Sequence record: NC_052659.1 | Direction: 5' to 3' (one strand) | Length of the DNA stretch: 64,000 nt | Origin: Escherichia phage nieznany | In this document: positions 1 through 64,000 of the stretch, piece by piece | Layout of the letters: every line of letters begins with the position of its first letter | How positions within the stretch are numbered: the stretch's first letter is position 1 | Position numbers and translations under genes: made by a program | The notes under the pieces: model-generated | The model's database searches: none | What the model saw: the letters and a program-made list of their open reading frames with translations, nothing else | Told to the model about the DNA's origin: nothing

Positions 1-99
1 CCATTTGCACGGATTCTCACTAATCATTGCACACCTCCATTCTTGTTAAGATATTTCGTACTGTACTTCATACTAATCTATAGATCAAGTATTATTTGT

Positions 100-200
100 A
101 CCTGTTTGTTAGATCTAATAATTATTTATTATTAATATTTAATAATTATTAATCTAGTACGGAGTACAGTACTTGAGTACAGAGTACTACATCAACGACC
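100..200. promoter_or_regulatory. AT-rich repeat-containing region upstream of first plus-strand gene (palindromic AATAATTATT x2, GAGTACAG/AGTACT repeats)
   Basis: Seen in sequence: 10-bp palindrome AATAATTATT at about 122 and 149; GAGTACAG twice at 166-195; no ORF. Confidence 0.3.
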
Positions 201-441
201 TAAAACCTTAACTCGCTGCGCTCGTTAATAGATTTCTAGGGTAACATACTTCGAACACAAAAGTCAAGAGTTTTATTAAAAATTATTTTCTGTGTGCAAA
301 AACCTTGCTTAAACAGGTAGCAATAGTATAGCCTATAACATAAGCTTCATAAGAGGCTGTAGAGCAAGTTTACTTACTAGGTAAGGTGATTTATCATCTT
401 ATATATAAAAAGTGCGTCAGAGACGCGTTTAGGAGGCTAGA

Positions 442-765
442 ATGAGATTTACAAGACAAGAGGTAGTTGTACTTGACGAAGCAATGACAATGATCGTCTT
501 TTACTATGAGGATATCTTCTGTGCAGCATATCATTTAAATGATATTCAGATTGAATGGAAGCAGATAGCATTCCTGTTGGACAAGAGTAATCATTTGGAT
601 GGCTTTGAGTATTTGGAGTGGGATGGTGCAAAGGAAGTTAAAATTGTAGGGTTAAATCACGATCAGATTGTTGACATGCAATGTAAGTTGTGTCATTATC
701 AGTTCTCAAACAGAGTCAAACTCGAAAGGCAATTGGAGGTGGTTAAAGATGATAGCACTAATTAG
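442..765 (+). CDS. hypothetical protein
   Basis: ATG at 442 preceded by AGGAGG; 107 aa ORF. Confidence 0.5.
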   Translation: MRFTRQEVVVLDEAMTMIVFYYEDIFCAAYHLNDIQIEWKQIAFLLDKSNHLDGFEYLEWDGAKEVKIVGLNHDQIVDMQCKLCHYQFSNRVKLERQLEVVKDDSTN

Positions 766-861
766 TGAGAACCCAATCCTGGCAACAATTGTTCTGATTT
801 TTGCCATGTGTGTGGTTCACGATGTTCTGGTAAGCTACTTTGACAACAAAGGAGGTAAGAA

Positions 862-1056
862 ATGAAAGACGTTATTCAAATGGTATTCCGTGTAACGCTA
901 GATGGTATACACGTTGTTAAAGGCACACAGAACTACACAGAAGCTAAAGAACACTTCTTAGAGTGGATTGATACATTGAAGACACAAGATGTGTCCTACA
1001 GCCGTGTTACGCTTACTGGCGACCATACCCCAATCATGGAGTACGTAAAGAAATGA
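862..1056 (+). CDS. hypothetical protein
   Basis: GGAGG RBS then ATG; 64 aa. Confidence 0.4.
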   Translation: MKDVIQMVFRVTLDGIHVVKGTQNYTEAKEHFLEWIDTLKTQDVSYSRVTLTGDHTPIMEYVKK

Positions 1057-1292
1057 GCAACTATCCAATTACAGGCGTAACCTATTCTTGTGTAGCAAAA
1101 GGTGGTTTATATACAGTAGTGGAATTTCCAAAACCTGCCGGAATATCTAAAGTGTTTGATCCTGTGGTTATCTATGAAGATCTTAGAACAGGTCAACGTT
1201 ACTGGAGATTTGTGAATGACTTTTTAGATCGTATGGAGGTAGTAAGTGGCGAAAACACCGAAGAAGTTATCAAAGCCAAAGGACGTTACTAA
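1053..1292 (+). CDS. hypothetical protein
   Basis: ATGA overlap with upstream gene; 79 aa. Confidence 0.4.
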   Translation: MSNYPITGVTYSCVAKGGLYTVVEFPKPAGISKVFDPVVIYEDLRTGQRYWRFVNDFLDRMEVVSGENTEEVIKAKGRY

Positions 1293-1593
1293 GAAACCGA
1301 AAAACGAGGTTCTCAAAGTAGCCAAATCAGTTCCTAAGAAAGATAAATTTGATACGGAGGCATTCGTCTTTGACACACCAATCGAGAAGATTGAAGAAGC
1401 GTTGCAACGTCTTGAGGAGCAGGAGGCAGATCCAATGGCTGAACCACTCACGCAGGATCAACTCTACTGGTGGGGATGGTGGGAATTGCACATGCCAGAT
1501 GCAAAAAGACGTGGCATGACTACAGTTCCAATCTGTGCGAAAGAGTCTGCGGTATTGGGACTTTATGAGAAACCGAGAGGCAGGAAGAAATGA
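1246..1593 (+). CDS. hypothetical lysine-rich protein (GTG start)
   Basis: GGAGG at 1236-1240 then GTG 1246; basic N-terminus. Confidence 0.4.
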   Translation: MAKTPKKLSKPKDVTKKPKNEVLKVAKSVPKKDKFDTEAFVFDTPIEKIEEALQRLEEQEADPMAEPLTQDQLYWWGWWELHMPDAKRRGMTTVPICAKESAVLGLYEKPRGRKK

Positions 1594-2261
1594 GGCTAGT
1601 TCATGGCATAGGTATAAATGATGCAGATCATAGAATAACCGTAAATGAGACGATAGGTGGCAAATTAAAACAAACTTGGATTTGTCCTTACTACTCAACT
1701 TGGAAAGGTATTTTAATGCGCACAAAAGAATCATTTTGGTTAAAGAATCCTACCTATCATGGGTGTAAAATAAATAAAGACTGGTTAAGATTTTCTAACT
1801 TCGAAACCTGGCTAAAGGAACAACCTAGCCATGCCGAGTGGTTAGCCAATCCTAAAGATTGGGCTGTGGATAAAGATTTTGTATTTCCTGGAAATAAGAC
1901 TTATTCCGCAGAAACTTGTTGCCTTTTGCCGCGCTATGTGAATAATGCACTCTTAGATAGTTCCTCTATTCGTGGAGAGTATCCGCTTGGTGTTTCTTAT
2001 CACAAGCAACATAAAAAATTATACAGCTCTATAAAGATAGAGGGTAAACAACATTTCCTTGGCTTACATTCTGATACTAAAGAAGCTCATAAGGCTTGGC
2101 AAGTAGCTAAGATAGACGCGCTGAAAGGTATCCTTACAAGATACAGAAAGGAGAATCATTATGATAATCGTATTTGTCTAAGATTGTTGGATGAAATTTA
2201 CTTAATTGAAGAGGATGTTAAGAATGCAAGAGAAACAAAAAGGTTTGGTCGTATGGCTTGA
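1590..2261 (+). CDS. putative homing endonuclease (AP2-like DNA-binding domain), paralog of 16883..17539
   Basis: Shares WLRFSNFETW / AWFTFSNFDNW and KQHFLGLHSDTKEAHKAW / GKHLGYFATEEEAHFAW motifs with the nrdA-nrdB intergenic ORF. Confidence 0.5.
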   Translation: MRLVHGIGINDADHRITVNETIGGKLKQTWICPYYSTWKGILMRTKESFWLKNPTYHGCKINKDWLRFSNFETWLKEQPSHAEWLANPKDWAVDKDFVFPGNKTYSAETCCLLPRYVNNALLDSSSIRGEYPLGVSYHKQHKKLYSSIKIEGKQHFLGLHSDTKEAHKAWQVAKIDALKGILTRYRKENHYDNRICLRLLDEIYLIEEDVKNARETKRFGRMA

Positions 2262-2586
2262 CGATTTACGTGATCCTAAAGACTACGGCTACCCAGAGGC
2301 TATCTGGGTTAAATCAGCACAAGAGATCTGGAGTTTGTATATGACGCTTCAGGTGAAGAGCATGACGAATGAAGTGACTGAAATTCACTTTGACAATGAC
2401 CTCGGCCCTGGGTACGATGGATATTATGTATTCACCAGACTGGAGAGCATGATTGCTGCTGGAGGTTTTAAAGGTTTGCAGAGTATCTATGTGCATACAT
2501 CCAATCCGGCGGCTGCACAGAAATTCATGCTGGCAAAAGAGCATCTTGCTCGTTACGGTATTGAACTGATTCGTAAACACTATTAA
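2224..2586 (+). CDS. hypothetical protein
   Basis: ATG 2224 with GAGGA upstream; 120 aa. Confidence 0.4.
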   Translation: MQEKQKGLVVWLDDLRDPKDYGYPEAIWVKSAQEIWSLYMTLQVKSMTNEVTEIHFDNDLGPGYDGYYVFTRLESMIAAGGFKGLQSIYVHTSNPAAAQKFMLAKEHLARYGIELIRKHY

Positions 2587-2597
2587 GGAGAGAAAAC

Positions 2598-2813
2598 ATG
2601 AAAATCAAAGATCTGCCAGTAGGCACTAAGTACAAACTAGCTCAAGCCCCACGTATGGATACGACCAGTACGTTTATCGTCGTGGATATTAAGTACATGC
2701 AGGATACTTTCGGCATCCTTGAAGATGAAGTTGGTATGAGCTATTGTATTGACAAGAACGAAATCGTTCCGTGGCGAGGTCACGAACTTTGTGAATGCAT
2801 CATTGTAGAGTAA
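2598..2813 (+). CDS. hypothetical protein
   Basis: AGGAGAG RBS; 71 aa. Confidence 0.4.
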   Translation: MKIKDLPVGTKYKLAQAPRMDTTSTFIVVDIKYMQDTFGILEDEVGMSYCIDKNEIVPWRGHELCECIIVE

Positions 2814-2829
2814 AACAGAAGGGGGGGCT

Positions 2830-2961
2830 ATGTACGTTATCTGGGTAGATGAAGGTGATGGGTGGTATATCTATAAAGAAACAGGCCATTGGCCTGATGT
2901 GCAGAAAGCCCTTGACAGTTTCGATTATTGTTACTATGATTCACACTTTGAAGACGAATAG
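2830..2961 (+). CDS. small hypothetical protein (43 aa, below ORF-track cutoff)
   Basis: GGGGGG RBS then ATG 2830; in-frame to TAG 2959-2961. Confidence 0.3.
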   Translation: MYVIWVDEGDGWYIYKETGHWPDVQKALDSFDYCYYDSHFEDE

Positions 2962-2975
2962 ACAGGAGAAATAAC

Positions 2976-3143
2976 ATGTGGAATAAACCCGCACAAGGTC
3001 AACTTCCTTACCCACATCAGGTGGTGATTGCCATCACACCAGAAGGAAAAGAAGTAGAGATGTATCGTGTCGGTAATCTTTGGTTCCCTGCTGGGGACAG
3101 ATGTTATGTCTACTGGACACCTGAAATGTGGAGGGCTAAGTGA
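2976..3143 (+). CDS. small hypothetical protein (55 aa)
   Basis: AGGAGAAATAAC then ATG 2976; stop TGA 3141-3143. Confidence 0.3.
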   Translation: MWNKPAQGQLPYPHQVVIAITPEGKEVEMYRVGNLWFPAGDRCYVYWTPEMWRAK

Positions 3144-3490
3144 AGGATAATATTTGCTACCAACATCTCTATTGGATTCATGACGAAGAGACTTACGCTC
3201 AACGTGTTATCGTATGTGCGGCTAATAAATACATCCTGACAACTGGGGAAGAACTGGTCGTACCTTGTGTCAGACACGCAAATCCGGTATTATCCCAGCA
3301 GATAAAACTTCTAATGGACGCTGGTTTGTTGTCTAAGTCCTATTGTCATCCAGATGATCAAGGGTTTATTGACCAATATTATAATTGGTGGAATCGTGTA
3401 GATGCATTTATTATTGCAGATCATGCTAATCAAATTGATTATGACAGAAATGGTCATTATCGTGAGTTATTTAGTGAGGGGCTATATTAA
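3140..3490 (+). CDS. hypothetical protein
   Basis: 116 aa ORF, GTGA overlap with upstream. Confidence 0.4.
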   Translation: MKDNICYQHLYWIHDEETYAQRVIVCAANKYILTTGEELVVPCVRHANPVLSQQIKLLMDAGLLSKSYCHPDDQGFIDQYYNWWNRVDAFIIADHANQIDYDRNGHYRELFSEGLY

Positions 3491-3984
3491 TGAGAGATAT
3501 TCTTACAGAACTTGGAGTAAACCACTGTAGTCATAAGCTTGAAGATGACTGGTTAGATTTTTATGCTATTAATTACGCTCAAGCACGTAAGAGCTTTAGT
3601 GAAGCTTTATCTCATGTTCAAGAGTTATTTAATGTAAAAGAAGATAAGGTATTGGCTAAAACATACACAATCAGTTCTTATGATTACACTAACCCTGAGT
3701 TTATGTTAAAATTTTGGAGAGATGTTAATCAGTTCATTAAAGAAAATACATCAAAGGACTGGAGTTTTTCCTATATTACTATTGAAGATACTGAAAAATT
3801 CCTAGACCAATATGATGATTTTGGTGAAGATTGTAAAGAAATTAGCGTTTATGCTTATGTTAAAAGCTTTGACCAGTTTACATCACAAGAGCAAAAAGAT
3901 GCAATCAATACAATGAGGTATTATGAGATGAAGCTGAAAGAAGCAAAAGAAGATTTAGATCGCTATAAAAGGGTGGCATATTAA
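3490..3984 (+). CDS. hypothetical protein
   Basis: 164 aa ORF; TAATG overlap. Confidence 0.45.
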   Translation: MRDILTELGVNHCSHKLEDDWLDFYAINYAQARKSFSEALSHVQELFNVKEDKVLAKTYTISSYDYTNPEFMLKFWRDVNQFIKENTSKDWSFSYITIEDTEKFLDQYDDFGEDCKEISVYAYVKSFDQFTSQEQKDAINTMRYYEMKLKEAKEDLDRYKRVAY

Positions 3985-4538
3985 TGTTTGTGACGAGTGA
4001 CCGCCATTTCTGGCACGATAAAGTTCTTGATTTTCAGGCGCATACCCGCCCATTTTCTAGCTTGGAAGAAATGCACGAGGCGTATATTAAAGAGTGGAAC
4101 GCCTGTGCAACTAAACCTGGTGTTAAAATGTATCACTTGGGAGATTTCAGTTTTGGTCTTGAAGAACAGACAGAAGAGATCTGCAAGCGTTTGCAAGGTG
4201 ATATCACCTTCATCGTGGGGAACCATGACCGCAGCTATACCCGTTCCGTAATGGAGAAGTACGGGCGTGTTGTTTGGTACGACGAAGTGAAATACCAGAA
4301 ACATTTCTTTGTATTGAGTCATTATCCTATGCTTACTTGGAACAAATCTCATAAAGGAAGTATTATGCTTCATGGTCATGAACATGGGAATCTTGTTCAT
4401 TTAGAGCACGAACGTGGAAAAACTATGGATGTTGGTGTAGATGTTCATGGTCGTTTCTTACATTTTGATGAAATCATTGAAGTGATGAAAGACCGTCCTA
4501 TGCGTATGGATCATCGTAAATTTAGATCGGAGGAATAA
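3984..4538 (+). CDS. calcineurin-like metallophosphoesterase
   Basis: Motifs DRHFWHD, GNHD, GHEH typical of metallophosphatase fold. Confidence 0.6.
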   Translation: MFVTSDRHFWHDKVLDFQAHTRPFSSLEEMHEAYIKEWNACATKPGVKMYHLGDFSFGLEEQTEEICKRLQGDITFIVGNHDRSYTRSVMEKYGRVVWYDEVKYQKHFFVLSHYPMLTWNKSHKGSIMLHGHEHGNLVHLEHERGKTMDVGVDVHGRFLHFDEIIEVMKDRPMRMDHRKFRSEE

Positions 4539-4680
4539 TAATGGTAACAATGTATGTACTGTTTGCAATTTTTTATTCTGGTAATGGTAATTCAACTTAT
4601 CAGGCAGAGTTTAACTCGCAAGGGGCTTGCATTATGGCGTTAGAGGAAGGTAAGCGTGTGAAGATTTTTGACCGTGGCAT

Positions 4681-4944
4681 GTGTGTGCCGAAGGGGTGAA
4701 AATGAATATTCCAGATGATTTTTATACCCACGAGAACTCGTGGAGAAAGGCTCTTGAACGTCTTATCGAACTGGAGCCTGTAACTGGTGAACCTGACGAA
4801 GATAACCGTGGGTTTTGGGAACATGAATTACGTGCATTCAATCACGCTTATGAGCAACTTCATAAGGGTTGTCCCCATGATGGTGCTACCTACTATGATA
4901 TGAGTGGGCGTGAACGCTGTGGAATGTGTGGAGGTGATATTTGA
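4681..4944 (+). CDS. hypothetical protein (C-terminal CxxC)
   Basis: 87 aa ORF. Confidence 0.35.
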   Translation: MCAEGVKMNIPDDFYTHENSWRKALERLIELEPVTGEPDEDNRGFWEHELRAFNHAYEQLHKGCPHDGATYYDMSGRERCGMCGGDI

Positions 4945-5126
4945 GAAAACTTATTGTACCATGGCTCTATTGCCCTTGTGGGAGCAGTAAGATTGAAGTA
5001 GAGACTGAAAAAGGTGATGAGTTATACCTCTATTATGGCGACAAAGTGAAATGCCTTGTTTGCGGAAATGAAGGTGAAATCGAAACAGATGATTGCTGCG
5101 CGTATGCAGTGTGGGAGGATGAATGA
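4941..5126 (+). CDS. small zinc-ribbon-like protein
   Basis: CPCG...CLVCG cysteine pairs; 61 aa. Confidence 0.35.
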   Translation: MRKLIVPWLYCPCGSSKIEVETEKGDELYLYYGDKVKCLVCGNEGEIETDDCCAYAVWEDE

Positions 5127-5347
5127 GTACAGCTATTTATGTAAGAGGCGTGAGTGAACACGAGCAATGTCTTTTCTCTTTTGGGGAAGGTGTAGAGATT
5201 GAGGATATGTATCAAGAGATTTGCGAAGTCTTGGATAATGAAGGATTCACTATTGTAAACTCTTTTCTTGTTACATCATCTGAATATTTAGAGGTTGATT
5301 TAACACAGATGATGTTTAGTGTCCAAGAAACAGTTTTTGATTGGTAA
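5123..5347 (+). CDS. hypothetical protein
   Basis: 74 aa ORF with ATGA overlap. Confidence 0.35.
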   Translation: MSTAIYVRGVSEHEQCLFSFGEGVEIEDMYQEICEVLDNEGFTIVNSFLVTSSEYLEVDLTQMMFSVQETVFDW

Positions 5348-5356
5348 GGAGAAATA

Positions 5357-6472
5357 ATGCTGCAATTAAATCCTACATTGTATGGTAAAGACACCAAAGG
5401 TAATATTAAAGAATGGTCTGTCTATACGGATGGTGCAACTGTTACAGTTGGTCATGGTCGTCTTGGTGGGAAGATTACTACGAAATCCTATGAAGCTGAA
5501 GCAAAAAACATTGGTCGTTCCAATGAAACAACACCGGAAGAACAAGCTGAACTTGAAGCTTTTGCCAAATGGACAAAACAGTTAAAGAATGGCTATTATA
5601 AAACAAAAGAAGAAGCTGAAAACCATGTTCCTTCCACACCAATGAAATGCCAGGATTATAAAGATTATCCTGAAAGGGTTGTGTTCCCTGGTTATGCACA
5701 ATACAAACTGAACGGGTTACGTTCTATGATTAACATGAAAGGGGAGTGTTTATCAAAAGCTGGGGAAGTGTACAACCTGCCACCTCATTGGAAAGGTATT
5801 CCAAACTTTATTAGTGAAGTTGTTGGTCATCCTCTTGATGGTGAAGTGTTTGCTGGGTTAGGTGTCCTTAGTCTGCAACAAATTAACAGTGCTTGGAAGA
5901 AGCATAATGCAAATACACCTTTGCTGAATTATTACGTATACGATATTCCAGTTCCAGGTCTACCGTTTGAAAAACGTGTTGATGCTCTTGCTGCTCTTAA
6001 GGCAGTAGTTGAAGATTATGGTCTTGACGAGCTTATTTGTGTAGTTCATACAGAGTATATTGAAAACCAAGAACAGTTTGATGCTTTCTATGAAAAAGCT
6101 TTACTTGAGAAAGCTGAAGGTGTAGTATATCGTAATGCTCACGGAGTTTACGAATTTGATAAACGTTCTTATGACGTTATTAAACGTAAGCCTCGCCACA
6201 CCCTTGAAGTTAAAGTAATAAATTCAAAAAGTGATAAAAATGGTGATGGAGTGTTGACAGGTGAGATGGAAAATGGTAAAGTAGTCGAATTCTTAATGCG
6301 TAAAGATGCTCATGAGACTATCAATTATCGTAAAGCAGAGAATGCTTCTACCTTGATTAATCAGTTCGTTGAAATAGAGTATGAAGAATTTTCAGATGAA
6401 GGTATTCCAACAAAACCTGTTGGTGTTCGTATTCGAGAAATGATCCCAGGCACTTGGGAACCAGCAGAATAA
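5357..6472 (+). CDS. ATP-dependent DNA ligase-like nucleotidyltransferase
   Basis: Motif I variant KLNGLR (KxDGxR with D->N), motif III LDGEVF, motif V EGVVYR, KRK near motif VI; 371 aa like small phage ligases. Confidence 0.6.
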   Translation: MLQLNPTLYGKDTKGNIKEWSVYTDGATVTVGHGRLGGKITTKSYEAEAKNIGRSNETTPEEQAELEAFAKWTKQLKNGYYKTKEEAENHVPSTPMKCQDYKDYPERVVFPGYAQYKLNGLRSMINMKGECLSKAGEVYNLPPHWKGIPNFISEVVGHPLDGEVFAGLGVLSLQQINSAWKKHNANTPLLNYYVYDIPVPGLPFEKRVDALAALKAVVEDYGLDELICVVHTEYIENQEQFDAFYEKALLEKAEGVVYRNAHGVYEFDKRSYDVIKRKPRHTLEVKVINSKSDKNGDGVLTGEMENGKVVEFLMRKDAHETINYRKAENASTLINQFVEIEYEEFSDEGIPTKPVGVRIREMIPGTWEPAE

Positions 6473-6525
6473 GGAGGAAAAATGTTCTTAGCTTATCATT
6501 GTGCAAAATACCTGGAGGCATTTTT

Positions 6526-6708
6526 ATGATAATTTTAGCAACAATTATTATGATGTTGATAGCAATTGCTATTATAATTCTGGCATCTTTTCCGGCGGAT
6601 AAATGGTATTTCAATATTCCACGTATGCTTGTTTTCGGTTTCGCAGGGATTTACATGGGTGAGTCTGTAGTAAATATTAGCAACTTTCTAGAAAGCTATT
6701 TTAAATAA
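6526..6708 (+). CDS. small membrane protein
   Basis: GGAGG then ATG 6526; strongly hydrophobic MIILATIIMMLIAIAIIILA. Confidence 0.4.
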   Translation: MIILATIIMMLIAIAIIILASFPADKWYFNIPRMLVFGFAGIYMGESVVNISNFLESYFK

Positions 6709-6717
6709 GGAGTTATA

Positions 6718-7443
6718 ATGATCGAGAATTTTTTTAAAGATATTAAATTCGATACTGAATTTTTCAAAAATGCAGCAAAGCACGTAATTGATTGGAATGC
6801 CAAAGCACGAGGTGGTGAACAACCTGAATTCACTCAAGAGCTATTTATGTCCCAAATCGGGTTCGTTCGTGAAGAGCTTAAAGAGTATGAAACAGCCGCG
6901 AAAGTAAACGATCATGTAGAACTCTTGGATGCAGCAGCGGATATTTTTGTAGTATCCAGTTATCTTACTTACATGTTCTTTGGTGAAGAACATACGATGA
7001 ATTTCTTGGACTATGCTGTAGGCGATGTTTTTACTCCAACTGTGTATACTGATTTTGATGCTTTGGAACAAACATTTACAGAGCCAGTTCAAATGGCACT
7101 AATGGCTGCTGGTATTATGCGTATGTCTCGTGACACTCTAATCCGTTCAAAATATCCAGAAAAGAAAGTTATTAAAGAGGTATTGAAAAGTAATGATTCC
7201 AAGTATCCAACTAAACAACAGTTGCTGAAAACTTGGAAAACTTCGGATATCGATTCAGCCATTGCACAAGAATGCGCTGCAATTGAAGAACGAAATGCCA
7301 ATCGTCCAGAAGGGGCATACACTGGTGTTCATGCTGTTTATAATGAAAAACAGAAAGTGTATGTGTTCTTTGATGATAAAGGTAAGATCATGAAACCATC
7401 GACCTTTGTCAAACCTAATATTGCAGGTATTATTAATAAGTAA
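6718..7443 (+). CDS. MazG-like nucleoside triphosphate pyrophosphohydrolase
   Basis: EE-x-E...ELLDAAADIFVV helical motif typical of MazG/dUTPase-like all-alpha NTP-PPase. Confidence 0.5.
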   Translation: MIENFFKDIKFDTEFFKNAAKHVIDWNAKARGGEQPEFTQELFMSQIGFVREELKEYETAAKVNDHVELLDAAADIFVVSSYLTYMFFGEEHTMNFLDYAVGDVFTPTVYTDFDALEQTFTEPVQMALMAAGIMRMSRDTLIRSKYPEKKVIKEVLKSNDSKYPTKQQLLKTWKTSDIDSAIAQECAAIEERNANRPEGAYTGVHAVYNEKQKVYVFFDDKGKIMKPSTFVKPNIAGIINK

Positions 7444-7499
7444 TGTTGTAAGCCGCCCTTTATGGGCGGTAATGTGAGATGTATTAAATAGGAGGAAAC

Positions 7500-8378
7500 A
7501 TGTTTGTAAAATCTTTTAAATCCGCTCTGCCTATGGTTGTTGGTGACAATGCTTCTGTAGCATCCCTTAACAGCATTACAGATATTCCTCTGGAATTTGT
7601 AACAGCAGAAGGCTCCCAGTCACACACTATCGGTCTTGTTCGTTTCGAAGATGACTCTAAATTTGTAAAAGAGTTTTCAGATCTTGAACTGCTTAATGTA
7701 GGTCAATCTGTGAAGAAGGTAGATAAAAAGAAAGTTAAACGTATTCTGAATGAACGGCTAGAAGAAATGCGTCAGGACATGGAGAGCGAAGGTAAAGAGT
7801 TTTATGTCGATAAAGAAGTAGTCAAAGCAATGAAGGAAGATATTGAATTTGCACTATTGCCTGAAACAGAACCTGAAGATTTCTTTAACTATGTTGTCTT
7901 GGATAAAACTACGAATCTTCTTTATGTTCTTAATGGAAGTAAAAAGGTTGCAGAAGAGATTACTTCTTTCCTCCGTTCCGTTCTGGGGACTTTCCCTTCG
8001 GTAGGTTTTAGTGTGCATGAAGAAGCTATTGTAAAAGGTTTTGGTGAATTGCTGGAGAATCACGAAGCAGATCGTATTACTCTCGGAAATTATATCAAAA
8101 TGGAGGATAGCGAGGGCGTTGTTGTTTGGAGTAAAGAATCCCTATACGAGTCTAAAGCTGTCGAACTAAAAGAAGATGGTAAAGATGTTGTTGCAATCGG
8201 TCTTGAATATGACGGTGTTGTAGATTTCGTAGTGGATAAAGAGTTTAAACTTTCTAAACTACGTTTTCCGAAATATTTTGCAGACGAAGAAGGCAGTATT
8301 GAAGCTTCAGTCCTTCTGTGCTTCAATGAGATTCGAGGTCTGATGGAAGATTTAACCAAAGCAACAATCCTTAAATAA
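7500..8378 (+). CDS. hypothetical acidic protein
   Basis: 292 aa ORF, GGAGGA RBS. Confidence 0.5.
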   Translation: MFVKSFKSALPMVVGDNASVASLNSITDIPLEFVTAEGSQSHTIGLVRFEDDSKFVKEFSDLELLNVGQSVKKVDKKKVKRILNERLEEMRQDMESEGKEFYVDKEVVKAMKEDIEFALLPETEPEDFFNYVVLDKTTNLLYVLNGSKKVAEEITSFLRSVLGTFPSVGFSVHEEAIVKGFGELLENHEADRITLGNYIKMEDSEGVVVWSKESLYESKAVELKEDGKDVVAIGLEYDGVVDFVVDKEFKLSKLRFPKYFADEEGSIEASVLLCFNEIRGLMEDLTKATILK

Positions 8379-8380
8379 GT

Positions 8381-8440
8381 TCTTGACTTGCGGGATTAGT
8401 TATGATATTATGCCTACCTACTTAATGAGGTAGGCTTTTT
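8381..8440 (+). promoter_or_regulatory. sigma70-like promoter (TTGACT-17-TATTAT) followed by stem-loop GCCTACCT..AGGTAGGC + T-tract
   Basis: Seen in sequence; same promoter plus stem-loop architecture as the minus-strand cassettes at 50-57 kb. Confidence 0.45.
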
Positions 8441-8450
8441 AGGAGGCGTT

Positions 8451-8660
8451 ATGAAAAAGATTCTGACAGTCGTTCTTTTAGCTTTTAGTTTCACAGTAGC
8501 AGCAGGTCAAATTACTTTAATCTTGTCTGATTCTGAAGTTAATGGCAATACAAAATATTGCTACTATTCTAACGCTAACCAAGATGAAGTTATAGCAATC
8601 CCGAAAAGTCGTCAATGTCCGTATACTAAAACATTCTCAACAGAGGATGACGATGAATAA
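8451..8660 (+). CDS. small secreted protein (signal peptide)
   Basis: N-terminal MKKILTVVLLAFSFTVAAG hydrophobic signal; 69 aa. Confidence 0.45.
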   Translation: MKKILTVVLLAFSFTVAAGQITLILSDSEVNGNTKYCYYSNANQDEVIAIPKSRQCPYTKTFSTEDDDE

Positions 8661-8672
8661 TTAGGGGGAAAT

Positions 8673-9791
8673 ATTAGCGGTTATATTTTAATTAAACCTG
8701 AAGATCTTCATTTATATGTCAACGAAGAAACAATAGCTGCAATTGATTATGATCAGATCGCTTTCCAAGCAGCGTCTGCATTAGAGAAAAGAACAATCAT
8801 TGCGAAGCACATCCCTTCAGGTGCTCAAAAGGAATTTAAAAATAAGACAGAGTTTTGGGGTAAAAGCAAGACTAAAATTGGAGGTTGGCTAGGAGATACA
8901 AATGCAGAAAGAGCCTCCAAAAACAAACGTCCCTTCACAAAGGAAGAGTTCGAAATCATTGATAAGCAATACCCGCCAGAAGATATCGGACACACCTTCC
9001 AAGCAGCTAAAACAAAAGTCTTAGGTATTCTAAAACATCTACGTTTAGAAAAATATTGCGGAGTTATTGGCGTAGGAAAAACTTTCAGACACGCCTTCAA
9101 AATGCCTGTAGAATATAAATCTGAACGATTAGATATCAAACCACTTCAGCTTTCAGAAACCAAAGATTATCTTGTGGAGTTCCACAATGGTGATGTTGTT
9201 ACTGTAATAGAAGCTGATGATGAGTTAGAGAAGTATGGTTTCCAAGGTTATAAAGATTATAAAAGGACGGGTAAATTTTCTTATATCGTAGTATCTATAG
9301 ATAAAGATAGTTTACATACTCCTAGTATCCTTTTTAATTTCTACAAAGAGGATGGAGTATTTAAAAATCCAGATATAATTCTTATTGACGAGTCTATTGG
9401 CGATATATGGATCGTAGATAAAGGTAAAAAGAAAGAAGTTAAAGGTTGGGGCAGTTACTGGTTAGCATATCAGATGCTAATGGGAGATAAAACAGATAGT
9501 ATCCGACCTTATCAAGATTTTGATATTAAGTTCGGAGATATTACTTGTTTTAATCTTCTTTCAGCTTGTAAAACTCAAGCAGAACTTTTCCAAACAGTTA
9601 AAGATACTTACTACTCATGGTTCCCAGAGGGTGTTAATTTTACTTCTTGGGATGGAGAAGAAGTCCATATGACAACAGATGAATGGATAGAAACAATTTT
9701 CCAGTTGGTATACATGAAACGCTGGGATAATGACGATACAACATTTGAGAGTATGCTTCAGTCATACATCTCACAACAGGAGGCAGAGTGA
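8673..9791 (+). CDS. rnh: RNase H / 5'-3' exonuclease (FEN family, T4 rnh-like); start codon uncertain (no in-frame ATG/GTG/TTG between 8661 and 9101)
   Basis: IAAIDYDQIAF, IEADDEL, VVSIDKD, LMGDKTDSI match the FEN/T4 RNase H motifs recalled from memory; N-terminal catalytic region lies upstream of the first ATG (9102); ATT at 8673 after GGGGG is a candidate start. Confidence 0.55.
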   Translation: MSGYILIKPEDLHLYVNEETIAAIDYDQIAFQAASALEKRTIIAKHIPSGAQKEFKNKTEFWGKSKTKIGGWLGDTNAERASKNKRPFTKEEFEIIDKQYPPEDIGHTFQAAKTKVLGILKHLRLEKYCGVIGVGKTFRHAFKMPVEYKSERLDIKPLQLSETKDYLVEFHNGDVVTVIEADDELEKYGFQGYKDYKRTGKFSYIVVSIDKDSLHTPSILFNFYKEDGVFKNPDIILIDESIGDIWIVDKGKKKEVKGWGSYWLAYQMLMGDKTDSIRPYQDFDIKFGDITCFNLLSACKTQAELFQTVKDTYYSWFPEGVNFTSWDGEEVHMTTDEWIETIFQLVYMKRWDNDDTTFESMLQSYISQQEAE

Positions 9792-10747
9792 GCAGATTAA
9801 CAGAAGAGCAGAAAGCAGATATCCTTAGTATGAGTGCAGAGGGTATGTCTTCTCGTAATATTGCAGCAATTGTTTTAGGTAGTCCAACAAGAAAAAGCAC
9901 AGTGAACGATTTCCTTGCACGATTTGGAGCAAGTAAACAAGAGCCAGTTAAAAAGAAACAACCCGTTATTAAAATTATTGATGTTGAAACTGCACCAGAG
10001 ATTGCATATACTTTCCGTCGATTCAAAGCCTTCATTTCTCCAGATCAAGTAATTCGTAGGGGTTATTTGTTATCTTACTCTTCTGCTGACCTATATACTG
10101 GTGAAGTGGAAGGTAAGAACTTGTCTTCTTATCCTCTTTTTGATATTGATCATACAGATGATTGGGAGCTTTGCCAAGATCTTTGGAACCTTCTGAATGA
10201 GGCAGATGTAGTTGTGGCACACAACGGGTATAAGTTTGACCGTGCATACATTAACCAACGATTTGCATATCACGATATGGCTCCTCCTTCTAATTATGTA
10301 GTTGTTGATACATTGAAGGCAGCTAAGAAACAATTTGCACTTCCTTCCAACTCCCTTAAAGAAATGGGAGCATATTTCGAAACAGAAAGTGAAAAACTGG
10401 ATAACGAGGGGTTCCCTTTATGGAAAGCATGTTGTGAAGGTGATCGTGATGCTTTTGAACGTATGCAGATTTACAATGATGGTGATGTTGTTTCACTCCG
10501 TGATTTGTATATGAAAATCCTTCCGTGGATTCCACAGCATCCTAACTTATCCGCTTATTACCCAGATGAGAAGGTCCGTTGTTCTCGTTGTGGCAGTGAT
10601 CACGTTCACGTTGTTACTGGTAAACAATACCACACTGCGGTAAGTTCTTTCGATATCATTCGTTGTGAATCTTGCGGAGGTTTGTCACGTAGTAGAGCAA
10701 ACACCAGATCCAAGGATAAACGAGCAGCAACTATCATTGGAATCTAA
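9788..10747 (+). CDS. DnaQ-like (DEDD) 3'-5' exonuclease with N-terminal HTH-like region and C-terminal Cys4 cluster
   Basis: Exo motifs IIDVETA, VAHNGYKFD, YNDGD; CSRCG...CESCGG; GTG start overlapping rnh stop. Confidence 0.5.
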   Translation: MSRLTEEQKADILSMSAEGMSSRNIAAIVLGSPTRKSTVNDFLARFGASKQEPVKKKQPVIKIIDVETAPEIAYTFRRFKAFISPDQVIRRGYLLSYSSADLYTGEVEGKNLSSYPLFDIDHTDDWELCQDLWNLLNEADVVVAHNGYKFDRAYINQRFAYHDMAPPSNYVVVDTLKAAKKQFALPSNSLKEMGAYFETESEKLDNEGFPLWKACCEGDRDAFERMQIYNDGDVVSLRDLYMKILPWIPQHPNLSAYYPDEKVRCSRCGSDHVHVVTGKQYHTAVSSFDIIRCESCGGLSRSRANTRSKDKRAATIIGI

Positions 10748-10753
10748 TAATCA

Positions 10754-10806
10754 GGGAGCTTATTGCTCCCTTTTTTATTGACAAAAATTTGATATTAGTG
10801 TATACT
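10754..10806 (+). promoter_or_regulatory. terminator hairpin (GGGAGCTTATTGCTCCC + T6) immediately followed by promoter TTGACA-17-TATACT
   Basis: Seen in sequence. Confidence 0.5.
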
Positions 10807-10833
10807 CTGCTAACCACAATAAAAGGAGGAAAT

Positions 10834-11061
10834 ATGAGCATTACATTAACAGGTAACGAAATTTTCGAACTGTTTGAAATGTTAGGTTTGAACTATACCA
10901 TCAATAAAGATCCAGATCTTCTTGACGTTGAAATAACAATCCAAGAAGATACAGCAATTTATAATGACGATGGTGATATTATCTATCAAGGTAGGGTAGC
11001 TTATTATGCAGACTACCCAGAAGAAGGTGCAGTAGGAATTCAGGAGGAAAATTATGTCTAA
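10834..11061 (+). CDS. hypothetical protein
   Basis: AAAGGAGG then ATG 10834. Confidence 0.4.
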   Translation: MSITLTGNEIFELFEMLGLNYTINKDPDLLDVEITIQEDTAIYNDDGDIIYQGRVAYYADYPEEGAVGIQEENYV

Positions 11062-11455
11062 TGCTTTTGATAATCAGGTTGACGGTGATCACTACACAAA
11101 AATGGCAATGCAACCTATTGAACTAGCTTATTTGGTTGGTGGCACACCTTGTTTTTGCAAATTGGCAAAATATGCAACACGTATTAAAGGTGAACGTCAG
11201 ATTAACCTAGATAAAGCTATTCATTGTATTGAACTAGAAAGAACCCTTATGCAAAATAACACGTATATGGTTCGTGAAAATTATCCATCTATGACAAATG
11301 CAGCTAAACATGATCAAGCTATGCTTCTTATTGATTTCTTCACAAAAGATCCTTTAATACGAGTAGCACTGAAACACATGTATAACTCTTCTTATGTAGA
11401 TGCAATCGAAGCTATTAAACAACTTAAGGAACGTATTAGTGGCGAGCAATACTAA
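11054..11455 (+). CDS. hypothetical protein (DUF3310-like, tentative)
   Basis: GDHY...MQPIE motif resembles phage DUF3310 family from memory. Confidence 0.3.
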   Translation: MSNAFDNQVDGDHYTKMAMQPIELAYLVGGTPCFCKLAKYATRIKGERQINLDKAIHCIELERTLMQNNTYMVRENYPSMTNAAKHDQAMLLIDFFTKDPLIRVALKHMYNSSYVDAIEAIKQLKERISGEQY

Positions 11456-11543
11456 ACAATATGGAGCAGGAGAAGTTTATAAAATATTCAACCGAAAAGG
11501 TGATAAACTTTTACTAACTTTGACTATTCCAGAAACAATGTGC

Positions 11544-11572
11544 AAGGCGGGGTTAGACCGCCTTTTGTTTTT
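11544..11572 (+). terminator. intrinsic terminator-like hairpin AAGGCGGGGTTAGACCGCCTT + T-tract
   Basis: Seen in sequence. Confidence 0.5.
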
Positions 11573-11622
11573 TAAACATAATATCCCACCAGGGGAATAT
11601 ACAGCTAAAAAGGTGAGCAATA

Positions 11623-12198
11623 TTGGCAGGTGAACCAAAAATAATGTGGGGTGAAGGAACACCCTGGAAAACACAAGCTGAATTTTATACTTATCTTAGG
11701 GGATGTTTTAGAAAAGCATGGATGAGACACCCTAATAAAATTAAGGTTATCAATGCAAGGCGTTTTAAAGTTGATCGCGTAGATAAAGACGGCAATGTAA
11801 TGATAGACAAGAAAACTGGAAAACCAAAACAAGTTTGGAATTGTGAGTGCGAAATATGTGGACATAGAGGAGGAATGAAAGACTTCCAAGTGGATCATAT
11901 TCACGCAGCAAAACAACTTCAATGTTTTGAGGATATTCCCCTTTTTGTTTTCCGTTTAATCTATGTGAAAGAAGAAGATTTGCGCATGGTTTGTAAATTG
12001 TGCAACTCTATTCTTGCTTATGCAGATAAACAAGGTATATCTTTTGAAGAAGCGAAAGCTGAAAAAGAAGCAATAGCTTTGTGTAGAGCTAAGAAAGATA
12101 AAGCTTGGTTGAAGAAGCGTAAAATAGAACCTGAAAGCACAGTAGCGAAACGCCGCAAACAAATAGTCAAAATCCTATTGCAGGAAATTGAAAGTTAG
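11623..12198 (+). CDS. HNH-like nuclease domain protein
   Basis: CECEICGH...QVDHIH...KLCN pattern compatible with HNH/EndoVII zinc-binding nuclease. Confidence 0.35.
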   Translation: MAGEPKIMWGEGTPWKTQAEFYTYLRGCFRKAWMRHPNKIKVINARRFKVDRVDKDGNVMIDKKTGKPKQVWNCECEICGHRGGMKDFQVDHIHAAKQLQCFEDIPLFVFRLIYVKEEDLRMVCKLCNSILAYADKQGISFEEAKAEKEAIALCRAKKDKAWLKKRKIEPESTVAKRRKQIVKILLQEIES

Positions 12199-12234
12199 TA
12201 TAAGATAACTATACTAAAAGAGAGAGGAGGTTTT

Positions 12235-12843
12235 ATGCAGATAGTATGTGATTGGGATTTAGTTGTGGCTCCATTAGATGTTGCTTGGTTAGAATGGTTG
12301 AATAAGATTAGTGGACTTGGTGTTAAGATAGACACATTCACAAAAAATGCAGACTATGATCTTACCAACTACTTTCCTGGTTTCAGGGAGGAGTTCAATA
12401 TAGATCCTTACGGATTTCTGGATAATCCTCATCTCTATGATACAATGGGTTTTGTTCCAGGTATGCCAGATTTCTTAAAGTATGTTTCAAGGAAAGGTAG
12501 CAATCTTTTGATCGCAAGTGTGACAAAAGGTGGTCACTTAAGTTCTAAACATAAGCATGTTTTAAGAACATTAGATACGATTGATTTTAGCAAAGGATCT
12601 GGTAACGGCTTTTTTGCTACGAAAGAAAAATACTTATTGCCTTGTGATATAGCAATAGATGACAGGGCTGATAACCTACTATATTTTCCAGATGAAGTGG
12701 TTAAAATATATTTTAATACGCCTTATAAAGATAACCATCTAGAAGAACTAAAGAAAAAACCAAATGTTGTGATCACAGGTTTAGAAGATCAGTGGCTAAC
12801 ATGTTTGGATGTTTTTAACACTTTGAACAATTTTAAAAACTAA
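12235..12843 (+). CDS. HAD-family 5'(3')-deoxyribonucleotidase-like protein
   Basis: N-terminal CDWDLVV (DxD) and IAIDDRADN resembling NT5C-type nucleotidases. Confidence 0.4.
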   Translation: MQIVCDWDLVVAPLDVAWLEWLNKISGLGVKIDTFTKNADYDLTNYFPGFREEFNIDPYGFLDNPHLYDTMGFVPGMPDFLKYVSRKGSNLLIASVTKGGHLSSKHKHVLRTLDTIDFSKGSGNGFFATKEKYLLPCDIAIDDRADNLLYFPDEVVKIYFNTPYKDNHLEELKKKPNVVITGLEDQWLTCLDVFNTLNNFKN

Positions 12844-12852
12844 GGAGAAAAA

Positions 12853-13851
12853 ATGACAAAACAGATTTCGGCTAGTATTATTGCGCATTCCATCACTGAA
12901 GACGGAAAAGAGATTGTAACTTTTGAACTAGAATATCCACGTATTATTCATTCAGAATTGATGACTCACCGCCTGTTCAGTCGTAATGCTGCTTCTAGCC
13001 GTGCTATACCTGTTAAAACACTGATTGAAATGGTGCGAAATCAACCTGCTCGTCCTTATCGTTTTGGGGCTAACCAACCTGGTATGCAGGATAAAGGTGT
13101 TGATCATGACGCTCTTATTGATGCAGGTTATACTGCTCAAGAGTGGTGGGATCTTGCCGCGCTTAGTGCAGCACGTTTTGCAGAAGAATTCTCTTTGGCA
13201 GGGTACCACAAACAAGTTGCAAACCGTCTTCTGGAACCTTTCCAACGAATTAAAACAGTTCTGACAGCAACAGAATATGAAAATTTCTGGTGGCTACGTG
13301 ATGACAAAGAAGCCGATCCTACTATCGAAGCTTTGGCTAAAGAGATGCACAAAGAGTATGAAGGATCTACACCAGAAGTGCTGAAACCAGGGCAATGGCA
13401 CACACCTTATGTAGACCATTTCTATGATACTATTGGCACAGAAGGTGACGATCATTTTGTTTTTGGTGGATACTACGTTCAAGATGAATCTGGAGAAGTC
13501 GTTGTGCTTACTTTGGAAGAAGCCAAAGCTATTTCAGCTTCGTGTTGTGCACAGGTTAGCTATCGTCGTTTAAATGCAACTAAAGATAAAGCTTTAGATA
13601 TCTATGGTCGCTTGCTGACTGGGCGCAAGGTTCATGCTTCTCCGTTTGAACATCAAGCCACTCCAATGCAAGAAACATGCGAACAATATGGAGAGAACTG
13701 TTTTGAAGATTTGTTTATCAATGCTCCTTGGGATTTTAACTCTTGGGAACCAGGTATTACCCATGTAGATCGTAATGGTAAGTTTTGGTCTGGCAATTTC
13801 AAAGGCTGGATTCAACATCGTCAACTTTTAACAAATCATACTAAATGGTGA
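12853..13851 (+). CDS. thyX: flavin-dependent thymidylate synthase ThyX
   Basis: ThyX-type signature HRLFSRNAASSRA (RHR-x7-S-like); 332 aa. Confidence 0.7.
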   Translation: MTKQISASIIAHSITEDGKEIVTFELEYPRIIHSELMTHRLFSRNAASSRAIPVKTLIEMVRNQPARPYRFGANQPGMQDKGVDHDALIDAGYTAQEWWDLAALSAARFAEEFSLAGYHKQVANRLLEPFQRIKTVLTATEYENFWWLRDDKEADPTIEALAKEMHKEYEGSTPEVLKPGQWHTPYVDHFYDTIGTEGDDHFVFGGYYVQDESGEVVVLTLEEAKAISASCCAQVSYRRLNATKDKALDIYGRLLTGRKVHASPFEHQATPMQETCEQYGENCFEDLFINAPWDFNSWEPGITHVDRNGKFWSGNFKGWIQHRQLLTNHTKW

Positions 13852-13865
13852 TCTGTTTAAATAGT

Positions 13866-13940
13866 TATTGACTTTAGTATTAGTTTTAGTATAATATAGC
13901 ACAATACTGGGAGGAGGTGAGTCCTCCCATTCAAAATGAA
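13866..13940 (+). promoter_or_regulatory. promoter TTGACT..TAATAT followed by 5' stem-loop GGGAGGA..TCCTCCC
   Basis: Seen in sequence. Confidence 0.4.
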
Positions 13941-13949
13941 GGAGAAAAT

Positions 13950-14360
13950 ATGTCATTAGTAAATACTACAACTTGGGCTACCGTAAGCATGTCTACTGTA
14001 ATGTCTACCCCTATCTGGAAACTAGAATCAAATAAACACAATGGCAATATCCCACACGAGAAACAAAATGCTGTTATTAGAGCGTCGCTTGTAATGCTGG
14101 GTATGGCTGAAGATTCACACTATTCTGTTGAGCGTAATGTGAATATCAGAAGCAATAACGATAAGCGAGTAGTGTTTGCAAATACAACGCTTTTCACTTT
14201 CCCTGTTTCACCTAATTGTGGTTTTAAACGAATCTATCAAGAAAATGATATTTTTCATTTTGGTGATGAAGAATTTACAGGTTGGGGTGCGTCACATATT
14301 AAGATGGATGATTTCGGTAACTCTTATGATCCTGCGAAAGCAGATGATACTAATCAATGA
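13950..14360 (+). CDS. hypothetical protein
   Basis: AAGGAG then ATG 13950. Confidence 0.45.
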   Translation: MSLVNTTTWATVSMSTVMSTPIWKLESNKHNGNIPHEKQNAVIRASLVMLGMAEDSHYSVERNVNIRSNNDKRVVFANTTLFTFPVSPNCGFKRIYQENDIFHFGDEEFTGWGASHIKMDDFGNSYDPAKADDTNQ

Positions 14361-14611
14361 GAGGGACAATGACTGATAATAAATATGAAGGCTGTGAAAT
14401 CGAAGTCTATTTTGATGAAACTGTTGGTTGTAATGTAACTGTAATTCTAGACACTTCAAAACGTTTATCTCCTAAAAGACAAGAAGCAGACCGTCGAGCA
14501 AAAGCAAAAGGGTTTGATGACATAACTCATTTTGAAGGTTTTCTATATGCTAATGGACTTTTTAATGAAATGAAGTTCGGTTATGATGTAGATGTTTTGA
14601 ATATGCATTAA
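14357..14611 (+). CDS. hypothetical protein
   Basis: 84 aa ORF, ATGA overlap. Confidence 0.4.
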   Translation: MRGTMTDNKYEGCEIEVYFDETVGCNVTVILDTSKRLSPKRQEADRRAKAKGFDDITHFEGFLYANGLFNEMKFGYDVDVLNMH

Positions 14612-14627
14612 TAATAGGGAGGAGAAG

Positions 14628-16871
14628 TTGATTCGTTTTGTAACTAAATCTAATGGTAAGACAGAGGAGTTTAATCCAGAAAAACTTCGCAAGTGGTCTG
14701 AATTTGCAGCAGGTAAACTAAACTGGTCTGAAATTGAATTAGAAGCTGTGAAGCGGTGTTATGACGGTGTGTCTACACGTGATCTGCATAAAGCAATGAT
14801 TGCAGCGTGTATTGACAAGAAAACACAAGCTTATAGTGATATGGCAGGAAGACTTCTTCTGGGTATGATTTACAAACAGGCTCATGGGGGATACCACAGT
14901 ATCCCTTCACTGAATACCTTTTATCATGATATGGTAGAACGTGGACATTGGGCTAAAATGGATTATACTGATGAAGAGATCAAAGAAATCGGTAAGATTG
15001 TAAAGCATAATAAAAATCTAACTTATGGTTATTCTGTTTTACGTCAGATGGTAGATAAATATCTTATTCGAGATGCAGTAAACGATGTGGTGCATGAGTC
15101 TCCACAATTTCTTTTCATTGGTATCGCAATGAAGGTTATGGAGATCCAACCAAAAGAACGCCGTATAGAAGATATTAAAAAACTTTATACTTATGTTAGC
15201 GATCTTAAGATTAATCTGCCATCGCCGTATCTGACAACTCTACGAACTCCAATCAAAGGAAGTGCGTCTTGTTGTTTATTCCGTGCAGACGATACGGCAG
15301 AGTCTTTAGCCATTGCTAATTACTTAGCTCATGAGTATACGTTGAATAACGCAGGTATTGGTGTTAATCTTCAAACTCGTGCCACAGGTCAAGGTGTTAA
15401 GAATAATCGTATTATTCATGGTGGTCTTCTTCCGTATCTGAAATGGATGGAAGATAGTGTTGGAGCTTCGAAGCAAGCAAGCCGTGGAGGTAGTGCTACA
15501 GTTACCTTCACCATACTTGAACCAGACTTCGACGATCTGATTCGACTGAAGAATCCAACAACACCTATAGATAAACGAGTAGACAAACTGGATTATTCTA
15601 TTGTTGTTAACCGTTCGTTCTTGCGTCGAGCAGCAAAAAACGAAGATTGGATGTTAGTTAGTTGTGATGATGCTCCTGAACTTTATGAAGCTTTGTATAA
15701 AAGTGAAGAAGAGTTTGATGCAGTTTATGACAAAGTAAGCCGTCGTCGCATTAAGAAAAAATTTGTTAAGGCTCGTGATCTTCTGACAGAGATTATTGTT
15801 CAACGTGCAGAAACAGGACGTATTTACATGTTCTTTGCTGACAACGTTAACAACCATACACCTTTCTTGGATACGGTGTATCAATCAAACCTGTGTCAAG
15901 AGATCTTCTTACCAACTAAAGCTTTCCACAGTATGCCGGATCTCTTTACTGGTGAGAATACAGAAGATCAAGAATTGGCTTTATGCTTCTTATCTTCTAT
16001 TGTTGCTGGTCGTGTCTTACCTGAAGAATATGAGGATGTTGCATACTACACTGTATTGACAATTGACAACGTTATTGAAACAATGGATTATCCATTTAAA
16101 CATAACGAAATAACTGCTAAAGCACGTAGATCTATTGGTGTAGGTATTACAAACTTAGCGCATTATTTGGCAAGTAATTTTGTAAATTATTCAGATGCTT
16201 ATGCTAAAAAATTAATGCATGAACTTGCAGAACGTCATTACTTTTGGTTGGCAAAAGCCTCTCTGCGTCTGGCTAAGGAAAAAGGTAATGCGGAATGGAT
16301 CGATAAGACCAAATGGCCTCAAGGTTGGCTACCAATTGACACTTATGCTAAAACAGTAGATAGTATCGGTAATTTTGATCTTAAAATGGACTGGGAAGGC
16401 TTACGTGCTGAAATCATTGAACAAGGTGGTATCCGTAACAGTGTCTTGGCTGCTATTGCACCTAATGAGTCCAGCAGTTTGGTAAGCAATACTACTAACT
16501 CTCTGTACCCTGTTCGTGATACTATTATGTATAAACAAAGTCAGAAAGGTAGCGTATTATTTATTGTTCCAGACTACGAAAAACTGAAAATGTTTTACCA
16601 GTCTGCCTGGGATACTCCGGCTAAAGATCTTGCAGAAATGTATGGTATCTTTACCAAATTCACGGACCAAGGAATTTCTTGTGATTCTTGGCTAGATTAT
16701 TCTAAATTGGTAGGTGGACGTTTATCAGTGAAAGCTGAGATGCAGTTTATTCTGAATTTTGCTAGATTGGGTGGCAAGTCGTTGTATTACCTTAATAGTA
16801 GAACAAAATCAGCAGATTCTTTAGCACAAGAAGATTCTGAAGACGAAGGGTGTAGTGCCTGTAAAATGTAG
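14628..16871 (+). CDS. nrdA: ribonucleoside-diphosphate reductase large subunit (class Ia NrdA), TTG start
   Basis: 747 aa; N-terminal ATP-cone-like region and overall NrdA architecture; GGGAGGAG RBS. Confidence 0.9.
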   Translation: MIRFVTKSNGKTEEFNPEKLRKWSEFAAGKLNWSEIELEAVKRCYDGVSTRDLHKAMIAACIDKKTQAYSDMAGRLLLGMIYKQAHGGYHSIPSLNTFYHDMVERGHWAKMDYTDEEIKEIGKIVKHNKNLTYGYSVLRQMVDKYLIRDAVNDVVHESPQFLFIGIAMKVMEIQPKERRIEDIKKLYTYVSDLKINLPSPYLTTLRTPIKGSASCCLFRADDTAESLAIANYLAHEYTLNNAGIGVNLQTRATGQGVKNNRIIHGGLLPYLKWMEDSVGASKQASRGGSATVTFTILEPDFDDLIRLKNPTTPIDKRVDKLDYSIVVNRSFLRRAAKNEDWMLVSCDDAPELYEALYKSEEEFDAVYDKVSRRRIKKKFVKARDLLTEIIVQRAETGRIYMFFADNVNNHTPFLDTVYQSNLCQEIFLPTKAFHSMPDLFTGENTEDQELALCFLSSIVAGRVLPEEYEDVAYYTVLTIDNVIETMDYPFKHNEITAKARRSIGVGITNLAHYLASNFVNYSDAYAKKLMHELAERHYFWLAKASLRLAKEKGNAEWIDKTKWPQGWLPIDTYAKTVDSIGNFDLKMDWEGLRAEIIEQGGIRNSVLAAIAPNESSSLVSNTTNSLYPVRDTIMYKQSQKGSVLFIVPDYEKLKMFYQSAWDTPAKDLAEMYGIFTKFTDQGISCDSWLDYSKLVGGRLSVKAEMQFILNFARLGGKSLYYLNSRTKSADSLAQEDSEDEGCSACKM

Positions 16872-16882
16872 TAGGAGAACAG

Positions 16883-17539
16883 ATGAAGAAGGGTAAACGT
16901 AAAGTTACCGTTCTCACAGAGAGGGGAGAAATCCCCTTGATTGTGGATGTTGAACGTAGATTGTGGGAAGGTGGTGTTATCAATGGAAAAAGGGTTAATA
17001 CATTCATAGATCCTTCCTATGCAGCTTGGAAAGGCATGTTTAATCGTGCATATCGTATGGAAAACATTAGACCAGGTTATAAAGATGTTACCGTGTGTGA
17101 TGCTTGGTTCACCTTTTCAAACTTTGATAACTGGTATCAAGAACATAACGTGGAAGGCTTTGTTTTAGATAAAGATCTTGTTCTTGAAGGAAATACTGTT
17201 TACTGTCCTGAATATTGTAGGTTTGTTCCTCCTTACATAAATACACTTTTAAGTTATGCTAAGAGGTATGAAAGAAAATACTTACTAGGAGCACATGTTA
17301 GGAAAGATGGTAAGATTTATGCCAAAGCTTCTGGGAGCAAAGGTAAGCATTTAGGTTACTTCGCTACAGAGGAAGAGGCACACTTCGCTTGGCTAAAGGA
17401 TAAAGCTAAGTCAATCAGGGAAACAGCGGATCGTTACAAAGAGGAAGAACATTTTTATCAAGAGGTGTACAACACTCTTGTAAACAAGGCGGATTTCTAT
17501 TGGCATCTGGCTGAAACAAAAACAGTGTTTCGAGGCTAA
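16883..17539 (+). CDS. homing endonuclease-like protein inserted between nrdA and nrdB (AP2-like domain)
   Basis: Paralog of 1590..2261; position equals that of mobE in T4 (established knowledge). Confidence 0.55.
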   Translation: MKKGKRKVTVLTERGEIPLIVDVERRLWEGGVINGKRVNTFIDPSYAAWKGMFNRAYRMENIRPGYKDVTVCDAWFTFSNFDNWYQEHNVEGFVLDKDLVLEGNTVYCPEYCRFVPPYINTLLSYAKRYERKYLLGAHVRKDGKIYAKASGSKGKHLGYFATEEEAHFAWLKDKAKSIRETADRYKEEEHFYQEVYNTLVNKADFYWHLAETKTVFRG

Positions 17540-17545
17540 ATATAA

Positions 17546-17567
17546 AGGGGCTTCGGCCCCCTTTTTT
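17546..17567 (+). terminator. UUCG-tetraloop hairpin GGGGCTTCGGCCCC + T6
   Basis: Seen in sequence. Confidence 0.55.
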
Positions 17568-17584
17568 ATCGAGGAGAATTTTAA

Positions 17585-18673
17585 ATGGCAGCAATTAATT
17601 TACACAATGAAGTTTACAAAACAGGAAAATATCCAGTATTTTTAGGGGAACAATTAGGGATCTTTGATTCTGTTAACGTAACTTATCCAGAAATGCACAA
17701 ACTCTACAAACTTCAAAAAGCACAAGATTGGGATGAGAATGAAGTCAATCTGGATCAGACACGTAAAGATTTCGTAGCTTGTTCTAAAAACAACTATGAT
17801 GTTATGATTAAAAACTTATCTTTCCAATGGGAAAATGATTCTCTTGCAAAATCAATCATCACTTTGTTCTCTCCATTCTTGAGTAACAATGAAGCCTGTG
17901 CTATGATGATGAAGCAGAGTGAAATGGAAGTTCTCCATGCGTTAACGTATTCTGAAATAATCCGTCAATGTACTCCAGATCCAATCGAAGTCATCAATCA
18001 GATTATGATTAATGATAAAATTTTCAATCGTATGGGTATCATTGCTGATATCATGGGTCAGTTGGAAGAAGCTGGTCATAAGTATGCTCTAGGATTGATT
18101 GAAGCTAACGATGAACTTCGACTGCTGATTCTTAAAGGGATGGTAGCCCTGATTGGGTTAGAAGGTATTCAGTTTATATCTTCCTTCTCTGCTACTTTTG
18201 CTATGGCAGAACAACAACTGTTTGTTGGAGCTTGTAAACTGATCCAGAAAATTATGCTAGATGAAATCTTGCATGTTAAGATGGATTATGCTGTAATTGA
18301 TGCATTGATGCATGACCCAATTTGGCGTAAAATTTACGAAGACAACATTGAAGAGTTGACTTTGATTCTTGACACTGTTGTTGAACAAGAGGAACAGTGG
18401 TGTGACTACCTGTTTAGTGAAGGGCGTTTTATTGTAGGTCTTAACGCCGAATTGTCTAAACAATGGGTTTATTTCAATGCTGCTCCTATTTATCGTCGAT
18501 TGAAAATGAAAGCCAAGTTTAAAGCACCTAAACATAGTCCTTTAGCTTGGATGGAAAAATGGTTGAATCCTGATTTGATTCAGTCAGCAGCCCAAGAGAT
18601 TCAGTTAACTAACTACAAATTAAATTCAGCTAACAAAGATCTCTCTGATGATGAGGAGCTTGACTTCGAATGA
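17585..18673 (+). CDS. nrdB: ribonucleoside-diphosphate reductase small subunit NrdB
   Basis: 362 aa, ferritin-like di-iron protein immediately downstream of nrdA. Confidence 0.85.
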   Translation: MAAINLHNEVYKTGKYPVFLGEQLGIFDSVNVTYPEMHKLYKLQKAQDWDENEVNLDQTRKDFVACSKNNYDVMIKNLSFQWENDSLAKSIITLFSPFLSNNEACAMMMKQSEMEVLHALTYSEIIRQCTPDPIEVINQIMINDKIFNRMGIIADIMGQLEEAGHKYALGLIEANDELRLLILKGMVALIGLEGIQFISSFSATFAMAEQQLFVGACKLIQKIMLDEILHVKMDYAVIDALMHDPIWRKIYEDNIEELTLILDTVVEQEEQWCDYLFSEGRFIVGLNAELSKQWVYFNAAPIYRRLKMKAKFKAPKHSPLAWMEKWLNPDLIQSAAQEIQLTNYKLNSANKDLSDDEELDFE

Positions 18674-18879
18674 TTTTGAAATGTGTTGGTATAATCGACA
18701 CATTCAAAGACGTTTTTGATAAAGGGGCTTCTTATGAAGCCTCTGAAATGAAGAATGGTTTTTGTGATGTATTCGGTAAACGCCTGAAGAAAAACGGCGA
18801 TCCTTGGCTAGGAGTTATGTCTTGTGGTCATATTATTGTAAATGGTGTTGCCAAGTTTGAAATAATTAAGGAGGAATAG
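18670..18879 (+). CDS. hypothetical protein
   Basis: 69 aa ORF, ATGA overlap with nrdB. Confidence 0.4.
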   Translation: MILKCVGIIDTFKDVFDKGASYEASEMKNGFCDVFGKRLKKNGDPWLGVMSCGHIIVNGVAKFEIIKEE

Positions 18880-19031
18880 TGGCTGAAAAACTTATTTTTT
18901 GTCCTGTGTGCGGTGGGACGGGACAGATGGAAGTGGAAATTATGGTAACATTTCCTTGCCTGAATTGTCATGGTGAGGGACGAGTAGTAGTCTTTGAAAA
19001 AGGAGGGTTGGAGGTAGAAGATGGAGAGTGA
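18879..19031 (+). CDS. small zinc-ribbon protein (50 aa, GTG start)
   Basis: AGGAGG then GTG; CPVCGG...CLNCHG. Confidence 0.4.
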   Translation: MAEKLIFCPVCGGTGQMEVEIMVTFPCLNCHGEGRVVVFEKGGLEVEDGE

Positions 19032-19185
19032 AAAAGAGTATGTCCGCATTCCACGAGAATTAACAGATCACATTGCAGAAGCAATAGCTTTCGAAGCTAG
19101 ATGTTGTGGAGGTATTGCTTACGATATTTATGAAGCAATTATTAAAGCTGCTCAAGAAGAGGAGGAGATGAATAATGGGTATTGA
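19021..19185 (+). CDS. small hypothetical protein (54 aa)
   Basis: Manual translation MESEKEYVRIP...; below ORF-track cutoff. Confidence 0.3.
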   Translation: MESEKEYVRIPRELTDHIAEAIAFEARCCGGIAYDIYEAIIKAAQEEEEMNNGY

Positions 19186-19501
19186 TATCGAATGGCGTAT
19201 GTTACAGGGTGCACCATATGATAAATGGAAAGAAATATTTGGAGACGACCCACAAGTTGAAGACCAGTTCGATGGGGACTTTAATTGGTTTCTCTGTGAA
19301 GGTTTGGGCTTGGAAAACATTTCCCCGTGGTACGATGCAGATCCTGAAGATTGTGTCTTCGGTGTCAAGCTGTGTAGCGGCTGTGGTGCTTGTGCCATAG
19401 ACCTCACAAGCTTAAATAAAAAAGCAAATGAGATCTATTTTGAACTACTTAATAAGTATAATATTGAAACTGAAACATTAGTGTCACAAAACGTCTGGTA
19501 A
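19175..19501 (+). CDS. hypothetical protein
   Basis: 108 aa ORF. Confidence 0.4.
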   Translation: MGIDIEWRMLQGAPYDKWKEIFGDDPQVEDQFDGDFNWFLCEGLGLENISPWYDADPEDCVFGVKLCSGCGACAIDLTSLNKKANEIYFELLNKYNIETETLVSQNVW

Positions 19502-19510
19502 GGAGAACTG

Positions 19511-20503
19511 ATGCGCTATCTGGTAACAGGTGGTCTTGGTTTTATTGGGAGCGCCGTGGTGCGCTCTCTTTGTCAAGATCCTAATAACGAAGTTTTTGTC
19601 GTTGATAAGATGGGCTATGCAGCAGATATTGAGAATGTAGGCGATATCACTCACGTTAAACTAAGCATGACAGATTTGGCAAACGAAACCCAGGTCAAAA
19701 GTTTAGTAGTAGAGTGCAATCCTGACTTCATCATTCACTTAGCGGCAGAAAGTCATGTGGATAATTCTATCAAGAATCCACGAGTTTTCATCGACTCCAA
19801 TATTATCGGTACATACAATTTATTGGAAGCTGCAAGGCTCCTCCCAAAAAATAAACTGAAGATGTTCGTACACGTCTCCACAGACGAAGTGTACGGCGAT
19901 ATGGCAGACTCTGGCGTTCCCTTTACCGAAGAGACAGCTTATGCCCCTTCAAGCCCGTACAGTGCGTCTAAGGCAGCATCTGACCATCTTGTGAAAGCTT
20001 GGCACCGCACCTACGATTTGCCTGTTGTGATAACCAACTGCTCCAATAACTTTGGGCCTTATCAACATCCAGAAAAGCTGATCCCAAAAATCATCACAAG
20101 TATCTTGACGAATAAAGAGATTCCGGTGTATGGTAAAGGCGACCAGGTGCGAGACTGGCTTTTTGTTGAGGATCATGCGCGAGCTATTCTTCAAGTGGCA
20201 ACAGGTGGAGAACCAGGTCAAACGTATAATGTTGGAACACGTAATCCCAAAACCAATATGGAGATCATCTATATGGTTTGTGACTATATGGATACTGTAC
20301 ATCCAGAAGCAGTAACCTACCCTTCTTCCAACTTGATAACTTTTGTTGAAGATCGTAAAGGACATGACTTGCGTTATGAAATCAATCCTTCTAAGATAGA
20401 GTCTGAACTGGGCTGGAGTGCAAACTCTACATTTGAACAAGATCTCTACTCAACGATTGAATGGTACTTAAACAACCCTCAATGGTGGAGTGAGAAAATT
20501 TAA
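19511..20503 (+). CDS. rmlB: dTDP-glucose 4,6-dehydratase (RmlB)
   Basis: N-terminal [11 protein letters not shown] Rossmann motif; SDR-type dehydratase; first gene of rml cluster. Confidence 0.85.
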
Positions 20504-20511
20504 GGAGGGTT

Positions 20512-21390
20512 ATGAAAGGTATTATTTTGGCGGGAGGAAGTGGAACCCGCCTTCATCCGGTAACACGCAGTGTGAGCAAGCAATTGCTCCCTGTGTATGA
20601 CAAACCCATGATCTACTACCCTTTATCGGTATTGATGTTGGCTGACATTAAGGATATTTTAATCATCACCACACCAGGTGATCAGGAAGACTTTGAGTAT
20701 CTTCTCGGAGATGGGTCTATGTTTGGGATAAAACTCACTTACGCAATCCAATCCGAGCCACGAGGTCTTGCGGAAGCTTTCATCATAGGTAAAGATTTTA
20801 TCGGAGAAGACTCTGTTGCTCTTATTTTAGGTGACAACCTATTCTTCGGACAAAGCTTTGGTAAACTACTGATTAACGCCAGTGAGATGGTAGATGTTTG
20901 GGGAGGAGCTTGTATTTTCGGGTATTTGGTGAAAGATCCTGAACGATTCGGTGTGGTTGAATTTGGGAGTAATCGTCAAGCTATTTCTATTGAAGAGAAA
21001 CCTGAAAATCCTAAATCAGATTATGCTGTCACAGGTTTGTATTTCTATGATAACTCTGTTATTCAACGTGCATTAGAAGTAACCCCTTCCGCGCGTGGAG
21101 AACTGGAGATCACTGATATCAATCGCAGCTACCTAGAAGACAGGAAGTTACAAGTGGAAGTTCTCGGACGAGGATTTACTTGGCTTGACACAGGAACACA
21201 CGCCAGTCTGATGGAAGCTGGTCAATTCGTGCAGACTATTGAGAACTGTCAAGGATTGAAGATTGCGTGCCTGGAAGAAATTGCTTTCAAAAAAGGGTGG
21301 ATTTCTTTAGAGACTTTGGTGTATCATGGAAACTCACTGAAGAAAACAGAGTACGGGCAATACCTACTCAAATTAGCGGAGAGAAAATGA
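20512..21390 (+). CDS. rmlA: glucose-1-phosphate thymidylyltransferase (RmlA)
   Basis: N-terminal [18 protein letters not shown], near-identical to the RmlA signature. Confidence 0.9.
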
Positions 21391-21953
21391 AAGTAGAAAA
21401 AACAAAAATTGAAGGTGCGGTAATTATCAAACCAGACGTTTATAAAGATGATCGTGGTTTCTTTCTAGAAACATATAATGAACAAAAATACGAAGATATT
21501 ATTGGTAGACAAACTTTCGTTCAAGATAACATGTCTAAATCAAACTTCGGTGTTTTGCGAGGAATGCACTTTCAAACAAATAACCCGCAAGGTAAGCTAG
21601 TTCGTTGTGTAAGTGGGGAAGTATTGGATTTCGCTGTAGATTTACGTAAAGATAGTCCAACTTACGGTGCTTGGGACGGTGTTGTTCTTCGTGCACGACA
21701 CCATACGCAGTTTTGGCTTCCGCCTGGTTTGGCTCATGGTTTTATAGTTTTGAGTATGGATGCTATCTTTGAATACAAATGCACAACTCCATACGACCCT
21801 TCTAGTGAACAAAGTTTACGTTGGGATGATCCTGATATAGGGATCGATTGGGGCTTCGATATGATTTTTGACGAAGGTTTTAAACCTATTCTATCAACAA
21901 AAGATGCAATGGCTAAATCTTTTCAACAGTTACGTAGCGAGGGTGTATGCTAA
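21387..21953 (+). CDS. rmlC: dTDP-4-dehydrorhamnose 3,5-epimerase (RmlC)
   Basis: ATGA overlap with rmlA; cupin-type epimerase motifs [14 protein letters not shown]. Confidence 0.8.
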
Positions 21954-22789
21954 CATATCTGGTATTGGGCGGTAATGGACAACTGGGACAAGCTTTACGT
22001 AAAGTGGCTCCTTCAAATGTATCTTTAATTTATCCTAAAGAACGTGTAGATATTACAAATTTTGAAGCTGTGCGAAACGCTATTATTGAAGATTATGTAG
22101 ATGGTGTTATTAATTGCGCCGCTTATACGGCTGTAGATAAAGCAGAACATGATTTTGCTACTGCTTTGGCTGTTAATGCGTATGGACCTGCAAATATTGC
22201 GGCAGTGTGCAGCAAACTTAAAATTGATTTTGTGCATATTTCTACAGACTATATTTTTAATTATTCTCATCCTATTTTTGAAGATACTACACCTAACCCA
22301 ATAAACAATTATGGGTATACGAAAGAACTTGGTGAAAAAATGGTGCGAGGAGTTAACCCAAATGCATATATTATTCGAACAGCCTCGGTATATAGCGAAT
22401 TTGGAAATAACTTTCTAAAAACCATGTTGTCTCGCTATAATGATGGACAACGTGATTTTATTATTGTTGCTGATCAGTTCTCTTGTCCAACATATGCTCC
22501 AGATTTAGCAGAAGCTATTTTTGAAGTATTAAAAACAGGTTGGTCAAGGTCTATTAAGACTTACCATTTTGCAGGAAGCCATCTTATTTCTTGGGCGGAG
22601 TTTGCGGAAAAGATCTTGACACAGATGCCAGAACCTGTTAAGATATCGGCGGTATCAGCTTCAACCTATAATGCTCCAGCAGCACGTCCGGTGAAGTCAC
22701 AACTAGTAACCAGTCACTATCTTACAAAATCAGATTTAAATAAAGGTATTGAACAGTCTTTAGCAGTATTACTTAATAAGGAGAGGTAA
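21947..22789 (+). CDS. rmlD: dTDP-4-dehydrorhamnose reductase (RmlD)
   Basis: N-terminal LVLGGNGQLG; completes the four-gene rml cluster. Confidence 0.8.
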   Translation: MLTYLVLGGNGQLGQALRKVAPSNVSLIYPKERVDITNFEAVRNAIIEDYVDGVINCAAYTAVDKAEHDFATALAVNAYGPANIAAVCSKLKIDFVHISTDYIFNYSHPIFEDTTPNPINNYGYTKELGEKMVRGVNPNAYIIRTASVYSEFGNNFLKTMLSRYNDGQRDFIIVADQFSCPTYAPDLAEAIFEVLKTGWSRSIKTYHFAGSHLISWAEFAEKILTQMPEPVKISAVSASTYNAPAARPVKSQLVTSHYLTKSDLNKGIEQSLAVLLNKER

Positions 22790-23049
22790 TGGAATTTGTA
22801 ATTTTTGGTAAACCTAACTGTCAATTTTGTGAAATGTCAAAACAACTATTAACCATGCGCAATAAACAGTTTGAATATTTAAGTCTTGATCAAGACTATG
22901 ATTTAGAATCAATGACTAAAACAGTTGTTGATCTTACCGGAGTTCCTCCACGCACATTTCCACAAATTCTGTCCGAAGTGAACGGGGAGGTAACATACGT
23001 AGGCGGTTTTACCGAACTGCGTGATCTCATGGCTCAAATTGCGGAGTAA
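22789..23049 (+). CDS. glutaredoxin/NrdH-like thioredoxin-fold protein
   Basis: GKPNCQFC active-site CxxC; 86 aa. Confidence 0.6.
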   Translation: MEFVIFGKPNCQFCEMSKQLLTMRNKQFEYLSLDQDYDLESMTKTVVDLTGVPPRTFPQILSEVNGEVTYVGGFTELRDLMAQIAE

Positions 23050-23054
23050 CAATT

Positions 23055-23204
23055 ATGAAAAGTAAACAGAAACGTAAGATCTTTTCTCGTGCTTTGGCAA
23101 ATGAGCTGAAGTCCAACATAAAGAAAACGAAACCAAAACGTGAAACTTCTCCAGAACATCTGTTGTTTAACGAGTTGGATCACGGAGTAGGAGACGACGA
23201 ATAG
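23055..23204 (+). CDS. small basic protein (49 aa)
   Basis: Manual translation MKSKQKRKIF... Confidence 0.3.
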   Translation: MKSKQKRKIFSRALANELKSNIKKTKPKRETSPEHLLFNELDHGVGDDE

Positions 23205-23211
23205 GAAGTAA

Positions 23212-23712
23212 ATGGCTAAAGTAGTAGATGAGTTTGATATGCTACGAGTCGATGAAGGACTGAAGCTTACTGTTTATCAAGACCATCTTGGTTATTGGAC
23301 AGTCGGCATAGGACACCTTCTGACTAAAATAAAAGATAAAGCAAAGGCTATTCAAATCTTAGATAATCTTCTTGGTCGTAAGACTAATGGAGTTATCACA
23401 GAAAAAGAAGCCCGTCAAATCTTTGCTGATGATGTTGCAAAAGTGAAGAGAGACATAAAAAACAGTGCTATCTTATCACCAATCTATGATAAGGTTAGTG
23501 ATACTCGTAAATTGGGAATAATCAACATGGTTTTCCAGTTGGGGTTAAAAGGTGCTGAAGGGTTTCAAAATAGCTTGACTTTAATCAGCAATGCATATTA
23601 TACTCAAGCAGGTAAAAACATGCGTAAAAGCCGATGGTATAGCCAGACGCCAAACCGTGCTGAACGAGTAATTAAAGTTCTGACTTCTGGAACTTTAGAT
23701 GCTTACAACTAA
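23212..23712 (+). CDS. e: T4-type lysozyme (endolysin e)
   Basis: MLRVDEGLKLTVYQDHLGYWTVGIGHLLTK and SRWYSQTPNRAERVI closely match T4 lysozyme as recalled. Confidence 0.85.
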   Translation: MAKVVDEFDMLRVDEGLKLTVYQDHLGYWTVGIGHLLTKIKDKAKAIQILDNLLGRKTNGVITEKEARQIFADDVAKVKRDIKNSAILSPIYDKVSDTRKLGIINMVFQLGLKGAEGFQNSLTLISNAYYTQAGKNMRKSRWYSQTPNRAERVIKVLTSGTLDAYN

Positions 23713-23713
23713 T

Positions 23714-23731
23714 AAAGGGGCTTCGGCCCCT
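23714..23731 (+). terminator. UUCG-tetraloop hairpin AAGGGGCTTCGGCCCCTT
   Basis: Seen in sequence; no long T-tract. Confidence 0.4.
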
Positions 23732-23749
23732 TCTAAAAGGAGTGCTACT

Positions 23750-24508
23750 ATGGGAAATAAAACCGCAGCTAAAACACAACGGCAGAAACTGGCTAATTCA
23801 GCAAAGATTGAAAGCCGTTATGCAGCAAAAGCGGTAGGTAATGACGATTACCGTTTAGATGAATTTATGCCTGAAGGGGACCAAAATAAGATTGTTCAAA
23901 GCATGATTTGGAATGATCTGACTGTTGTAAATGCTCCGGCAGGGACTGGTAAAACCTCTGTTGCTTTATGGAAAGCTTTGCAGATGCTTCGTTCAGGAGA
24001 CTTCCGTAAACTACTTTTTATCAAGAACCCTACTGAAGTCGGAGATGACCAGATTGGTTTCTTGTCTGGAGATAAAACAGATAAACTAGCAGCACACTAT
24101 GAATCTACAAAACGTATTTTCCAGCAATTCATGACAGCCAACAAATTGGAAAACGACATTGGATCAGGTAAGATCGAATTGAATATTCCTAACTATTTGT
24201 TGGGGGCCACCCTGGATAATACAATCGTCATTATTGACGAAGCACAACTTATGTCAACAGAAACACTTAAACTTCTTATTGAACGTGCAGGTATTAATAC
24301 GCATGTTATTGTATTAGGCGATGTTCGCCAGACATATGCAATTAAAAAACGTAGCAATGGTCTGCATCAAATTTTGGAACTTTTATATCCAGAAAATGAA
24401 GAAGGTGTTCGTGAGCCAATTGTAGATTTTATTGGATACGTTGAACTGACAACGGACGATAATAAACGTGGACGTTTGTCTAAACTGATTACTGAAGTGT
24501 TTATTTAA
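23750..24508 (+). CDS. phoH: PhoH-like ATPase
   Basis: Walker A GTGKTSVAL, PhoH-like architecture; start placed at ATG 23750 after hairpin and AAGGAG RBS. Confidence 0.75.
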   Translation: MGNKTAAKTQRQKLANSAKIESRYAAKAVGNDDYRLDEFMPEGDQNKIVQSMIWNDLTVVNAPAGTGKTSVALWKALQMLRSGDFRKLLFIKNPTEVGDDQIGFLSGDKTDKLAAHYESTKRIFQQFMTANKLENDIGSGKIELNIPNYLLGATLDNTIVIIDEAQLMSTETLKLLIERAGINTHVIVLGDVRQTYAIKKRSNGLHQILELLYPENEEGVREPIVDFIGYVELTTDDNKRGRLSKLITEVFI

Positions 24509-24540
24509 TAACATGGCAGGGAAGCCATTTATAAGGAGGA

Positions 24541-25044
24541 TTGATGGGTGTAGCAACAATAGCTATCGGAAGAAGCGGTATAGATGAGTGCTATCAAACG
24601 GGACTCGTAAAACCTAACGAATTTCGTCAAATTTGTGTAAACCATATTGAAAAAGAGATTGCTCTTACTTTAGAGAATATGACCCTCCGAGATAAACTGG
24701 AAATGTTTAAATGTTGGTGTCTAGGAGAAGATTGGCTTTTAAACCATTTTCAAGAACTTTCTGATAGTAAAGAAAGCTTGTTTGATTGTATAATAGGAAT
24801 AGCTGGCTCCGATCCTAGCCTTCTGCACATAACAGAAGAAGAGGCGAAGTTACTGTTCTTAAGTAATTTGTTTAATAAGAAAGCACTGCTTGTTCGTGAT
24901 TGCAGTGATCTTCTTAATAACCCGCTCGCAACGTCTGATCAAATTTTTGTTGACAAAGAGACACTACGTGCGATAGAATACATCTGCAAATATGTGAATG
25001 GCGGGAAAGCGGTTCTTAAAACATTAACAGAGGAGGAAGAATAG
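24541..25044 (+). CDS. hypothetical protein
   Basis: 167 aa ORF directly upstream of, and overlapping, the HslV-like gene. Confidence 0.45.
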   Translation: MMGVATIAIGRSGIDECYQTGLVKPNEFRQICVNHIEKEIALTLENMTLRDKLEMFKCWCLGEDWLLNHFQELSDSKESLFDCIIGIAGSDPSLLHITEEEAKLLFLSNLFNKKALLVRDCSDLLNNPLATSDQIFVDKETLRAIEYICKYVNGGKAVLKTLTEEEE

Positions 25045-25736
25045 TGACGACAATTATTGCAACCAAAAATAAGATTTTGAGTGACGGTAAGGTAACTTTT
25101 GGTGGACGTGTAGATTCTATTAATTTCAAAAAGGTCCGAAAAATTGGAGATTACCTTGTGGGTGGTGCTGGTCGTCTGACCTCCGTGCTTTCTTTCTTTC
25201 AATGGTTTGAACAAAATCTACAGTGCGAAGCAGCACGTGATGCTGTCCCTGGTTTGATGATTCACTCTGATCCAGATAAAGAAGATGAAGAGTTTATTGC
25301 ACTTGTTGTTCATCCAGACGGACGTATTTTCCTGCACGAAGGTAACAACCCAACACGTGCATATCCGATTGATGAAGAATATTATGCGGTAGGAAGTGGG
25401 TCAGACTTTGCTTTAGCTGCTCTTGATGCAGGGGCAACACCAGAACAGGCTATGGAAGTAGCTAAAAAGCGAGATGCTTTTTCTGGTGGTGAAACATTTA
25501 TTGAAGAACAAGACGAGATTATTGAATTAACAGACGATGATTTAGAAAACTTCTCCAAAGAAGAATTGATCAATCTTTTGAAATTCGGTAATCCCTACGG
25601 TGAAGAAGAACCTCGTAACGTGGCAGGCAACGAGGCGGATACTGAAGAAAAATATGTTGCAGAAAACAACTTGACTTCTAAATCTGAAAATATTAATCTC
25701 GTAAATGTGGCGGATTTCGAAGGAACCGCTATTTAA
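25044..25736 (+). CDS. HslV / proteasome beta-subunit-like Ntn-hydrolase peptidase with acidic C-terminal extension
   Basis: GTG start; M-TTIIA N-terminus (catalytic Thr after Met removal), KKVRK, VGGAG and YAVGSGSDFALAA match HslV TTIV...KKVRR...AGGTADA...GSGG as recalled. Confidence 0.7.
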   Translation: MTTIIATKNKILSDGKVTFGGRVDSINFKKVRKIGDYLVGGAGRLTSVLSFFQWFEQNLQCEAARDAVPGLMIHSDPDKEDEEFIALVVHPDGRIFLHEGNNPTRAYPIDEEYYAVGSGSDFALAALDAGATPEQAMEVAKKRDAFSGGETFIEEQDEIIELTDDDLENFSKEELINLLKFGNPYGEEEPRNVAGNEADTEEKYVAENNLTSKSENINLVNVADFEGTAI

Positions 25737-25742
25737 CAAACT

Positions 25743-25756
25743 GCCCCTTCGGGGGC
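25743..25756 (+). terminator. hairpin GCCCCTTCGGGGGC
   Basis: Seen in sequence. Confidence 0.4.
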
Positions 25757-25781
25757 ATTTCTTAAACATAGGAGATTAATA

Positions 25782-26216
25782 ATGTTACAAGTTCCTGCTA
25801 AGTTTGTTGAAGGCGCTATCCACTCTTACCGTCAAACATGTAAGAGGGCAAGAAACTGTTTAGATGGTCTGGTGGCAAAAACCTATACTGTTGAAAAGAA
25901 AAAACGTTGGTTTGGCAAAGATGTTTACGAAGTTAATATTTTTGGTGAACATAAACTAAACCACGATACTCCTGAAAACATGTTAGAAATATTTCTAAGA
26001 GATGACAAAATATCTCCTATGGATTACCAACTTTTAAAATTTTATGATTCTTCTTTAGCTATTGATAAGTTTGTTGAAGATATTCTGTCTAGAAAAACAG
26101 ATAAAAACACTTATCCTCTAGAGGCTGATCAAATAGGATTATTAAACGAGATTTCATCCTTTAAAGAGTTGGATAATATTACAAAAGAGGAGATTTTAGA
26201 TGGCATTAGATTATGA
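25782..26216 (+). CDS. hypothetical protein
   Basis: 144 aa ORF. Confidence 0.45.
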   Translation: MLQVPAKFVEGAIHSYRQTCKRARNCLDGLVAKTYTVEKKKRWFGKDVYEVNIFGEHKLNHDTPENMLEIFLRDDKISPMDYQLLKFYDSSLAIDKFVEDILSRKTDKNTYPLEADQIGLLNEISSFKELDNITKEEILDGIRL

Positions 26217-26709
26217 TCGCCCAACGAGCGATTATTATCCGACACCGCAAAAAGCAATCAACAGTTTGTTTAGTGTTATAGATTTCAAAAATCTAAAGGA
26301 AGAAGGTTGGGTTTTTGCAGAACCTTGTAGAGGTGAAGCTGAAGCGATTTATCGCCATTTTCCTGAAGGTTCAGAATATTGTGAACTTGAAGAAGGTAAA
26401 GATTATTTTAGTCATGAATGGGAAAATCGTCCCGACATTATAATCACAAATCCTCCATTCAAGTTAGCAATGGAGTTCTTGGAAAAGAGCTTAAAAGAGG
26501 CGGATGTTTGTATTTATCTTCTTCGGTTGGGCTTCTTGGAGTCAAAGAAACGACGAGAGTTCCATCAAAAGAATCCACCAACAAACCTTATAGTCCTTTC
26601 AGAACGGCCTTCGTTTGTTGCAGGTGGAACAGATAAGACAGCATACGCTTGGTATGTATACGACCCAAAGAATCGTTTGGGCCTCTCTCAACCATTTTAT
26701 TTTGTTTAA
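26200..26709 (+). CDS. phage Dam-like N6-adenine DNA methyltransferase (small form)
   Basis: IITNPPF motif IV; size about 170 aa typical of small phage Dam family. Confidence 0.5.
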   Translation: MALDYDRPTSDYYPTPQKAINSLFSVIDFKNLKEEGWVFAEPCRGEAEAIYRHFPEGSEYCELEEGKDYFSHEWENRPDIIITNPPFKLAMEFLEKSLKEADVCIYLLRLGFLESKKRREFHQKNPPTNLIVLSERPSFVAGGTDKTAYAWYVYDPKNRLGLSQPFYFV

Positions 26710-26721
26710 GGAGTGTGAACT

Positions 26722-26958
26722 ATGGGTAAACTAATTATGACAGTGGCTATTGATTTTGATGAAGTAGATGAAAGCCTCAACCTTTCACTTTCTACTGACG
26801 TAGATGGCGAAATGGATAATATTGAAGCAGCTACTGCTCTTTTCTTCAAAAAAGCCATTGAAGTTTATGCCGAACATGCTGCAAATCAGGCAGTAGATTA
26901 CGGTGGTATCGTGCGAGCTTTGGTTCACTCTACCGAGGACAATGACTGGGAAGACTAA
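26722..26958 (+). CDS. hypothetical acidic protein
   Basis: 78 aa ORF. Confidence 0.4.
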   Translation: MGKLIMTVAIDFDEVDESLNLSLSTDVDGEMDNIEAATALFFKKAIEVYAEHAANQAVDYGGIVRALVHSTEDNDWED

Positions 26959-27161
26959 TGGCTTACAATTATTACTGCATTTATGCACATGAAAAGAAGA
27001 AAGGTGACACTGGGACTAACGTTTATGCGGAGTCTGAATCTCATGCAAAAGAGATTGGTGCTATCCTTTTATCACGCTGGACTGGAAATAATTACAGTGC
27101 AGAAGATATGTTTGCAGAAGTGGATTCTAGTATCCAAGAAGGCAACATAACAACTACGTGA
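26958..27161 (+). CDS. hypothetical protein
   Basis: 67 aa ORF. Confidence 0.35.
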   Translation: MAYNYYCIYAHEKKKGDTGTNVYAESESHAKEIGAILLSRWTGNNYSAEDMFAEVDSSIQEGNITTT

Positions 27162-27180
27162 TATACTTATACTCCCTTCT

Positions 27181-27206
27181 CGGAGGGAGTATTTTTAAGG
27201 AGGGAT
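27181..27206 (+). terminator. hairpin ACTCCCTTCTCGGAGGGAGT + T-tract
   Basis: Seen in sequence. Confidence 0.5.
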
Positions 27207-27207
27207 T

Positions 27208-27402
27208 ATGCAGAGCGGAGAAGAACTTTTAGAGAAACAATTCTCAACGCGTCAACAAGCTTTAAGTTATATGGTTTTTCTAAGCAATCTTGATGTGAAT
27301 GAGATACTTTTACGGCGCGAAGGTAATTTCTGGAGCGTTAAATATCATGCAACAAGGTCTGTAATCTACCTGGAAGAGGCGGAATTCTCTTTGGTAGAAT
27401 GA
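27208..27402 (+). CDS. hypothetical protein
   Basis: 64 aa ORF. Confidence 0.35.
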   Translation: MQSGEELLEKQFSTRQQALSYMVFLSNLDVNEILLRREGNFWSVKYHATRSVIYLEEAEFSLVE

Positions 27403-27416
27403 TCCGAGGAGTAGTT

Positions 27417-27830
27417 ATGCGTTCAACTTTCACTGGCAAAATAAATGCTGGTTTGATTTTTACAGCAGTAAGCATTCTTAGCAAAAAGTTTAAAGTTGTT
27501 AACCTACCTGTGTGTGTCGATTTTGATCATGTTTTTGATCCTTCGAACCCCACTCGTTGCATAGTAAGGAGTAATGTTGAAAACCCAACAGAAAATCTTT
27601 TTTATGTAACAAAACCATCTCAAAGCATACTTAACCAGGTTGAGGCGAAATTGATACCTAACGGTAAATATTACTCCTTTTTACCTTGTAAGTCGGTTGA
27701 AGTAGAGAATAGCAGTACTTTCGCTAACAACTTGTCTGTATTCGTTTTCTTTGTTTCGCACGAAGATGAAACAGATGAAATGGTAGCAACAGTGAGATCA
27801 CTTTATGACTCTTTAGGGGGTTGTTTATAG
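27417..27830 (+). CDS. hypothetical protein
   Basis: GAGGAG then ATG 27417. Confidence 0.4.
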   Translation: MRSTFTGKINAGLIFTAVSILSKKFKVVNLPVCVDFDHVFDPSNPTRCIVRSNVENPTENLFYVTKPSQSILNQVEAKLIPNGKYYSFLPCKSVEVENSSTFANNLSVFVFFVSHEDETDEMVATVRSLYDSLGGCL

Positions 27831-28000
27831 TCAACAAGTGTGCGAAAATAATAAAGCCTGTGTAGATTTCATTATCAACGGTATTTGTGTTTGTAGAGTA
27901 GAATCTTTTTGGCTGCACGATACATATGTGACTGTAGCAGAGGTTATATCTGAACCAAAATTTAGTCATGCGGTTTCGTTAATAATTTGAGGAGGAAGGA

Positions 28001-28330
28001 ATGGAAATTACTACAGAACAAGCCCTTATCGACGAGGGTCGTAAAATCTTAGAAAAGCATTTAGGGGAGATTCATAAAACTCCTGGCTATTTGGGTTGGA
28101 GAATTGTTGAAGCTGTAGATTTCCTTCCTCGTAACAGTAAAAGCGTCGAAATGCGATCTCTTTTCTTATTAGTAAAGGTGGATGGGGATACACCTTTTAA
28201 AGATGCCGCAGAGCATATTGAAAAAGTTGAAGAGAAAGCTTATGCAGAATTTGCAGATCTTGTTTTAGAACAAGAGATTGAAGGAAAGGTAAATATTTTT
28301 ATTTTCTTAGATTTTGAGGAGGATAAGTGA
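28001..28330 (+). CDS. hypothetical protein
   Basis: GGAGGAAGGA then ATG. Confidence 0.45.
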   Translation: MEITTEQALIDEGRKILEKHLGEIHKTPGYLGWRIVEAVDFLPRNSKSVEMRSLFLLVKVDGDTPFKDAAEHIEKVEEKAYAEFADLVLEQEIEGKVNIFIFLDFEEDK

Positions 28331-29070
28331 TCATACATAGAGAAATTACTGTTAAAAGCGATCAAGATCTTTTTATAATTGGAGATCTACATGGTTGTTA
28401 TAATTTGTATGAAAAAGGAAAGGCAAAGTTAGGTATCCGAGATACAGATGTGGTTGTATCTTTAGGAGATCTTACTGACCGTGGAAAGCAAAACTTTCGT
28501 TGTGTTTTAGAATTTACTCGTAAACACAATCGCTACGCTATTCGTGGAAATCATGAAGACATGATGATTAAAGGTATGCTGGAAGGAGATCGTAGCTACT
28601 TCGAGTGTTGGTATCAAAATGGAGGATATACAGTCCTTGAAGAATGTGGTGAAGAAGGAGCTACAGCCTTAGCAATGATGACAGAAGATTTACCTGTTGT
28701 TCTCATTGTTAACTACAGAGGCATGAAACTTGCGTTTATTCATGGTGGGTATCCATCTTCTTTGGAATATCTCCCTATAACAGATATTCCAGAATACACT
28801 TTGAAGATGACAAAAACACAAGAAAACCGTTTTGCTGAAGCACTTATGTGGGACAGAGATATGGTGGACTGTGCTAAAGAGGGAATGAAACTTCCTGTTG
28901 TGATGGGTGTGGACTATGTGTTTCATGGACACTCTTATGTAAAAACACCTATTATCAATGCGAATCGTGTTTATATGGATACTGGATCTGTGTTCAATAA
29001 TAACTTAACATTTGCTTATTTCGATATGGACGGTGGTCTTCAATTTTATTCAACTCTTGAGGAGGATTAA
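28327..29070 (+). CDS. Ser/Thr protein phosphatase (PPP-family metallophosphatase, lambda-phosphatase-like)
   Basis: GDLHGC, GDLTDRG, RGNHED motifs. Confidence 0.7.
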   Translation: MIIHREITVKSDQDLFIIGDLHGCYNLYEKGKAKLGIRDTDVVVSLGDLTDRGKQNFRCVLEFTRKHNRYAIRGNHEDMMIKGMLEGDRSYFECWYQNGGYTVLEECGEEGATALAMMTEDLPVVLIVNYRGMKLAFIHGGYPSSLEYLPITDIPEYTLKMTKTQENRFAEALMWDRDMVDCAKEGMKLPVVMGVDYVFHGHSYVKTPIINANRVYMDTGSVFNNNLTFAYFDMDGGLQFYSTLEED

Positions 29071-29378
29071 TGTATAAGATTACAATTATTCAAAGTGTAG
29101 GTAATATCCGTAAAGAAGTTATCTTAGAAACAGAAGATGTTAATCTTGTTCGTGAGATTGTTTTTAAGGAAGATAACCTGCAAGCTGTAGAATCGGATGC
29201 ACCGAATCTTATGGTGGATCAAGAATATTCTGAACTTCGTCGTATTTTTGAAGAGATTCAGAAGAAAGAAACACAACCTACCATAAAACCTTTTGGTCCT
29301 TATGATCCGAGCAATCCTAGCAGTCCTTGGATCATGAGAAATACAGAACCATATACACCTTTTGAAATTACTTGCTGA
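29070..29378 (+). CDS. hypothetical protein
   Basis: 102 aa ORF. Confidence 0.4.
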   Translation: MYKITIIQSVGNIRKEVILETEDVNLVREIVFKEDNLQAVESDAPNLMVDQEYSELRRIFEEIQKKETQPTIKPFGPYDPSNPSSPWIMRNTEPYTPFEITC

Positions 29379-29385
29379 GGTGTTT

Positions 29386-29967
29386 ATGGCAGAATTGTTT
29401 TATACGGGAGTTGGAAGTAGAGACATCTCCGAAGAAGAGTGGGCTTTGATGGTAGGCATAGGGAAATGGCTTTCCAACCTTGGATTTAAATTAAGGTCTG
29501 GGAAGGCAGAGGGTAGTGATTCTGCTTTTGAAACAGGTGTCCAAGAGTCTGAAAATCCTACCAACAAGGAGATTTATGTACCTTGGGAAAATTTCAAAGG
29601 TAATCAGATTCCAGGTGATGTTATTGTTCTTGCAAAACCAGATACAATGAACTATGCTATCTCTGTGCAATGGATCAAAGATGTTCACCCAGCTTATGAA
29701 AAGCTTAAGCAGGGCGCTAGAAAATTGCACCAACGTAATGTGCATCAGGTGTTAGGTAAAGATTTGGAGAATCCTGCTCCATCATGTTTCTTGTTGGCTT
29801 GTGCCGATACTGATAAACACGGAGATGCAAAAGGCGGAACAGCTACGGCTTGGAAGATAGCTAAAGCAAATAATGTTCCTTGTTTAAACATTCGTGGGAA
29901 AACAAAACAAGAGATTTACGATTTTCTACGACCTTTGGTAATGAGGGCAATAACAAGTGATTCCTAA
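29386..29967 (+). CDS. DprA/SLOG-like Rossmann-fold protein (tentative)
   Basis: TGVGSRDIS and SGKAEGSDSAFETG resemble DprA GTR...SGxAxGID motif. Confidence 0.35.
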   Translation: MAELFYTGVGSRDISEEEWALMVGIGKWLSNLGFKLRSGKAEGSDSAFETGVQESENPTNKEIYVPWENFKGNQIPGDVIVLAKPDTMNYAISVQWIKDVHPAYEKLKQGARKLHQRNVHQVLGKDLENPAPSCFLLACADTDKHGDAKGGTATAWKIAKANNVPCLNIRGKTKQEIYDFLRPLVMRAITSDS

Positions 29968-30469
29968 ACGTAAACGTGGTGAACAAAGAACAAACTTGGC
30001 AGAAATCTTAGATTACAACATGGTTAATGATGTGACAAAAGAAATTCTCCCTGTTGTAGAAGATATTCTTCATAGAGGGTTACGATTCTGCTTTGATCGG
30101 GTGCATTTCATGTGGACACATAAAAGTGACTCCGCTTTGAATTTCTATCCTTTGGACTATACTCTGAACAATACAGAGATGAAAGATATCAACAAATACT
30201 TAATGGGATATAAAGATATAACCGAAACTGTTCTTGGAGAATTAGCAGAAATCTTGGCTAACGATATCCTTAGAAATATTAATAAGGCTCTTGACAGAAG
30301 CCCAGCAGGAGTAGTAGTATCTTTTGCTGTGCCAGATATGGTTAAATATGAGTCTACAATACCTAATAAAGCTTATGCCTTTCTTCGGAGAGACGTTCGT
30401 GGAAATGTGTTGGAGATGGAGTCAAACTACAAAATTGAGGAGGTTTTATGGCAGAGTTCGGATCAGTAA
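29957..30469 (+). CDS. hypothetical protein
   Basis: 170 aa ORF. Confidence 0.45.
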   Translation: MIPKRKRGEQRTNLAEILDYNMVNDVTKEILPVVEDILHRGLRFCFDRVHFMWTHKSDSALNFYPLDYTLNNTEMKDINKYLMGYKDITETVLGELAEILANDILRNINKALDRSPAGVVVSFAVPDMVKYESTIPNKAYAFLRRDVRGNVLEMESNYKIEEVLWQSSDQ

Positions 30470-30738
30470 CAAGTTTTGAAAGTAACTTCGTTACCGCTTG
30501 GGAAGCTTGGGATGAAATGGGTGTTGGTGAACTTTATTTTTACAATGTAACACTACGCCCAGAGTATGCTTACCTGGTACCAGAAGGTACAGTTCAAATT
30601 GGTATGTATTTGTCTTCTCAAGACGGTGTTGTTCAATTTGAGTTTTATTCAAACACAACGGACAACGAATTTACATATCGTGCATTTCATGTCACCATGT
30701 CTTTAGGAGAGGAGAAATTTTATGACGACCAAGTTTAA
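30448..30738 (+). CDS. hypothetical protein
   Basis: 96 aa ORF. Confidence 0.4.
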   Translation: MAEFGSVTSFESNFVTAWEAWDEMGVGELYFYNVTLRPEYAYLVPEGTVQIGMYLSSQDGVVQFEFYSNTTDNEFTYRAFHVTMSLGEEKFYDDQV

Positions 30739-30919
30739 AACAGTAGAAGAAGCCGTAAAAGCAGCTTATGATGCTTTAGCGGAAGCAGAGCAGTTAGCAG
30801 ACGAGACTGGAGAAGGTTTCCGTTTCTCCCCTGAATATGGGATGGGTGGTTATTATGATCCAGAAGATGAAAATGAGAATACTGGGACAAATTGGCATCC
30901 ATCTTCTTTAAGTTGTTAA
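30722..30919 (+). CDS. small acidic protein ending in WHPSSLSC (paralog family, C-terminal Cys)
   Basis: Shares C-terminal motif with 31206..31424 and 31434..31706. Confidence 0.4.
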   Translation: MTTKFKTVEEAVKAAYDALAEAEQLADETGEGFRFSPEYGMGGYYDPEDENENTGTNWHPSSLSC

Positions 30920-30930
30920 TAGGAGGTAAA

Positions 30931-31206
30931 GTGGGAATCGAAGATATCAAAGGTTATAAGGCGCATACTGACGATAAGATTGGCAAGGTTAACGCTATTA
31001 AAGATGCAGAAGAGCGTTTAGGTTTAATCTTCAAAGCTTTAGAGGAAGAGTATTGTGAAGCATATCATGGGTCTTTTGACGGCACAGAAAAAGAATTAGA
31101 TGTTGCATACGAGCGTATTGATCAAATCCGTTGTGCTATTAAACATTTAAAAGAAGCTAGTATGTGGGCTTGTCGTTCAGTTTTCCAACCGGAGGAGAAA
31201 TACTAA
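30931..31206 (+). CDS. hypothetical protein (GTG start)
   Basis: AGGAGG then GTG 30931. Confidence 0.35.
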   Translation: MGIEDIKGYKAHTDDKIGKVNAIKDAEERLGLIFKALEEEYCEAYHGSFDGTEKELDVAYERIDQIRCAIKHLKEASMWACRSVFQPEEKY

Positions 31207-31424
31207 TGAGTGATCGTAATGTTGAAGAATTAACTGAAAAAGCCCAAGCTATTATGGCTTTAGTGGACGAACTTACAAAAGAAGCTGAAGATGCTGGTTT
31301 TGGTCTTAGTTTAGAAGATAACGCAATCTGTTTTGAGGATTGGCAATCCTCTTCTTGTTATGGTGAAGGTGATGATGGTTTCGTCGTTAATTCTCAAGGC
31401 GTTTGGCACAGTAGTAGCTGTTAA
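31206..31424 (+). CDS. small acidic protein ending in WHSSSC (paralog family)
   Basis: GGAGGAG then ATG 31206. Confidence 0.4.
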   Translation: MSDRNVEELTEKAQAIMALVDELTKEAEDAGFGLSLEDNAICFEDWQSSSCYGEGDDGFVVNSQGVWHSSSC

Positions 31425-31433
31425 GGAGAGATT

Positions 31434-31706
31434 GTGGAGTCTGAAGGCGAACTGCTGATAAAAAAGAAAGTTAAAGAGATGGAACAAGCACAAAGAAAGT
31501 TTCGTAAGGAAATCGAAGAACTTTGTGAACAGTTTCAGGAACAAGCTTGGATAGGTGACTACGGTAACGGAGAAACTTATTACCCTACAGGAACGCCAGC
31601 CGCAGATCACTATATTGATTTCATTTGTGAAGATTATGGTGTAGAGTTGGATGAAAATGGTTTAACCACAAGAGGTGTTTGGATCTCTTCTTCCTCAATG
31701 TGTTAG
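31434..31706 (+). CDS. small acidic protein ending in WISSSSMC (paralog family)
   Basis: 90 aa ORF. Confidence 0.4.
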   Translation: MESEGELLIKKKVKEMEQAQRKFRKEIEELCEQFQEQAWIGDYGNGETYYPTGTPAADHYIDFICEDYGVELDENGLTTRGVWISSSSMC

Positions 31707-31726
31707 TAAATAATAACCCGCTTCGG

Positions 31727-31776
31727 CGGGTTTTTTATTGACAGAAATCTGGAAGCTTGATAAACTTAACCTATCA
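31727..31776 (+). promoter_or_regulatory. terminator hairpin CCCGCTTCGGCGGG + T6 followed by promoter TTGACA-17-TAAACT
   Basis: Seen in sequence. Confidence 0.5.
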
Positions 31777-31796
31777 ACCAATAGAGGAGAAATATT

Positions 31797-32738
31797 ATGG
31801 TGTTAATTGGTAGCCGTGCATTACAAATTCATGCTATGGATATGGGAAAAGACTTGTATCGCCCTTGTGTAGATTTAGATTACCTCTGTACAGAACAAGA
31901 ATGGGAAGAATTATCAAAAATGTTCTCTCAAGATGAGTTTGTTGAACTTGTAGAGCGTAAAGGGAACAAGGGCCATGTCAAAATGATAGCTGGTGCACAT
32001 TTGGAATACGATATTGCTTCTCAAGGAGATAGCACAGAAGCTTTGATTAGTTATTGTGAAGACTCTGATGATATTCGTCGAACTTACGCTGGACACGTTG
32101 TTGCTCCTTTAGATGTGCTCTACCTTCTTAAAATGAGTCATCGTTTTAAAAAGGATAGTCCTCACTTCTTTAAAACTATGAAAGATATTCATTTCATGCG
32201 ATCACTAGGCGCAAAGATCCCAGAAAATCTTAAGAGTATTTATGAGTTGCGTGAGAAAGAAACATACACTTACTCTCATCCAAACTTAAACGTGAGAAGT
32301 AAAGACTTCTTTAAAGGTGATGAGGTTCCGTATGTTTATGATCATGACTCTATTCATGAAGCAATCGCAGTAATGGATGCTCCAGCATATAAATCTTATA
32401 TGAAAGATGGAAGTGAAGTTATGACCAGCAAAGAAAAGTTTTTTGCTCAACCAAAACATGTGCGCCTGTTAGGTGTTTATGAAGAAGCGTGTGTTTTGGC
32501 TTTGGAACGTTCACAAATTCCTTTCGGTGAAGAGATCGGAGGTCCAACCCCTAAGCAAAGTTTTATGATGGCTTTATCTAAAGTTTGCACATCTATCACT
32601 AGTGGTTGGTTTAGGGAATATGCTTGGGAGAACTTTTATATTGTTACTAAACTATATGAAAACATGGGTGAAAACGACTATGTTGAACGTTTTAAAGCTA
32701 ATCGACATGTAGTTAAGCCTTTTGAAGGAGGTTATTAA
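31797..32738 (+). CDS. hypothetical protein; possible nucleotidyltransferase-fold (GS...DxD) - weak
   Basis: N-terminal LIGSRALQ...CVDLDYL loosely resembles a minimal NTase motif; 313 aa. Confidence 0.4.
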   Translation: MVLIGSRALQIHAMDMGKDLYRPCVDLDYLCTEQEWEELSKMFSQDEFVELVERKGNKGHVKMIAGAHLEYDIASQGDSTEALISYCEDSDDIRRTYAGHVVAPLDVLYLLKMSHRFKKDSPHFFKTMKDIHFMRSLGAKIPENLKSIYELREKETYTYSHPNLNVRSKDFFKGDEVPYVYDHDSIHEAIAVMDAPAYKSYMKDGSEVMTSKEKFFAQPKHVRLLGVYEEACVLALERSQIPFGEEIGGPTPKQSFMMALSKVCTSITSGWFREYAWENFYIVTKLYENMGENDYVERFKANRHVVKPFEGGY

Positions 32739-32739
32739 T

Positions 32740-33135
32740 ATGTGTGGATATCTTTCAGAAAGTTATTTCAAAGTGACGCATGAGGATTTAGAAAAAGCAC
32801 GATTGAAATTGACAGCTATTATTGAATACTCTAATACTGTTGATCACAGATTAAAGACTACTAAAGTATCTGTTCCTTGTTGGTTAGGTTTACGGCATAA
32901 AACAATGTCTCAACATGATCATGTTGTTCGAGAGATGCATGGTTGGTGTTGGTTTCACGATGTGGCTTTGCATTTTGGTTATATTACAGAAGAAGAACAT
33001 AGATTCTGTGAACTAACGTATCGTATTCCAACCCTTCACGATCTAGATTTGTGGAAGAAAGCAAACGAGATTTTTCTTACAGAAAGTGATTGGCGTAAAG
33101 TTATGGCTTGTCTTGAATGGAGGGGTAATGAGTAA
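32740..33135 (+). CDS. hypothetical protein
   Basis: GAAGGAGG then ATG 32740. Confidence 0.4.
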   Translation: MCGYLSESYFKVTHEDLEKARLKLTAIIEYSNTVDHRLKTTKVSVPCWLGLRHKTMSQHDHVVREMHGWCWFHDVALHFGYITEEEHRFCELTYRIPTLHDLDLWKKANEIFLTESDWRKVMACLEWRGNE

Positions 33136-33811
33136 AACAGTTTTGTCTATGTTTGACGGATCTGGGATCATGGTGTTACGTTATGCTGAAGCAGGTCACA
33201 AGTGTTTTTGTGTAAACGCTGATGAAGGGGACCACGGTAAATACGAGGTTAGGATGGAGCACCCAAACATAACCTATGTGAATGCTTGGATAGATTCTAC
33301 ATTCAACCCTGAAGATCATGGAATACCTAAACCCGATATTATTTTTGGATTTCCACCTTGCACTATGTTAGCAGGTAGTGGTAGCAAACACGAACGCAGC
33401 ACAGAGGAATTAGATGAAGCTTTAGCTAATATTCGTGTAGTGGAAGCTTTGGGTAACAAATACAATGTTCCTTGGATGATTGAGAACCCAGTAGGTAAAC
33501 TTTCAACCTTATGGCGTAAACCCGATTTTTACTTTGATCCTTATGAGTATGGTGGGTATTTGTTTGAAGAGGAAGGAAGCTTTCATCCTAAAATGCCTAC
33601 CCGCGATGGGTATACAAAGAAAACTTGTATTTGGCACGGGAATGGTTTTGTTCAACCAGTGAAGAAACCAGTAGATCATATAGGCTGCTTCTGGGGTTGG
33701 AAAAGCTTAGGCGGAGCTAGTGCAAAAACAAAACAACTTAGATCACTAACCGCACGTGGTTTTGCTCGTGCAGTGTTTTTGTCTAACAATCTTCTAGATA
33801 AGGAGAAATAA
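33128..33811 (+). CDS. minimal C5-cytosine methyltransferase-like protein (catalytic core motifs, no obvious target-recognition domain)
   Basis: Motif I FDGSG, motif IV GFPPC, motif VI ENP(V)G in canonical order within about 130 aa; total only about 227 aa. Confidence 0.45.
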   Translation: MSKTVLSMFDGSGIMVLRYAEAGHKCFCVNADEGDHGKYEVRMEHPNITYVNAWIDSTFNPEDHGIPKPDIIFGFPPCTMLAGSGSKHERSTEELDEALANIRVVEALGNKYNVPWMIENPVGKLSTLWRKPDFYFDPYEYGGYLFEEEGSFHPKMPTRDGYTKKTCIWHGNGFVQPVKKPVDHIGCFWGWKSLGGASAKTKQLRSLTARGFARAVFLSNNLLDKEK

Positions 33812-34464
33812 TGTCAAATTCCAAACCAGTAGTTGCTTATCAAGTAGATCGTAATGATGGTGAAGGAAGTGTTGTTATTTTCAGTACACACGGTCTTGAG
33901 GCTCGTCGAAAAGGTGCGTATCGTTTAGAATGTGAGTTTGAAGACTGCACAAGCCACCGTGTCAAACAATTTGATCAATATGCAGATAAAGGTTTTGTCC
34001 CTATCAAAGCCTTGCTGGAAGATGGTTGGTGGGTATATTCCGCTTTTGACTACTCAAAGTTGGAGGAGTCAGCTTCGTGCGCATCCGAGATCGAATATGA
34101 TGATTACTATGACACTCTCTACCTTCCAGAATGGCTTGTCTTTTCCCCTGATGAGAGAAGCGTCTGGAAAACTTGGGAAGAAATGGAGAGACATGCATAT
34201 AGCATCAATGAAGCCTTAGATCGTAAAGCTTGGTTTATTGAGGCAGTAAAGGCGGCATACCCTCAATTTTCATTCTGTGATTTCACTGGTGGCCCAGGGT
34301 ACATTACACATACAGCCTCTTTTGAGTTCCCTGGTTCACGTTATAAAGGTAACGTTTATTGGGATTGGGATGAAAATAAACAACCTTCGGCTCAAGACTT
34401 CCGTTGCTATGTTTGCCAAGGTGATCAAGAAGCCCTTGACAAATACCTACAAAGTCTGGTATAG
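33811..34464 (+). CDS. hypothetical protein
   Basis: 217 aa ORF, TAATG overlap. Confidence 0.45.
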   Translation: MSNSKPVVAYQVDRNDGEGSVVIFSTHGLEARRKGAYRLECEFEDCTSHRVKQFDQYADKGFVPIKALLEDGWWVYSAFDYSKLEESASCASEIEYDDYYDTLYLPEWLVFSPDERSVWKTWEEMERHAYSINEALDRKAWFIEAVKAAYPQFSFCDFTGGPGYITHTASFEFPGSRYKGNVYWDWDENKQPSAQDFRCYVCQGDQEALDKYLQSLV

Positions 34465-34522
34465 TGCCAACATCTGAACAAAGCCTCCTGTTTCAGGGGG
34501 CTTTTCTTTTATAGGAGGGAAT

Positions 34523-34996
34523 ATGTTTCAAGTAAATGTCAATGTGCATAATAGTTACTCTGATTGTGAGACGTGTGGCTATAATTCATCTAATGTTGTT
34601 CGTATTAGTGGCGATTTAGGAGAAGCTTCTTTTGGAGAAGAAGCAAGTTGCTTTAGTGGTATGGATGCAGAATGGAACGATATTGCACATTGGTTGGTGA
34701 GCAAACTAAAAGAAAAAGAGAAACCATTTCCTACTCTGCTTGATCGTTCTCTTGTAGAAGATGCAGGTAAAGCATATGCAGACTATGCGTATGCAGACGG
34801 GAAATATTTGGAAGATGATAAGGCTAACCATTTGCTTTATGTTTACTATGAAGCTGAATCTGCCTACGATAATTATTATAGCATGTCTAACATCCTACGT
34901 CTGTTTGCAGAGTTTGATATTTATTTCGAAGTAGAATTTTCAGAAGATGATACTTACGAATATGATTCTTATGATCCATTTGAGGAGGACGAATAA
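34523..34996 (+). CDS. hypothetical highly acidic protein
   Basis: 157 aa ORF, D/E/Y-rich C-terminus. Confidence 0.45.
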   Translation: MFQVNVNVHNSYSDCETCGYNSSNVVRISGDLGEASFGEEASCFSGMDAEWNDIAHWLVSKLKEKEKPFPTLLDRSLVEDAGKAYADYAYADGKYLEDDKANHLLYVYYEAESAYDNYYSMSNILRLFAEFDIYFEVEFSEDDTYEYDSYDPFEEDE

Positions 34997-35796
34997 TGCC
35001 AAGACGTGTATATTTTATTAGTGGTGCGGGACTAAGTGCTGACAGCGGAATCCAAACATTTCGCACAGAAACAGATTCTGGAAAGGCATTATGGGATGAA
35101 TACGATTTAACAGAAGTCTGTGACATTTTCAACTTCCGTGACGGTTATCAGCAAGAACAGGGTATTCCTGATGCTATGGGTGGCTTAGATGTGGAAGGAT
35201 ATAACCTCTACCGTAAAACTCACGACTTCTACAATAAACGTCGCGTGGAATTAGAGAAAGTTGACCCGAATCCAGCACATCTTCAGATTGGAGAATGGTT
35301 CGAAAAATACGGTGCAGAAAGGATTATTAACATTACTACTAACGTTGACGATCTATTAGAACGCGCTGGAATCGATAGAGAAGAAATATTGCACGTTCAT
35401 GGTTTCTTGCCAGAAGTTGTTGTTGATAACAAAATTATCAAAGATGTGGGTTACGCAGCTATTGATGTAGACGATTACAAATATGTGAAGCCTAATGTGG
35501 TGTTTTTTGGTGAGAATGCACCACTCTACACAGACATGTATCACAAACTGGATCAACTAACATCACAAGATATGGTTATCGTTGTAGGCTGCTCTAACCA
35601 AGTAATCAACTTCAACTGGGAACTCTTCCCTGCCCTGAATATTGGGGTTAAGATGGTTGTAGTTAACCCAGGTTTGAATTTTGTAGAACAAACTCTCTAC
35701 GAAGAACGTGGAGTGCTTGTCTACCGAGAGAAAGCAGGAACAGTCTTCAGTGATGAAGGCTTTATCAAAATGGTTGAAGACCATTTAAACAAATAA
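34996..35796 (+). CDS. Sir2 (sirtuin)-family NAD-dependent protein, lacking the zinc-ribbon cysteines
   Basis: GAGLSADSGIQTFR (GAGIS..GIPxFR), TTNVDDLLERAG (TQNID), catalytic HVHG, VVFFGE, VVGCS. Confidence 0.7.
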   Translation: MPRRVYFISGAGLSADSGIQTFRTETDSGKALWDEYDLTEVCDIFNFRDGYQQEQGIPDAMGGLDVEGYNLYRKTHDFYNKRRVELEKVDPNPAHLQIGEWFEKYGAERIINITTNVDDLLERAGIDREEILHVHGFLPEVVVDNKIIKDVGYAAIDVDDYKYVKPNVVFFGENAPLYTDMYHKLDQLTSQDMVIVVGCSNQVINFNWELFPALNIGVKMVVVNPGLNFVEQTLYEERGVLVYREKAGTVFSDEGFIKMVEDHLNK

Positions 35797-35804
35797 ACCA
35801 CTCA

Positions 35805-35822
35805 AGGGGCTTCGGCCCCTTT
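35805..35822 (+). terminator. UUCG-tetraloop hairpin AAGGGGCTTCGGCCCCTT
   Basis: Seen in sequence. Confidence 0.45.
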
Positions 35823-35839
35823 CTTATTAGGAGAATAAA

Positions 35840-36112
35840 ATGACTGAAGAAATCCGTGATTACTACCTTGCACATTACGTTTACTACTTTGCTAATGCTA
35901 CACAAAAAGGGGAAGGTAATCTTTACTTGGCAACAGGACATGGAACAGGTGTTAGGAAATCAAATATTGATAATGCCTTGGCTCAAGTAGCTGCGGGGCT
36001 AGAAGATAAACTTCAAACACCTGTAGTTGCAGTGATGCAAAATATAAGTTACCTAGCAAGTTGTACTGAAACCGAATTTAACGCATCTGAAACGCAATCT
36101 AACGAAGAATAA
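35840..36112 (+). CDS. hypothetical protein
   Basis: 90 aa ORF. Confidence 0.4.
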   Translation: MTEEIRDYYLAHYVYYFANATQKGEGNLYLATGHGTGVRKSNIDNALAQVAAGLEDKLQTPVVAVMQNISYLASCTETEFNASETQSNEE

Positions 36113-36115
36113 AAC

Positions 36116-36140
36116 AAAGGCACCCAAGTGGGTGCCTTTT
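36116..36140. terminator. bidirectional terminator hairpin AAAGGCACCCAAGTGGGTGCCTTTT at the convergence of plus and minus blocks
   Basis: Seen in sequence; flanked by A/T tracts on both sides. Confidence 0.6.
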
Positions 36141-36181
36141 CTATTTTAGAGCGTCTCTGTTCGATTTAGGTGGGTTCTAGC

Positions 36182-36412
36182 TTACTTGTGCAGTGCTCTC
36201 TCGTATAACTCAACAATCAATTCATCCTCTACTGTAATACGCGCCATTTGATCCGTCTTAAGAATTGTTGGTTGGTAGTGATGCATTTCACTATTAATAC
36301 TACAATCCCATTCATCATTACCTAAATACTCTCCTACATGAATCTTAACCATAAACGGAAACGGGTTATCTACCAAAAATGCCATACAACCTTCTTCGAT
36401 TTTATTTAACAC
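36182..36412 (-). CDS. hypothetical protein
   Basis: 76 aa ORF. Confidence 0.4.
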   Translation of the reverse strand: MLNKIEEGCMAFLVDNPFPFMVKIHVGEYLGNDEWDCSINSEMHHYQPTILKTDQMARITVEDELIVELYERALHK

Positions 36413-36503
36413 ACGACCTCCTATTGCTACAGATATGAAAAAACCCGCCGAAGCGGGTTCTATTGCTACGATAGAATCACTATCCTATAGTATTGTTTCT
36501 GTG

Positions 36504-36785
36504 TCAAGCCTTAGCGTAGAAAAACTTCTCATATTCAGCTTTTGTTACGATTGTGGGGCAACCTTTTGTTCCATCCTCGATAACAGGGGCTTCTACCATT
36601 CTGGTGTTGAATAAGCAATAAGTTCCACGCATATAAATACCCAGTTTTGTTTGTACAATGTGCTCTTTACTTACGCTTGAAAACTTAATCTCACCATCGG
36701 AGTCTCTTATAGCAATAAGCGCATGTTCGGGCCAATCTTTTCCTTTTGCTCCTAAAGCATTATACAGTTCTTGAACGAGTTCCAT
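36504..36785 (-). CDS. hypothetical protein
   Basis: 93 aa ORF. Confidence 0.4.
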   Translation of the reverse strand: MELVQELYNALGAKGKDWPEHALIAIRDSDGEIKFSSVSKEHIVQTKLGIYMRGTYCLFNTRMVEAPVIEDGTKGCPTIVTKAEYEKFFYAKA

Positions 36786-36797
36786 ATTACCTCCTTA

Positions 36798-36971
36798 TTA
36801 AATAACAAATTTTTCTTCTTCTGGTTTATCGTAATCTGGAGAATAAACATGTGCAGGATTAAAACCTTTAAAATTTCCGCGACCTTTACGTGGACAATTG
36901 AATGTGCGAGCTTGATGATCCCCAAAAGATTTCCCACAATGCATACATTTAAAATCAGTGCGTTTAGTCAT
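36798..36971 (-). CDS. small zinc-finger protein
   Basis: AAAGGAG then ATG; CMHCG...CPRKG. Confidence 0.4.
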   Translation of the reverse strand: MTKRTDFKCMHCGKSFGDHQARTFNCPRKGRGNFKGFNPAHVYSPDYDKPEEEKFVI

Positions 36972-37134
36972 GCCGTATCTCCTTTTAAAAGGCTGCACCT
37001 ATTGAAGATGCAGCTTTGATAGATTATTTAGATGAGTCTAAAATGTCTTTTACTTTTGCCGTGATAACGTCTTGATATTTGTTAATAAGATAGCCTACAA
37101 CTACACCTACGATAAATGAAACCATTATTTCTCC

Positions 37135-37743
37135 TTACTTAAGTGGTGAGAGAACAATCTCTCGGTTTTTTAAGAACCAAAGCATGTCATCTTGATCATA
37201 ATCTGATCCCTCTGTAGTAGAATTTTTGATAGAATCAAAAAACCAACGAGGTATACCAAAACAACTTCCAGATGACTGCACGTCTTTCTGTGACATTTTA
37301 AATGTGATTGGAAAATCACAATTATCAATCTCTCGAATATCTGCTGAAGATAAGATTGTAACTTCAACCAGTTCGTCGTTAGATGTAGTATCGTTGTCTT
37401 CCTGAATAATGTCAAATGCTTTTTGCACATCTTTTGCATCTAATGTTAAACCTGTGGCTTTCTGAAAAGCCGAAACAAAAATGAGAGCTTCTTCAGAGCA
37501 AGGGGCTTCCAGCAAATGAGCCATAATAGGTGACAAGCAAATGTTAAGATTTTTGTCATACCAACGAACAATCCACACAGGTGTTGATCCGTTTTGTTTG
37601 TCACGAGCCAAAATTGTAACGTGCTGACCCTCTTCTGGTATATGATACAAACCAGAAAAACCAGGGCCTGTAGTAGATTTTTTGACACGTGCTACATGTC
37701 CCACTTCTAAAGGATCTTTACCATCCCAAATCTTCTCTTCCAT
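37135..37743 (-). CDS. hypothetical protein
   Basis: 202 aa ORF. Confidence 0.5.
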   Translation of the reverse strand: MEEKIWDGKDPLEVGHVARVKKSTTGPGFSGLYHIPEEGQHVTILARDKQNGSTPVWIVRWYDKNLNICLSPIMAHLLEAPCSEEALIFVSAFQKATGLTLDAKDVQKAFDIIQEDNDTTSNDELVEVTILSSADIREIDNCDFPITFKMSQKDVQSSGSCFGIPRWFFDSIKNSTTEGSDYDQDDMLWFLKNREIVLSPLK

Positions 37744-37751
37744 ATAACCTC

Positions 37752-38015
37752 CTAAATAACATCTTTGAAATAGTGAATCACTTCAATATTATGATACAAA
37801 GTGCTTCGCTCTTTTGTGTACTCTGTTTTAGTAACAAACACTTTTGCAATACCGTACTTATGTGCTGGTAGGTTTGGATTAGTTTGCATAATTTCTTTCA
37901 CTACGCTTATAGTTTCGTGCTCGGATTCCCAATAAGTGAAGTAACCCTCACTATCAACGATTAAAGACTCGTTTTCAAGATCTACAAAACAGAAAAATAT
38001 TGACGGATGGCTCAT
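37752..38015 (-). CDS. hypothetical protein
   Basis: 87 aa ORF. Confidence 0.4.
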   Translation of the reverse strand: MSHPSIFFCFVDLENESLIVDSEGYFTYWESEHETISVVKEIMQTNPNLPAHKYGIAKVFVTKTEYTKERSTLYHNIEVIHYFKDVI

Positions 38016-38175
38016 TCTTTTTCTTCAACCTTCCTCAAAGCTTTTTGATCGAATATGGCGTGTTGCAATTCCCCGTTTTCATCGAACCAAGTTACTTTAC
38101 AAGATTCACCATAACTTTCTATTACTGTCATTTGTTTGTTTGCACCTTTAAGGCAAACCACATCACCTACTTGCA

Positions 38176-38625
38176 TCATGATTGAGTTCCTTTTTGTTTT
38201 TCAATAGCTGCACGAATTTCTGCTAAAGGTTCTGCTACCAAGTCTTCAACTTCTTGGATTTGTTCATTCATCACATCACGAACCATTTGAATACGCTCTT
38301 CAAGGGAAACAGCAAGTTCATCTGCATAAGCCATATTAAGAACGTGGTAGAAATTTTCTTGTGCACTTAAAGCACCAGATAACAAATAATCCTGATCTTC
38401 CTCTGGTAAAAGCATGTGTTGCTCATATTCAGCAAAAGTGTTTTTGTTAATCTCAAGCAAAGCACCCATCATAACATCATACTGATAATCTTTATGACCA
38501 GGATTGTTTAAAATAATATCTTCAAAGATATTAAGAAGAATCTTAGTAACAAAAGCATTGTTTTCGGCACCTTCCATCTGACGGATTACCGTGATTACTT
38601 CTTTTTCTTTAGCGTTTTGGCTCAT
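38176..38625 (-). CDS. hypothetical protein
   Basis: 149 aa ORF. Confidence 0.45.
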   Translation of the reverse strand: MSQNAKEKEVITVIRQMEGAENNAFVTKILLNIFEDIILNNPGHKDYQYDVMMGALLEINKNTFAEYEQHMLLPEEDQDYLLSGALSAQENFYHVLNMAYADELAVSLEERIQMVRDVMNEQIQEVEDLVAEPLAEIRAAIEKQKGTQS

Positions 38626-38815
38626 AGTGTTTCTCCTCTGATTCTATTTCGATATAGCCTGTGGTTTTGCACGGGTTACACTCGTAAATTTGACCTACAT
38701 CCGCCATAACATATCCTGCACCACCACAATAGGGGCAAGGCATAGGAGGACAAGGTATGGACGTAGTGATTGTTACGACATTATCAATTTCCAACATTTT
38801 CGCCATTATTACCAT
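38609..38815 (-). CDS. small zinc-ribbon protein
   Basis: CPPMPCPYCGG...CNPCK. Confidence 0.35.
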   Translation of the reverse strand: MVIMAKMLEIDNVVTITTSIPCPPMPCPYCGGAGYVMADVGQIYECNPCKTTGYIEIESEEKHYEPKR

Positions 38816-39057
38816 TCCGCTATTAACGTCAAACCAAGTGCATCGTTAAAACGCTCAACATTTGAGTATAGGTATGGAGGGGTTATTTGCTCTAAAATTT
38901 GTGCTGCTTCCACTTGGTGTTCTATGTTTTGAGAAGTTCGGGCATAAACTAAGACACCCATTTTATTCAAAATAAAAACAGAATCAGACCCATCCAGCTT
39001 ATCAACGGCTGCATACATTTTAGTCATATTTTCTCCTGGATTACCATTCAGCAACAA
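38809..39057 (-). CDS. hypothetical protein
   Basis: 82 aa ORF. Confidence 0.4.
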   Translation of the reverse strand: MLLNGNPGENMTKMYAAVDKLDGSDSVFILNKMGVLVYARTSQNIEHQVEAAQILEQITPPYLYSNVERFNDALGLTLIAEW

Positions 39058-39256
39058 GACTAGGATTCATAGCAAAAGCTTTGAAAGTTGTTATGTCATG
39101 ACTAACATTAAAACTAACACCTTTTACTTTCTCTAATATTTGAACTTTCGTCTCTCCGTCCCACGGTAGGATGATAACACCATCTTCTGTGATCAACCAC
39201 CAATGGTTCTCTCCATCTCGTGAATCTTTTGCTTTGTATAGAAAATTGGAACTCAT
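39041..39256 (-). CDS. hypothetical protein
   Basis: 71 aa ORF. Confidence 0.4.
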   Translation of the reverse strand: MSSNFLYKAKDSRDGENHWWLITEDGVIILPWDGETKVQILEKVKGVSFNVSHDITTFKAFAMNPSLVAEW

Positions 39257-39616
39257 TCTTCCTCCTGTTCGGTATTATTCACCTGTGAGACACAATGTAA
39301 CACAAGTTTTGTGAGTTTGTCAAGGATCTAATTACATTCTACAGAAGAAGAGGGTTAATAACTATAGGAATAGTCTTACTATAGGTGCAATACTAGTTAA
39401 GAGTTAGATTGATAGGTAAGACTTATCTTAAACAGATAATTGATAGGTGAGTCACCATTGACTTTTTCAAAAAAGTATGGTACCCTAAACATATGTTTAC
39501 GAGCGATAGCGAGTAGTAGATTTCTATATAATAATGTTTCATGTTACTCACGATAGTGAGGTATGAAACGTAAGTGAAGGTAGATAAACTATGATCATCT
39601 ATCTACCATCTATTAA

Positions 39617-39826
39617 TCAATATAGATCTAATGTTAGACTAACAGTTATCCAACAAACAATAGCAGTCCATATAACAAGTAATGATCTACAAACTACATC
39701 CCATTCGAATACATTGTATGTTAACCATTCTCCCATCACAACACAAGAACCTAACCAACATCCGACAATAACTATAATCCAATAAAAGAATCCTACAGTA
39801 GAGTATACAGCAAAAGCTTTTAACAT
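39617..39826 (-). CDS. small membrane protein
   Basis: GGAGGAAAG then ATG; hydrophobic with Trp-rich TM segments. Confidence 0.4.
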   Translation of the reverse strand: MLKAFAVYSTVGFFYWIIVIVGCWLGSCVVMGEWLTYNVFEWDVVCRSLLVIWTAIVCWITVSLTLDLY

Positions 39827-40053
39827 CTTTCCTCCAGAAGTTGTTCAACAGTTTGACGAGTATGATTGTCCCAGTAAACCTTAGTGAAGTCAAGAGTTCC
39901 TTGTTCGTTTCTCTTAGTTTCGAAGAAGTATCCGCCTTCTCTTTCTACTCTGTCTCTAATGTGCTCTATGAGGTGCTTTTTACAAGATGCTGATAAACAA
40001 TAGTCATACTCCCCACGAAGTAACGCTATAGCTGCAAGTCTGTTATCACCAAC

Positions 40054-40239
40054 TTAAGATATTGTCCAAGAAAGCATACTACCTTCTATACCTAAAGGTG
40101 TTTGTCGAATGGAATATCCACCATGCCGACTGATAGAAATTATGGCAAGTGGTTCTCCTGTTAGAGATCTTCCTAATGCACCTTCTGTTGGACTTCCTTC
40201 AACAATACGTTTGAAAAAAGCTTTGATCTTACCTAACAT
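40054..40239 (-). CDS. hypothetical protein (followed in-frame, after one TAA, by a 77-codon start-less open frame 39823..40053)
   Basis: AGGGGGA then ATG 40239. Confidence 0.4.
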   Translation of the reverse strand: MLGKIKAFFKRIVEGSPTEGALGRSLTGEPLAIISISRHGGYSIRQTPLGIEGSMLSWTIS

Positions 40240-40256
40240 AAGTCCCCCTTAAAAAC

Positions 40257-40391
40257 TTACTTGTTTAAAGTATCTCTTACTTGTTCTGCTTGACGTTTAG
40301 TAATAAAAGTCCCAACCGAAACGTTAAACTCATTGACTACAGAGAACGATCCATCACGGTTCTCACGAATATTAAACAATTTCTTACTCAT
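40257..40391 (-). CDS. small hypothetical protein (44 aa)
   Basis: GGAGGAGG then ATG; manual translation MSKKLFNIREN... Confidence 0.35.
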   Translation of the reverse strand: MSKKLFNIRENRDGSFSVVNEFNVSVGTFITKRQAEQVRDTLNK

Positions 40392-40587
40392 TTCTACCTC
40401 CTCCGATGCTTTGTGCCGTACCATCCCAAGCCATTAGAATATTTGCCAATAGTTCACGAGGCTCTTTAAACCAAACTTCCATTTCATCAAGAATCTCGTC
40501 CGTGTCGTAAGTATAACCTGGAACACCAAGTTCACATTTCTTAAGATAGCTTTCTAACCAGCGGTGATAATTCTTAACCCCATTCAT
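40384..40587 (-). CDS. hypothetical protein
   Basis: 67 aa ORF. Confidence 0.4.
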   Translation of the reverse strand: MNGVKNYHRWLESYLKKCELGVPGYTYDTDEILDEMEVWFKEPRELLANILMAWDGTAQSIGGGRNE

Positions 40588-40912
40588 ACTGTGCTACCTT
40601 TTCTTTTACCCAATCTACACGATCTTTATCATAATGTTGAGTGCCAAGGAAAAGACCATTGTGGAAACTTTCCTCACCGAAAGGATAAATCGGATCTAAA
40701 CCATCTTCTTCAAATAACATTTTTAGTCTCTGTGATGTAGATTTCTTAGTTTCTGAGTTGTAGCTTGTGGTTATAAGCCAATCTTCCAAACAACGACACA
40801 AACCTTGACGAGAATCCCAAGGAAAAACACAATCTCCGACAGGAGCTTGTTCAGCCCATTTCAACCAGCCTTTAAAAAAGTTATACAGTATGTAGTCTTC
40901 AGTGTAATACAT
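40574..40912 (-). CDS. hypothetical protein, member of 3-copy paralog family (GLC..PF..RVxWVKxRV)
   Basis: AAGGAGGAG then ATG 40912; motif RVDWVKEKV. Confidence 0.45.
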   Translation of the reverse strand: MYYTEDYILYNFFKGWLKWAEQAPVGDCVFPWDSRQGLCRCLEDWLITTSYNSETKKSTSQRLKMLFEEDGLDPIYPFGEESFHNGLFLGTQHYDKDRVDWVKEKVAQYEWG

Positions 40913-40963
40913 TATCTCCTCCTTTACGTATACAATAACACCCCGAAGAACGGGGTGCAACTG

Positions 40964-41575
40964 TTATTTAATCTGTTTGAAAATTTCGTTTGGAACGGTA
41001 CCGTTTAAAATACCTTCTACGATCTCCTGTGCAGATGTGTAAGAGAGTCCAAAAGAAGCTACGCCTAAAATTGCCTCCTTCAAAGGATCTGGCAGGGGTT
41101 CAAAATTACCTGCAACAAAGCCACCTGCACAAGCAGCGCCTTCATCATCCCAGAAAACAACTGCTACATCGTTACCATGCGAAGTTGTGCGATGTGCAAT
41201 AACTTCAACTTCGGTGCCTTCTTTAGGAACAGAATAAGAACTGTCCCAAGAATATCTTTCCAAATCAGGAACAAAGATAACCTTTTCACCTACTGGCGGC
41301 AGTTCACAACGATAATACCAAGAATTTTTTTCGTTCATTGTTTTATTTTCCTCCACGTCTTCAAAAGTAACGATCCAATCGTAGCCGTAAGAAAACGGAT
41401 ATTTTAGATCTAAAGAATAAGTTTGACCTAGATCGTCCTCAACAAGAACCATCCTGTCAAAGTTTGCGATGTTAGGATTATGTTTAATGATAGGGTATGT
41501 TTCCCCTACAGTAAATTGTCCCAAATGGTAAAGTTCATCTCTCCAAGTAATTTGGATATGAGTGCATTGAATCAT
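40964..41575 (-). CDS. hypothetical protein
   Basis: 203 aa ORF. Confidence 0.5.
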   Translation of the reverse strand: MIQCTHIQITWRDELYHLGQFTVGETYPIIKHNPNIANFDRMVLVEDDLGQTYSLDLKYPFSYGYDWIVTFEDVEENKTMNEKNSWYYRCELPPVGEKVIFVPDLERYSWDSSYSVPKEGTEVEVIAHRTTSHGNDVAVVFWDDEGAACAGGFVAGNFEPLPDPLKEAILGVASFGLSYTSAQEIVEGILNGTVPNEIFKQIK

Positions 41576-41579
41576 AAAA

Positions 41580-41852
41580 TCACCCCCAAGAAATATTTAT
41601 ATATCTTACAATGTTTGCACTGTCTAAAGCCATGTTTGCACCACACCCACGCTCGCGCCAGTAACTAACAATACCTTCACAGATACTTTCTTGTATCTTC
41701 TTATCACTTGGCATTTCTAGTATAAGACTTGGGTTGTGGATGTTTATGTTATAATATCCTTCCTCTGCGGCTTGAGCTACCAATTTACTTACTTTTTCAA
41801 AGTACGGGGAATTAGTGGCATCTGCCATTGTTTTTAAGGTTTGTCTATCCAT
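41580..41852 (-). CDS. hypothetical protein
   Basis: 90 aa ORF. Confidence 0.4.
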   Translation of the reverse strand: MDRQTLKTMADATNSPYFEKVSKLVAQAAEEGYYNINIHNPSLILEMPSDKKIQESICEGIVSYWRERGCGANMALDSANIVRYINISWG

Positions 41853-42217
41853 TATTCTGCCTCATCATAGAAGAAATCCAACTCTTGTTCCAGTTGTTTA
41901 ACTCGATCCTTAACCCACTGTACACGTTTTTCATTAAACATGCAACGTTTTTCCTTACACTCTTGCTCAAAAGATTTTGCTGTGTTAAATGGGAAAGTTG
42001 TATCTAAGCCAGCGTTTTCAAAACTGGCTAATTGCATACCATAAACAGAATATGCTAAAGAATGATCGGCTCGAAATTCATCACTTATATACATACGTAG
42101 ACCTCGGCATAAGCCAACATCAGCGTAACCACTTTCTCGTGGAAAGAGACGGAGGTGTTCTAACCAATTATTATAGAAATCTAAAAGAATCCTTTTACAC
42201 TTCAAATCAATTGTCAT
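41852..42217 (-). CDS. hypothetical protein, paralog family member (RVQWVKDRV)
   Basis: AAGGAG then ATG 42217. Confidence 0.45.
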   Translation of the reverse strand: MTIDLKCKRILLDFYNNWLEHLRLFPRESGYADVGLCRGLRMYISDEFRADHSLAYSVYGMQLASFENAGLDTTFPFNTAKSFEQECKEKRCMFNEKRVQWVKDRVKQLEQELDFFYDEAE

Positions 42218-42617
42218 AAAAAGTTTCTCCTTCGTCGAACAAGTTGGCAAGATTGTTCACGGCAATCTGCGTGGAAAGAAGACAACTGTTTGCAGACACA
42301 TAAGCACGAGCTATTTTGTAAACATAGGCTTTCGTATTACAATTGTCCAGGATCGGAAGACTTTCGTCGATAGCATCTATAACACTAAACATCACATCTA
42401 AAACTTTAATGGTGAGTGTTGTATTTGTATCTTCGTAACCTTTTTCAATCCGACCTGAATAGAAAGCATAGTCCTCAACAGTTCGTCGTTTAAACTGCCG
42501 CATAAAATCGGAACCATCTGTAGCAGAATTGAACAAATTTTCAAAAAATACGTCCCATCCGGCAAAAAGGGCTGACAGCATGATTAAGTGATCTACAGAT
42601 TCATTTTCTTGTTTCAT
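42207..42617 (-). CDS. hypothetical protein
   Basis: 136 aa ORF. Confidence 0.45.
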   Translation of the reverse strand: MKQENESVDHLIMLSALFAGWDVFFENLFNSATDGSDFMRQFKRRTVEDYAFYSGRIEKGYEDTNTTLTIKVLDVMFSVIDAIDESLPILDNCNTKAYVYKIARAYVSANSCLLSTQIAVNNLANLFDEGETFYDN

Positions 42618-42625
42618 ATCCTCTC

Positions 42626-43303
42626 CTATTTAATGTTAAGTCTGGCACACAAACGAGAAACAGTTTTAGCATCCCATTTACCACCACGTGCTGTTGCTAT
42701 TTTCTTACTATTGAATTTTTCAGCAATAGTTTTGTAAGGTGTATTTAAATCTCTAAGGATCTCCAAGCGTTCACGGAATGTCTCTGCAAAAGCGTCTGCT
42801 TTAACAGAGTTGTATTCCATTTTTCCTTTTCTACGTGCAGCGGCAGTTTTAGGATTAGCACTACCTAATAAAACACCTTTACTTTTTGCTACAGCAAGAC
42901 CCTTTTTAATGCGATCAGCAATGCCTCTAACTTCTTGTTCAGCCAGAACAGATAGAAGTTGTATAACCATTTTATCTGCGTCTGGCATGATGGCTATCTT
43001 AACATCGATCATTTCTAGAAGAGTTGCTACGGAGGCGTTGTTACGACCCAAGCGGTCAACTTTAGCTACCAATAAAGTTGCTCCGGTAGCTTTACACATT
43101 TCAACCGCTTTAACCAGTTCCTTACGTTGCTTCCAATCGCCCTTACCCGAATAGTATTCAGAAAATTGACCAATAACTTCAGCATCAGGCACAGAGTCTA
43201 AGAAGTAACGGATATCGTTCTCTTGGCTCTCCATACCATATTGTGCCTCACCTTTTTTCTGTTTAGAAAGACGACTGTAAACAACAAACTTTTTCATAAC
43301 CAC
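42626..43303 (-). CDS. serine recombinase (resolvase/invertase family) with C-terminal HTH
   Basis: VYSRLSKQKK (catalytic Ser region), VAKVDRLGRN, C-terminal HTH-like KTIAEKFNSKKIATARGG; own TTGACA-17-TAAAGT promoter. Confidence 0.75.
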   Translation of the reverse strand: MVMKKFVVYSRLSKQKKGEAQYGMESQENDIRYFLDSVPDAEVIGQFSEYYSGKGDWKQRKELVKAVEMCKATGATLLVAKVDRLGRNNASVATLLEMIDVKIAIMPDADKMVIQLLSVLAEQEVRGIADRIKKGLAVAKSKGVLLGSANPKTAAARRKGKMEYNSVKADAFAETFRERLEILRDLNTPYKTIAEKFNSKKIATARGGKWDAKTVSRLCARLNIK

Positions 43304-43367
43304 TCCTAAACCATTGCTGTATTCTCACTTTACAAAACGAATAAACACTTGTCAAGGTATTTATTAT

Positions 43368-43580
43368 TTACAGCCATTCTACTCTTAAGCAGTATTCCTC
43401 GACATGTTGTTTACGCTTGTTTTTATCTATGTAAGTGTATTCAACAAATGTTCCAAGATAGTCCTTGTCTACATTGTGTGGGCTATTGATTGGACATTTA
43501 GTACGACAAACCCGTTGCCACTGACGAAGAATTACGGCTTTGTTTTTAGGATCAAAGGGATGAGGGTAATGTACCTTCAT
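43368..43580 (-). CDS. hypothetical protein
   Basis: 70 aa ORF. Confidence 0.4.
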   Translation of the reverse strand: MKVHYPHPFDPKNKAVILRQWQRVCRTKCPINSPHNVDKDYLGTFVEYTYIDKNKRKQHVEEYCLRVEWL

Positions 43581-43904
43581 TCACGCCTCCTGTTTTAGTC
43601 GAAAAATATTTTGAATAACTAGAGATGTATAGTTATCACTTAGTCCCATAAGTTCTACTTCCAAGTTTCGAATATCTTCTACTGTAGGAGGATATGTTGG
43701 TAAAAATGCTTGAGCATTACCAGATCCAACCTCATTGCTGTAAGCAGTTGTAAAATTGTAAGATACAAAACATGAAACACCTTTTTGTCGGTACCCGATT
43801 AATCGACGAATACACCAGATAAGAGCCAAACCTATGAGAACACCTCCTAAACCAGCTAACAAGAAGGATAAGTTCATAATAGCTTCGTTAACAACTGCTT
43901 GCAT
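43581..43904 (-). CDS. membrane protein (one N-terminal TM helix)
   Basis: LSFLLAGLGGVLIGLALIWCI hydrophobic segment. Confidence 0.4.
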   Translation of the reverse strand: MQAVVNEAIMNLSFLLAGLGGVLIGLALIWCIRRLIGYRQKGVSCFVSYNFTTAYSNEVGSGNAQAFLPTYPPTVEDIRNLEVELMGLSDNYTSLVIQNIFRLKQEA

Positions 43905-43914
43905 TCTTTTCTCC

Positions 43915-44214
43915 TTAGTTATGTAAACCCAAATGTGCTACAACTTCTCTACGATAAGATAACTGCATAGCAATTTTATAGCCAGGATGAAAACCATTTA
44001 CATCAATGTCATCAAACCAAACCTCAAACGAACCGTGCTTAAGAGTCATTAAGTTGATATACCATTCGATAATATAATGATCGTCAGCAATACCTTCGAT
44101 GTAAAATTCTCGGCAACAGTGAGATAGGTCTTCACTTGTTTCACGTTTCCAGTCCTTGATAGCACCTTTCTCTTTGGCTTCATTCAAAATTTTGATCAGG
44201 TCTTCAACTTGCAT
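43915..44214 (-). CDS. hypothetical protein
   Basis: 99 aa ORF. Confidence 0.4.
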   Translation of the reverse strand: MQVEDLIKILNEAKEKGAIKDWKRETSEDLSHCCREFYIEGIADDHYIIEWYINLMTLKHGSFEVWFDDIDVNGFHPGYKIAMQLSYRREVVAHLGLHN

Positions 44215-44267
44215 ATCTATCTCCTTTGTGGTTAATCTTTATATTTTAAATATTGTACCGTCTTCTA

Positions 44268-44681
44268 TCAAATAGCCTCTTTCTCTAAAACAACTCTTTG
44301 GATCACAACATCTTCAATGTTTGCCAAACAATGACCCAAAGTCAATCCTGCCTTGAAAGGTGCTTGTAGTTTGGACTCGGCTTCTACGCGAATAGAATGT
44401 TCCGCTCCACACATCGTGTAATCTACACGGTAAACGTTTAAACCTAAGAACATAGATTCTTCTTCCTCACAACAAGGATTGAGTTCAGCCCATTCCCAAG
44501 CATCTCCTTCTAAAGCAAATGGAGTGTTGTAATTGAAGAAAGTGCAGCGCGGATACTCCCCGTTGAAAGAATCTTTCAACAAGATATATTTCTTACCGTT
44601 TGCGTGGAAGAGTTCTCCTTTGATAACCTTGCCTACAAGGATATCACTGTTAGTAGAACGGGTGCAGATAAACTTTTTCAT
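44268..44681 (-). CDS. hypothetical protein
   Basis: 137 aa ORF. Confidence 0.45.
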   Translation of the reverse strand: MKKFICTRSTNSDILVGKVIKGELFHANGKKYILLKDSFNGEYPRCTFFNYNTPFALEGDAWEWAELNPCCEEEESMFLGLNVYRVDYTMCGAEHSIRVEAESKLQAPFKAGLTLGHCLANIEDVVIQRVVLEKEAI

Positions 44682-44743
44682 GATTTTCTCCTCTTTGTTT
44701 TGATGAGATGATTATGACAAAGACAGATCCTTCTGTCAACGAT

Positions 44744-44965
44744 TTATTTCCACTCGCCTTGATGTTCTTTGATCTCGTAAGAGTAGTATTCGAACATGCT
44801 CATACAAACCACACCTGCCATTTCTAAACAAAGAGGTTTGTCATTATAGAAGGCACTTACTGCTCTTCCTGCTTTATGTGCTGCTTCTTCGGAATCACAA
44901 CCGCAAACGTTATGCACCCAAGGATCAGGGCCATCATATTTAAGACGTACAATCCACATGATCAT
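44744..44965 (-). CDS. hypothetical protein
   Basis: ATGA overlap with upstream gene. Confidence 0.35.
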   Translation of the reverse strand: MIMWIVRLKYDGPDPWVHNVCGCDSEEAAHKAGRAVSAFYNDKPLCLEMAGVVCMSMFEYYSYEIKEHQGEWK

Positions 44966-45189
44966 TCTTCCATCTCGAACCATTCAGGGAACACTTTGTG
45001 GAAGACACGTGTTGTTTCTAAGAGAAATTCCAACTCTTTTTCCAAATCTGCGTTCCAACCGTTTATTTTAACACGGATTGCCAATGCACTTGCACGGCGA
45101 CTCAATTCTTGACAGATTGGATCACGCAGAACTATTGAGTCATAAAACTGACAAACAGCCTCAAGTTCATACCAGTTATAATCCGACAT
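44962..45189 (-). CDS. hypothetical protein
   Basis: 75 aa ORF. Confidence 0.4.
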   Translation of the reverse strand: MSDYNWYELEAVCQFYDSIVLRDPICQELSRRASALAIRVKINGWNADLEKELEFLLETTRVFHKVFPEWFEMEE

Positions 45190-45515
45190 TATTCATCCTC
45201 CTCTGCAATACGATCTCTTACCCAATTAATCCTGTCCACGTTCAGGTGACATACCTTTGCATCTGATTCTAAGACATATGCATCGTAGTTCTCATTGAAA
45301 GGGAGTTCTTGACTCAACCCTTTGTGGTAAAACTGTGCGTGCATTTCATCTGACAAGGTTGTTATAATGGGGTTGTAATTACCTCTGTGCACATAATCGA
45401 ACAAGTTGGCACACAAACCACAATCCCGCCGAAAAGGTTTACCATCAGGAGCACCAACATCAATCCATGCTAGATAAATTTTATAAAACTCCATCAAATC
45501 TTTACTTGTTTTCAT
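45189..45515 (-). CDS. hypothetical protein, paralog family member (RINWVRDRI)
   Basis: 108 aa ORF. Confidence 0.45.
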   Translation of the reverse strand: MKTSKDLMEFYKIYLAWIDVGAPDGKPFRRDCGLCANLFDYVHRGNYNPIITTLSDEMHAQFYHKGLSQELPFNENYDAYVLESDAKVCHLNVDRINWVRDRIAEEDE

Positions 45516-45859
45516 TATTTTACCTCGATCACGTTGATAAATACATCTTCACGACAATCTTTATCGTCCCCGTAGATTTGACCTAATCGTACACATGCGT
45601 TAAAGGCGGATTTTGCGGGAATTTGATATTTACGGACAGGACCATTGTCTTTTGTGTAGGAAACCTCAAAGAGACGAATAGTGTCATCCTCAATTACATG
45701 AAACCGACCACAATCCATAATCAAAGAGATACACAGGGTATCCCCTTCTTCGTCTGTAATATAAAACAAACCTGGATTATCTATAACTTGGGAAGCTAGA
45801 TACTGCTTACCCTCTTTAAGGAACTCGACAGAAGACTCTGCACATAAAAGTTTAATCAT
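45515..45859 (-). CDS. hypothetical protein
   Basis: 114 aa ORF. Confidence 0.45.
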   Translation of the reverse strand: MIKLLCAESSVEFLKEGKQYLASQVIDNPGLFYITDEEGDTLCISLIMDCGRFHVIEDDTIRLFEVSYTKDNGPVRKYQIPAKSAFNACVRLGQIYGDDKDCREDVFINVIEVK

Positions 45860-45920
45860 TTTTCTCTCCTTATCTGTGTTGATAATGTATGTATACCATA
45901 CATAAAAGAAATGTCAAAGT

Positions 45921-46121
45921 TTATCGACACAGATAGTTGTAACGATCCGCTTTATCCTCTGCTTCAGCAAAGTCAGCAATCAAGGAAGTTTTGAGTTCTT
46001 CCAACTCTTTCACCCAAGAGTCGTAATCGTTCTGTGTTTCTCCAATAGTTTGGAGAAAACAATCGTCGTAGCCAATAGACATGGCTAACTCGATAATACG
46101 TTCCAGTTTTTCTTCCATCAC
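45921..46121 (-). CDS. hypothetical protein
   Basis: 66 aa ORF. Confidence 0.35.
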   Translation of the reverse strand: MMEEKLERIIELAMSIGYDDCFLQTIGETQNDYDSWVKELEELKTSLIADFAEAEDKADRYNYLCR

Positions 46122-46480
46122 TTCTCTCCTTCTACAGACTTCTGTTTAACATAAAAGTAAGCACCACGAGCAAGATACAAATCATGTTCAATATCGCTCA
46201 CAGGAAAACCATCTGGATTTTTAAAACCGTCTTCTACAGCCAAAATGAGAGATCGTAAACTGATAGCTAACAACTCCATTTGATCTTGTAGTTTTCTATT
46301 TTCTGCATAAAGGTTTTTGCATTTTTGTTCTGCATTTTTCCATTGTTCTAATGCATGATCATAGTTTCGCATAAGGATAGCTTTTTCTTGTTCACGTTTA
46401 AAAGTTTCTTCACAAATGAAACCTGTGCCTAAACCAGTTTCTTCATCTTTGACAAACACTTCAACAAAATCTTTAGACAT
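46118..46480 (-). CDS. hypothetical protein (coiled-coil-like)
   Basis: AGGAG then ATG 46480. Confidence 0.4.
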   Translation of the reverse strand: MSKDFVEVFVKDEETGLGTGFICEETFKREQEKAILMRNYDHALEQWKNAEQKCKNLYAENRKLQDQMELLAISLRSLILAVEDGFKNPDGFPVSDIEHDLYLARGAYFYVKQKSVEGEK

Positions 46481-46481
46481 A

Positions 46482-46745
46482 TTATCTCCTATTTGCTTTT
46501 GGATACTCCCAACCTTCTGGGAGATCTTCTTTACACATCCACTCAAAAGGCCAGCGACAATAACTATGCCACTTTCCATCGAGATATAAGCAATCTTCAT
46601 CCACTGGTCCACAAGGATTGATAACTACAACACACCCTTTTGCTCGCCAATATTGAACTATTTCGGGGTAAAAACAAGAAACGTCGGTCCACTCCCAGAT
46701 ACGTTCATCATTCAAACGATATGCTGCTGGCAATGTTTCTTCCAT
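46482..46745 (-). CDS. hypothetical protein
   Basis: 87 aa ORF. Confidence 0.4.
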   Translation of the reverse strand: MEETLPAAYRLNDERIWEWTDVSCFYPEIVQYWRAKGCVVVINPCGPVDEDCLYLDGKWHSYCRWPFEWMCKEDLPEGWEYPKANRR

Positions 46746-46749
46746 ATTA

Positions 46750-47196
46750 TTAAACCTCTGTCAAAGAGAAACGCCAATCCTTACTACTACCTACACCAAG
46801 GAAGATATAGTCTCCGGTACTAACGGAATATCCCCCAGCGGGAATCCAATCAGGAATCTCTGGCTTATGGCTGTAGCCATAACGCTCGCCACTCGAATCT
46901 GTTGCAATATAATTAACAAATTCAGGAACCTCTAAAGTTTCACCTTGATACTCTACACGCTTGAAGCCATCTTCCACTTCTTTCTCACCTTCTACCAGAG
47001 AAGCAAGAAGTTTGATGTGAGGGCAAGTGAAATCTTGTCCTGGATAACGTGAACGGATATCAGTTAACAATGCGATCACAGCATCAGATAACTCTTTATA
47101 ATCCTCATATCTTACAAATGTGCCTTCTGTCGGATCATCAGGACACAAACGCCAAACATCATTGCAGTTTACAGCATAATGTCGCACTTTAGTCAT
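46750..47196 (-). CDS. hypothetical protein
   Basis: 148 aa ORF. Confidence 0.45.
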   Translation of the reverse strand: MTKVRHYAVNCNDVWRLCPDDPTEGTFVRYEDYKELSDAVIALLTDIRSRYPGQDFTCPHIKLLASLVEGEKEVEDGFKRVEYQGETLEVPEFVNYIATDSSGERYGYSHKPEIPDWIPAGGYSVSTGDYIFLGVGSSKDWRFSLTEV

Positions 47197-47206
47197 AAAT
47201 ACCCCC

Positions 47207-47605
47207 TTATCGTTGCGTACAATCAGCTTCTAGAGTAAGAACATTCGTTATTGTTTTATCATTTTTTAGAAATGCAAACCAAGCTAAAGTGTCCCGATAT
47301 TCTGTGCGTAGCATAACCACTTCAGTAGTGCCAATAAATTGTTGTGAACCGTACATAGCACTACCATCTTTACTTTTTTCTCCTGTGTATTGCAGAATGC
47401 CACTCATCAAAGCACCACCTGAATTTTTAAGGATAAAGGAGTTATCTTTATTAATGACAACAGAAGCCATTTTCTTAGGACCAGAAATCACTTCACCTTT
47501 CAGATTTTTAACAACCACATCTGACACACACTCATAAACTTGAGACGCATTTGCTGTTCCAAGTGATGCAATGAGTAACAAGAAACCTACGATGATCTTT
47601 TTCAT
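47207..47605 (-). CDS. secreted/periplasmic protein (signal peptide)
   Basis: MKKIIVGFLLLIASLGTANA signal. Confidence 0.45.
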   Translation of the reverse strand: MKKIIVGFLLLIASLGTANASQVYECVSDVVVKNLKGEVISGPKKMASVVINKDNSFILKNSGGALMSGILQYTGEKSKDGSAMYGSQQFIGTTEVVMLRTEYRDTLAWFAFLKNDKTITNVLTLEADCTQR

Positions 47606-47701
47606 ATAAACTCTCCTCTTTGTTTACCCGATGCGCCCCCTGTTGGGCAGAAAGGGTTGTACGCAAAATTTTTAGCTCCAATCGTCGGGTGTCCCGACTC
47701 C

Positions 47702-47908
47702 TTACGCTTTTAATGTTTTAACAGAATGACAAGCTTTGCAAACAATAACCGGAACAAGTTCATCTCCATTATCCGCATAAATCACTGTTTTCTTCATTCT
47801 GCCACCGCATGAACAATACTCTGTATGATCCGCAGGAATATTAAATATTCCGTAATCACTTTCATACTGTTTCTTACATATGGACACTGCTTTCGTAAAA
47901 CAAGACAT
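47702..47908 (-). CDS. small zinc-ribbon protein
   Basis: CSCGG...CKACH. Confidence 0.35.
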   Translation of the reverse strand: MSCFTKAVSICKKQYESDYGIFNIPADHTEYCSCGGRMKKTVIYADNGDELVPVIVCKACHSVKTLKA

Positions 47909-47910
47909 GC

Positions 47911-48132
47911 CTACTCCGCAAGAACCTTCACTTCGTCAGAGAAGAATACGTAATCACAACCTTCCCAAACATCTTCTTCAAACCACTCCCATCCCTCGAC
48001 TTTGGACATTTCTTCTATCGTAACAAAGAATGTTGTCATATCCTCACTAACAAGATGTGCTTCAACAACAAAAGGAATCTGAACATTCTCAAAACCAACA
48101 TAACCCAATACATCACAAACTCTAATTTTCAT
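47911..48132 (-). CDS. hypothetical protein
   Basis: 73 aa ORF. Confidence 0.4.
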   Translation of the reverse strand: MKIRVCDVLGYVGFENVQIPFVVEAHLVSEDMTTFFVTIEEMSKVEGWEWFEEDVWEGCDYVFFSDEVKVLAE

Positions 48133-49780
48133 ATTATGCTCCTTTGTAGATTATGTTGGTGCGTTCACACTCTGCCACCAGCAAGCCAAGCTTTGTAAAA
48201 CTTCATTAGACGTAAGCTACTCAACGGAACATTTTTACTCTCTTGCATGATAATCTCCTCTCATCGTTAGCCATCTTTCATGGCAATCATCAATCACCAA
48301 CATCATACGATCAATCTTAGGGAATTACAATCGAATTATCATAGGGGATTCCTATCAATTATCCCCTATATACCGATTATTTTTGACACCCCACTCTTGT
48401 ATAAAAAGTAACCCAAAATATCTACGGGGAGAGATTATTTCGGGACACCCTGTTTCATGGCAATCATGGCAAGAATATCTAATAGAATCAATATCATATG
48501 GCAAAAATCATGGCGCATACGTAAGAAGTGCTTAACGCGAATTTTCGGGCCGTCAGGTCCACGCAGCGACAATTCCCAAATATCATGCGAATGAGAATAA
48601 TTATCATTCGTATTCAATGACTTATGCAAAGCTCATGCCAACGTAGCGACAAGGTGGGCCACTTGATTATAAATCACACAAACACTTATTTATCAATGGT
48701 TTGGCAACCTCATCATATGACGGAACAATGTCAACTAATCCCGCTCATGACAAGCAGACTATTATTTATATGAGAATGATTATTATTTAAACGTTTATTA
48801 ATATAAAAACTAGAATAAATCAAGATTATTCTGATTTTATTTACGTTTAAGAGAAGGTGCTCAACATATCGCGTAGCGATAGTATTCGCCCCCCAAAAGA
48901 TTAGCCTTTATTTTCTTGTATGTTTATACACTATGTGCACACTATGCAACCTGTCGCTATTCGCTCATGTTGCTACGTGCAATTATTCATCTTGCTAATG
49001 ATGATCACACTGAACGATAGTGATAACTCTTGTAATTACCACAATGATTATTGTTATTGCGCTAATGTTATGATCTTGGTAATTACATATAATGCTAATA
49101 ATAAGCCAGCGCAATAAGTGTAAGCGTCATTACGCTTGCAATTATTGCAAGCTACGCAGTAACAAGAAATAACCGTCACCGATGGTTATGATTGTTGGGG
49201 TGTAGTTGGCTTATTATTAGCTCGCTATGTGTCCGGCATAGCGTGCTAATGATGACTCTGTGAATGATTAGTTTTGTAATGATTTCATTCAGGCACTATT
49301 TTGCTAATAGTTATTATTTTAATGGTTTCGTTTGTTATTGTTCGTTAGTTGGTTGTTTTGTCATGTTATCGTTATTTTGCTTAGTATTCATCATGGTTTG
49401 ATTGTTTGTCGTTATCAATCATCTTGCTATTATTCCTTTGATTATGATTAGTTTGCTTATTGTTTTATGTTGTTTGTTGGTTAGTTGTTGCGAACTATTA
49501 TCAACATTATAGTTATGCACTTATATTGCATAGATAAACATGGATAGATGATAATGGTTATCATTGCACCAGAAAGGAGGTAAAAGGGTGTTTTTGATGG
49601 TTTGTTGTTGGTTGTTGATCGATTTTAACCGCTTTAAATGGCTCTCTAACAGCCTGTAACCCTGGGATGTATGGTTATTCGTTTGCTGGTTGATTAGCTC
49701 GATACCACGATTTATTCAGTTTTGTTCTGTGTCGGTTTTTCATAGGCGAAAGCTATCAACATTGTTCGGGCAAAAAGAAA
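48133..49780. other. 1.65 kb noncoding, repeat-rich, strand-compositionally skewed region (G/T-rich tract 49300-49520; repeated GCTAAT(G/A)(A/T)T and CGTAGCGAC motifs)
   Basis: No convincing ORF; low-complexity GT-skew; at least five GCTAATGATGA-like copies (about 48991, 49058, 49092, 49243, 49303) and CGTAGCGAC-like copies in both orientations. Confidence 0.5.
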
Positions 49781-49797
49781 GGGCGCTTGGTGCGCCC
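49781..49797 (-). terminator. terminator hairpin GGGCGCACCAAGCGCCC followed by U-tract on minus strand (same element repeated at 52132)
   Basis: Identical 17-nt hairpin with AAAGAAA/TTTCTTT flanks at 49781 and 52132. Confidence 0.55.
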
Positions 49798-49813
49798 CTT
49801 GTTTTGTTGTCGA

Positions 49814-50047
49814 TTATAACGCTTCATAGATTGAGTAGATCCGGTTTGCCAGGTCATTACGAAAGCGGAATTTTTCATCACGTTTGATCATCAGATCCTT
49901 AAAACCATATTCTTTCAATGCTTCATTAACTTTATGGCGGCAAACGTTCATATTATCCTGCGCGTCACCAATAAACTTATTACTGTGATGCATTGCTTTG
50001 ATCTCTTCCTCTAATACCAGGGCAACTACTGCGATCATCTTTTTCAT
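49814..50047 (-). CDS. hypothetical small protein (PeSL-array gene)
   Basis: ORF preceded by stem-loop and promoter cassette. Confidence 0.4.
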   Translation of the reverse strand: MKKMIAVVALVLEEEIKAMHHSNKFIGDAQDNMNVCRHKVNEALKEYGFKDLMIKRDEKFRFRNDLANRIYSIYEAL

Positions 50048-50101
50048 GCGTCTATCCTCTTCCTATTGCGTTTAATGGGGCGTTACCGCCCCGCTTATGG
50101 T

Positions 50102-50338
50102 TTATTGATTGATGTTATGATGAAAGTTATTTTCTTCAATAGCTTTTAAAATAAAAGCCGTGATCGCTTTCGTGTCTACTTGTTCGAACGTATCAGAATA
50201 AGCCCAATAATAATCATCCCCTACTTTCGGCGGGTAAACCTGGACAAGGAGATCGCCACCTGGTTGATCTATAAGCTCAACATGCAAGCCGGATGATTCA
50301 GCGGTTTTAACGGCGTTTAATACTGTTGCAATACTCAT
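50102..50338 (-). CDS. hypothetical small protein
   Basis: 78 aa ORF. Confidence 0.4.
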   Translation of the reverse strand: MSIATVLNAVKTAESSGLHVELIDQPGGDLLVQVYPPKVGDDYYWAYSDTFEQVDTKAITAFILKAIEENNFHHNINQ

Positions 50339-50382
50339 AATCTTTTCCTTTCTGATGTGGGGCGTTGCCGCCCCTTTGTTGA

Positions 50383-50682
50383 TTAGATCGCTGTTTCCAG
50401 TAGTTCGGCTAACGTCTTACCGCCTGATAGTTGGTCTAACGTTTGCTCTTCTGGCAAGAAATTAGCTGATATTAAACCGACTTGATTCCCTTTGTGCCAG
50501 TTAGCCTGGCGGATGATTCCATCCTTTAAGGATTTTACCGCCATTGTGCAACCGTCGCCAAATGATTCATTTTTATGGTCCATCACTTCATAAGCGCCCA
50601 GTTTGCTGCTGTTAGGCACCATTAACGCGAACACATCACCAACAACCAGTTTTTCTACGGTAACAATAGCGATAGTTTCCAT
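50383..50682 (-). CDS. hypothetical small protein
   Basis: 99 aa ORF. Confidence 0.4.
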   Translation of the reverse strand: METIAIVTVEKLVVGDVFALMVPNSSKLGAYEVMDHKNESFGDGCTMAVKSLKDGIIRQANWHKGNQVGLISANFLPEEQTLDQLSGGKTLAELLETAI

Positions 50683-50758
50683 TTTATTTTCCTCATTATC
50701 GGCGGCACCATTGCCGCCCTACAAGATACATATTACCAGACTAAGCCGACTTGTCAAA

Positions 50759-50869
50759 CTATTTTTTCTTTTTCTTTGCTTCCAACCGTCTAAGGTTACG
50801 GCTGGACTTATTACGCAAGGCGCTCAGATCGTCGTACCCTTTCCATGCTTGCATATCTTTCGGATTCAT
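50759..50869 (-). CDS. small basic peptide (36 aa)
   Basis: AGGGGGTAAC then ATG; manual translation. Confidence 0.25.
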   Translation of the reverse strand: MNPKDMQAWKGYDDLSALRNKSSRNLRRLEAKKKKK

Positions 50870-50878
50870 GTTACCCCC

Positions 50879-51079
50879 TTACTTGTTAGCCGGATCATAT
50901 ACCAGGACCGCGCCACTTGCTTTCACGCTTTCCGCTTCATAGTTGCGCAAATCGTTTTCTGTAAGATTGAGCGCGATCACTTCCTCGATCTCGATACCAG
51001 TGGCAAGGGCGATCTCTTTGATAATGTCTGCTATTTTCATGGTGTGTACCTTATAAGATGATTGATAAGATAGTGACAA
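50879..51079 (-). CDS. hypothetical small protein
   Basis: 66 aa ORF. Confidence 0.4.
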   Translation of the reverse strand: MSLSYQSSYKVHTMKIADIIKEIALATGIEIEEVIALNLTENDLRNYEAESVKASGAVLVYDPANK

Positions 51080-51267
51080 CGAAAGCGATTATACTGATGG
51101 CAAATGTCATCTTTTTACCTTCGGATACTGCCGGATTCTCTACCGTGTATTCTACTGTGTACTTGCTCATCGTGTAATCCTCTCGTTTGCTTTGGGGACT
51201 ATTCCCGCCGCCCTATGAATTAAATATACACTATCTCAAAATGATTGCAAGCCTTTTTCTAAATTAT

Positions 51268-51582
51268 TTATGCAGTAAACAAACCATCATTTACAACGGC
51301 GGCGATGATCTCCCGTGCCATTGATTCAGGGAAAGGGGCGCTATAGTCCTGGCTTGTCTCGTCGGTGTCAGTGATACAATGATAAGCTAACGAGTAAAAG
51401 CCTTTACTAACTGTTTTCAGTGAGACGATGATCACTCGGTCAAGCTTATTGGTGAATGTTGCCGTTAATGTGTTACCCTCCTGCGTCATGTTGGACAAGT
51501 AAGCGAGATCATTAATCAGGGAAAACATTAGCACGGTGTTAGCTTTACTCATGATTGCATCCTCAAAGGGGCGCGGCACCAT
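51268..51582 (-). CDS. hypothetical protein
   Basis: 104 aa ORF. Confidence 0.4.
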   Translation of the reverse strand: MVPRPFEDAIMSKANTVLMFSLINDLAYLSNMTQEGNTLTATFTNKLDRVIIVSLKTVSKGFYSLAYHCITDTDETSQDYSAPFPESMAREIIAAVVNDGLFTA

Positions 51583-51623
51583 TGCCGCCCTACACGATAA
51601 CTATAACACAATGTAAAACAGGA

Positions 51624-51830
51624 TCAACCTTTATTTTTCCACGGTGTCAGCTTGTTAATCATTGGTGATAAATAGCGTTTACCAACGTAAAACAGTACGC
51701 CAACTGATGCAACGGCGGCGACCTCATGCATAGCCGACGGGAAACGGGTATCATAATAAGATCCAATAATAGCGATAGCGGCAACGGCTGCAACGTCGAT
51801 AATGATTTTTTCTTGTTTTGCGGTGATCAT
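51624..51830 (-). CDS. small membrane protein
   Basis: hydrophobic segments VAAVAAIAIIGSY. Confidence 0.4.
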   Translation of the reverse strand: MITAKQEKIIIDVAAVAAIAIIGSYYDTRFPSAMHEVAAVASVGVLFYVGKRYLSPMINKLTPWKNKG

Positions 51831-51915
51831 AATATTTACCTTTTTGTATGGTGGGGAACTATTCCCCGCCTGATGTAATACAGTTTAACAGGTCCGGTTA
51901 TGGTGTCAACCGTTT

Positions 51916-52101
51916 TTAAAGATATTTTATGCTAATAACGTTTTCCGGTTTAACCTTGTTATAATGTGCATCAACATAGATCAAACCATCGTCAGAAAAG
52001 CCCAGGATCACGCCCTGCGCAATAAAACCGTATTCGTCACGGTAACGCACGGCTATTTTTAATGTTGCGCTGTACGCTGTTTTAAGCTCGTTTAAAATCA
52101 T
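51916..52101 (-). CDS. hypothetical small protein
   Basis: 61 aa ORF. Confidence 0.35.
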   Translation of the reverse strand: MILNELKTAYSATLKIAVRYRDEYGFIAQGVILGFSDDGLIYVDAHYNKVKPENVISIKYL

Positions 52102-52156
52102 TTTTGTTTATCCTCTACATGTAAAAAGAAAGGGCGCTTGGTGCGCCCTTGTTATG

Positions 52157-52303
52157 TTAATCCTCTAAATCCATCCAATTATATTTGTCACTCTTCCCGC
52201 GCTTTGTTTTATTACGCTTGTCGCCTTTGCGGATCACTTCCTCGTTCCAGGCCTTGCGGATCTTGGAAGATTGAATTTTTTCTGCGCGATTAGATGTATT
52301 CAT
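52157..52303 (-). CDS. small basic protein (48 aa)
   Basis: Manual translation MNTSNRAEKIQSSK...; terminator hairpin immediately downstream. Confidence 0.3.
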   Translation of the reverse strand: MNTSNRAEKIQSSKIRKAWNEEVIRKGDKRNKTKRGKSDKYNWMDLED

Positions 52304-52382
52304 TTTGTTTCCTCTTCATATGAGCGGCACCATTGCCGCTATATTGTTAATTTAAACTGTTTTGTAAAATTGTCAAGGTTTA

Positions 52383-52736
52383 TCATTCATAAGAGCAAGC
52401 AAGGATCACGCCTGCAATATAAAGCCAATAATTTTCCCTTTCTCGTTGGATTTTATCATCGCGGCTATTCTCTTTAATGTATCCCCAGGATGTTAACAGG
52501 CGATCAATTTCCCAATATTCGAAAGCGATATTGATATCTGATGGCAAACCTTGTAACCATGATGCAAGTGCTTTAACAATACTATAATTAAAACGTGATT
52601 GGTTATCAGGGTACCAGTACTCGGAATTAAAACGGCGCATCAATTCCGCGATCTTCTCTTTTTCGGTTGTAATACCGTAATCATTAAAATCGATAGCGGC
52701 AAGGATGTACTCTTTAATTGCATTTTGTGCTTTCAT
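52383..52736 (-). CDS. hypothetical protein
   Basis: 117 aa ORF. Confidence 0.4.
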   Translation of the reverse strand: MKAQNAIKEYILAAIDFNDYGITTEKEKIAELMRRFNSEYWYPDNQSRFNYSIVKALASWLQGLPSDINIAFEYWEIDRLLTSWGYIKENSRDDKIQRERENYWLYIAGVILACSYE

Positions 52737-52815
52737 GGTCTTTCTCTCTTTTTGAGCGGGAGCTATTCCCGCCCTACGTGTAACAGTTTACTGAAAATTA
52801 AATCCGTGTCAAGCT

Positions 52816-53037
52816 TTATTTTGTTACTACCATTTGGTACCCTGTTTCAATGTTAGTAAATACTGTTATCCCGTCCTGGCGTTCACTCATTAGCATACAA
52901 GGCGCTAACATCCTTTCTACTGCCTTGCACTCGTTGTAAACGGCGGTTATATCTCCTGCGGCCTTGTCTTCTGTAGTAAATGTCTCGTTTACGTAAACCT
53001 GACCAGCAACAACGGCGACAATAGCAAAAGTGATCAT
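52816..53037 (-). CDS. small secreted/membrane protein
   Basis: MITFAIVAVVAGQVYV hydrophobic N-terminus. Confidence 0.35.
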   Translation of the reverse strand: MITFAIVAVVAGQVYVNETFTTEDKAAGDITAVYNECKAVERMLAPCMLMSERQDGITVFTNIETGYQMVVTK

Positions 53038-53116
53038 AATGTTTTTTCTCTTTATGTGTTTCGTTTCAATTAGTTGATAATACAGCAATTTGCAGATTAG
53101 TCTTTAGCAATTCATG

Positions 53117-53335
53117 CTATTTACTCACAACAATATCGAAAACAAATTTTTCTTTGTTGTCTAAGCTCACGTATCCGATTCGACCACGCAATCCGAGAGT
53201 AGTGCCGTATTCGTAACCATCAAGACCTTTAACCTTCCAATCCATGCCCATTAAAACCGCATTATATTTCTGACCAACTACAAAAGCGCCACCAGTTGAT
53301 TCAATGCAAACAACTTTAATTTTACGGATTGCCAT
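53117..53335 (-). CDS. hypothetical small protein
   Basis: 72 aa ORF. Confidence 0.4.
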   Translation of the reverse strand: MAIRKIKVVCIESTGGAFVVGQKYNAVLMGMDWKVKGLDGYEYGTTLGLRGRIGYVSLDNKEKFVFDIVVSK

Positions 53336-53413
53336 TTTCTTTCTCTCTTTCTGGTGATTGGTTTCTCTTCTCTATAGCGCCCATTATAAGGCGCTATAAC
53401 GAAAAGTCAACGA

Positions 53414-53581
53414 TTATTTTTTAAGGCTTAAAGTACCTAACTTGTCAGCATGACGTAGACCAGGGAAGATCCATTTTCCTGATTCATCTTTTACAGGGGC
53501 TTTAAGCGTAGCGCCCAGGTTGGCGGCGTTAACTTTACGTGCAACGTTGCGAGCGGCTTCACGGGTAGCGAAAGTGATCAT
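53414..53581 (-). CDS. small hypothetical protein (55 aa)
   Basis: GAGGAAA then ATG; manual translation MITFATREAARN... Confidence 0.3.
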   Translation of the reverse strand: MITFATREAARNVARKVNAANLGATLKAPVKDESGKWIFPGLRHADKLGTLSLKK

Positions 53582-53676
53582 GATATTTTCCTCTTCTCTT
53601 TGTTAGGCGGTGGACCATTCCGCCGCCTTGATGTAATACAGTTTACTCTTTTTCTTTCCCGTGTCAACAATCTTTT

Positions 53677-53904
53677 TCAGATTAATTCATCCAGGCATAA
53701 CAGGCGATCAACGTTGAGATCGGTCAGGCTGATGGTTGGCACCTGGTAGGATTCGATGTACTCGACGCTTGCATATTCCCCAAAATTAGCAATAGCCCAC
53801 TTATTCAAGATCTCACATACATCATTAATCTTTTTGTTTGTTACAACTGCAATAACCTGGGAAGTGCCAACGGTGCCGGATACGCGAACAATATTGATAG
53901 CCAT
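53677..53904 (-). CDS. hypothetical small protein
   Basis: 75 aa ORF. Confidence 0.4.
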   Translation of the reverse strand: MAINIVRVSGTVGTSQVIAVVTNKKINDVCEILNKWAIANFGEYASVEYIESYQVPTISLTDLNVDRLLCLDELI

Positions 53905-53995
53905 AATCTTTAATCTCTCTGTTGTTGGCGGGAAACCACTTCCCGCCCTATGTGATACATCTTACACTAATTTTAAACGTTGTCAACTGTTTTTA

Positions 53996-54235
53996 TTACA
54001 TTCCAACCATCGCGGCGCGGATCGCTGTAGTGCTATACTTGAAACCGTCTGGAGTTTTATCTTGTCCAGTTTGTTCCAGGAATAACATCATATCACGGGC
54101 AGCATCATTACGATTAGTATTAGCGGCGATAAATTCTTTCGCCAACCGATATAATGATTCATCGTTATTAATCCAAAGGCTTACATTCCAGTGAGTTTTA
54201 TTTTTGTGACCTAAGAACATTTTTGATTTAGCCAT
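53996..54235 (-). CDS. hypothetical small protein
   Basis: 79 aa ORF. Confidence 0.4.
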   Translation of the reverse strand: MAKSKMFLGHKNKTHWNVSLWINNDESLYRLAKEFIAANTNRNDAARDMMLFLEQTGQDKTPDGFKYSTTAIRAAMVGM

Positions 54236-54324
54236 GATATTAATCTCTTTTTCAGTGAGGCGGGAAGTATTCCCGCTCTCTATGTAATACAGTTTACTCT
54301 TTTTATTCGTGCTGTCAATGCTTT

Positions 54325-54690
54325 TTATAAATCTTTTTTACGTTTAACATCGCTCGCATGACTGTATACAGTGATCCCATTGTCACGGCAAAAACGGGAA
54401 AGATACGCGCCGCGTGAAAACTCTTTACCTTCCATATTAATAACCTTGCTAAATTCTTCCAGGGCGACGGTATCAAAATGATCACCATAGCCATATTGAA
54501 ACGGAACGTTAACCACCTCGATCAGTTTACCGCCGATCTCAACGTCAACCATTAAAGAAAAATATGTGTTACCGTAAGACTGTTGAAACCAGCGACGGGC
54601 GCTAATGTGCACCGCTTCAATGCTGGATAATTCAATTTTAGCCGTGTTAGCCAGGGTAGCATAAGCGGAAACATTGATATTAATAGCCAT
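54325..54690 (-). CDS. hypothetical protein
   Basis: 121 aa ORF. Confidence 0.4.
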   Translation of the reverse strand: MAININVSAYATLANTAKIELSSIEAVHISARRWFQQSYGNTYFSLMVDVEIGGKLIEVVNVPFQYGYGDHFDTVALEEFSKVINMEGKEFSRGAYLSRFCRDNGITVYSHASDVKRKKDL

Positions 54691-54787
54691 GATGATAATC
54701 TCTCTTTTTGGTTAGTGGGAAGTATTCCCGATAAAAGTTATTATGCTTATACTATCACTCATTGTCAATAGTATAAGACTAAAACTT

Positions 54788-54967
54788 TTAACGATAATCG
54801 TTATAGGCTTTATTGACCTGGCGAATGTAACATTCGAAAGCAAGATCAATGTATTCGTATTCACGCACATAATCACCATAGGTCACTACATACATTTTTA
54901 AAGTTTCCTCATAAGCCAGGAGGATCGAATCTAAACCTATAATCTCAGTTTTTGCAATGATAGCCAT
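54788..54967 (-). CDS. small hypothetical protein (59 aa)
   Basis: Manual translation MAIIAKTEIIGLDS... Confidence 0.3.
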   Translation of the reverse strand: MAIIAKTEIIGLDSILLAYEETLKMYVVTYGDYVREYEYIDLAFECYIRQVNKAYNDYR

Positions 54968-54987
54968 GATGTTAACCTTTTATTGTT

Positions 54988-55044
54988 GGCGGCACCATTG
55001 CCGCCCTACGTGATAAACTATACCAGAAGTTTAAACAGTGTCAA
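54988..55044 (-). promoter_or_regulatory. exemplar PeSL cassette: -35 TTGACA (55044-55039), -10 TATAGT (55023-55018), hairpin GGCGGCAATGGTGCCGCC (55005-54988)
   Basis: Seen in sequence. Confidence 0.6.
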
Positions 55045-55050
55045 CCGTTT

Positions 55051-55413
55051 TTATTCGTAAATTTTACCGCTTTCGGCCCATACCATAACGCGGCGCATAC
55101 TATCCCAAGTGTTTTGATCCAAGTTTAAGCCGTGCAACTCTTCGGTACTTCCCAGACCAGGTACCGCTTTGTTGTAAGTCGCATATAAGCGCCCTTGATA
55201 CTCATACGCCAGAGTAAGATCCGTTTGAATCATCTTTTTAAGCATAGCATTAAGCATCATATTAGCGGCATGTTGATCACGTTTTAGCGGTAACATGTCA
55301 ATAAGGGCGCGATAAGCTGAAACATGAATATCAACCGTTTCACGTGGTAAATTTTTCATATCATCGCGGAAAGATACCAGATTAAACATGATAGTATTGA
55401 TTTGCTTGCTCAT
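55051..55413 (-). CDS. hypothetical protein
   Basis: 120 aa ORF. Confidence 0.4.
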   Translation of the reverse strand: MSKQINTIMFNLVSFRDDMKNLPRETVDIHVSAYRALIDMLPLKRDQHAANMMLNAMLKKMIQTDLTLAYEYQGRLYATYNKAVPGLGSTEELHGLNLDQNTWDSMRRVMVWAESGKIYE

Positions 55414-55681
55414 TGTGTTACCCTTTTTTGTTTTGGCGGGGAAGTATTCCGCCGCCCTATGTGATACATCTTATCAGATTAAAAAACGTTGTCAAGAATA
55501 TTTTTAGAAAATAATAGCCGCTACTACAACCCAAAATGGAACGGCTAGAATGATAGCGTTAATCGTTCCAACCGTCAAGCTATTTTCTTTATTAATCATT
55601 GTAAGCCTCTTGCATAATTTCACTATGAGCGGCACCATTGCCGCCCTACGTGGTAAATATTATGCCAGTGGCGGCGATATG

Positions 55682-56248
55682 TCAAAGACTATTTTCAAAG
55701 TTTTCTAGTGCGATCCTTTTTTCTTCCTCTGTCGGCTGATAATCAGGAAAAGCATCAACACACAACAACGGCGGGATCTCTTCGTACTCTTCCTCTTCCG
55801 TTGTCTCCTCGTCTTCCTCCTGGGCTATGGCTGCAATTTTGGCTAATTTTCTTTCAGCTTGAATCAATTTACCATCAAGTACGTTTTTTGCCATGTTGTA
55901 AGCGGTCCAGGTGATGCGCTTACTTTCCAGGGCCTGATCGAGCGCCGCTATCTTGCTGGGGTATTCATCCAGGACACGAAAAGCTGGATCAACTTTGTAC
56001 AAAGGATTATCTTTCGCGCCGTCGCTCGCATCTTCCGCACTGGATAAATCAGCGTTACCATTTGCCAGCCAGCCAGGGCGCACATAACGCGCTTTTACGT
56101 TGCCGTTACTACGTGCTAATCTGTTACCTATTTGCTCACCACTATATCCCGTGGATTCATCGATAAGATGATCGGGAATGATGCGCGGATCATCTGCTTC
56201 ATGTTTTACCCAAGACTGGATCACATATTCGCGGCCCATATTAACCAC
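55682..56248 (-). CDS. hypothetical protein with acidic C-terminal region
   Basis: 188 aa ORF. Confidence 0.45.
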   Translation of the reverse strand: MVNMGREYVIQSWVKHEADDPRIIPDHLIDESTGYSGEQIGNRLARSNGNVKARYVRPGWLANGNADLSSAEDASDGAKDNPLYKVDPAFRVLDEYPSKIAALDQALESKRITWTAYNMAKNVLDGKLIQAERKLAKIAAIAQEEDEETTEEEEYEEIPPLLCVDAFPDYQPTEEEKRIALENFENSL

Positions 56249-56498
56249 CTTTTTTCAACAATTGGCATACTTTAAAAAGACTTGCTGAATCCTTGCAAGG
56301 GTAGAAAGATGTACGATAATCACGTACGCCAACCTTGAGGATCTCGATGTTCTCGCATGTTGTTTGATCAAAGATATTTATTTCATCACGCCCCCTTATA
56401 TAAACATAGTGGGGATGTATTAACGCATATTTTGCTAATCTGTAAAAAGCGTTATCTTTGAACGCGATCACGTGACCTTTTAATTTGATGTAAAACAT
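56241..56498 (-). CDS. hypothetical small protein
   Basis: 85 aa ORF. Confidence 0.4.
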   Translation of the reverse strand: MFYIKLKGHVIAFKDNAFYRLAKYALIHPHYVYIRGRDEINIFDQTTCENIEILKVGVRDYRTSFYPCKDSASLFKVCQLLKKGG

Positions 56499-56574
56499 TC
56501 TACCACCTTACAAATAGCGGGAACTATTCCCGCTTTATGTAACATATTAACAAATTATTCGTTAATGTCAAGCC

Positions 56575-56847
56575 TTAAAGCAAAAACGCTACATCTTGCG
56601 CTTTTAATGTAGTGTCAACCATTTTCGGGCTTTTATAATCAACAAAGCGCGCGGTTTTTTCAATAGCAAAACCGAGATAATCTTGTTTATTGAATTTACA
56701 TTCTTTCTTAAATGTTTCCCGCGCCACGGTGATCGCTGCGTCCAGGGATAAACGCCCGTCAATATTGATATTAGCGAAAGATCCGCCACCGCTCATAGGT
56801 TTACCAGTTGTGCCAGCTACGATCATTGTTGCGCTATATGATGCCAT
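56575..56847 (-). CDS. hypothetical small protein
   Basis: 90 aa ORF. Confidence 0.4.
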   Translation of the reverse strand: MASYSATMIVAGTTGKPMSGGGSFANINIDGRLSLDAAITVARETFKKECKFNKQDYLGFAIEKTARFVDYKSPKMVDTTLKAQDVAFLL

Positions 56848-56937
56848 GATGATAATCTCTCTTCTGTTACGAGCGGGAAACCACTTCCCGCCCTATGTGA
56901 TACATCTTATCAGGTTGTTGTTTGTTGTCAATAGTTT

Positions 56938-57135
56938 TTATTCTATTCCTGCAATTTGATTAACGCGCTTGCATTTTGTAGCGTGCTGGTCTTCTGTAAT
57001 GACTCCCATTTCTAACAGGGAATCAATGAAAGATAAAACCGTTTCATGATCATCCTGGGGGTGACTGAACTCAGTAAAACCGTTTACCACTACGTTGATT
57101 TGTCCAGCTTTCGCCACAATGTGCAATGTTGCCAT
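56938..57135 (-). CDS. hypothetical small protein
   Basis: GGAG then ATG 57135. Confidence 0.35.
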   Translation of the reverse strand: MATLHIVAKAGQINVVVNGFTEFSHPQDDHETVLSFIDSLLEMGVITEDQHATKCKRVNQIAGIE

Positions 57136-57321
57136 GATCTTAACTCCAAATAGTGAGCGGCACCATTGCCGCCCTACAAGATGAATACTACGCCGCCGTC
57201 TGGTTAACGTCAACCATTTTTCAATCTTTTTTATTTTCTTTTTGCTTGCTATATATAAAGAAAAGGGCTATTATCTTTCTACCGCGCCAACCAGGGCGCA
57301 CAACAAAGAAAGGGCGATACC

Positions 57322-57585
57322 ATGACAACTACATTACACCTTATGCACTCATTGGGCTGGCAAGGCGGCACGGTGCACCAGGTAGCAAGCGCAACGGGCT
57401 TAAAGGTTGAAACAGTTCTCAACCTGGGCGATCATAGGGTGGAAGAAATAGATCATTTTGATACGTTCGCAAATGGTTATCTATGGGCTTGCAGTGGCGG
57501 CGGGGAAAGCAAGATACCACCAGGGGCGCGGGGCGATATGTATTTTTGGTTAGGTGTCCTATCCTGGCAAGAAAACAAAAAATAA
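57322..57585 (+). CDS. hypothetical protein in GC-rich island (plus strand, opposite to neighbours); coding status uncertain
   Basis: 87 aa ORF with AAGGG upstream; local GC content visibly higher than surrounding phage DNA. Confidence 0.3.
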   Translation: MTTTLHLMHSLGWQGGTVHQVASATGLKVETVLNLGDHRVEEIDHFDTFANGYLWACSGGGESKIPPGARGDMYFWLGVLSWQENKK

Positions 57586-57587
57586 TC

Positions 57588-57616
57588 TTGACAAGCCCAG
57601 GGATCGGGCTTATACT
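57588..57616 (+). promoter_or_regulatory. near-consensus sigma70 promoter TTGACA-17-TATACT on plus strand
   Basis: Seen in sequence; spacer AGCCCAGGGATCGGGCT is itself an inverted repeat. Confidence 0.5.
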
Positions 57617-57845
57617 GTTTTACATACAGAAGAGGAAGCGCCACCCCCACGGCGTAAAGGCGGGGCTAACATACCAGGGGGCACTGGTTGGAAGGTTGAT
57701 CGCCGGTAGGCTGGGCGCTATATATTTGTAAAGAAATGTAAAGATAAAATAATCGCTTGCTTTCCTAGCTGGATCTGTTATTCTTATTACATGGCGAGGG
57801 GACACGGGAGCGCGAGACAAACACCGCCCCTGCGCGTCATTCTCT

Positions 57846-57953
57846 AAATGAGATTGATTCTTATTTAATAAGGTAAATGACAATCATTCTCATTTATAAA
57901 CTTAAATGCGAATCATTATCATTTGCATTTCCATATGAGAACTCTTCTCATTT
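57846..57953. repeat. four 21-bp palindromic sites (AAATGAGA-N5-TCTCATTT type) at exact 29-bp periodicity: iteron/operator-like array
   Basis: Sites begin at 57846, 57875, 57904, 57933. Confidence 0.6.
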
Positions 57954-57975
57954 TCACCTGCATAAAAATTTTTGT

Positions 57976-58152
57976 AAACTTTAAATTTTGCTTTTGTACT
58001 TTCATTTTTGTAAAAGCAAAAAAACTTTAAATACTGTGGGCGCGCAAAATTTTTAAAATTTTCCTTGACTTTTGAGTTTTGTTTTGTATCTAACATTTTA
58101 AGATAATTTTCCTAAACTTTAAATTTTGGTTTTCAACTTTCACTTTTGTAAA
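57976..58152. repeat. two copies of a 39-bp direct repeat AAACTTTAAATTTTG(C/G)TTTT..ACTTTCA(T/C)TTTTGTAAA (57976-58014 and 58114-58152) in an AT-rich noncoding region
   Basis: Seen in sequence. Confidence 0.55.
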
Positions 58153-58394
58153 TTCTTAAAAAGTTTAAATAATTTGAGGGATTTTTGAGATAAAAGATAG
58201 TGGGAATTTGATATAACCTTTAATCTTATTGGTAAACCTTCAGGAACCCACTCAGATCGAATCCTAGTGATGCAAACTGAAAAAGACAAGGGTTTGTATA
58301 GGACAAAATAACAGGCTCTCTACGGTGCTGTAGGAGCCTTATTTCTGGGCTACAAAGTGACACCTTTGTTCTAAAAATGAAAAAAGTTAAAATA

Positions 58395-58937
58395 TCACAA
58401 ATATCGTCTTTGCGGTATTTTGTCTGGGAAAAGTATTTCGATCAGTTTATTATGATATTTGCCTAAAAGATTCTGCCCTTTCCAGGTAGCAGGGTTTAGC
58501 ACCCCTGGTTCATACATTCCCATTCCAATACCGTAAACCTTATCGTAAGGACTTGCTTCAACAAACGTTTTGTATTGGTAAAGGTGTAAGTCTGCATACA
58601 AATCTGGATTCTGTACATATTTCAAGCATAAGCCTCGCATAACAATACGCTCACGGTTCTCTTCCCACATATCATTATTAAAACCAGATACCGCTCGACC
58701 CATACGTTTGTAGTATGCTTGTTTCCTCTCGTTGTCACGTATAGTTGAGTGATCAAGGATAGCTGCTGCAATCGCATGATCCTTGAACAGCAAAGCCTTA
58801 CGCCACATCATATATTGCTCAACACAACAGAAAGTCTCATTGTAACCTGGTTCAGTTTCTGTAAAGGGTGCAATATACCAATTACTAAACACATCTTTAT
58901 GTGAAAAGAAGAATACATATTCATCAGTTATTCTCAT
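58395..58937 (-). CDS. NADAR / YbiA-like (DUF1768) domain protein
   Basis: N-terminal YVFFFSHKDVFSNWYIAPF and EQYMMWRKALLFKD resemble the NADAR family signature. Confidence 0.5.
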   Translation of the reverse strand: MRITDEYVFFFSHKDVFSNWYIAPFTETEPGYNETFCCVEQYMMWRKALLFKDHAIAAAILDHSTIRDNERKQAYYKRMGRAVSGFNNDMWEENRERIVMRGLCLKYVQNPDLYADLHLYQYKTFVEASPYDKVYGIGMGMYEPGVLNPATWKGQNLLGKYHNKLIEILFPDKIPQRRYL

Positions 58938-59149
58938 TTTTTCATGCCTTCTAAAACTTTAGCTTGCCCGTCTTGAAAAGCTTTCATCAGAACTATCTTA
59001 AGATTGACTTCCAAACGTTCTTCATCCTCTCTATAACAATCCAACACTGCTTTAAGTTCATCATAGTGGTTCAGAATAGGTTTAAAGATTTCATGATCTG
59101 CTAAACGTGCCATAGTTTCTCCTTTGTTAGTCCATCCACCAGTAGCCAT
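58934..59149 (-). CDS. hypothetical protein
   Basis: 71 aa ORF. Confidence 0.4.
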   Translation of the reverse strand: MATGGWTNKGETMARLADHEIFKPILNHYDELKAVLDCYREDEERLEVNLKIVLMKAFQDGQAKVLEGMKK

Positions 59150-59492
59150 AAACTGCGTCTGCGTCGATGAGTTTGTGTTTGTTGTTCCGCATGTAGTCTA
59201 AGATAAGTAGACGTTTATTGTATCTGGAGAGATTATGACCCTCTTTTCCGCCATAGTCAAAATATTTTGCAAGATCTTTACACTCAAACAAAATCAGTTC
59301 GGGAGTTTCTTCACACTGGTCTGTCTGGTACACTTGACGAATGATCATGTATACATCGTCGTCTTCCGCTAAATGCTCTACTGGTCCACATCCAGCAGGA
59401 ACAAATTCATAGTCCCATCTGATCAGATGTTTCTCTACTGCTTCAAAGAAATCCATCCTTTCATTGCGCATAATTTGAACGTCAACTAACAT
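59127..59492 (-). CDS. hypothetical protein
   Basis: 121 aa ORF. Confidence 0.4.
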   Translation of the reverse strand: MLVDVQIMRNERMDFFEAVEKHLIRWDYEFVPAGCGPVEHLAEDDDVYMIIRQVYQTDQCEETPELILFECKDLAKYFDYGGKEGHNLSRYNKRLLILDYMRNNKHKLIDADAVYGYWWMD

Positions 59493-60946
59493 GTTTCCTC
59501 CTCTCTCATTATTCCACCTGCTTGGTTGATAGCACTTAAGACGATAGCCAAATCCTCGCGCAGGAAGGTTTCACTATGACCATCTTTCATGTGCAAGCGT
59601 TCTACACAGCCAATAGACGGTAGAATCTGATCAGTCTTAGACTTTAGCTTACTCTCTAACGCCCTGCAAGCTTGGTAGGACGGCAGATCGAACAATGCTA
59701 TACGGCGCATAGAGTAATTGTTGTTTGCATTCTGCCCTTTGATCCTGATATCACTGTCCTTTGCAATCCCCAACTTGTAAGCTCCCGTGTCTTCTCCGTA
59801 CTCATCAAGAATAATATTGATGTAAAATTCTTGCATATTTCTGTTCTTACAGCCTGGACAACCTTTCCCATTGAGATAATCGGTAGGTGTGATCGTTTGC
59901 TCTCCATGCTCCCTACATAGATATTTAAACTTGCTGTTATTGCTTACCTTATCAATGAATCCTATAAATTGATCCCCTCGTTCCTGGCAAGCTTTGGTCA
60001 TACGGTAGGCCCATTGTTCAGGAGTGTAATGATAATATTTAGAACAACGGCAAGGAAGGCCACCCCTTTTCAAATGACTCATCTTCATCTCAAATTTATT
60101 ATCGCATAAGCCTTCTTTACAATAATCATCCTCTGCACATATAGGACATTCTACAATCCAGTAAACCTGACGACCTAATCTATCTACTCTATCGCTACGA
60201 TAATATTTACGCTCTACATTATCAGGACAAGCTTTTATAAAATCTTCAACATGTTGTTTATCCTCCATAGTATTCCTTTGTTTCGTCATTTCTCTTTGAC
60301 AACTGTAGCATCCAGTCCCTTGTTTAGCACTGTTTACAGTGGTAGTGCACCATTGACCATGAACCTTACACTCACAAATCAACTTAGTGCGGGAACCGTT
60401 CCACGGTTCCACATAGCCTCTAACAATCCAGGGTTTTTCTTTATAAGCTTCTTCTACTTCTTCTTTATGTTTCTCCCATGCAATCGATGTTCTTTCTCTG
60501 TTTGCTTCTCCCATACACTTCCTGCATCCACTCCCGTTTTTCGCAGAAGATATAGAAGTAGACCTCCACTCCCCATGTAAAGCACAACAACAAACCAGTT
60601 TAGTATTCCATCCTTTCCATTCTCCGTGCCATCCTGTAACAGTCCAAAACTTACCTGCCTGATTGTAAGTGGTTTGCACTTCTTCTTTATATTGCTCCCA
60701 GGTTTTTGATTTGTTTATAGATACTGCTTTACTTATAATCTCCCTACCGCATTCTGGACAACCCCTCCCTAGTTTAGCGGTATTTATGCTTGTTGTTTTC
60801 CATTCTCCATGCAGAGCACAGATGCATCTAAGTTTAGTTTTATTGCCGTTCCACGGCTCAATATAATCTACAACAGTCCAAGACTTACCTTGATAAGCTT
60901 GTTTTATATCTGTTTTATATTGTTCCCAAGTGACTATTTTTGGCAC
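59486..60946 (-). CDS. zinc-finger repeat protein (three or four about 65-aa Cys/His modules) with possible C-terminal GIY-YIG-like nuclease domain
   Basis: Repeated W..Y.EPWNG..TKL.C.C..HGEW.T....AK.G.GC..C modules; C-terminal FYINIIL-x9-YKLGIA-x6-R resembles GIY-(10)-YIG-R. Confidence 0.35.
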   Translation of the reverse strand: MPKIVTWEQYKTDIKQAYQGKSWTVVDYIEPWNGNKTKLRCICALHGEWKTTSINTAKLGRGCPECGREIISKAVSINKSKTWEQYKEEVQTTYNQAGKFWTVTGWHGEWKGWNTKLVCCCALHGEWRSTSISSAKNGSGCRKCMGEANRERTSIAWEKHKEEVEEAYKEKPWIVRGYVEPWNGSRTKLICECKVHGQWCTTTVNSAKQGTGCYSCQREMTKQRNTMEDKQHVEDFIKACPDNVERKYYRSDRVDRLGRQVYWIVECPICAEDDYCKEGLCDNKFEMKMSHLKRGGLPCRCSKYYHYTPEQWAYRMTKACQERGDQFIGFIDKVSNNSKFKYLCREHGEQTITPTDYLNGKGCPGCKNRNMQEFYINIILDEYGEDTGAYKLGIAKDSDIRIKGQNANNNYSMRRIALFDLPSYQACRALESKLKSKTDQILPSIGCVERLHMKDGHSETFLREDLAIVLSAINQAGGIMREEETC

Positions 60947-61034
60947 ACCTCCCCCTTTAGCTATTAGTGCGAGCCTACAACAAAAGAATAACTAAAATCC
61001 CTCCATAACAAATGCCCCTTGCGGGGCATCTTTA

Positions 61035-62174
61035 TTAGAACACGCTACCAAGTGTAGTGGAACGTTGTGTTACAGGCTCCAGCACCACTCGCAAAGTGTT
61101 TCCTGGTGTAGTGCTCATAACCAGAATCTTACCACCTTCAATCAGATCACAAGTTAGACCATCAGCCGTTGCACATAGATCAATATGTGGATCACCATCT
61201 TCATCCAGGATAACATAACTGTTGGTTTCCATTGCTTCCACTTCATCATCTTTCAAACTTTGTAGATAGATGTTCAGGGAACAAGCACCCGACAAAAACT
61301 TAGTAGGGGTGAAGTCGTGCCAGTTATTGATCCAATTCACCTTCAAGGTTTTGCCATTAGCTACGATAGAAGCCACATTCCATTTAGCATCGTTCCCTAA
61401 AGAAATACCCATCATTTCAAGACATTCTTTAAAAGTCATTTTTGGATAGAAATTCAATTCTTCTACAATGCCTTGAATAACATCGAAAGACAACTCTGTG
61501 CTAACATCCCATAAACGTTGGAAGTTATCTACGTGCTTTTTATTTACCAAGTTCTTATCCAAGTAATCTAACATAGTTTCACTAGACAGTTTATCGTAAT
61601 TGAAACTGTAGTAGATACGACTAGGACGGTTTACAAAATATTCCGAGATATAACCACTATTTTTAGTGAGGATGTAAAGTTTATTCCCACTTCCTGTTCC
61701 ATCCAACAAGGTCAACAGTGCTTCCTGATCTTCTTTCTTAGCGTACACTTTATCAAATTCGTCAAATAAAACAACAGCACGATCTGTAATTTTACTCATA
61801 AATTCTAAGAAGCCAGCATCTGTGTAAGGCTGTGTAACCAAAATGGTTGGAATACCTAAACCTTCTGTGGACATTAGAGACATGCTAATCAGTTTAGCTA
61901 ACATCGTCTTACCACTGCCTTTTGTCCCTGTCAGTAACACCCCAGTATTTTTACCTTCTTTACTACGACGAGCAAATGTTTTAATAACATGTGCGGCGCG
62001 ATTTTTAGTTTCCCCATAAAGAGTGTTCGGAAGAGAGAAACTTTCACCACGCACTAAAGAGTAGTTACCGTGCGGATCGCAGTTGACAACCCAAACTCCA
62101 GCAGGAAGTTTATTAGCTTCAACGCCATATTCCTTATTTACAACAGCTACATCTCCAAAAATAGTGTATTTCAT
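61035..62174 (-). CDS. AAA-family ATPase
   Basis: Walker A GTKGSGKT, Walker B VVLFDEFDK, sensor-1-like ILTKN and RPSRI. Confidence 0.6.
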   Translation of the reverse strand: MKYTIFGDVAVVNKEYGVEANKLPAGVWVVNCDPHGNYSLVRGESFSLPNTLYGETKNRAAHVIKTFARRSKEGKNTGVLLTGTKGSGKTMLAKLISMSLMSTEGLGIPTILVTQPYTDAGFLEFMSKITDRAVVLFDEFDKVYAKKEDQEALLTLLDGTGSGNKLYILTKNSGYISEYFVNRPSRIYYSFNYDKLSSETMLDYLDKNLVNKKHVDNFQRLWDVSTELSFDVIQGIVEELNFYPKMTFKECLEMMGISLGNDAKWNVASIVANGKTLKVNWINNWHDFTPTKFLSGACSLNIYLQSLKDDEVEAMETNSYVILDEDGDPHIDLCATADGLTCDLIEGGKILVMSTTPGNTLRVVLEPVTQRSTTLGSVF

Positions 62175-62530
62175 TAGAACGTTTCTCCTTTTAAAATAAT
62201 TACTGTAAACTTTGCAGTTTTTTCACTCTTAATATTCTTGACTAATAAGTATTCTCCTCCAGGGGCATCTTTGTATTGTTTAATAGCTACTATTTCATTT
62301 TTGCAAGTAGCTATAATCGAATAAAAAGGACGTTCCGTGTTATCTTCTTTTCCCGTATATGCCTCAACATCTTTACACTCTTCTAGAACACCATTCCCAG
62401 GTGTATAGTAAAACTTGTTGCCTGTGATCACAACATCTTTACCAATATCTGTTTTAACTGCTACAAATTTTTGAGCGTAAGTGGTGAAGCTTACGGTAGC
62501 CAGCAATGTGGCTAAGATTAGTTTTTTCAT
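62174..62530 (-). CDS. secreted protein (signal peptide)
   Basis: GGAGGGAAG then ATG 62530; MKKLILATLLATVSFTTYA signal. Confidence 0.45.
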   Translation of the reverse strand: MKKLILATLLATVSFTTYAQKFVAVKTDIGKDVVITGNKFYYTPGNGVLEECKDVEAYTGKEDNTERPFYSIIATCKNEIVAIKQYKDAPGGEYLLVKNIKSEKTAKFTVIILKGETF

Positions 62531-62541
62531 AAACTTCCCTC

Positions 62542-62706
62542 CTATTCCCACAACATACAAATCGCAGCGACAAACATATTAGCAATAGCCGCACCAAGAA
62601 CTATAAACATCGCCAGTTCAGAACAATATTCACCAACCAAAGGGGATACTATTGCACAGAGTAACCCCAATGTCAAACACAAGTTGATGATGAAGTTTAA
62701 AATCAT
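62542..62706 (-). CDS. small membrane protein (54 aa)
   Basis: AAGGAGAGAAT then ATG; hydrophobic manual translation MILNFIINLCLTLGLLCA... Confidence 0.3.
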   Translation of the reverse strand: MILNFIINLCLTLGLLCAIVSPLVGEYCSELAMFIVLGAAIANMFVAAICMLWE

Positions 62707-62715
62707 ATTCTCTCC

Positions 62716-62907
62716 TTACAACCAACCTTTTGCCTGATAGCCTTTAGAAAATCCATCTTCCCATTCTTCGAATTCCTTTTTGTGTGTCATTGGACAATAT
62801 GGATTTACTTTATTAAACATACCAAACTTGAACCCTGCGGTATACCCCTTCTTAAAAGCTATTGATTCTAAAGAGATCATATTCTTTCTCCTCTTAGAAC
62901 TCGACAA
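62716..62907 (-). CDS. hypothetical small protein
   Basis: 63 aa ORF. Confidence 0.35.
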   Translation of the reverse strand: MSSSKRRKNMISLESIAFKKGYTAGFKFGMFNKVNPYCPMTHKKEFEEWEDGFSKGYQAKGWL

Positions 62908-63145
62908 TGATTTTGTCTAAGTGTTCTGCTTCAACTTGGGATAATGTTAACACCTGCACCAAACCTCTGTCAATACCAATTTTAATGACTTGCAAATAAT
63001 CACCAAAAAGATCTGATAAAGAAATAGCATGTTCCGTAACTACAATAACTTCATTACCTTTAGTGTATTCTTTCCACACCCGACCACATTTATAAATGTA
63101 ATCTTTTTGATCTTCAGTAATCATTTTAGGTTTGATACTTAGCAT
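62894..63145 (-). CDS. hypothetical protein
   Basis: 83 aa ORF. Confidence 0.4.
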   Translation of the reverse strand: MLSIKPKMITEDQKDYIYKCGRVWKEYTKGNEVIVVTEHAISLSDLFGDYLQVIKIGIDRGLVQVLTLSQVEAEHLDKIIVEF

Positions 63146-63483
63146 TAAAGACTCCCGTATTCTGGTTCAATATTATGTTTACGACAAATAGTATCCCAAC
63201 GTTCATTACCAAAACTTCTTCCATGTAGAGCGTTAAATGCGAAATGCTCTGCCAACCACAATACTACATCATCAGGATCTGTGTCAAGAGGAATTCTAAA
63301 CTCTCGATCATAACGCATACGCAGAATAAAATCCTTATCATCTTCAAGGAGATACATGTGACTTTTAGCCCGTGATGCCAAATCAAAGAAAGGAGGCTCG
63401 TCTTTCCAAACGTGACGCTCAACTTCAACACCATGATCAACTACCAGAGTAGCGATCACCTCTCTCATTTCTTTACTAAACAT
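63145..63483 (-). CDS. hypothetical protein
   Basis: GGAGG then ATG 63483. Confidence 0.4.
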   Translation of the reverse strand: MFSKEMREVIATLVVDHGVEVERHVWKDEPPFFDLASRAKSHMYLLEDDKDFILRMRYDREFRIPLDTDPDDVVLWLAEHFAFNALHGRSFGNERWDTICRKHNIEPEYGSL

Positions 63484-63493
63484 ATTACCTCCA

Positions 63494-63682
63494 TTAACCA
63501 ATTAGTTCAACCGATTTGCAAATGTAGATCCAAACTGGAGTGAGCATAAGAGCTATACCGAATGCACAATTCCACTTAATTCCCATTTCCTCTATTAGAG
63601 ACATGATTAAGCCAACAGCACTAATAATCAGATAGATCCCTAAGAAAGCCATTGTGAAGAATTCAGACATATTTAGCTCCAA
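63494..63682 (-). CDS. small membrane protein
   Basis: hydrophobic MAFLGIYLIISAVGLIMSLI. Confidence 0.35.
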   Translation of the reverse strand: MELNMSEFFTMAFLGIYLIISAVGLIMSLIEEMGIKWNCAFGIALMLTPVWIYICKSVELIG

Positions 63683-63984
63683 AGATTATCAAAATAATTA
63701 GCGAATAAAAGACGGCCTTCTAATCGTGCCTTCCTTTGATCTTCAGCATACACGATTTCTGGATTACCACTATCAATAAAAGCATTCTCCATCTTTTCTA
63801 AAATATTTAACCACTCTCTTCTACCTGTCTCCTCTTCTTCATCTGTATACGGCGCACTTCTATTTGGATACAAAACACGCATCAGTTTAGTTGGGATCAT
63901 GACAAACGTGCTATTGTTTGCCTTCTCACGGAAGGCTTTAATTCCTGCATAGATTACCTTCCCCAAAGCTGCATCCAAATCCAT
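63673..63984 (-). CDS. hypothetical protein
   Basis: 103 aa ORF. Confidence 0.4.
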   Translation of the reverse strand: MDLDAALGKVIYAGIKAFREKANNSTFVMIPTKLMRVLYPNRSAPYTDEEEETGRREWLNILEKMENAFIDSGNPEIVYAEDQRKARLEGRLLFANYFDNLWS

Positions 63985-64000
63985 CAGGTCACTTTCTTCT

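Follow-up and report, generated by a model that had tools for sequence, protein, structure and literature searches.

Four palindromes in a non-coding hub of a virulent Escherichia phage are best read as boxes for the host iron regulator Fur

Introduction

In this study, we report that four palindromes in the non-coding DNA of Escherichia phage nieznany (NC_052659.1) are best read, on the grounds of their sequence, as boxes for the ferric uptake regulator (Fur) of the host rather than as iterons of a replication origin. The phage is a Phapecoctavirus, virulent on E. coli and 99.7% identical to phage Schickermooser, and the window analysed here comprises 64,000 nt of its DNA. Fur is a dimeric Fe2+-dependent repressor. 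Fur boxes are familiar from textbooks as elements of bacterial iron genes, and a few prophage cargo operons have them as well. The palindromes match the Fur operator, a weight matrix built from phage sites picks out Fur-controlled promoters in host DNA, position and spacing of the boxes are conserved among related phages, and no Fur homologue is detectable in the phage records searched. We consider it fairly probable that the palindromes are operators of host Fur through which iron gates transcription from two upstream promoters, P1 and P2, into neighbouring AT-rich repeats.

Within the openly searchable literature, we found no report of Fur boxes in T5-, rV5- or phAPEC8-like phages, and no precedent for conserved Fur-box arrays in strictly virulent phages, be it in non-coding hubs or in terminal repeats. 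Judging from their motifs, phages of the T5, rV5 and phAPEC8 types appear either to be connected to the iron regulator of their host or to be capable of sequestering it. If Fur binds, these phages would either read the iron status of the host, timing a non-coding transcription unit beside an iteron-like region, or titrate the Fur regulon. In both cases, a connection between iron physiology and the course of infection would result. This is of relevance for phage therapy in iron-limited tissues, as phAPEC8-, rV5- and phi92-like phages are therapy candidates.

Results

Four boxes at a 29-bp period

A sequence-only reading of the window had described four 21-bp palindromes at exact 29-bp spacing. 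Recounting the sequence confirmed the four 21-mers as quoted, with starts at 57846, 57875, 57904 and 57933, a period of 29/29/29 and spacers of 8 bp. The palindromy itself needs qualification: inverted half-sites are present, but they are imperfect, with 8/10, 9/10, 8/10 and 8/10 complementary arm positions in boxes 1 to 4. The consensus of the array, AAATGAGAAT-C-ATTCTCATTT, is a perfect 10-1-10 palindrome. The box core, TGA(G/T)AAT-N-ATT(C/A)TCA, is a 7-1-7 inverted repeat that is extended to 10-1-10.

The boxes were scored with a weight matrix trained on 21 phage sites only. Fur-type box 1 (57846..57866, AAATGAGATTGATTCTTATTT) scores 27.2 bits and has the weakest arms; its counterpart in ESCO13 is AAATGAGAATGATTATCATTT. 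Box 2 (57875..57895, AAATGACAATCATTCTCATTT) scores 31.7 bits and agrees with the classical E. coli Fur consensus GATAATGATAATCATTATC at 15 of 19 positions. Box 3 and an overlapping second site shifted by 6 bp occupy 57904..57930 (AAATGCGAATCATTATCATTT and GAATCATTATCATTTGCATTT, 31.7 and 11.3 bits), and box 4 (57933..57953, ATATGAGAACTCTTCTCATTT; 23.7 bits) has a degenerate centre. These high scores are circular, since the matrix was trained on phage sites; only its behaviour on host DNA is therefore informative. The shifted second site is found at box 3 (start 57910) and in palindromes E, G and I of phage T5, and is weak or absent at boxes 1, 2 and 4. A 25-base motif with two degenerate positions, carried by the first 25 nt of 57904..57930, has exact matches in 32 viral contigs, most of them T5-like.

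The array is not a product of chance. With up to three mismatches, the consensus gives 7 strand-matches in the 64-kb window (0.01 expected), and the 15-bp core gives 14 (2.45 expected). Seven sites in the window score at least 21 bits with the phage matrix, every one within two non-coding regions, and a scan of 631 kb of unrelated viral DNA with the same matrix found no comparably scoring site, one relative excepted. The question of recurrence that was raised with the original description has a positive answer: further boxes start at 48589 and 48768, in the terminal repeat, and at 49546.

The motif is that of the Fur operator

Against the 19-bp consensus GATAATGATAATCATTATC the phage boxes match at 13-15 of 19 positions, and against the 7-1-7 core at 11-13 of 15; the genuine host operators of entS, entC, fecI and fur reach 15-16 of 19 in the same 19-bp test. 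The host fecI operator (ATATGAGAATGGTTATCATTA) and that of entC (...AATGCTTCTCATTT) thus match the consensus to a degree comparable to the phage boxes. In the orthologous box of phage 4MG, AAATGATAATGATTATCATTC, the half-sites are the canonical GATAAT/ATTATC, and the match to the 7-1-7 core TGATAATNATTATCA is 14/14.

More telling is the behaviour of the phage matrix on 162 kb of E. coli K-12 DNA. Between 590 and 640 kb, its five best matches all fall within three Fur-regulated ent/fep intergenic regions, namely those of the fepA-fes, fepD-entS and fepB-entC promoters. In the fec region, the two best matches are the promoters of fecI (23.8 bits) and fecA. Seven of the nine matches of at least 7.5 bits in the 162 kb lie in Fur-controlled promoters, and the Zur box of znuA scores only 1.5 bits. 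Exact copies of the palindrome AAATGAGAATNATTCTCATTT number more than 120 in bacterial genomes. The open reading frames (ORFs) flanking these copies are enriched in FUR (14), ZnuA (11), iron-type binding proteins (7) and TonB Plug domains (6), and also in AhpC (5), ferritin (5), FeoA/FeoB (4/2), siderophore oxygenase (3) and ECF sigma factors (2). When the array was searched by blastn in 5,426 E. coli genomes, all matches were at chance level, the query being too short for blastn. Patterns for Zur, LexA, DnaA, CRP and IHF are absent from the hub.

The boxes thus share the core inverted repeat and its flanks with the E. coli operators fecI, fecA, fepA-fes, fepD-entS and fepB-entC. Overlapping sites shifted by 6 bp, a feature of host Fur operators (Chen et al. 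2007, PMC2189734), are seen in the phage array at box 3. Unlike the host operators, the phage array lies in non-coding DNA of a virulent phage without an attached iron gene, consists of discrete full palindromes at a fixed 29-bp period instead of tight overlapping clusters, is situated downstream of a promoter and not over it, and has extra copies in the terminal repeats.

Conservation and the nature of the binder

Conservation of the locus, which the sequence-only reading had left to be seen, was borne out. Position and 29-bp period are kept across Vequintavirinae and Stephanstirmvirinae, where two conserved host-type promoters pointing rightward, and a GC hairpin, lie just upstream of the array. 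The first box stands at an identical offset after the P2 hairpin in each of the 15 IMG/VR loci with a conserved P1 element. The number of boxes at the locus varies from 1 to 5 among relatives; the fourfold array is therefore not essential. T5-like phages have 1-8 boxes per locus and, in addition, boxes in each terminal repeat.

The palindromes had been taken for cooperative sites of a dimeric DNA-binding protein, with helix-turn-helix proteins as candidates. The notion of dimeric sites in a regulated operator stands, as the boxes resemble a known operator whose repressor is a dimer and variation in one arm is independent of the other, but that of a phage helix-turn-helix binder most likely does not. 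Only 3 of 41 departures from the box consensus are compensated on the opposite arm, and 38 break arm complementarity, which argues for protein half-sites rather than RNA stems. Conservation per column amounts to 1.64 bits in the boxes and 0.98 bits in the spacers.

A phage-encoded Fur was not found: tblastn with E. coli Fur as query detected nothing homologous in the records of Phapecoctavirus, Vequintavirinae, Justusliebigvirus and T5-like phages. Homologues of the T5 pre-early proteins are likewise missing from the window and the related loci searched, and the Cronobacter phages that carry boxes do not share them. Directly upstream of the boxes lies a small conserved ORF of 87 aa with a possible helix-turn-helix. 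Its predicted structure is confident and all-alpha; the ORF has no sequence match in Pfam or PDB, and its model has no significant structural neighbour. It is missing from the box-bearing Cronobacter and T5-like phages, and was rejected as the palindrome binder because its phyletic distribution does not track the boxes. Taken from sequence, the binder is most likely host Fur and not a phage helix-turn-helix protein.

Promoter hub around the array

Upstream of the boxes, on the plus strand, lies promoter P1 (57588..57616), a strong sigma-70-type TTGACA-17-TATACT with an 11/12 match that is kept in all relatives. A strong outward promoter had been noted beside a GC-rich island; the promoter exists, but it points into the locus, towards the palindromes. 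Downstream of P1 follows a GC-rich non-coding element (57620..57725, plus strand, 57% GC), which is near-invariant across subfamilies. Protein coding by this island, annotated in GenBank as two 'frameshifted' CDSs, was rejected, as indels among relatives are not multiples of 3. A structured RNA is likewise unsupported, with one covarying pair, folding no better than shuffles and no Rfam match.

Between the island and the second promoter, a direct repeat TGTAAAGA-AA-TGTAAAGA (57727..57744, plus strand) shows the CpxR-box pattern GTAAA-N5-GTAAA, and a 10-bp indel between subfamilies preserves its helical phase relative to the -35 element of P2. P2 (57757..57784, plus strand) is a predicted promoter, TTGCTT-16-TATTCT, with TTGCAA-17-TATATT in Vequintavirinae. 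It is probably activator-dependent, because a weak -35 element is typical of such promoters. A GC-rich hairpin (57791..57840, plus strand), whose outer stem is ATGGCG/CGTCAT here and ATAGCGGG/CCCGCTAT in CR3, stops 5 nt short of box 1. The linker between hairpin and box, ATTCT, is conserved, in a T5-like phage as well; the hairpin fold is thermodynamically unexceptional (z = -0.02). P1 and P2 both run rightward, opposed to the flanking genes, into an AT-rich repeat region without a reading frame, and this architecture is conserved among relatives. On the far side, the NADAR gene was located as described (58395-58937, minus strand). The intrinsic terminator of its operon (58311..58345, minus strand), a stem-loop followed by UGUUAUUUUGU (-21.3 kcal/mol, z = -2.96), forms the right-hand limit of the non-coding hub.

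Fur is expected over the -35, -10 or +1 positions of a promoter, but the boxes start ~55 nt downstream of the predicted P2 start, and promoter-like matches overlapping them are weak and non-conserved only. This position bears on the mode of action and not on Fur binding as such.

The two 39-bp direct repeats described beyond the palindromes are present at 57976 and 58114 and are identical at 35 of 39 positions. They are the cores of two 72-nt copies (57967-58038 and 58105-58176) that are 82% identical, and between these, at 58055-58088, lies a third copy that is degenerate. The whole region (57967..58176, plus strand) has 23% GC and is rich in A-tracts. Phage phi92 has three repeat units, and Vequintavirinae have a different repeat family at the same position; the position of the direct repeats is thus kept between phage subfamilies and their sequence differs. 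The repeat motifs were rejected as general phage promoters, as they are confined to this locus.

Boxes in the terminal repeats and in T5

Two further boxes lie in the 329-bp direct terminal repeat, at 48589..48609 (GAATGAGAATAATTATCATTC, 30.1 bits) and 48768..48788 (ATATGAGAATGATTATTATTT, 25.3 bits). A third is found ~0.7 kb inside the terminal repeat (49546..49566, AGATGATAATGGTTATCATTG, 21.0 bits). In the ~72 kb of the virion genome scanned there are nine boxes: four in the array, two per terminal repeat and one more. Those in the terminal repeats are 74 and 253 bp from each physical end. The array itself is 9.3 kb from the right end (14 kb in Schickermooser), where a block of small genes reading towards that end has its inner edge. 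Neither the terminal-repeat boxes nor those in the long terminal repeats of T5 have an obvious P2-like promoter in front, so one cis-regulatory story may not cover all locations. Promoter scans in the vicinity of the terminal-repeat boxes are confounded by the similarity of a Fur box to a -10 element.

In phage T5, the motif recurs as palindromes E, G and I and as direct repeat C (positions 9472, 9576 and 9611, with scores of up to 34.8 bits). T5 Repeat Region 3, the injection-stop-signal region with palindromes E, G, H and I and direct repeat C, was reportedly described by Heusterspreute in 1987 and Wang in 2005, and is covered by Davison in 2020 (bioRxiv 10.1101/866236). The two phages share long stretches of near identity: T5 palindrome G reads AAATGAGAATCATTATCATTTGCATTT, as compared to AAATGCGAATCATTATCATTTGCATTT here. 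Both regions are non-coding and repeat-rich, adjoin further direct repeats and are tied to terminal repeats, and their box spacings come from the same series (29 and 35 bp). Only T5 has paired DnaA boxes (IRD'/IRC'), the LexA-type palindrome D and nine DRD repeats, which differ in sequence from the direct repeats of the hub, and there the region belongs to a terminal repeat of 10 kb and is situated where first-step transfer has its border. Only the present hub has P1/P2 and the CpxR-type repeat.

Discussion

How could boxes at this position act? We infer occupancy by Fur, the direction of regulation and a role for the gated transcription, and most likely the array would serve as an iron-gated operator or roadblock. 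The boxes lie ~55-165 nt downstream of the expected P2 start, P2 itself being downstream of P1. In iron-replete cells, Fe2+-Fur dimers would occupy the boxes. As 29 bp correspond to ~2.8 helical turns, successive dimers would sit on different faces of the helix and coat ~110 bp. The coated array would then block or hold back P1/P2 transcription into the repeat region, and it may also exclude other proteins from there. When iron is scarce, Fur would depart and the gate would open, so that the hub would be coupled to host physiology. Boxes downstream of P2, not over its -35 and -10 elements, are an unusual geometry for Fur repression. With nine boxes per scanned part of the virion genome, the replicating phage pool would, as a by-product, bind a sizeable share of the cellular Fur, as in the Fur titration assay.

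Whether this by-product could be the primary function has to be weighed. The boxes would then sequester host Fur as phage DNA accumulates, derepressing iron uptake, RyhB and other Fur targets and feeding iron-dependent phage enzymes such as class Ia ribonucleotide reductase, with the position relative to promoters being secondary. We regard this as a possible but rather unlikely explanation. E. coli contains ~5,000-10,000 Fur monomers per cell, a number comparable to a few hundred genomes with nine sites each. The phage does encode NrdAB, the nine strong near-consensus boxes of its scanned part are spread over three places including both terminal repeats, and T5-like phages are similarly equipped with 1-8 boxes per locus and more in each terminal repeat. 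Titration by multicopy Fur boxes is established in the literature; derepression of fhuF::lacZ by such boxes is cited in PMC2189734. Fur titration plasmids resemble the phage in that many strong Fur boxes are present on a replicon of high copy number, but they are laboratory constructs, whereas the phage arrangement is natural, conserved and position-specific. A pure sink would need neither the strictly fixed distance between the P2 hairpin and the first box nor the 29-bp period, some relatives have a single box at the locus, and a lytic cycle gives derepressed uptake systems only a short time in which to deliver iron.

The sequence-only reading had compared the locus to a replication origin or a tightly regulated operator with cooperative sites for a dimeric DNA-binding protein. 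In this explanation, iterons of an origin, or an autoregulated operator, would be bound by a phage-encoded protein, for which the 87-aa ORF would be an example. Plasmid iterons and the promoter-plus-AT-rich origins of T7 and T4 are the class for comparison. As in iteron-type or transcription-activated origins, promoters run into AT-rich repeats flanked by host-factor sites; here two strong promoters face repeats of 23% GC, lineage-specific direct repeats adjoin the boxes, and the conserved small ORF immediately upstream is all-alpha and may contain a helix-turn-helix. Nevertheless, we consider this explanation improbable. The palindromes match a host repressor operator and select host Fur promoters. 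They are not origin iterons, because they are inverted and not directional repeats, because no DnaA box is found within 57560-58400 and because the same boxes recur in the terminal repeat; they recur in T5-like phages as well. No initiator gene was identified among the neighbours of the array, and the 87-aa ORF is missing from box-bearing Cronobacter and T5-like phages and its model lacks a significant structural match. GC skew gives no origin mark here; its switch in the window, at ~36 kb, follows gene orientation. The neighbouring AT-rich direct repeats, for their part, could be iterons for a phage protein.

An equally doubtful proposal starts from T5. Host proteins on the boxes would pause, anchor or protect the entering genome, in a signal for DNA entry or end handling akin to the T5 injection stop. 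In its widest form, for which we see just as slim a chance, the Fur-box arrays of three virulent lineages (T5-like Demerecviridae, Vequintavirinae and Stephanstirmvirinae), situated in the terminal repeats and along the inner border of the terminal block of early genes, would be a host-factor checkpoint for genome entry or end handling. Fur, joined in T5 by DnaA and LexA, would then act as the long-sought cis-acting partner of the injection stop signal of T5, and genomes of the phAPEC8/rV5 type would be delivered or activated in stages tuned by iron status. The T5 copies of the motif are situated at the calculated shear point of first-step transfer, ~9618, beside DnaA boxes and a LexA-box palindrome (Davison bioRxiv 10.1101/866236). 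In the phage studied here, boxes lie near each end and the array at the inner edge of the terminal block. However, the distance of the array from the end differs between this phage and Schickermooser, and neither the hub nor the terminal region of the window contains a DnaA or LexA box. For T5 itself, the motif gives palindromes E, G and I, together with direct repeat C, a concrete and testable identity for the first time; these repeats have been on record at the stop site of first-step transfer since 1987, with no function assigned to them. Within the literature searched, papers on the T5 injection-stop region do not mention Fur. Overexpression of feoB was protective against T5 in screens (PMC7553319); the Fur boxes suggest that these screens merit re-reading.

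The two remaining explanations carry still less weight. Fe-Fur acts against H-NS at the ftnA promoter of the host, and box-bound Fur might similarly stop H-NS filaments on the curved AT-rich repeats from reaching P1/P2 and the early promoters. The boxes do stand at the exact junction between the GC-rich promoter island (57-58% GC) and the A-tract-rich region, and ~110 bp would be coated on all faces, given the 29-bp period; but the idea is purely inferential, does not account for the boxes found less than 300 bp from the genome ends, and seems to us highly improbable. That the palindromes are tandem AU-rich hairpins in the P2 transcript, serving as weak terminators or as RNase or protein sites, is hardly credible: transcription of their region is probable and each can be folded as a hairpin followed by UUU, but Rfam gave no family at gathering thresholds and only chance-level matches at E up to 10, sequence is conserved rather than pairing, as the few compensated arm changes indicate, and the same boxes are found in other contexts and in host promoters.

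Half-site conservation of the four palindromes

The sequence-only reading had described four 21-bp palindromes at an exact 29-bp spacing followed by two 39-bp direct repeats, and a recount of the sequence bears this out. The palindromes (boxes 1 to 4, together the array) start at 57846, 57875, 57904 and 57933 and are separated by 8-bp spacers, giving a 29-bp period. The two 39-bp repeats are identical at 35 of 39 positions; each sits at the core of a 72-nt copy, and a third, degenerate copy separates the two. The arms of the palindromes are complementary at 8-9 of 10 positions, and palindromy is perfect in their consensus, AAATGAGAAT-C-ATTCTCATTT. They far exceed random expectation: the 21-mer consensus gives 7 strand-matches (0.01 expected) and the 15-bp core gives 14 (2.45 expected). 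The boxes are conserved above the spacers (1.64 versus 0.98 bits per column), and where the phage sites depart from consensus (41 cases) the opposite arm compensates in only 3, a substitution pattern indicating that half-site sequence is selected, as it would be by a dimeric protein, rather than pairing between the arms.

Probable identity as Fur boxes

A single symmetric position separates the core TGAGAAT-C-ATTCTCA from TGATAAT-N-ATTATCA, the 7-1-7 motif of the Fur family, and this position is by turns G or T in orthologous sites of related phages. Compared with the classical E. coli 19-mer, the boxes match at 13-15 of 19 positions; in the same test the entS, entC, fecI and fur operators match at 15-16. 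A weight matrix made from 21 sites, all of them from phages, was then used to scan 162 kb of E. coli K-12. At 590-640 kb, the best five matches all lie within the Fur-controlled fepA-fes, fepD-entS and fepB-entC intergenic regions. In the fec region the matrix ranks the promoters of fecI (ATATGAGAATGGTTATCATTA, 23.8 bits) and fecA highest, and in a control region the znuA Zur box reaches 1.5 bits. Known Fur promoters account for 7 of the 9 matches of at least 7.5 bits, the matrix being trained on the phage sites themselves and the host sample limited to 162 kb.

Bacterial genomes contain over 120 exact copies of the palindrome. When Pfam families were counted among 150 flanking ORFs, the commonest were FUR (14), ZnuA-type metal binding proteins (11) and iron-type solute-binding proteins (7), along with TonB-receptor Plug (6), AhpC (5), ferritin (5), FeoA/FeoB, rubrerythrin, siderophore oxygenase and ECF sigma. 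This profile is the signature of Fur-family regulons. Sequence, specificity on host DNA and bacterial genomic context together mark the motif as a Fur operator, and on these sequence criteria the element of the array belongs to a well-known kind, the Fur box. Bacterial carriers of the exact palindrome are diverse (Proteobacteria, Actinomarina, Gracilibacteria, Neisseria, Massilia; genome_contigs loci L135-L254) and often have it directly upstream of genes for Fur-family regulators and ZnuA-type transporters, so that the same palindrome may serve Fur, Zur, Mur or PerR paralogues, depending on lineage.

What is unusual is the setting. The carriers are strictly virulent phages of unrelated families, the boxes are discrete full palindromes with a fixed period that lie downstream of a promoter and not over it, and copies are found within terminal repeats. 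In the open-access literature, the only phage Fur boxes found were those preceding prophage cargo genes such as sitABCD (PMC6969025), and none were found for T5-, rV5- or phAPEC8-like phages.

A conserved non-coding hub

Over positions 57300-58700 the sequence shares 99.7% identity with Escherichia phage vB_EcoM_Schickermooser (Phapecoctavirus, Stephanstirmvirinae), and about fifty further phAPEC8-like phages match it at 95-98%. The array is located in a non-coding gap (the hub, ~800 bp) that has the NADAR gene (58395-58937) on one side and, on the other, a block of small genes with one promoter apiece; all annotated genes around it are on the minus strand. Two genes upstream of NADAR, and adjoining an AAA ATPase gene (61035-62174), is the minus-strand gene for a 486-aa protein with five CapR-homology repeats and a match to a PHROG endonuclease family (59486-60946).

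The entire gap is a conserved module of Vequintavirinae (CR3, POP15, 4MG and others) and Stephanstirmvirinae (phi92, alia and the present phage), and its elements are listed here in rightward reading, opposite to the flanking genes. Downstream of the strong predicted promoter P1 (57588-57616, TTGACA-17-TATACT) comes a GC-rich element, ~100 nt long, which extends down to 57725 and is near-invariant across both subfamilies. Its indel pattern identifies it as non-coding, and the GenBank CDSs Schickermooser_00256 and 00257 ('frameshift') annotated over it look spurious; it has no Rfam match, covariation in one pair alone and an unexceptional fold. A direct repeat, TGTAAAGA-N2-TGTAAAGA (57727-57744; TGTAAAGAAATGTAAAGA), has the CpxR-box pattern GTAAA-N5-GTAAA, resembles the CpxR box GTAAAACAACGTAAAG of the host cpxP promoter and lies upstream of the weak -35 of P2 (57757-57784, rightward), a putative promoter weaker than P1. 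Its helical phase is kept despite a 10-bp indel between the subfamilies, and P2 may be activated by a host envelope-stress regulator; P2 and the transcript ends are predictions. A GC hairpin (57791-57840) and the linker ATTCT lead to the first of one to five Fur-type boxes per locus.

Both the place of the array behind P2 and its spacing are conserved. The first box has an identical offset in 15 of 15 IMG/VR loci with a conserved P1 element, and the 29-bp period recurs in multi-box loci (29/29/29 in the window, 29/29/38 in CR3, 29/29 in POP15, 29 in 4MG and in the Ro1 relative). To the right of the boxes lies a direct-repeat region of 23% GC (window 57967-58176; comparison loci L006 1920-2125 and L004 1850-2060). 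Its units are ACTTTTCATTTT...AAAAACTTTAAATA in Stephanstirmvirinae (2-3 units) and GAGAATACGATC...TCGATCGAGACCC in Vequintavirinae (3-4 units); constant position with subfamily-specific sequence suggests that they may be sites for a phage protein that co-evolves with them. The right-hand limit of the hub is the intrinsic terminator of the NADAR operon (58311-58345, minus strand; -21.3 kcal/mol, z = -3), overlooked by a simple terminator scan because of a bulge in its stem; this terminator could also stop rightward transcripts from P1 and P2. Short CAAATATCA repeats at the far right (window 58386-58402; L004 and L007, both 2270-2345) overlap the end of the upstream gene and are conserved across subfamilies though the adjacent gene differs.

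Candidate binder and proposed function

No Fur homologue was found by tblastn in Phapecoctavirus, Vequintavirinae, Justusliebigvirus or T5-like phages, and searches of the window and of related loci returned no homologue of the T5 pre-early proteins, DNA-binding A2 included. The sole plus-strand ORF nearby (57322-57585, 87 aa, phrog_19316) is found in about 150 phage records and is modelled by AlphaFold as five helices, all-alpha (pLDDT 95). Its conserved N-terminal stretch GGTVHQVASATGLKVETILNL looks like a helix-turn-helix, with no match in Pfam, PDB sequences or Foldseek. This ORF is absent from Cronobacter and T5-like phages that carry boxes all the same. On these grounds host Fur, the dimeric Fe2+-dependent repressor, would be the parsimonious binder.

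We favour a cis-acting iron gate at the array, because offset and period are conserved, while one box is enough in some relatives. With sufficient iron, Fe2+-Fur dimers would occupy the boxes; at 29 bp, about 2.8 turns between centres, they would spiral round some 110 bp and, as a roadblock or by occlusion, separate the promoter island (P1 and P2) from the AT-rich repeats. Iron limitation would lift the block. Ranked second is titration of Fur by replicating genomes, an established principle for Fur; titration may have been selected for its own sake, as a class Ia ribonucleotide reductase, an iron-dependent enzyme, is among the products of the phage.

Boxes at genome ends and in T5

The palindrome recurs elsewhere in the genome: the matrix gives seven window sites of at least 21 bits, the four of the array and those at 48589, 48768 and 49546. 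In window coordinates, the Schickermooser record and several independent ones have their ends at ~48533-48861, several independent GenBank records beginning or ending at ~48861; this stretch corresponds to the 329-bp direct terminal repeat that Korf et al. described (PMC6563267). The repeat thus contains the strong boxes at 48589 and 48768, which are 74 and 253 bp away from each physical end, and box 49546 lies just past it. No other sites were found in the ~72 kb scanned of the Schickermooser record. The distance from array to right end is 9.3 kb in the present genome and 14 kb in Schickermooser. The physical ends fall in a non-coding, repeat-rich region of 1.7 kb (48135-49810).

Unexpectedly, blastn matched the array with T5-like phages, in their left terminal repeat; T5-like loci hold 1-8 boxes at spacings of 35, 29 and 6 bp. 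In T5 (AY587007) the strong boxes fall on palindromes already annotated as E (9472), G (9576, 34.8 bits) and I (9611); direct repeat C contains half-sites, and companion sites shifted by 6 bp are present as well. They adjoin DnaA boxes and palindrome D (TACTGTATAAATATACAGTA, 9330-9349), whose sequence fits CTGT-N8-ACAG, the pattern of a LexA SOS box. LexA-, DnaA- and Fur-type sites would then occur together in the T5 stop-signal region. These sites make up the 'Repeat Region 3' that Davison placed at the T5 injection stop signal, with a calculated shear point at ~9618; neither that paper nor the BF23 paper, which describes functional studies as lacking, mentions Fur.

This parallel, and the closeness of boxes to the termini, suggest that the boxes might act in genome entry or end handling. 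Less likely are an anti-H-NS boundary, iterons bound by a phage protein at an origin, and RNA hairpins formed by arms so rarely compensated; the sequence-only reading had likened the locus to a replication origin or a tightly regulated operator.

Overexpression of feoB or ydiE guards E. coli BL21 against T5 and the T5-like phage CEV2, which its authors attribute to repression of the receptor gene fhuA by Fur (PMC7553319); Fur boxes on the phage DNA offer a hypothetical second route to this protection. The copy of palindrome D in the T5 inverted repeat D likewise has the LexA pattern (L098, the T5 locus, 4833-4848 and 1638-1653; comparison locus L003, ~2396-2415).

Follow-up and report, generated by a model that had tools for sequence, protein, structure and literature searches.

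A stand-alone NADAR protein of a phAPEC8-like Escherichia phage as a probable AdfN-type counter to DarT1

Introduction

What use does a lytic Escherichia coli phage have for a small protein of the NADAR type that no toxin gene accompanies? The question is raised by a minus-strand gene in a 64,000-nucleotide stretch of the genome of Escherichia phage nieznany (NC_052659.1; this whole 64-kb stretch is referred to here as the window), a phAPEC8-like E. coli myovirus of the genus Phapecoctavirus, subfamily Stephanstirmvirinae. GenBank labels of this gene in phage records vary widely, from ‘hypothetical protein’ through ‘GTP cyclohydrolase II’, ‘COG3236’ and ‘YbiA-like N-glycosidase’ to, occasionally, ‘NADAR family protein’, and these labels point to quite different kinds of biology.

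One possible role is counter-defence. Johannesman et al. 2025 (Nat Commun, PMC11825919) described T4 gp30.3 as a NADAR DNA ADP-ribosylglycohydrolase that counters the DarTG1 defence and named it AdfN^T4 (AdfN, anti-DarT factor NADAR). The same authors also assayed the unrelated AdfN^Bas32 and AdfN^Bas60, the latter encoded by the BASEL phages Bas60, Bas61 and Bas62 (PMC11825919). Both of these neutralised DarT1 in uninfected E. coli and let RB69, T5 and Bas25 recover their titres on hosts carrying DarTG1, whereas T5 was not helped on DarTG2 (PMC11825919). The part of that paper dealing with AdfN^Bas60 reports ectopic expression and gives no Bas60 deletion phenotype. Here, we combine profile searches, structure prediction, active-site mapping and gene-order comparison to place the Phapecoctavirus gene among the known NADARs and to weigh what its product may act upon.

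Results

Gene structure and genomic surroundings

An ATG-to-stop open reading frame of 180 aa spans the interval 58395-58937 exactly (ORF list; Table 1), and its translation contains both of the strings that had first been quoted as NADAR-like, YVFFFSHKDVFSNWYIAPF and EQYMMWRKALLF. Escherichia phage vB_EcoM_Schickermooser is 99.7% identical over the region and phage tuntematon 99.6% over the first 24 kb of the window, both of them members of Phapecoctavirus; the Schickermooser counterpart of the gene, HOV53_gp170, is annotated ‘hypothetical protein, DUF1768’.

The gene appears genuine, with a Shine-Dalgarno-like motif ahead of its ATG, a start codon that shares ATGA with the stop of the preceding ORF (read from the sequence), an N-terminus (MRITD) identical to that of the Bas60/61 ortholog described below, and a terminator-like hairpin downstream. 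The ATGA overlap suggests translational coupling with the upstream ORF. The downstream hairpin, a bulged 10-bp stem of -17.3 kcal/mol (z=-4.3; 0 of 200 shuffled sequences folded as well), was missed by a consensus terminator scan because of the bulge and was found by direct folding.

Upstream, the CapR-repeat gene and the two small ORFs that follow it (Table 1) are probably co-transcribed with the NADAR gene. A palindromic terminator-like hairpin (61012-61029), annotated in a relative, divides this CapR-NADAR block from an AAA ATPase gene, and the NADAR gene itself lies inside a long minus-strand run of small ORFs without assigned function. The gene is an orphan in the sense of a lytic-phage gene without an adjacent ADP-ribosyltransferase toxin: no ADP-ribosyltransferase domain was found in its three upstream neighbours, and the ~575 bp downstream hold no annotated gene in a relative. 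Searches for tRNAs and Rfam families returned none in the 64-kb window, including the unannotated stretch 3′ of the gene.

Table 1 Features of the NADAR locus and the Sir2-like gene in the window
Feature	Position	Strand	Basis
Sir2-like gene	34996-35796	+	PF02146 E=1.4e-20; annotated Sir2 in tuntematon
Terminator-like hairpin (58313-58339), 56 nt past the NADAR stop, with a U-rich tract on its 3′ side	58301..58339	-	RNA fold
NADAR coding sequence, single-domain, AdfN^Bas60 ortholog	58395..58937	-	ORF, PF08719, AF2, Foldseek, 57% identity
Glu127 codon (GAA), catalytic Glu; equivalent to PnNADAR E125 and SCO5665 E167	58557..58559	-	
Lys77 codon; equivalent to PnNADAR K75 and C7 K115	58707..58709	-	
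Lys47 codon (AAG), pyrophosphate coordination; equivalent to PnNADAR K50, C7 K95 and AdfN^T4 K43	58797..58799	-	
Glu40 codon (GAG), distal-ribose positioning; equivalent to PnNADAR E43, C7 NADAR E88 and AdfN^T4 E36	58818..58820	-	
Shine-Dalgarno-like GAAGG, 9 nt 5′ of the NADAR ATG	58947..58951	-	Read from sequence
Upstream co-oriented ORFs, successive ones overlapping	58934..60946	-	ORF list
71-aa ORF, without Pfam match	58934-59149	-	
121-aa ORF, without Pfam match	59127-59492	-	
CapR-repeat protein, 486 aa	59486-60946	-	Five CapR PF21817 stretches

Family membership and predicted fold

A preliminary description of the locus had likened the product to the NADAR (DUF1768/YbiA) family, and the profile search against Pfam NADAR PF08719 (DUF1768), which had been set beforehand as the refuting test, returned a strong match (E=3.4e-35; 122.1 bits against a gathering score of 35.1) that aligns residues 11-161 with profile positions 3-154 of 163. 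With both quoted motifs in place, the likeness stands, and the similarity of the 180-aa protein to NADARs is far beyond chance. The protein also matched the NCBIfam model TIGR02464 (riboflavin biosynthesis intermediates N-glycosidase; E=3.8e-33, 114.9 bits against a cutoff of 73.7), phrog_1017 (E=3.8e-51) and, in a phmmer search of PDB sequences, the NADAR chain 8bau_A (E=1.2e-12). With NF053876, which describes the DS-32 NADAR anti-phage protein, it scored 15.4 bits against a cutoff of 240 and so falls outside that equivalog. The PADLOC model PDC-M42C, a candidate defence-system NADAR component, was matched at 119.5 bits; this model also matches YbiA and AdfN^Bas60.

An AF2 model built from 70 homologs (mean pLDDT 95.3, pTM 0.89) has an alpha-helical core flanked by small beta elements that superposes on solved NADARs. 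When it was compared with the PDB by Foldseek at E<=0.001, just two structures were returned, both of them NADARs: 8BAU, the Phytophthora NADAR-ADP-ribose complex (TM 0.79, E=1.7e-9), and 2B3W, E. coli YbiA (TM 0.66). Across phages, NADAR genes were found by tblastn in 717 records, essentially one in each genome, most of which belong to large myoviruses of Staphylococcus, Listeria, Enterococcus, Bacillus and enterobacteria.

Conservation of the ADP-ribose site

To compare the predicted binding site with one that has been solved, the ADP-ribose (ADPr) contacts described for the Phytophthora nicotianae protein PnNADAR by Schuller et al. 2023 (PMC11543638) were mapped by HMMER alignment to 8bau, whose PDB numbering is shifted by +2 relative to the paper, consistently at all 13 positions. 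Identical residues occupy 10-11 of the 13 positions in the 180-aa protein (PnNADAR E43 = E40, K50 = K47, K75 = K77, G78 = G80, R79 = R81, V81 = V83, Y84 = F86, D86 = N88, W89 = W91, R93 = R95, E125 = E127, D130 = D132 and W133 = Y135); the substitutions comprise two aromatic-for-aromatic swaps (Y84->F86 and W133->Y135) and D86->N88. Six of these residues (E40, K47, G80, W91, E127 and D132) are invariant in the 70 homologs, and K77 and R81 are nearly so.

The conserved Ser, Glu and Lys along the substrate channel of NADARs (S69/E87/K94 in SCO5665; E88/K95 in C7) are represented by S18, E40 and K47, which are invariant in both alignments. S18-x-W20 matches the base-stacking position S69-x-W71 of SCO5665 by motif spacing, and Glu127 stands in the context VEAS, aligned to YEAS of 8bau. 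In AdfN^T4, mutation of E36 or K43 weakens counter-defence (PMC11825919).

A further lysine, K77, corresponds to a residue (K115) that in the C7 NADAR is dispensable for catalysis and required for in-vivo rescue from DarT1 (PMC11543638). The alignment column holds lysine in the 180-aa protein, Bas61 and PnNADAR, alanine in YbiA and glutamine in T4 gp30.3, and both YbiA and T4 gp30.3 hydrolyse guanine-ADPr yet do not rescue uninfected cells from DarT1 (PMC11125620). For the few proteins compared, with T4 gp30.3 aligned poorly, this pattern is suggestive of a K77-type lysine that tracks with rescue of uninfected cells from DarT1.

Positional orthology to AdfN^Bas60

Among phage genomes, EmilieFrey carries bas61_ tags and PaulScherrer bas60_ tags, each with one NADAR gene (bas61_0107 and bas60_0111, mutually 98.9% identical), and we equate AdfN^Bas60 with bas60_0111 because it is the sole NADAR locus in the Bas60 genome. 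Both phages are now classed in the genus Justusliebigvirus of the Stephanstirmvirinae, for which PMC11825919 has the older ‘Vequintavirinae’. The 180-aa protein is 57% identical to bas61_0107 over 172 aa (E=3e-67) and 57% identical to bas60_0111. Gene order is kept between the two groups of phages: an AAA ATPase (64% identity) is followed by the CapR-repeat protein (35%), the NADAR protein (57%), a 90-aa ORF (92%) and a 188-aa ORF (66%), and the sole local difference is that in Phapecoctavirus two additional small ORFs, of 121 and 71 aa, separate the CapR-repeat gene from the NADAR gene. Given this identity, a single NADAR locus per genome on both sides of the comparison and the conserved gene order, we conclude that the gene is a positional ortholog of AdfN^Bas60.

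The two proteins further share their subfamily of origin (Stephanstirmvirinae), the Glu/Lys/Glu catalytic set and the pattern of Pfam, TIGR and PADLOC matches. They differ at 43% of residues, and 6 residues are inserted after position 33 in the Bas60 protein.

For clade placement we relied on the position of AdfN^Bas60 in the tree of Johannesman et al., where it groups with non-YbiA bacterial NADARs (PMC11825919). The closest cellular homologs of the 180-aa protein, which are 42-47% identical to it and encoded by a Kofleriaceae MAG and by Burkholderia pseudomallei, are stand-alone; a toxin-antitoxin neighbourhood was looked for at both loci, and no ADP-ribosyltransferase was found beside either homolog. 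Such stand-alone cellular homologs agree with the published tree position of AdfN^Bas60, which falls among bacterial NADARs that are neither DarT-associated nor of the YbiA type. The Kofleriaceae homolog sits among unrelated genes, and that of B. pseudomallei adjoins a Gp3-like gene and a DUF7696 gene and may belong to a prophage.

Comparison with other characterized NADARs

PnNADAR (8BAU), the best match among solved structures, shares the E125-type catalytic Glu with the phage protein and hydrolyses guanine-ADPr (PMC11543638). It differs in being eukaryotic and without a link to phage defence, in its 28-34% identity and in having N-terminal and internal extensions of its own.

The second catalytic position separates the remaining lineages, being Glu in the 180-aa protein, Asp in DarG1 and His in T4-type phage NADARs. 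DarG1 (E. coli C7, Geobacter lovleyi) has the same fold and is a guanine-ADPr N-glycohydrolase, and the equivalents of C7 E88, K95 and K115 are all present in the phage protein; DarG1 is distinguished, however, by an N-terminal beta1-beta2-alpha1 extension, by its Asp and by an adjacent darT1, all three of which the 180-aa protein lacks. Assignment to DarG1 (BC4488 family) was rejected, as the Glu falls at residue 40 as against 88 in C7, the model starts with the core strand (7-10), the catalytic residue is Glu127 and not Asp (D171 in C7), and no ADP-ribosyltransferase gene adjoins.

AdfN^T4 (gp30.3) is likewise a phage orphan NADAR directed against DarTG1, with the same 7-residue spacing of Glu and Lys (E36/K43 vs E40/K47). 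T4-type NADARs nevertheless carry His in place of the catalytic Glu, need the context of a T-even infection and do not rescue uninfected cells, and AdfN^T4 itself, unlike the 180-aa protein, has no NCBIfam or PADLOC match (TIGR02464, PDC-M42C). Membership of the T4-type (gp30.3) clade was rejected on the grounds of Glu127 in place of His, 19% identity and differing profile matches. The T4-type and Bas60-type lineages were acquired independently, according to Johannesman et al. (PMC11825919).

Proposed function and alternative substrates

Considering these results together, we judge it probable, at roughly three chances in four, that the gene encodes a stand-alone NADAR ADP-ribosyl N-glycohydrolase serving as an orphan-antitoxin counter to DarT1, that is, an AdfN. 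In the mechanism that we propose, the DarT1 toxin of a triggered host DarTG1 system would ADP-ribosylate guanines of the phage DNA and thereby block replication. The phage NADAR would bind the ADPr moiety through contacts of K47, R81, W91 and R95 with its pyrophosphate and stacking of F86 on the adenine, with E40, E127 and D132 placed round the distal ribose, and would cut the N-glycosidic bond between ribose and guanine, leaving unmodified DNA on which replication could proceed.

Hydrolysis of guanine-ADPr on DNA by the 180-aa protein would be expected from its active-site residues and from published assays on other NADARs. At 57% identity to AdfN^Bas60, we infer that it has the same activity and plays the same role in Phapecoctavirus infection, although substrate preference could have drifted over this distance; NADARs of similar in-vitro activity, for example YbiA and T4 gp30.3, are known to differ in vivo (PMC11125620).

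Two earlier suggestions can be refined in this light. Reversal of DarT-type DNA ADP-ribosylation had been put forward in the preliminary description, and this gains support through the ortholog AdfN^Bas60 for DarT1 and not for DarT2; ‘DarT-type’ should read ‘DarT1-type’, because every NADAR tested acts on guanine-ADPr and not on thymine-ADPr (DarT2). A Sir2-like gene had also been invoked, as a sign that the phage manipulates NAD+/ADP-ribose chemistry. Such a gene exists (Table 1), but 22.6 kb separate it from the NADAR gene, it belongs to another gene block and is read from the opposite strand, and no sign of functional coupling between the two was found; we therefore rejected it as support.

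The alternative that survives best, though we regard it as improbable, is that the protein erases ADPr from nucleic acids with a natural target other than DarT1-modified DNA, such as RNA guanosine-ADPr or cytidine-ADPr produced by other host or competitor ADP-ribosyltransferases. NADARs do remove guanine-ADPr from RNA (PMC11833690), and cytidine-ADPr, on which DarG1 and T4 AdfN fail, is a substrate for members of the Glu-type ‘NADAR’ and YbiA families; the 180-aa protein has both E127 and the Trp of S18-x-W20. Against this stand the strong anti-DarT1 phenotype of the ortholog AdfN^Bas60 and the fact that no phage-defence system based on cytidine-ADPr or on RNA guanine-ADPr was found in the literature examined. 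Such a target would extend the explanation by DarT1 and does not exclude it. In the same vein, the protein may erase ADPr broadly, from cytidine as well as guanine and from RNA as well as DNA, and so protect Stephanstirmvirinae from undescribed nucleic-acid ADP-ribosylating defences beyond DarTG1; we consider this unlikely on the whole, while noting that broader specificity is plausible because the active site is of the Glu type (E127 with S18-x-W20) and has neither the Asp of DarG1 nor the His of T4 AdfN. The conserved place of the gene directly 3′ of a CapR-repeat, homing-endonuclease-like gene could also promote its transfer between phages.

We give little credence to the view that the main substrates are soluble ADPr-derived molecules, for instance toxic by-products or immune signals built on cyclic or linear ADPr, and not ADP-ribosylated DNA. 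This was proposed for most phage NADAR domains by Iyer et al. 2022 (PMC9503650), whose account of these domains offers it as a contextual prediction without experimental test, and the conserved ADPr-binding pocket would suit any ADPr-containing ligand. Every NADAR tested later, however, has as its substrate ADPr linked to bases of DNA or RNA, and the ortholog AdfN^Bas60 counters DarT1 directly (PMC11825919).

It is very improbable that the gene specifies a housekeeping N-glycosidase of the YbiA type, one that would remove reactive intermediates of the riboflavin pathway, as E. coli YbiA and the plant RibA/RibD fusions do, in metabolite damage control and not in counter-defence. In favour of such a role, the protein exceeds the TIGR02464 cutoff, as does YbiA; the BASEL annotation of the ortholog reads ‘putative YbiA-like N-glycosidase’; and Glu at the E125-equivalent position, which YbiA (2B3W) shares along with the overall fold, was a feature used to define the YbiA family in the original classification (PMC11543638). 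TIGR02464, however, gives 109.4 bits to AdfN^Bas60 and 169.5 to true YbiA, and since AdfN^Bas60 scores nearly like the 180-aa protein, the model cannot separate riboflavin N-glycosidases from AdfN. Identity to YbiA is just 30%, and 2B3W was not recovered at E<=1 by the phmmer search of PDB sequences that returned 8BAU.

Genomic context argues the same way. YbiA lies in a LexA-controlled host operon (PMC11125620); it also lacks the K77-equivalent lysine and does not rescue cells from DarT1. The phage gene stands alone, outside any LexA operon and with neither fusion to nor association with riboflavin genes. No RibA/RibD fusion was seen, the relatives’ records that cover most of the 64-kb window list no riboflavin gene, and where a record has ‘GTP cyclohydrolase II’, the label refers to the NADAR gene itself. 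The published grouping of AdfN^Bas60 with non-YbiA bacterial NADARs (PMC11825919) also weighs against a riboflavin-pathway role.

Hardly credible, finally, is a non-catalytic ADPr-binding inhibitor of NAD+-dependent defence, for which Carabias et al. 2024 (Retron-Eco1), as cited in PMC11825919, provide the precedent of a phage NADAR that, unlike AdfN, needs no enzymatic activity: all catalytic residues are kept here and are invariant across the family, and such strict conservation argues for selection on catalysis.

Discussion

The protein encoded by this Phapecoctavirus gene is best viewed as a probable new member of the published AdfN counter-defence family. The idea of an anti-DarT factor at this locus is right but not novel. 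Both the concept and a close ortholog have been in the literature since 2025, so that no new biological question is raised.

The main value of the finding lies in annotation. The gene can reasonably be relabelled a probable AdfN-type anti-DarTG1 factor, which would correct the ‘hypothetical’ and ‘GTP cyclohydrolase II’ tags in many of the phage records listed. Phages of Phapecoctavirus and Justusliebigvirus feature in studies of therapy and biocontrol; recognition of a likely DarTG1 counter-defence in these genera helps to predict their host range.

Genes and unannotated sequence around the NADAR gene

Several features flank the NADAR gene, the probable anti-DarT1 factor, or lie elsewhere in the window (see the table). 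The upstream CapR-repeat gene, which contains five stretches of CapR homology and is labelled "endonuclease" in RefSeq relatives, corresponds to bas60_0110 of the Justusliebigvirus phage Bas60 (35% identity), which lies at the equivalent position upstream of the Bas60 NADAR gene. Titles and abstracts of papers link CapR with phage nuclease genes and with an endonuclease that a phage satellite has domesticated. An adjoining mobile nuclease of this kind could aid the spread of an anti-defence NADAR gene. The two small overlapping ORFs between the CapR-repeat and NADAR genes matched nothing in a Pfam search and have no counterpart at the equivalent position in Bas60; they form a Phapecoctavirus-specific insertion within an otherwise conserved module.

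Downstream, tRNA and Rfam searches of the stretch that lacks annotated genes in Schickermooser gave no hit, and several sigma70-like hexamer pairs lie on its minus strand (58152-57950). Immediately past the equivalent stretch in the close relative Schickermooser, the genes are annotated as frameshifted phAPEC8_00257 fragments.

Features of the window
Feature	Coordinates	Strand	Details
Ribonucleotide reductase large-subunit gene	14628-16871		
218-aa ORF	16883-17539	+	between ribonucleotide reductase subunit genes
Ribonucleotide reductase small-subunit gene	17585-18673		
Sir2-family protein, 266 aa	34996-35796	+	PF02146, E=1.4e-20
Serine-recombinase/resolvase N-terminal domain protein, 225 aa	42626-43303	-	PF00239, E=5.4e-18
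Stretch of ~575 bp, 3' of NADAR gene	57820-58395		without annotated gene in Schickermooser
Pair of short ORFs that overlap, 121 aa and 71 aa	58934-59492	-	between CapR-repeat and NADAR genes
CapR-repeat protein, 486 aa	59486-60946	-	five PF21817 stretches

Other genes of the window

The Sir2-family gene, annotated in the relative tuntematon as Sir2/NAD-dependent deacetylase, shows no positional link to the NADAR gene within the window. The ribonucleotide reductase subunit genes are almost contiguous in tuntematon, and the 218-aa ORF that separates them here (no match in a Pfam search) may be an inserted mobile gene. The resolvase-domain gene, hypothetical in the tuntematon annotation, is situated in a small-ORF block of this virulent myovirus.

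Public records and defence models

Several GenBank records matching 58395-58937 label the NADAR gene "GTP cyclohydrolase II", others "hypothetical protein", and only a few name NADAR; the first label is, we think, a misannotation derived from the COG3236 RibA-fusion family name. Four records titled "Campylobacter phage" that list C. jejuni as host (MG065639, MG065645, MG065656 and MG065689) contain a NADAR gene sharing 99.5% identity with its counterpart in E. coli Justusliebigvirus phages; "Campylobacter" records of a similar kind are among the matches to the window DNA. The Campylobacter host given for these records looks doubtful.

PDC-M42C, a PADLOC model for a candidate defence-system component, matched the window NADAR protein (119.5 bits), its Bas60 ortholog AdfN^Bas60 (117.4 bits) and YbiA, the E. 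coli NADAR-fold N-glycosidase of riboflavin intermediates (56.5 bits). Since all three match this model, NADAR domains appear to occur both in defence and in counter-defence.

Follow-up and report, generated by a model that had tools for sequence, protein, structure and literature searches.

The open reading frame at positions 59486..60946 (minus strand) of the window, by which we mean the whole 64,000-nt stretch of phage DNA analyzed here, is a complete coding sequence for a protein of 486 aa (plus the stop codon) in which an array of CapR-type modules is followed by a C-terminal T5orf172-like domain with the GIY-YIG fold and invariant putative catalytic residues, and the gene is part of a cassette that has been replaced as a block between near-identical flanks. 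We consider it probable that the product of this gene is a site-specific endonuclease of the CapR-array/T5orf172 class, modular and free-standing, and that it acts as a homing-type element. In the mechanism that we envisage, an extended DNA target would be recognized by five zinc-binding modules, each folded independently of the others like a bead on a string, that tether the monomeric catalytic domain. The presumed task of Y375, K391 and R401 in this domain is to position the scissile phosphate, and that of E431 to bind the metal. During co-infection, the enzyme would cut related phage genomes that carry another allele in the slot downstream of the AAA-ATPase gene, and recombinational repair would then copy the cassette together with some of the flank into the cut genome, co-converting the 3' end of the ATPase gene.

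The reading frame, which had been proposed in the initial annotation, is genuine: it starts with GTG, a strong Shine-Dalgarno region (AAAGGGGGAGGT, 60947..60958, minus strand) lies directly 5' of this codon, and the resulting N-terminus (MPKIVTWE...) is common to the homologues. The source, a coliphage similar to phAPEC8, belongs to the genus Phapecoctavirus (subfamily Stephanstirmvirinae). The region 59000-61500, like the gene itself, shares 99.8% identity with ESCO13, Schickermooser and ZCKP1, and the region does so with other phages as well; in the three named genomes RefSeq labels the gene 'endonuclease'. The protein matches PHROG 681, also named 'endonuclease' (E=8.8e-84), and is identical to UniProt A0A1D7XFK1, a 'CapR homology domain-containing protein' found in the viral structure library. 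UniProt, RefSeq and PHROGs already list this protein, which is uncharacterized; its architecture has been published. Scans of the protein with NCBIfam and PADLOC yielded nothing meaningful, a paralogue was not detected by tblastn in the rest of the window, and no tRNA genes were found in the window.

Three tandem repeats and a degenerate fourth had been noticed in the N-terminal part of the protein. The three N-terminal repeats are well supported: their pairwise identity is 44-53%, the alignment scores are 22-34 SD above those of shuffled controls (0 of 300 shuffles reach them), and the out-of-register self-match of the repeats has E=3.6e-36 in tblastn; at the DNA level, the same modules are merely 58-61% identical, with short shared seeds. 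The remainder of the array does contain more repeat material, but not a single degenerate copy: a module HMM and alignments resolve five modules of two kinds, four of type A and one of the canonical CapR type, and the supposed fourth repeat is actually two modules, one of the CapR type (aa 223-305) and one of type A (aa 306-370). The former differs from the others in its C-x2-C...C-x-C pattern and is detected by the Pfam profile only. The Pfam CapR homology domain (PF21817) matches the protein in five stretches at 99.3 bits, compared with a gathering cutoff of 24.2 bits (E=1.4e-28), so that the initial identification of the repeats as zinc fingers is borne out, the modules being of the CapR/DUF723/DUF4379 kind. 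Their assignment as DNA-binding zinc fingers is supported by this family membership, from which binding of zinc and DNA would follow.

The type A copies (aa 1-72, 77-150, 151-222 and 306-370) share the motif W-x2-[YH]-K...G...W-x-G-x2-TKL-x3-C-x2-H-G-x-W...K-x-G-x-G-C-x2-C, that is, a C-x2-H...C-x2-C pattern as in DUF723/DUF4379; the module alignment shows no variation at the first Cys or in the C-x2-C pair and very little at the His. Module 1 (aa 1-72, 60731..60946, minus strand; HMM domain aa 3-70) has pairwise z-scores of 25-34 and the candidate ligands C43, H46, C63 and C66, of which the three cysteines are invariant in the module alignment. The candidate ligands of module 2 (aa 77-150, 60497..60718, minus strand) are C121, H124, C141 and C144, and those of module 3 (aa 151-222, 60281..60496, minus strand) are C193, H196, C213 and C216, with C193, C213 and C216 invariant in the full-length alignment. 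Module 4, the canonical CapR type (aa 223-305, 60032..60280, minus strand), includes the best Pfam CapR stretch (aa 257-302, profile positions 25-67 of 67) and carries C267-x2-C270 and C299-x-C301, all four invariant in the full-length alignment. It thus displays the four-Cys CapR motif, with 28 residues between the Cys pairs compared with 24-26 reported previously (Netter et al., 2021). Module 5 (aa 306-370, 59837..60031, minus strand; HMM domain of the same extent) is a divergent type A copy with z-scores of 4.7-9.5 against modules 1-3 and with invariant candidate ligands C344, H347, C363 and C366. A recent internal triplication of modules 1-3 was considered and rejected: none of them is closer to its neighbors than to a module of another allele, as in the case of module 2, whose nearest relative is a module of another allele (70% identity to the P0004 module, compared with 47-55% to its neighbors). 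Accordingly, the array appears to be old or shuffled.

The biochemical precedent for such modules is CapR, the capsid repressor of the Vibrio cholerae satellite PLE, a zinc-finger DNA-binding protein in which the CxxC...CxC motif is required for DNA binding: a quadruple Cys-to-Ser mutant loses this activity, and zinc-dependent, sequence-specific binding was demonstrated by EMSA, for PLE CapR only (Netter et al., 2021, PMC8096241). Module 4 bears the same motif; unlike the protein described here, PLE CapR consists of just one DNA-binding module (15.5 kDa), has no nuclease domain and functions as a transcriptional repressor. In the AlphaFold full-length model (mean pLDDT 81, pTM 0.41), a unit consisting of a helix, three short strands, a short helix and a linker helix occurs five times; the low pTM is expected of independent beads on a string. 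The modules may adopt a dsRBD-like alpha-beta-beta-beta-alpha fold with a zinc knuckle. A Foldseek search of the PDB with the full-length model produced no significant match (best E=1.5e-3, TM about 0.09). Tandem dsRBD proteins head these weak matches, an observation that we regard as a lead only.

The C-terminal domain (aa 371-486, 59489..59836, minus strand) is a putative nuclease. The motif FYINIIL-x9-YKLGIA-x6-R, in which a resemblance to the GIY-YIG core had been recognized, is located at aa 374-401, and its residues Y375, K391, G393 and R401 show no variation among 151 relatives, all representatives of clusters and at most 50% identical to one another. Altogether, ten core residues of the domain are 100% invariant in this set, the other six being C427, E431, D455, G456, E459 and T460. 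The spacing follows the logic of the GIY-YIG fold, with the Tyr in strand 1, [K]-x-G in strand 2, the Arg eight residues after the Gly in helix 1 and the Glu on the helix after strand 3, and the domain displays the beta-beta-alpha-beta-alpha core of this alpha/beta fold. In particular, Y375, K391-L-G393, R401 and E431 reproduce the T5orf172/MUG113 motif (a Tyr, K-[ILF]-G, an Arg eight positions beyond the Gly, and a Glu), in which the second Tyr of the GIY-YIG motif is replaced by Lys (K391) and the His or Tyr of helix 1 by Gln (Q405).

The assignment to a particular branch of the superfamily depends on the relatives of the protein. The full-length protein has no GIY-YIG, T5orf172 or MUG113 match in Pfam even at E<=10, and aa 366-486 alone reach 13.7 bits (E=0.092) with T5orf172, below the gathering cutoff of 20 bits. 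T5orf172 is, however, the top Pfam match in 11 of 13 family members (best E=0.0022), and MUG113 is a match in 4. A search with a profile of the domain extends to more distant proteins (E=1e-38 to 1e-12), among which P0029, P0031 and P0043 (profile E<=1e-28) pass the PF10544 (T5orf172) cutoff and P0051 (profile E=3e-12) passes the PF13455 (MUG113) cutoff; P0031 is named 'GIY-YIG nuclease family protein' at NCBI. Given that these distant relatives exceed the T5orf172 and MUG113 cutoffs, the C-terminal domain is linked to both families by transitive homology. Structural neighbors of A0A1D7XFK1 within the viral structure library carry, among others, the names GIY-YIG domain, homing endonuclease, T5 Orf172 and MUG113. 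Both lines of evidence argue against the possibility that the C-terminus lacks a nuclease fold. The GIY-YIG-like character originally suggested for this domain therefore stands at the level of the superfamily, whereas the canonical family (PF01541), which had been named as the profile to search, does not match at E<=10; the branch is T5orf172/MUG113.

Querying PDB sequences with the protein, as well as with two C-terminal profiles, gave chance matches only (e.g., FtsY, GST and interferon gamma), and hhalign of the C-terminal profile with residues 1-97 of I-TevI (sequence verified against T4) gave a probability of 0.8% and no alignment. Given this result, the absence of a PF01541 match, and the presence of Lys391 and Gln405, we file the domain under the superfamily fold and not under PF01541. 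The equivalence of its residues to those of characterized GIY-YIG enzymes rests on the fold and on the motif spacing, by which, together with the secondary structure, Y375, K391, R401 and E431 would correspond to Y6, Y17, R27 and E75 of I-TevI. The sub-threshold T5orf172 score of the protein taken alone, the absence of PF01541 and the failure to align with I-TevI all count against the homing reading. The differences from I-TevI and the T4 Seg-type enzymes extend to the domain order, which is reversed (the catalytic domain of I-TevI is N-terminal, here it is C-terminal), to the active site (Lys for the Tyr of YIG, Gln for His31) and to the DNA-binding part, with five zinc modules here compared with a zinc-finger linker and a helix-turn-helix in I-TevI. 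The likeness to the structure-specific GIY-YIG nucleases Slx1/HIGLE is in the fold alone, with just 13% identity; these are eukaryotic proteins partnered by Slx4 with a C-terminal RING/PHD-type zinc finger, in contrast to the N-terminal array found here.

The substitutions K391 and Q405 could also be read as signs of a dead nuclease domain, in which case the protein would be a catalytically inactive, CapR-like DNA-binding repressor. Such a regulator would have precedents, given that CapR itself is a repressor derived from modules of this kind (Netter et al., 2021, PMC8096241) and that I-TevI also serves as a repressor (PMC10448857). We nevertheless find this scenario very unlikely: the Lys and Gln are present family-wide in T5orf172-type domains, and the invariance of Y375, K391, R401, E431 and the DGxxET motif in 151 diverse relatives is unexpected for a decayed active site. 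Odn (Gp88) of phage ICP1, an origin-directed nuclease that combines RepA_N with T5orf172 and cuts the PLE origin, is the sole member of the T5orf172 branch for which DNA cleavage has been shown, and its activity is Glu-dependent (Barth et al., 2021). Its T5orf172-type domain, which we compare here by description, is active and likewise has no helix-1 His or Tyr, with the Arg and the Glu retained. Given that this only assayed T5orf172 enzyme is a Glu-dependent nuclease, the interpretation of the domain as a nuclease is supported.

The endonuclease gene follows the AAA-ATPase gene (61035..62174), and its last codons (...EETC*) overlap the Shine-Dalgarno sequence and the ATG of the next gene (59127..59492). 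The gene and the upstream intergenic region form an exchangeable cassette (59505..61031) that is replaced as a block in sister phages. In blastn comparisons with phAPEC8 and tuntematon, the breakpoints map to about 59502-59518 and 61030-61032; identity in the flanks is 94-100%, whereas the proteins encoded inside are only 39% identical. The phAPEC8 allele (394 aa) has two N-terminal type A modules and shows 39% identity over the full length, nuclease domain included, and the tuntematon allele (332 aa) has a single such module. The sister genus Justusliebigvirus is represented by muut, in which an allele of 396 aa with 37% identity occupies the slot that follows the ATPase gene; the idea that this gene is the published RepA_N Odn-like nuclease of that phage was rejected, because it is another CapR-array allele. 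Across phAPEC8, tuntematon and muut, the number of N-terminal modules in one and the same slot is 1, 2 or 3, and the alleles are 37-39% identical.

The cassette also includes a GC-rich hairpin (AUGCCCCGCAAGGGGCAU followed by UUUGUU; 61012..61029, minus strand) located just past the ATPase stop codon. This palindromic stem, detected by a pattern scan, is present in both the MFE and the centroid RNA structures and is annotated as a terminator in Schickermooser; it is allele-specific, with another hairpin in its place in phAPEC8 and tuntematon. A pattern scan of the upstream intergenic region found no sigma-70-like promoter, and the whole upstream RNA folds no better than shuffled sequences (z=-0.56), with no clear occlusion of the Shine-Dalgarno sequence. 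The adjacent end of the ATPase gene shows clustered differences: in the comparison with tuntematon, 6 of the 12 differing codons, all of them silent, are among the last 20 of the 380 codons (binomial P=1.5e-5), and in the comparison with phAPEC8, 4 of the 25 differing codons are in this segment (P=0.04). The mobility of the gene is supported by the sharp breakpoints, the 37-39% identical alleles in a single slot, the hairpin specific to each allele and the silent substitutions at the end of the ATPase gene. A sharp-edged cassette with conserved flanks, located next to a conserved gene with a cluster of silent substitutions, is what is expected of a homing gene.

Sporadic presence and absence, another hallmark of such genes, was not seen in the genomes inspected. 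The search of sister genomes for an empty target site produced no convincing case, with the slot filled in phAPEC8, tuntematon, Schickermooser and muut. EP57 is the sole record without the gene and shows an in-frame ATPase fusion; we discarded it as an empty site because this 130-kb assembly is full of fragmented open reading frames and has more deletions nearby, so that it represents either a poor assembly or a deletion mutant. The C-terminal subfamily occurs at 166 places in 155 phage records, essentially in one copy each. Permanent residence in a single copy is equally compatible with a useful gene that is retained and with a selfish one, which weighs against the homing reading and brings in the possibility, in our view the leading rival although an unlikely one, that the gene is a domesticated, beneficial site-specific nuclease directed against competitors (co-infecting phages, satellites or plasmids), similarly to Odn, with an array diversified by an arms race. 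The single-copy occupancy of the slot in all good assemblies examined from Phapecoctavirus and Justusliebigvirus, the strict invariance of the catalytic core despite the low identity of whole alleles, the range of N-terminal module numbers and the precedent of Odn and the Odn-like genes of the coliphages Inny, Muut and Mt1B1_P17 would all be compatible with such a role. However, there is no match to a PADLOC defense family, and the DNA-binding part is the generic CapR/DUF723 array typical of putative homing endonuclease genes (HEGs), unlike domains such as RepA_N that are captured from satellites. The block exchange and the clustering of silent sites in the flank are, furthermore, what homing predicts.

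The same exchange pattern bears on a third alternative. Phages of similar size often encode nucleases that act on host DNA, and the gene resides within a block of small genes of unknown function, so that a non-specific or host-directed enzyme degrading the bacterial chromosome during infection might be envisaged. For non-specific degradation, however, a five-module array for reading sequence would be needless, and the replacement of whole allelic cassettes with varying module numbers points to changing specificity; we regard this possibility as very unlikely, too. A homing-type, site-specific endonuclease remains the reading that we prefer.

A broader and more speculative interpretation, which we hold to be improbable, is that of a permanently resident, rapidly re-targetable 'natural zinc-finger nuclease', as opposed to a transient selfish element, that Stephanstirmvirinae would keep in a fixed slot for inter-phage or anti-satellite warfare, its specificity being re-programmed by gain, loss or swap of modules of about 70 aa, each of which would read a fixed number of base pairs. 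Should a simple module-to-DNA code exist, programmable nucleases would gain a new scaffold in this family. Beyond annotation, the significance of the present analysis is small: in phAPEC8-like coliphages that are candidates for therapy, 'hypothetical protein' or 'endonuclease' can be replaced with a specific putative assignment, namely a five-module CapR/DUF723 zinc-finger array joined to a T5orf172-like nuclease of the GIY-YIG fold. The locus is also a clean natural case in which alleles with 1 to 3 N-terminal modules replace one another as whole cassettes between near-identical flanks, and the slot would offer a convenient, tractable E. coli phage system for questions on T5orf172 homing and on the DNA specificity of module arrays.

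The architecture, which the initial annotation described as unusual, is in fact a published one. CapR was shown to be related to the N-termini of putative HEGs of ICP1 with C-terminal T5orf172-like domains (Netter et al., 2021, PMC8096241), and in a survey of 229 T5orf172 putative HEGs, 87% carried CapR, DUF723 or DUF4397 zinc-finger modules; these are often repeated (up to six), the repeats recombine with one another, and domains are swapped (Barth, Dunham and Seed, 2023, PMC10448857). The same authors stressed that homing by T5orf172 genes is without experimental verification. The main text of that survey makes no mention of phapecoctaviruses, and the sub-threshold Pfam score of their branch, at the cutoff used there, may be the reason for the omission. 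Given that this sub-branch falls below the Pfam T5orf172 threshold, surveys using that threshold undercount it. Overall, the evidence supports the view that the initial annotation was essentially right and that the gene is an ordinary member of a described architecture, with corrections to the branch, the module count and the claim of unusualness.

The closest known layout is that of gp165, gp174, gp121, gp53 and gp130 of ICP1, which likewise combine an N-terminal CapR/DUF723-type array with a C-terminal T5orf172-like domain, and the putative HEGs of ICP1 share with the present gene the varying number of repeats and the position at a boundary of genetic exchange (Netter et al., 2021; PMC10448857). 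Odn, in contrast, targets DNA through a captured RepA_N domain instead of zinc-finger modules and is a domesticated anti-satellite weapon. The alignment of the 486-aa protein with ORF165, a putative HEG of ICP1 known from the literature, covers 320 aa at 29% identity (E=3e-30), with the Y/K/G/R/Q/E residues matched; ORF165 itself is below the T5orf172 cutoff (18 bits). Several features set the present family apart from the ICP1 set: it belongs to Stephanstirmvirinae of E. coli with a single copy per genome, whereas ICP1 has expanded paralogues; its slot is always occupied, whereas the CapR/T5orf172 genes of ICP1 are variably present; and, unlike the ICP1 set, its C-terminal subfamily has an invariant C427 and a D-G-x-x-E-T motif of its own.

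Every Zn module of the endonuclease (window 59837-60946) is predicted to adopt an alpha-beta-beta-beta-alpha topology in the structural model m0bd323bcb76a. When the full-length model was compared with known structures using Foldseek, the sole matches, all of them weak, were the tandem dsRBD proteins TARBP2, Loqs, NF90 and DRB4 (best probability 0.54), and Pfam DSRM_2 was matched at aa 27-53 of the endonuclease with E=0.068. Each Zn module could be built on a fold like that of a dsRBD, supplemented by a Zn knuckle. Aa 8-248 of the protein also match PHROG 559, which is annotated as 'HNH endonuclease' (E=6e-25).

Within the putative nuclease domain (window 59489-59836), C427, located one helical turn ahead of the putative catalytic Glu431, and the D-G-x-x-E-T motif (aa 455-460) are invariant in the C-terminal subfamily (151 representatives, at most 50% identical to each other). 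The motif occupies the position of 'EWF' in the Pfam model of T5orf172 domains. Among metagenomic relatives, P0002 (669 aa) consists of two diverged paralogues of the endonuclease gene fused head-to-tail, and P0027 and P0028 (665 aa) each contain about eight related Zn modules. Judged by eye, the C-terminal region of P0027 and P0028 looks like a Vsr/PD-(D/E)xK-type nuclease; if this resemblance is genuine, the Zn-module array would be common to different nuclease classes.

The final codons of the endonuclease gene, GAGGAGGAAACATGTTAG (window 59486-59504), encode ...EETC* and also supply both the Shine-Dalgarno sequence and the ATG start codon for the 121-aa gene that follows (59127..59492). 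The EE(T/I)C* ending is common to different alleles, and it is within this overlap that the cassette has its 3' recombination boundary. In Escherichia phage vB_EcoM_EP57 (OR544956.1), window 59505-61044 is absent, which fuses the ATPase in frame with the downstream 121-aa protein to yield a 501-aa product (1547-3052 of the EP57 locus). Given that this record is just 130.7 kb long, that many of its ORFs are broken into fragments and that two further segments nearby are missing from it, it represents either a mutant with multiple deletions or an artefact of assembly.

Directly 3' of the ATPase stop codon lies a GC-rich hairpin, AUGCCCCGCAAGGGGCAU (window 61012-61029), to which AAACCCGCUUCGGCGGGUUU corresponds in phAPEC8 and tuntematon (about 3690-3715 and about 3505-3530 of the respective loci); the hairpin is allele-specific, each cassette carrying its own GC-rich version immediately past this stop. 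No promoter-like site was found between the hairpin and the endonuclease gene, and accordingly, expression of this gene probably depends on read-through.

Two more short hypervariable patches are present in the flanks, at about 58650-58799, within a 180-aa DUF1768-like ORF (58395..58937), and at about 62980-63129, within ORF 62894..63145, with identities to phAPEC8 and tuntematon of 70% and 74-75%, compared with 93-100% in the surrounding flanks. The stretch at about 57200-58390 is poor in ORFs, with only short, overlapping ones; the corresponding region of Schickermooser is annotated as gene fragments with frameshifts, while tuntematon and muut have it recorded as 'repeat_region', and 52 nt (57845-57896) match phAPEC8 in inverted orientation.
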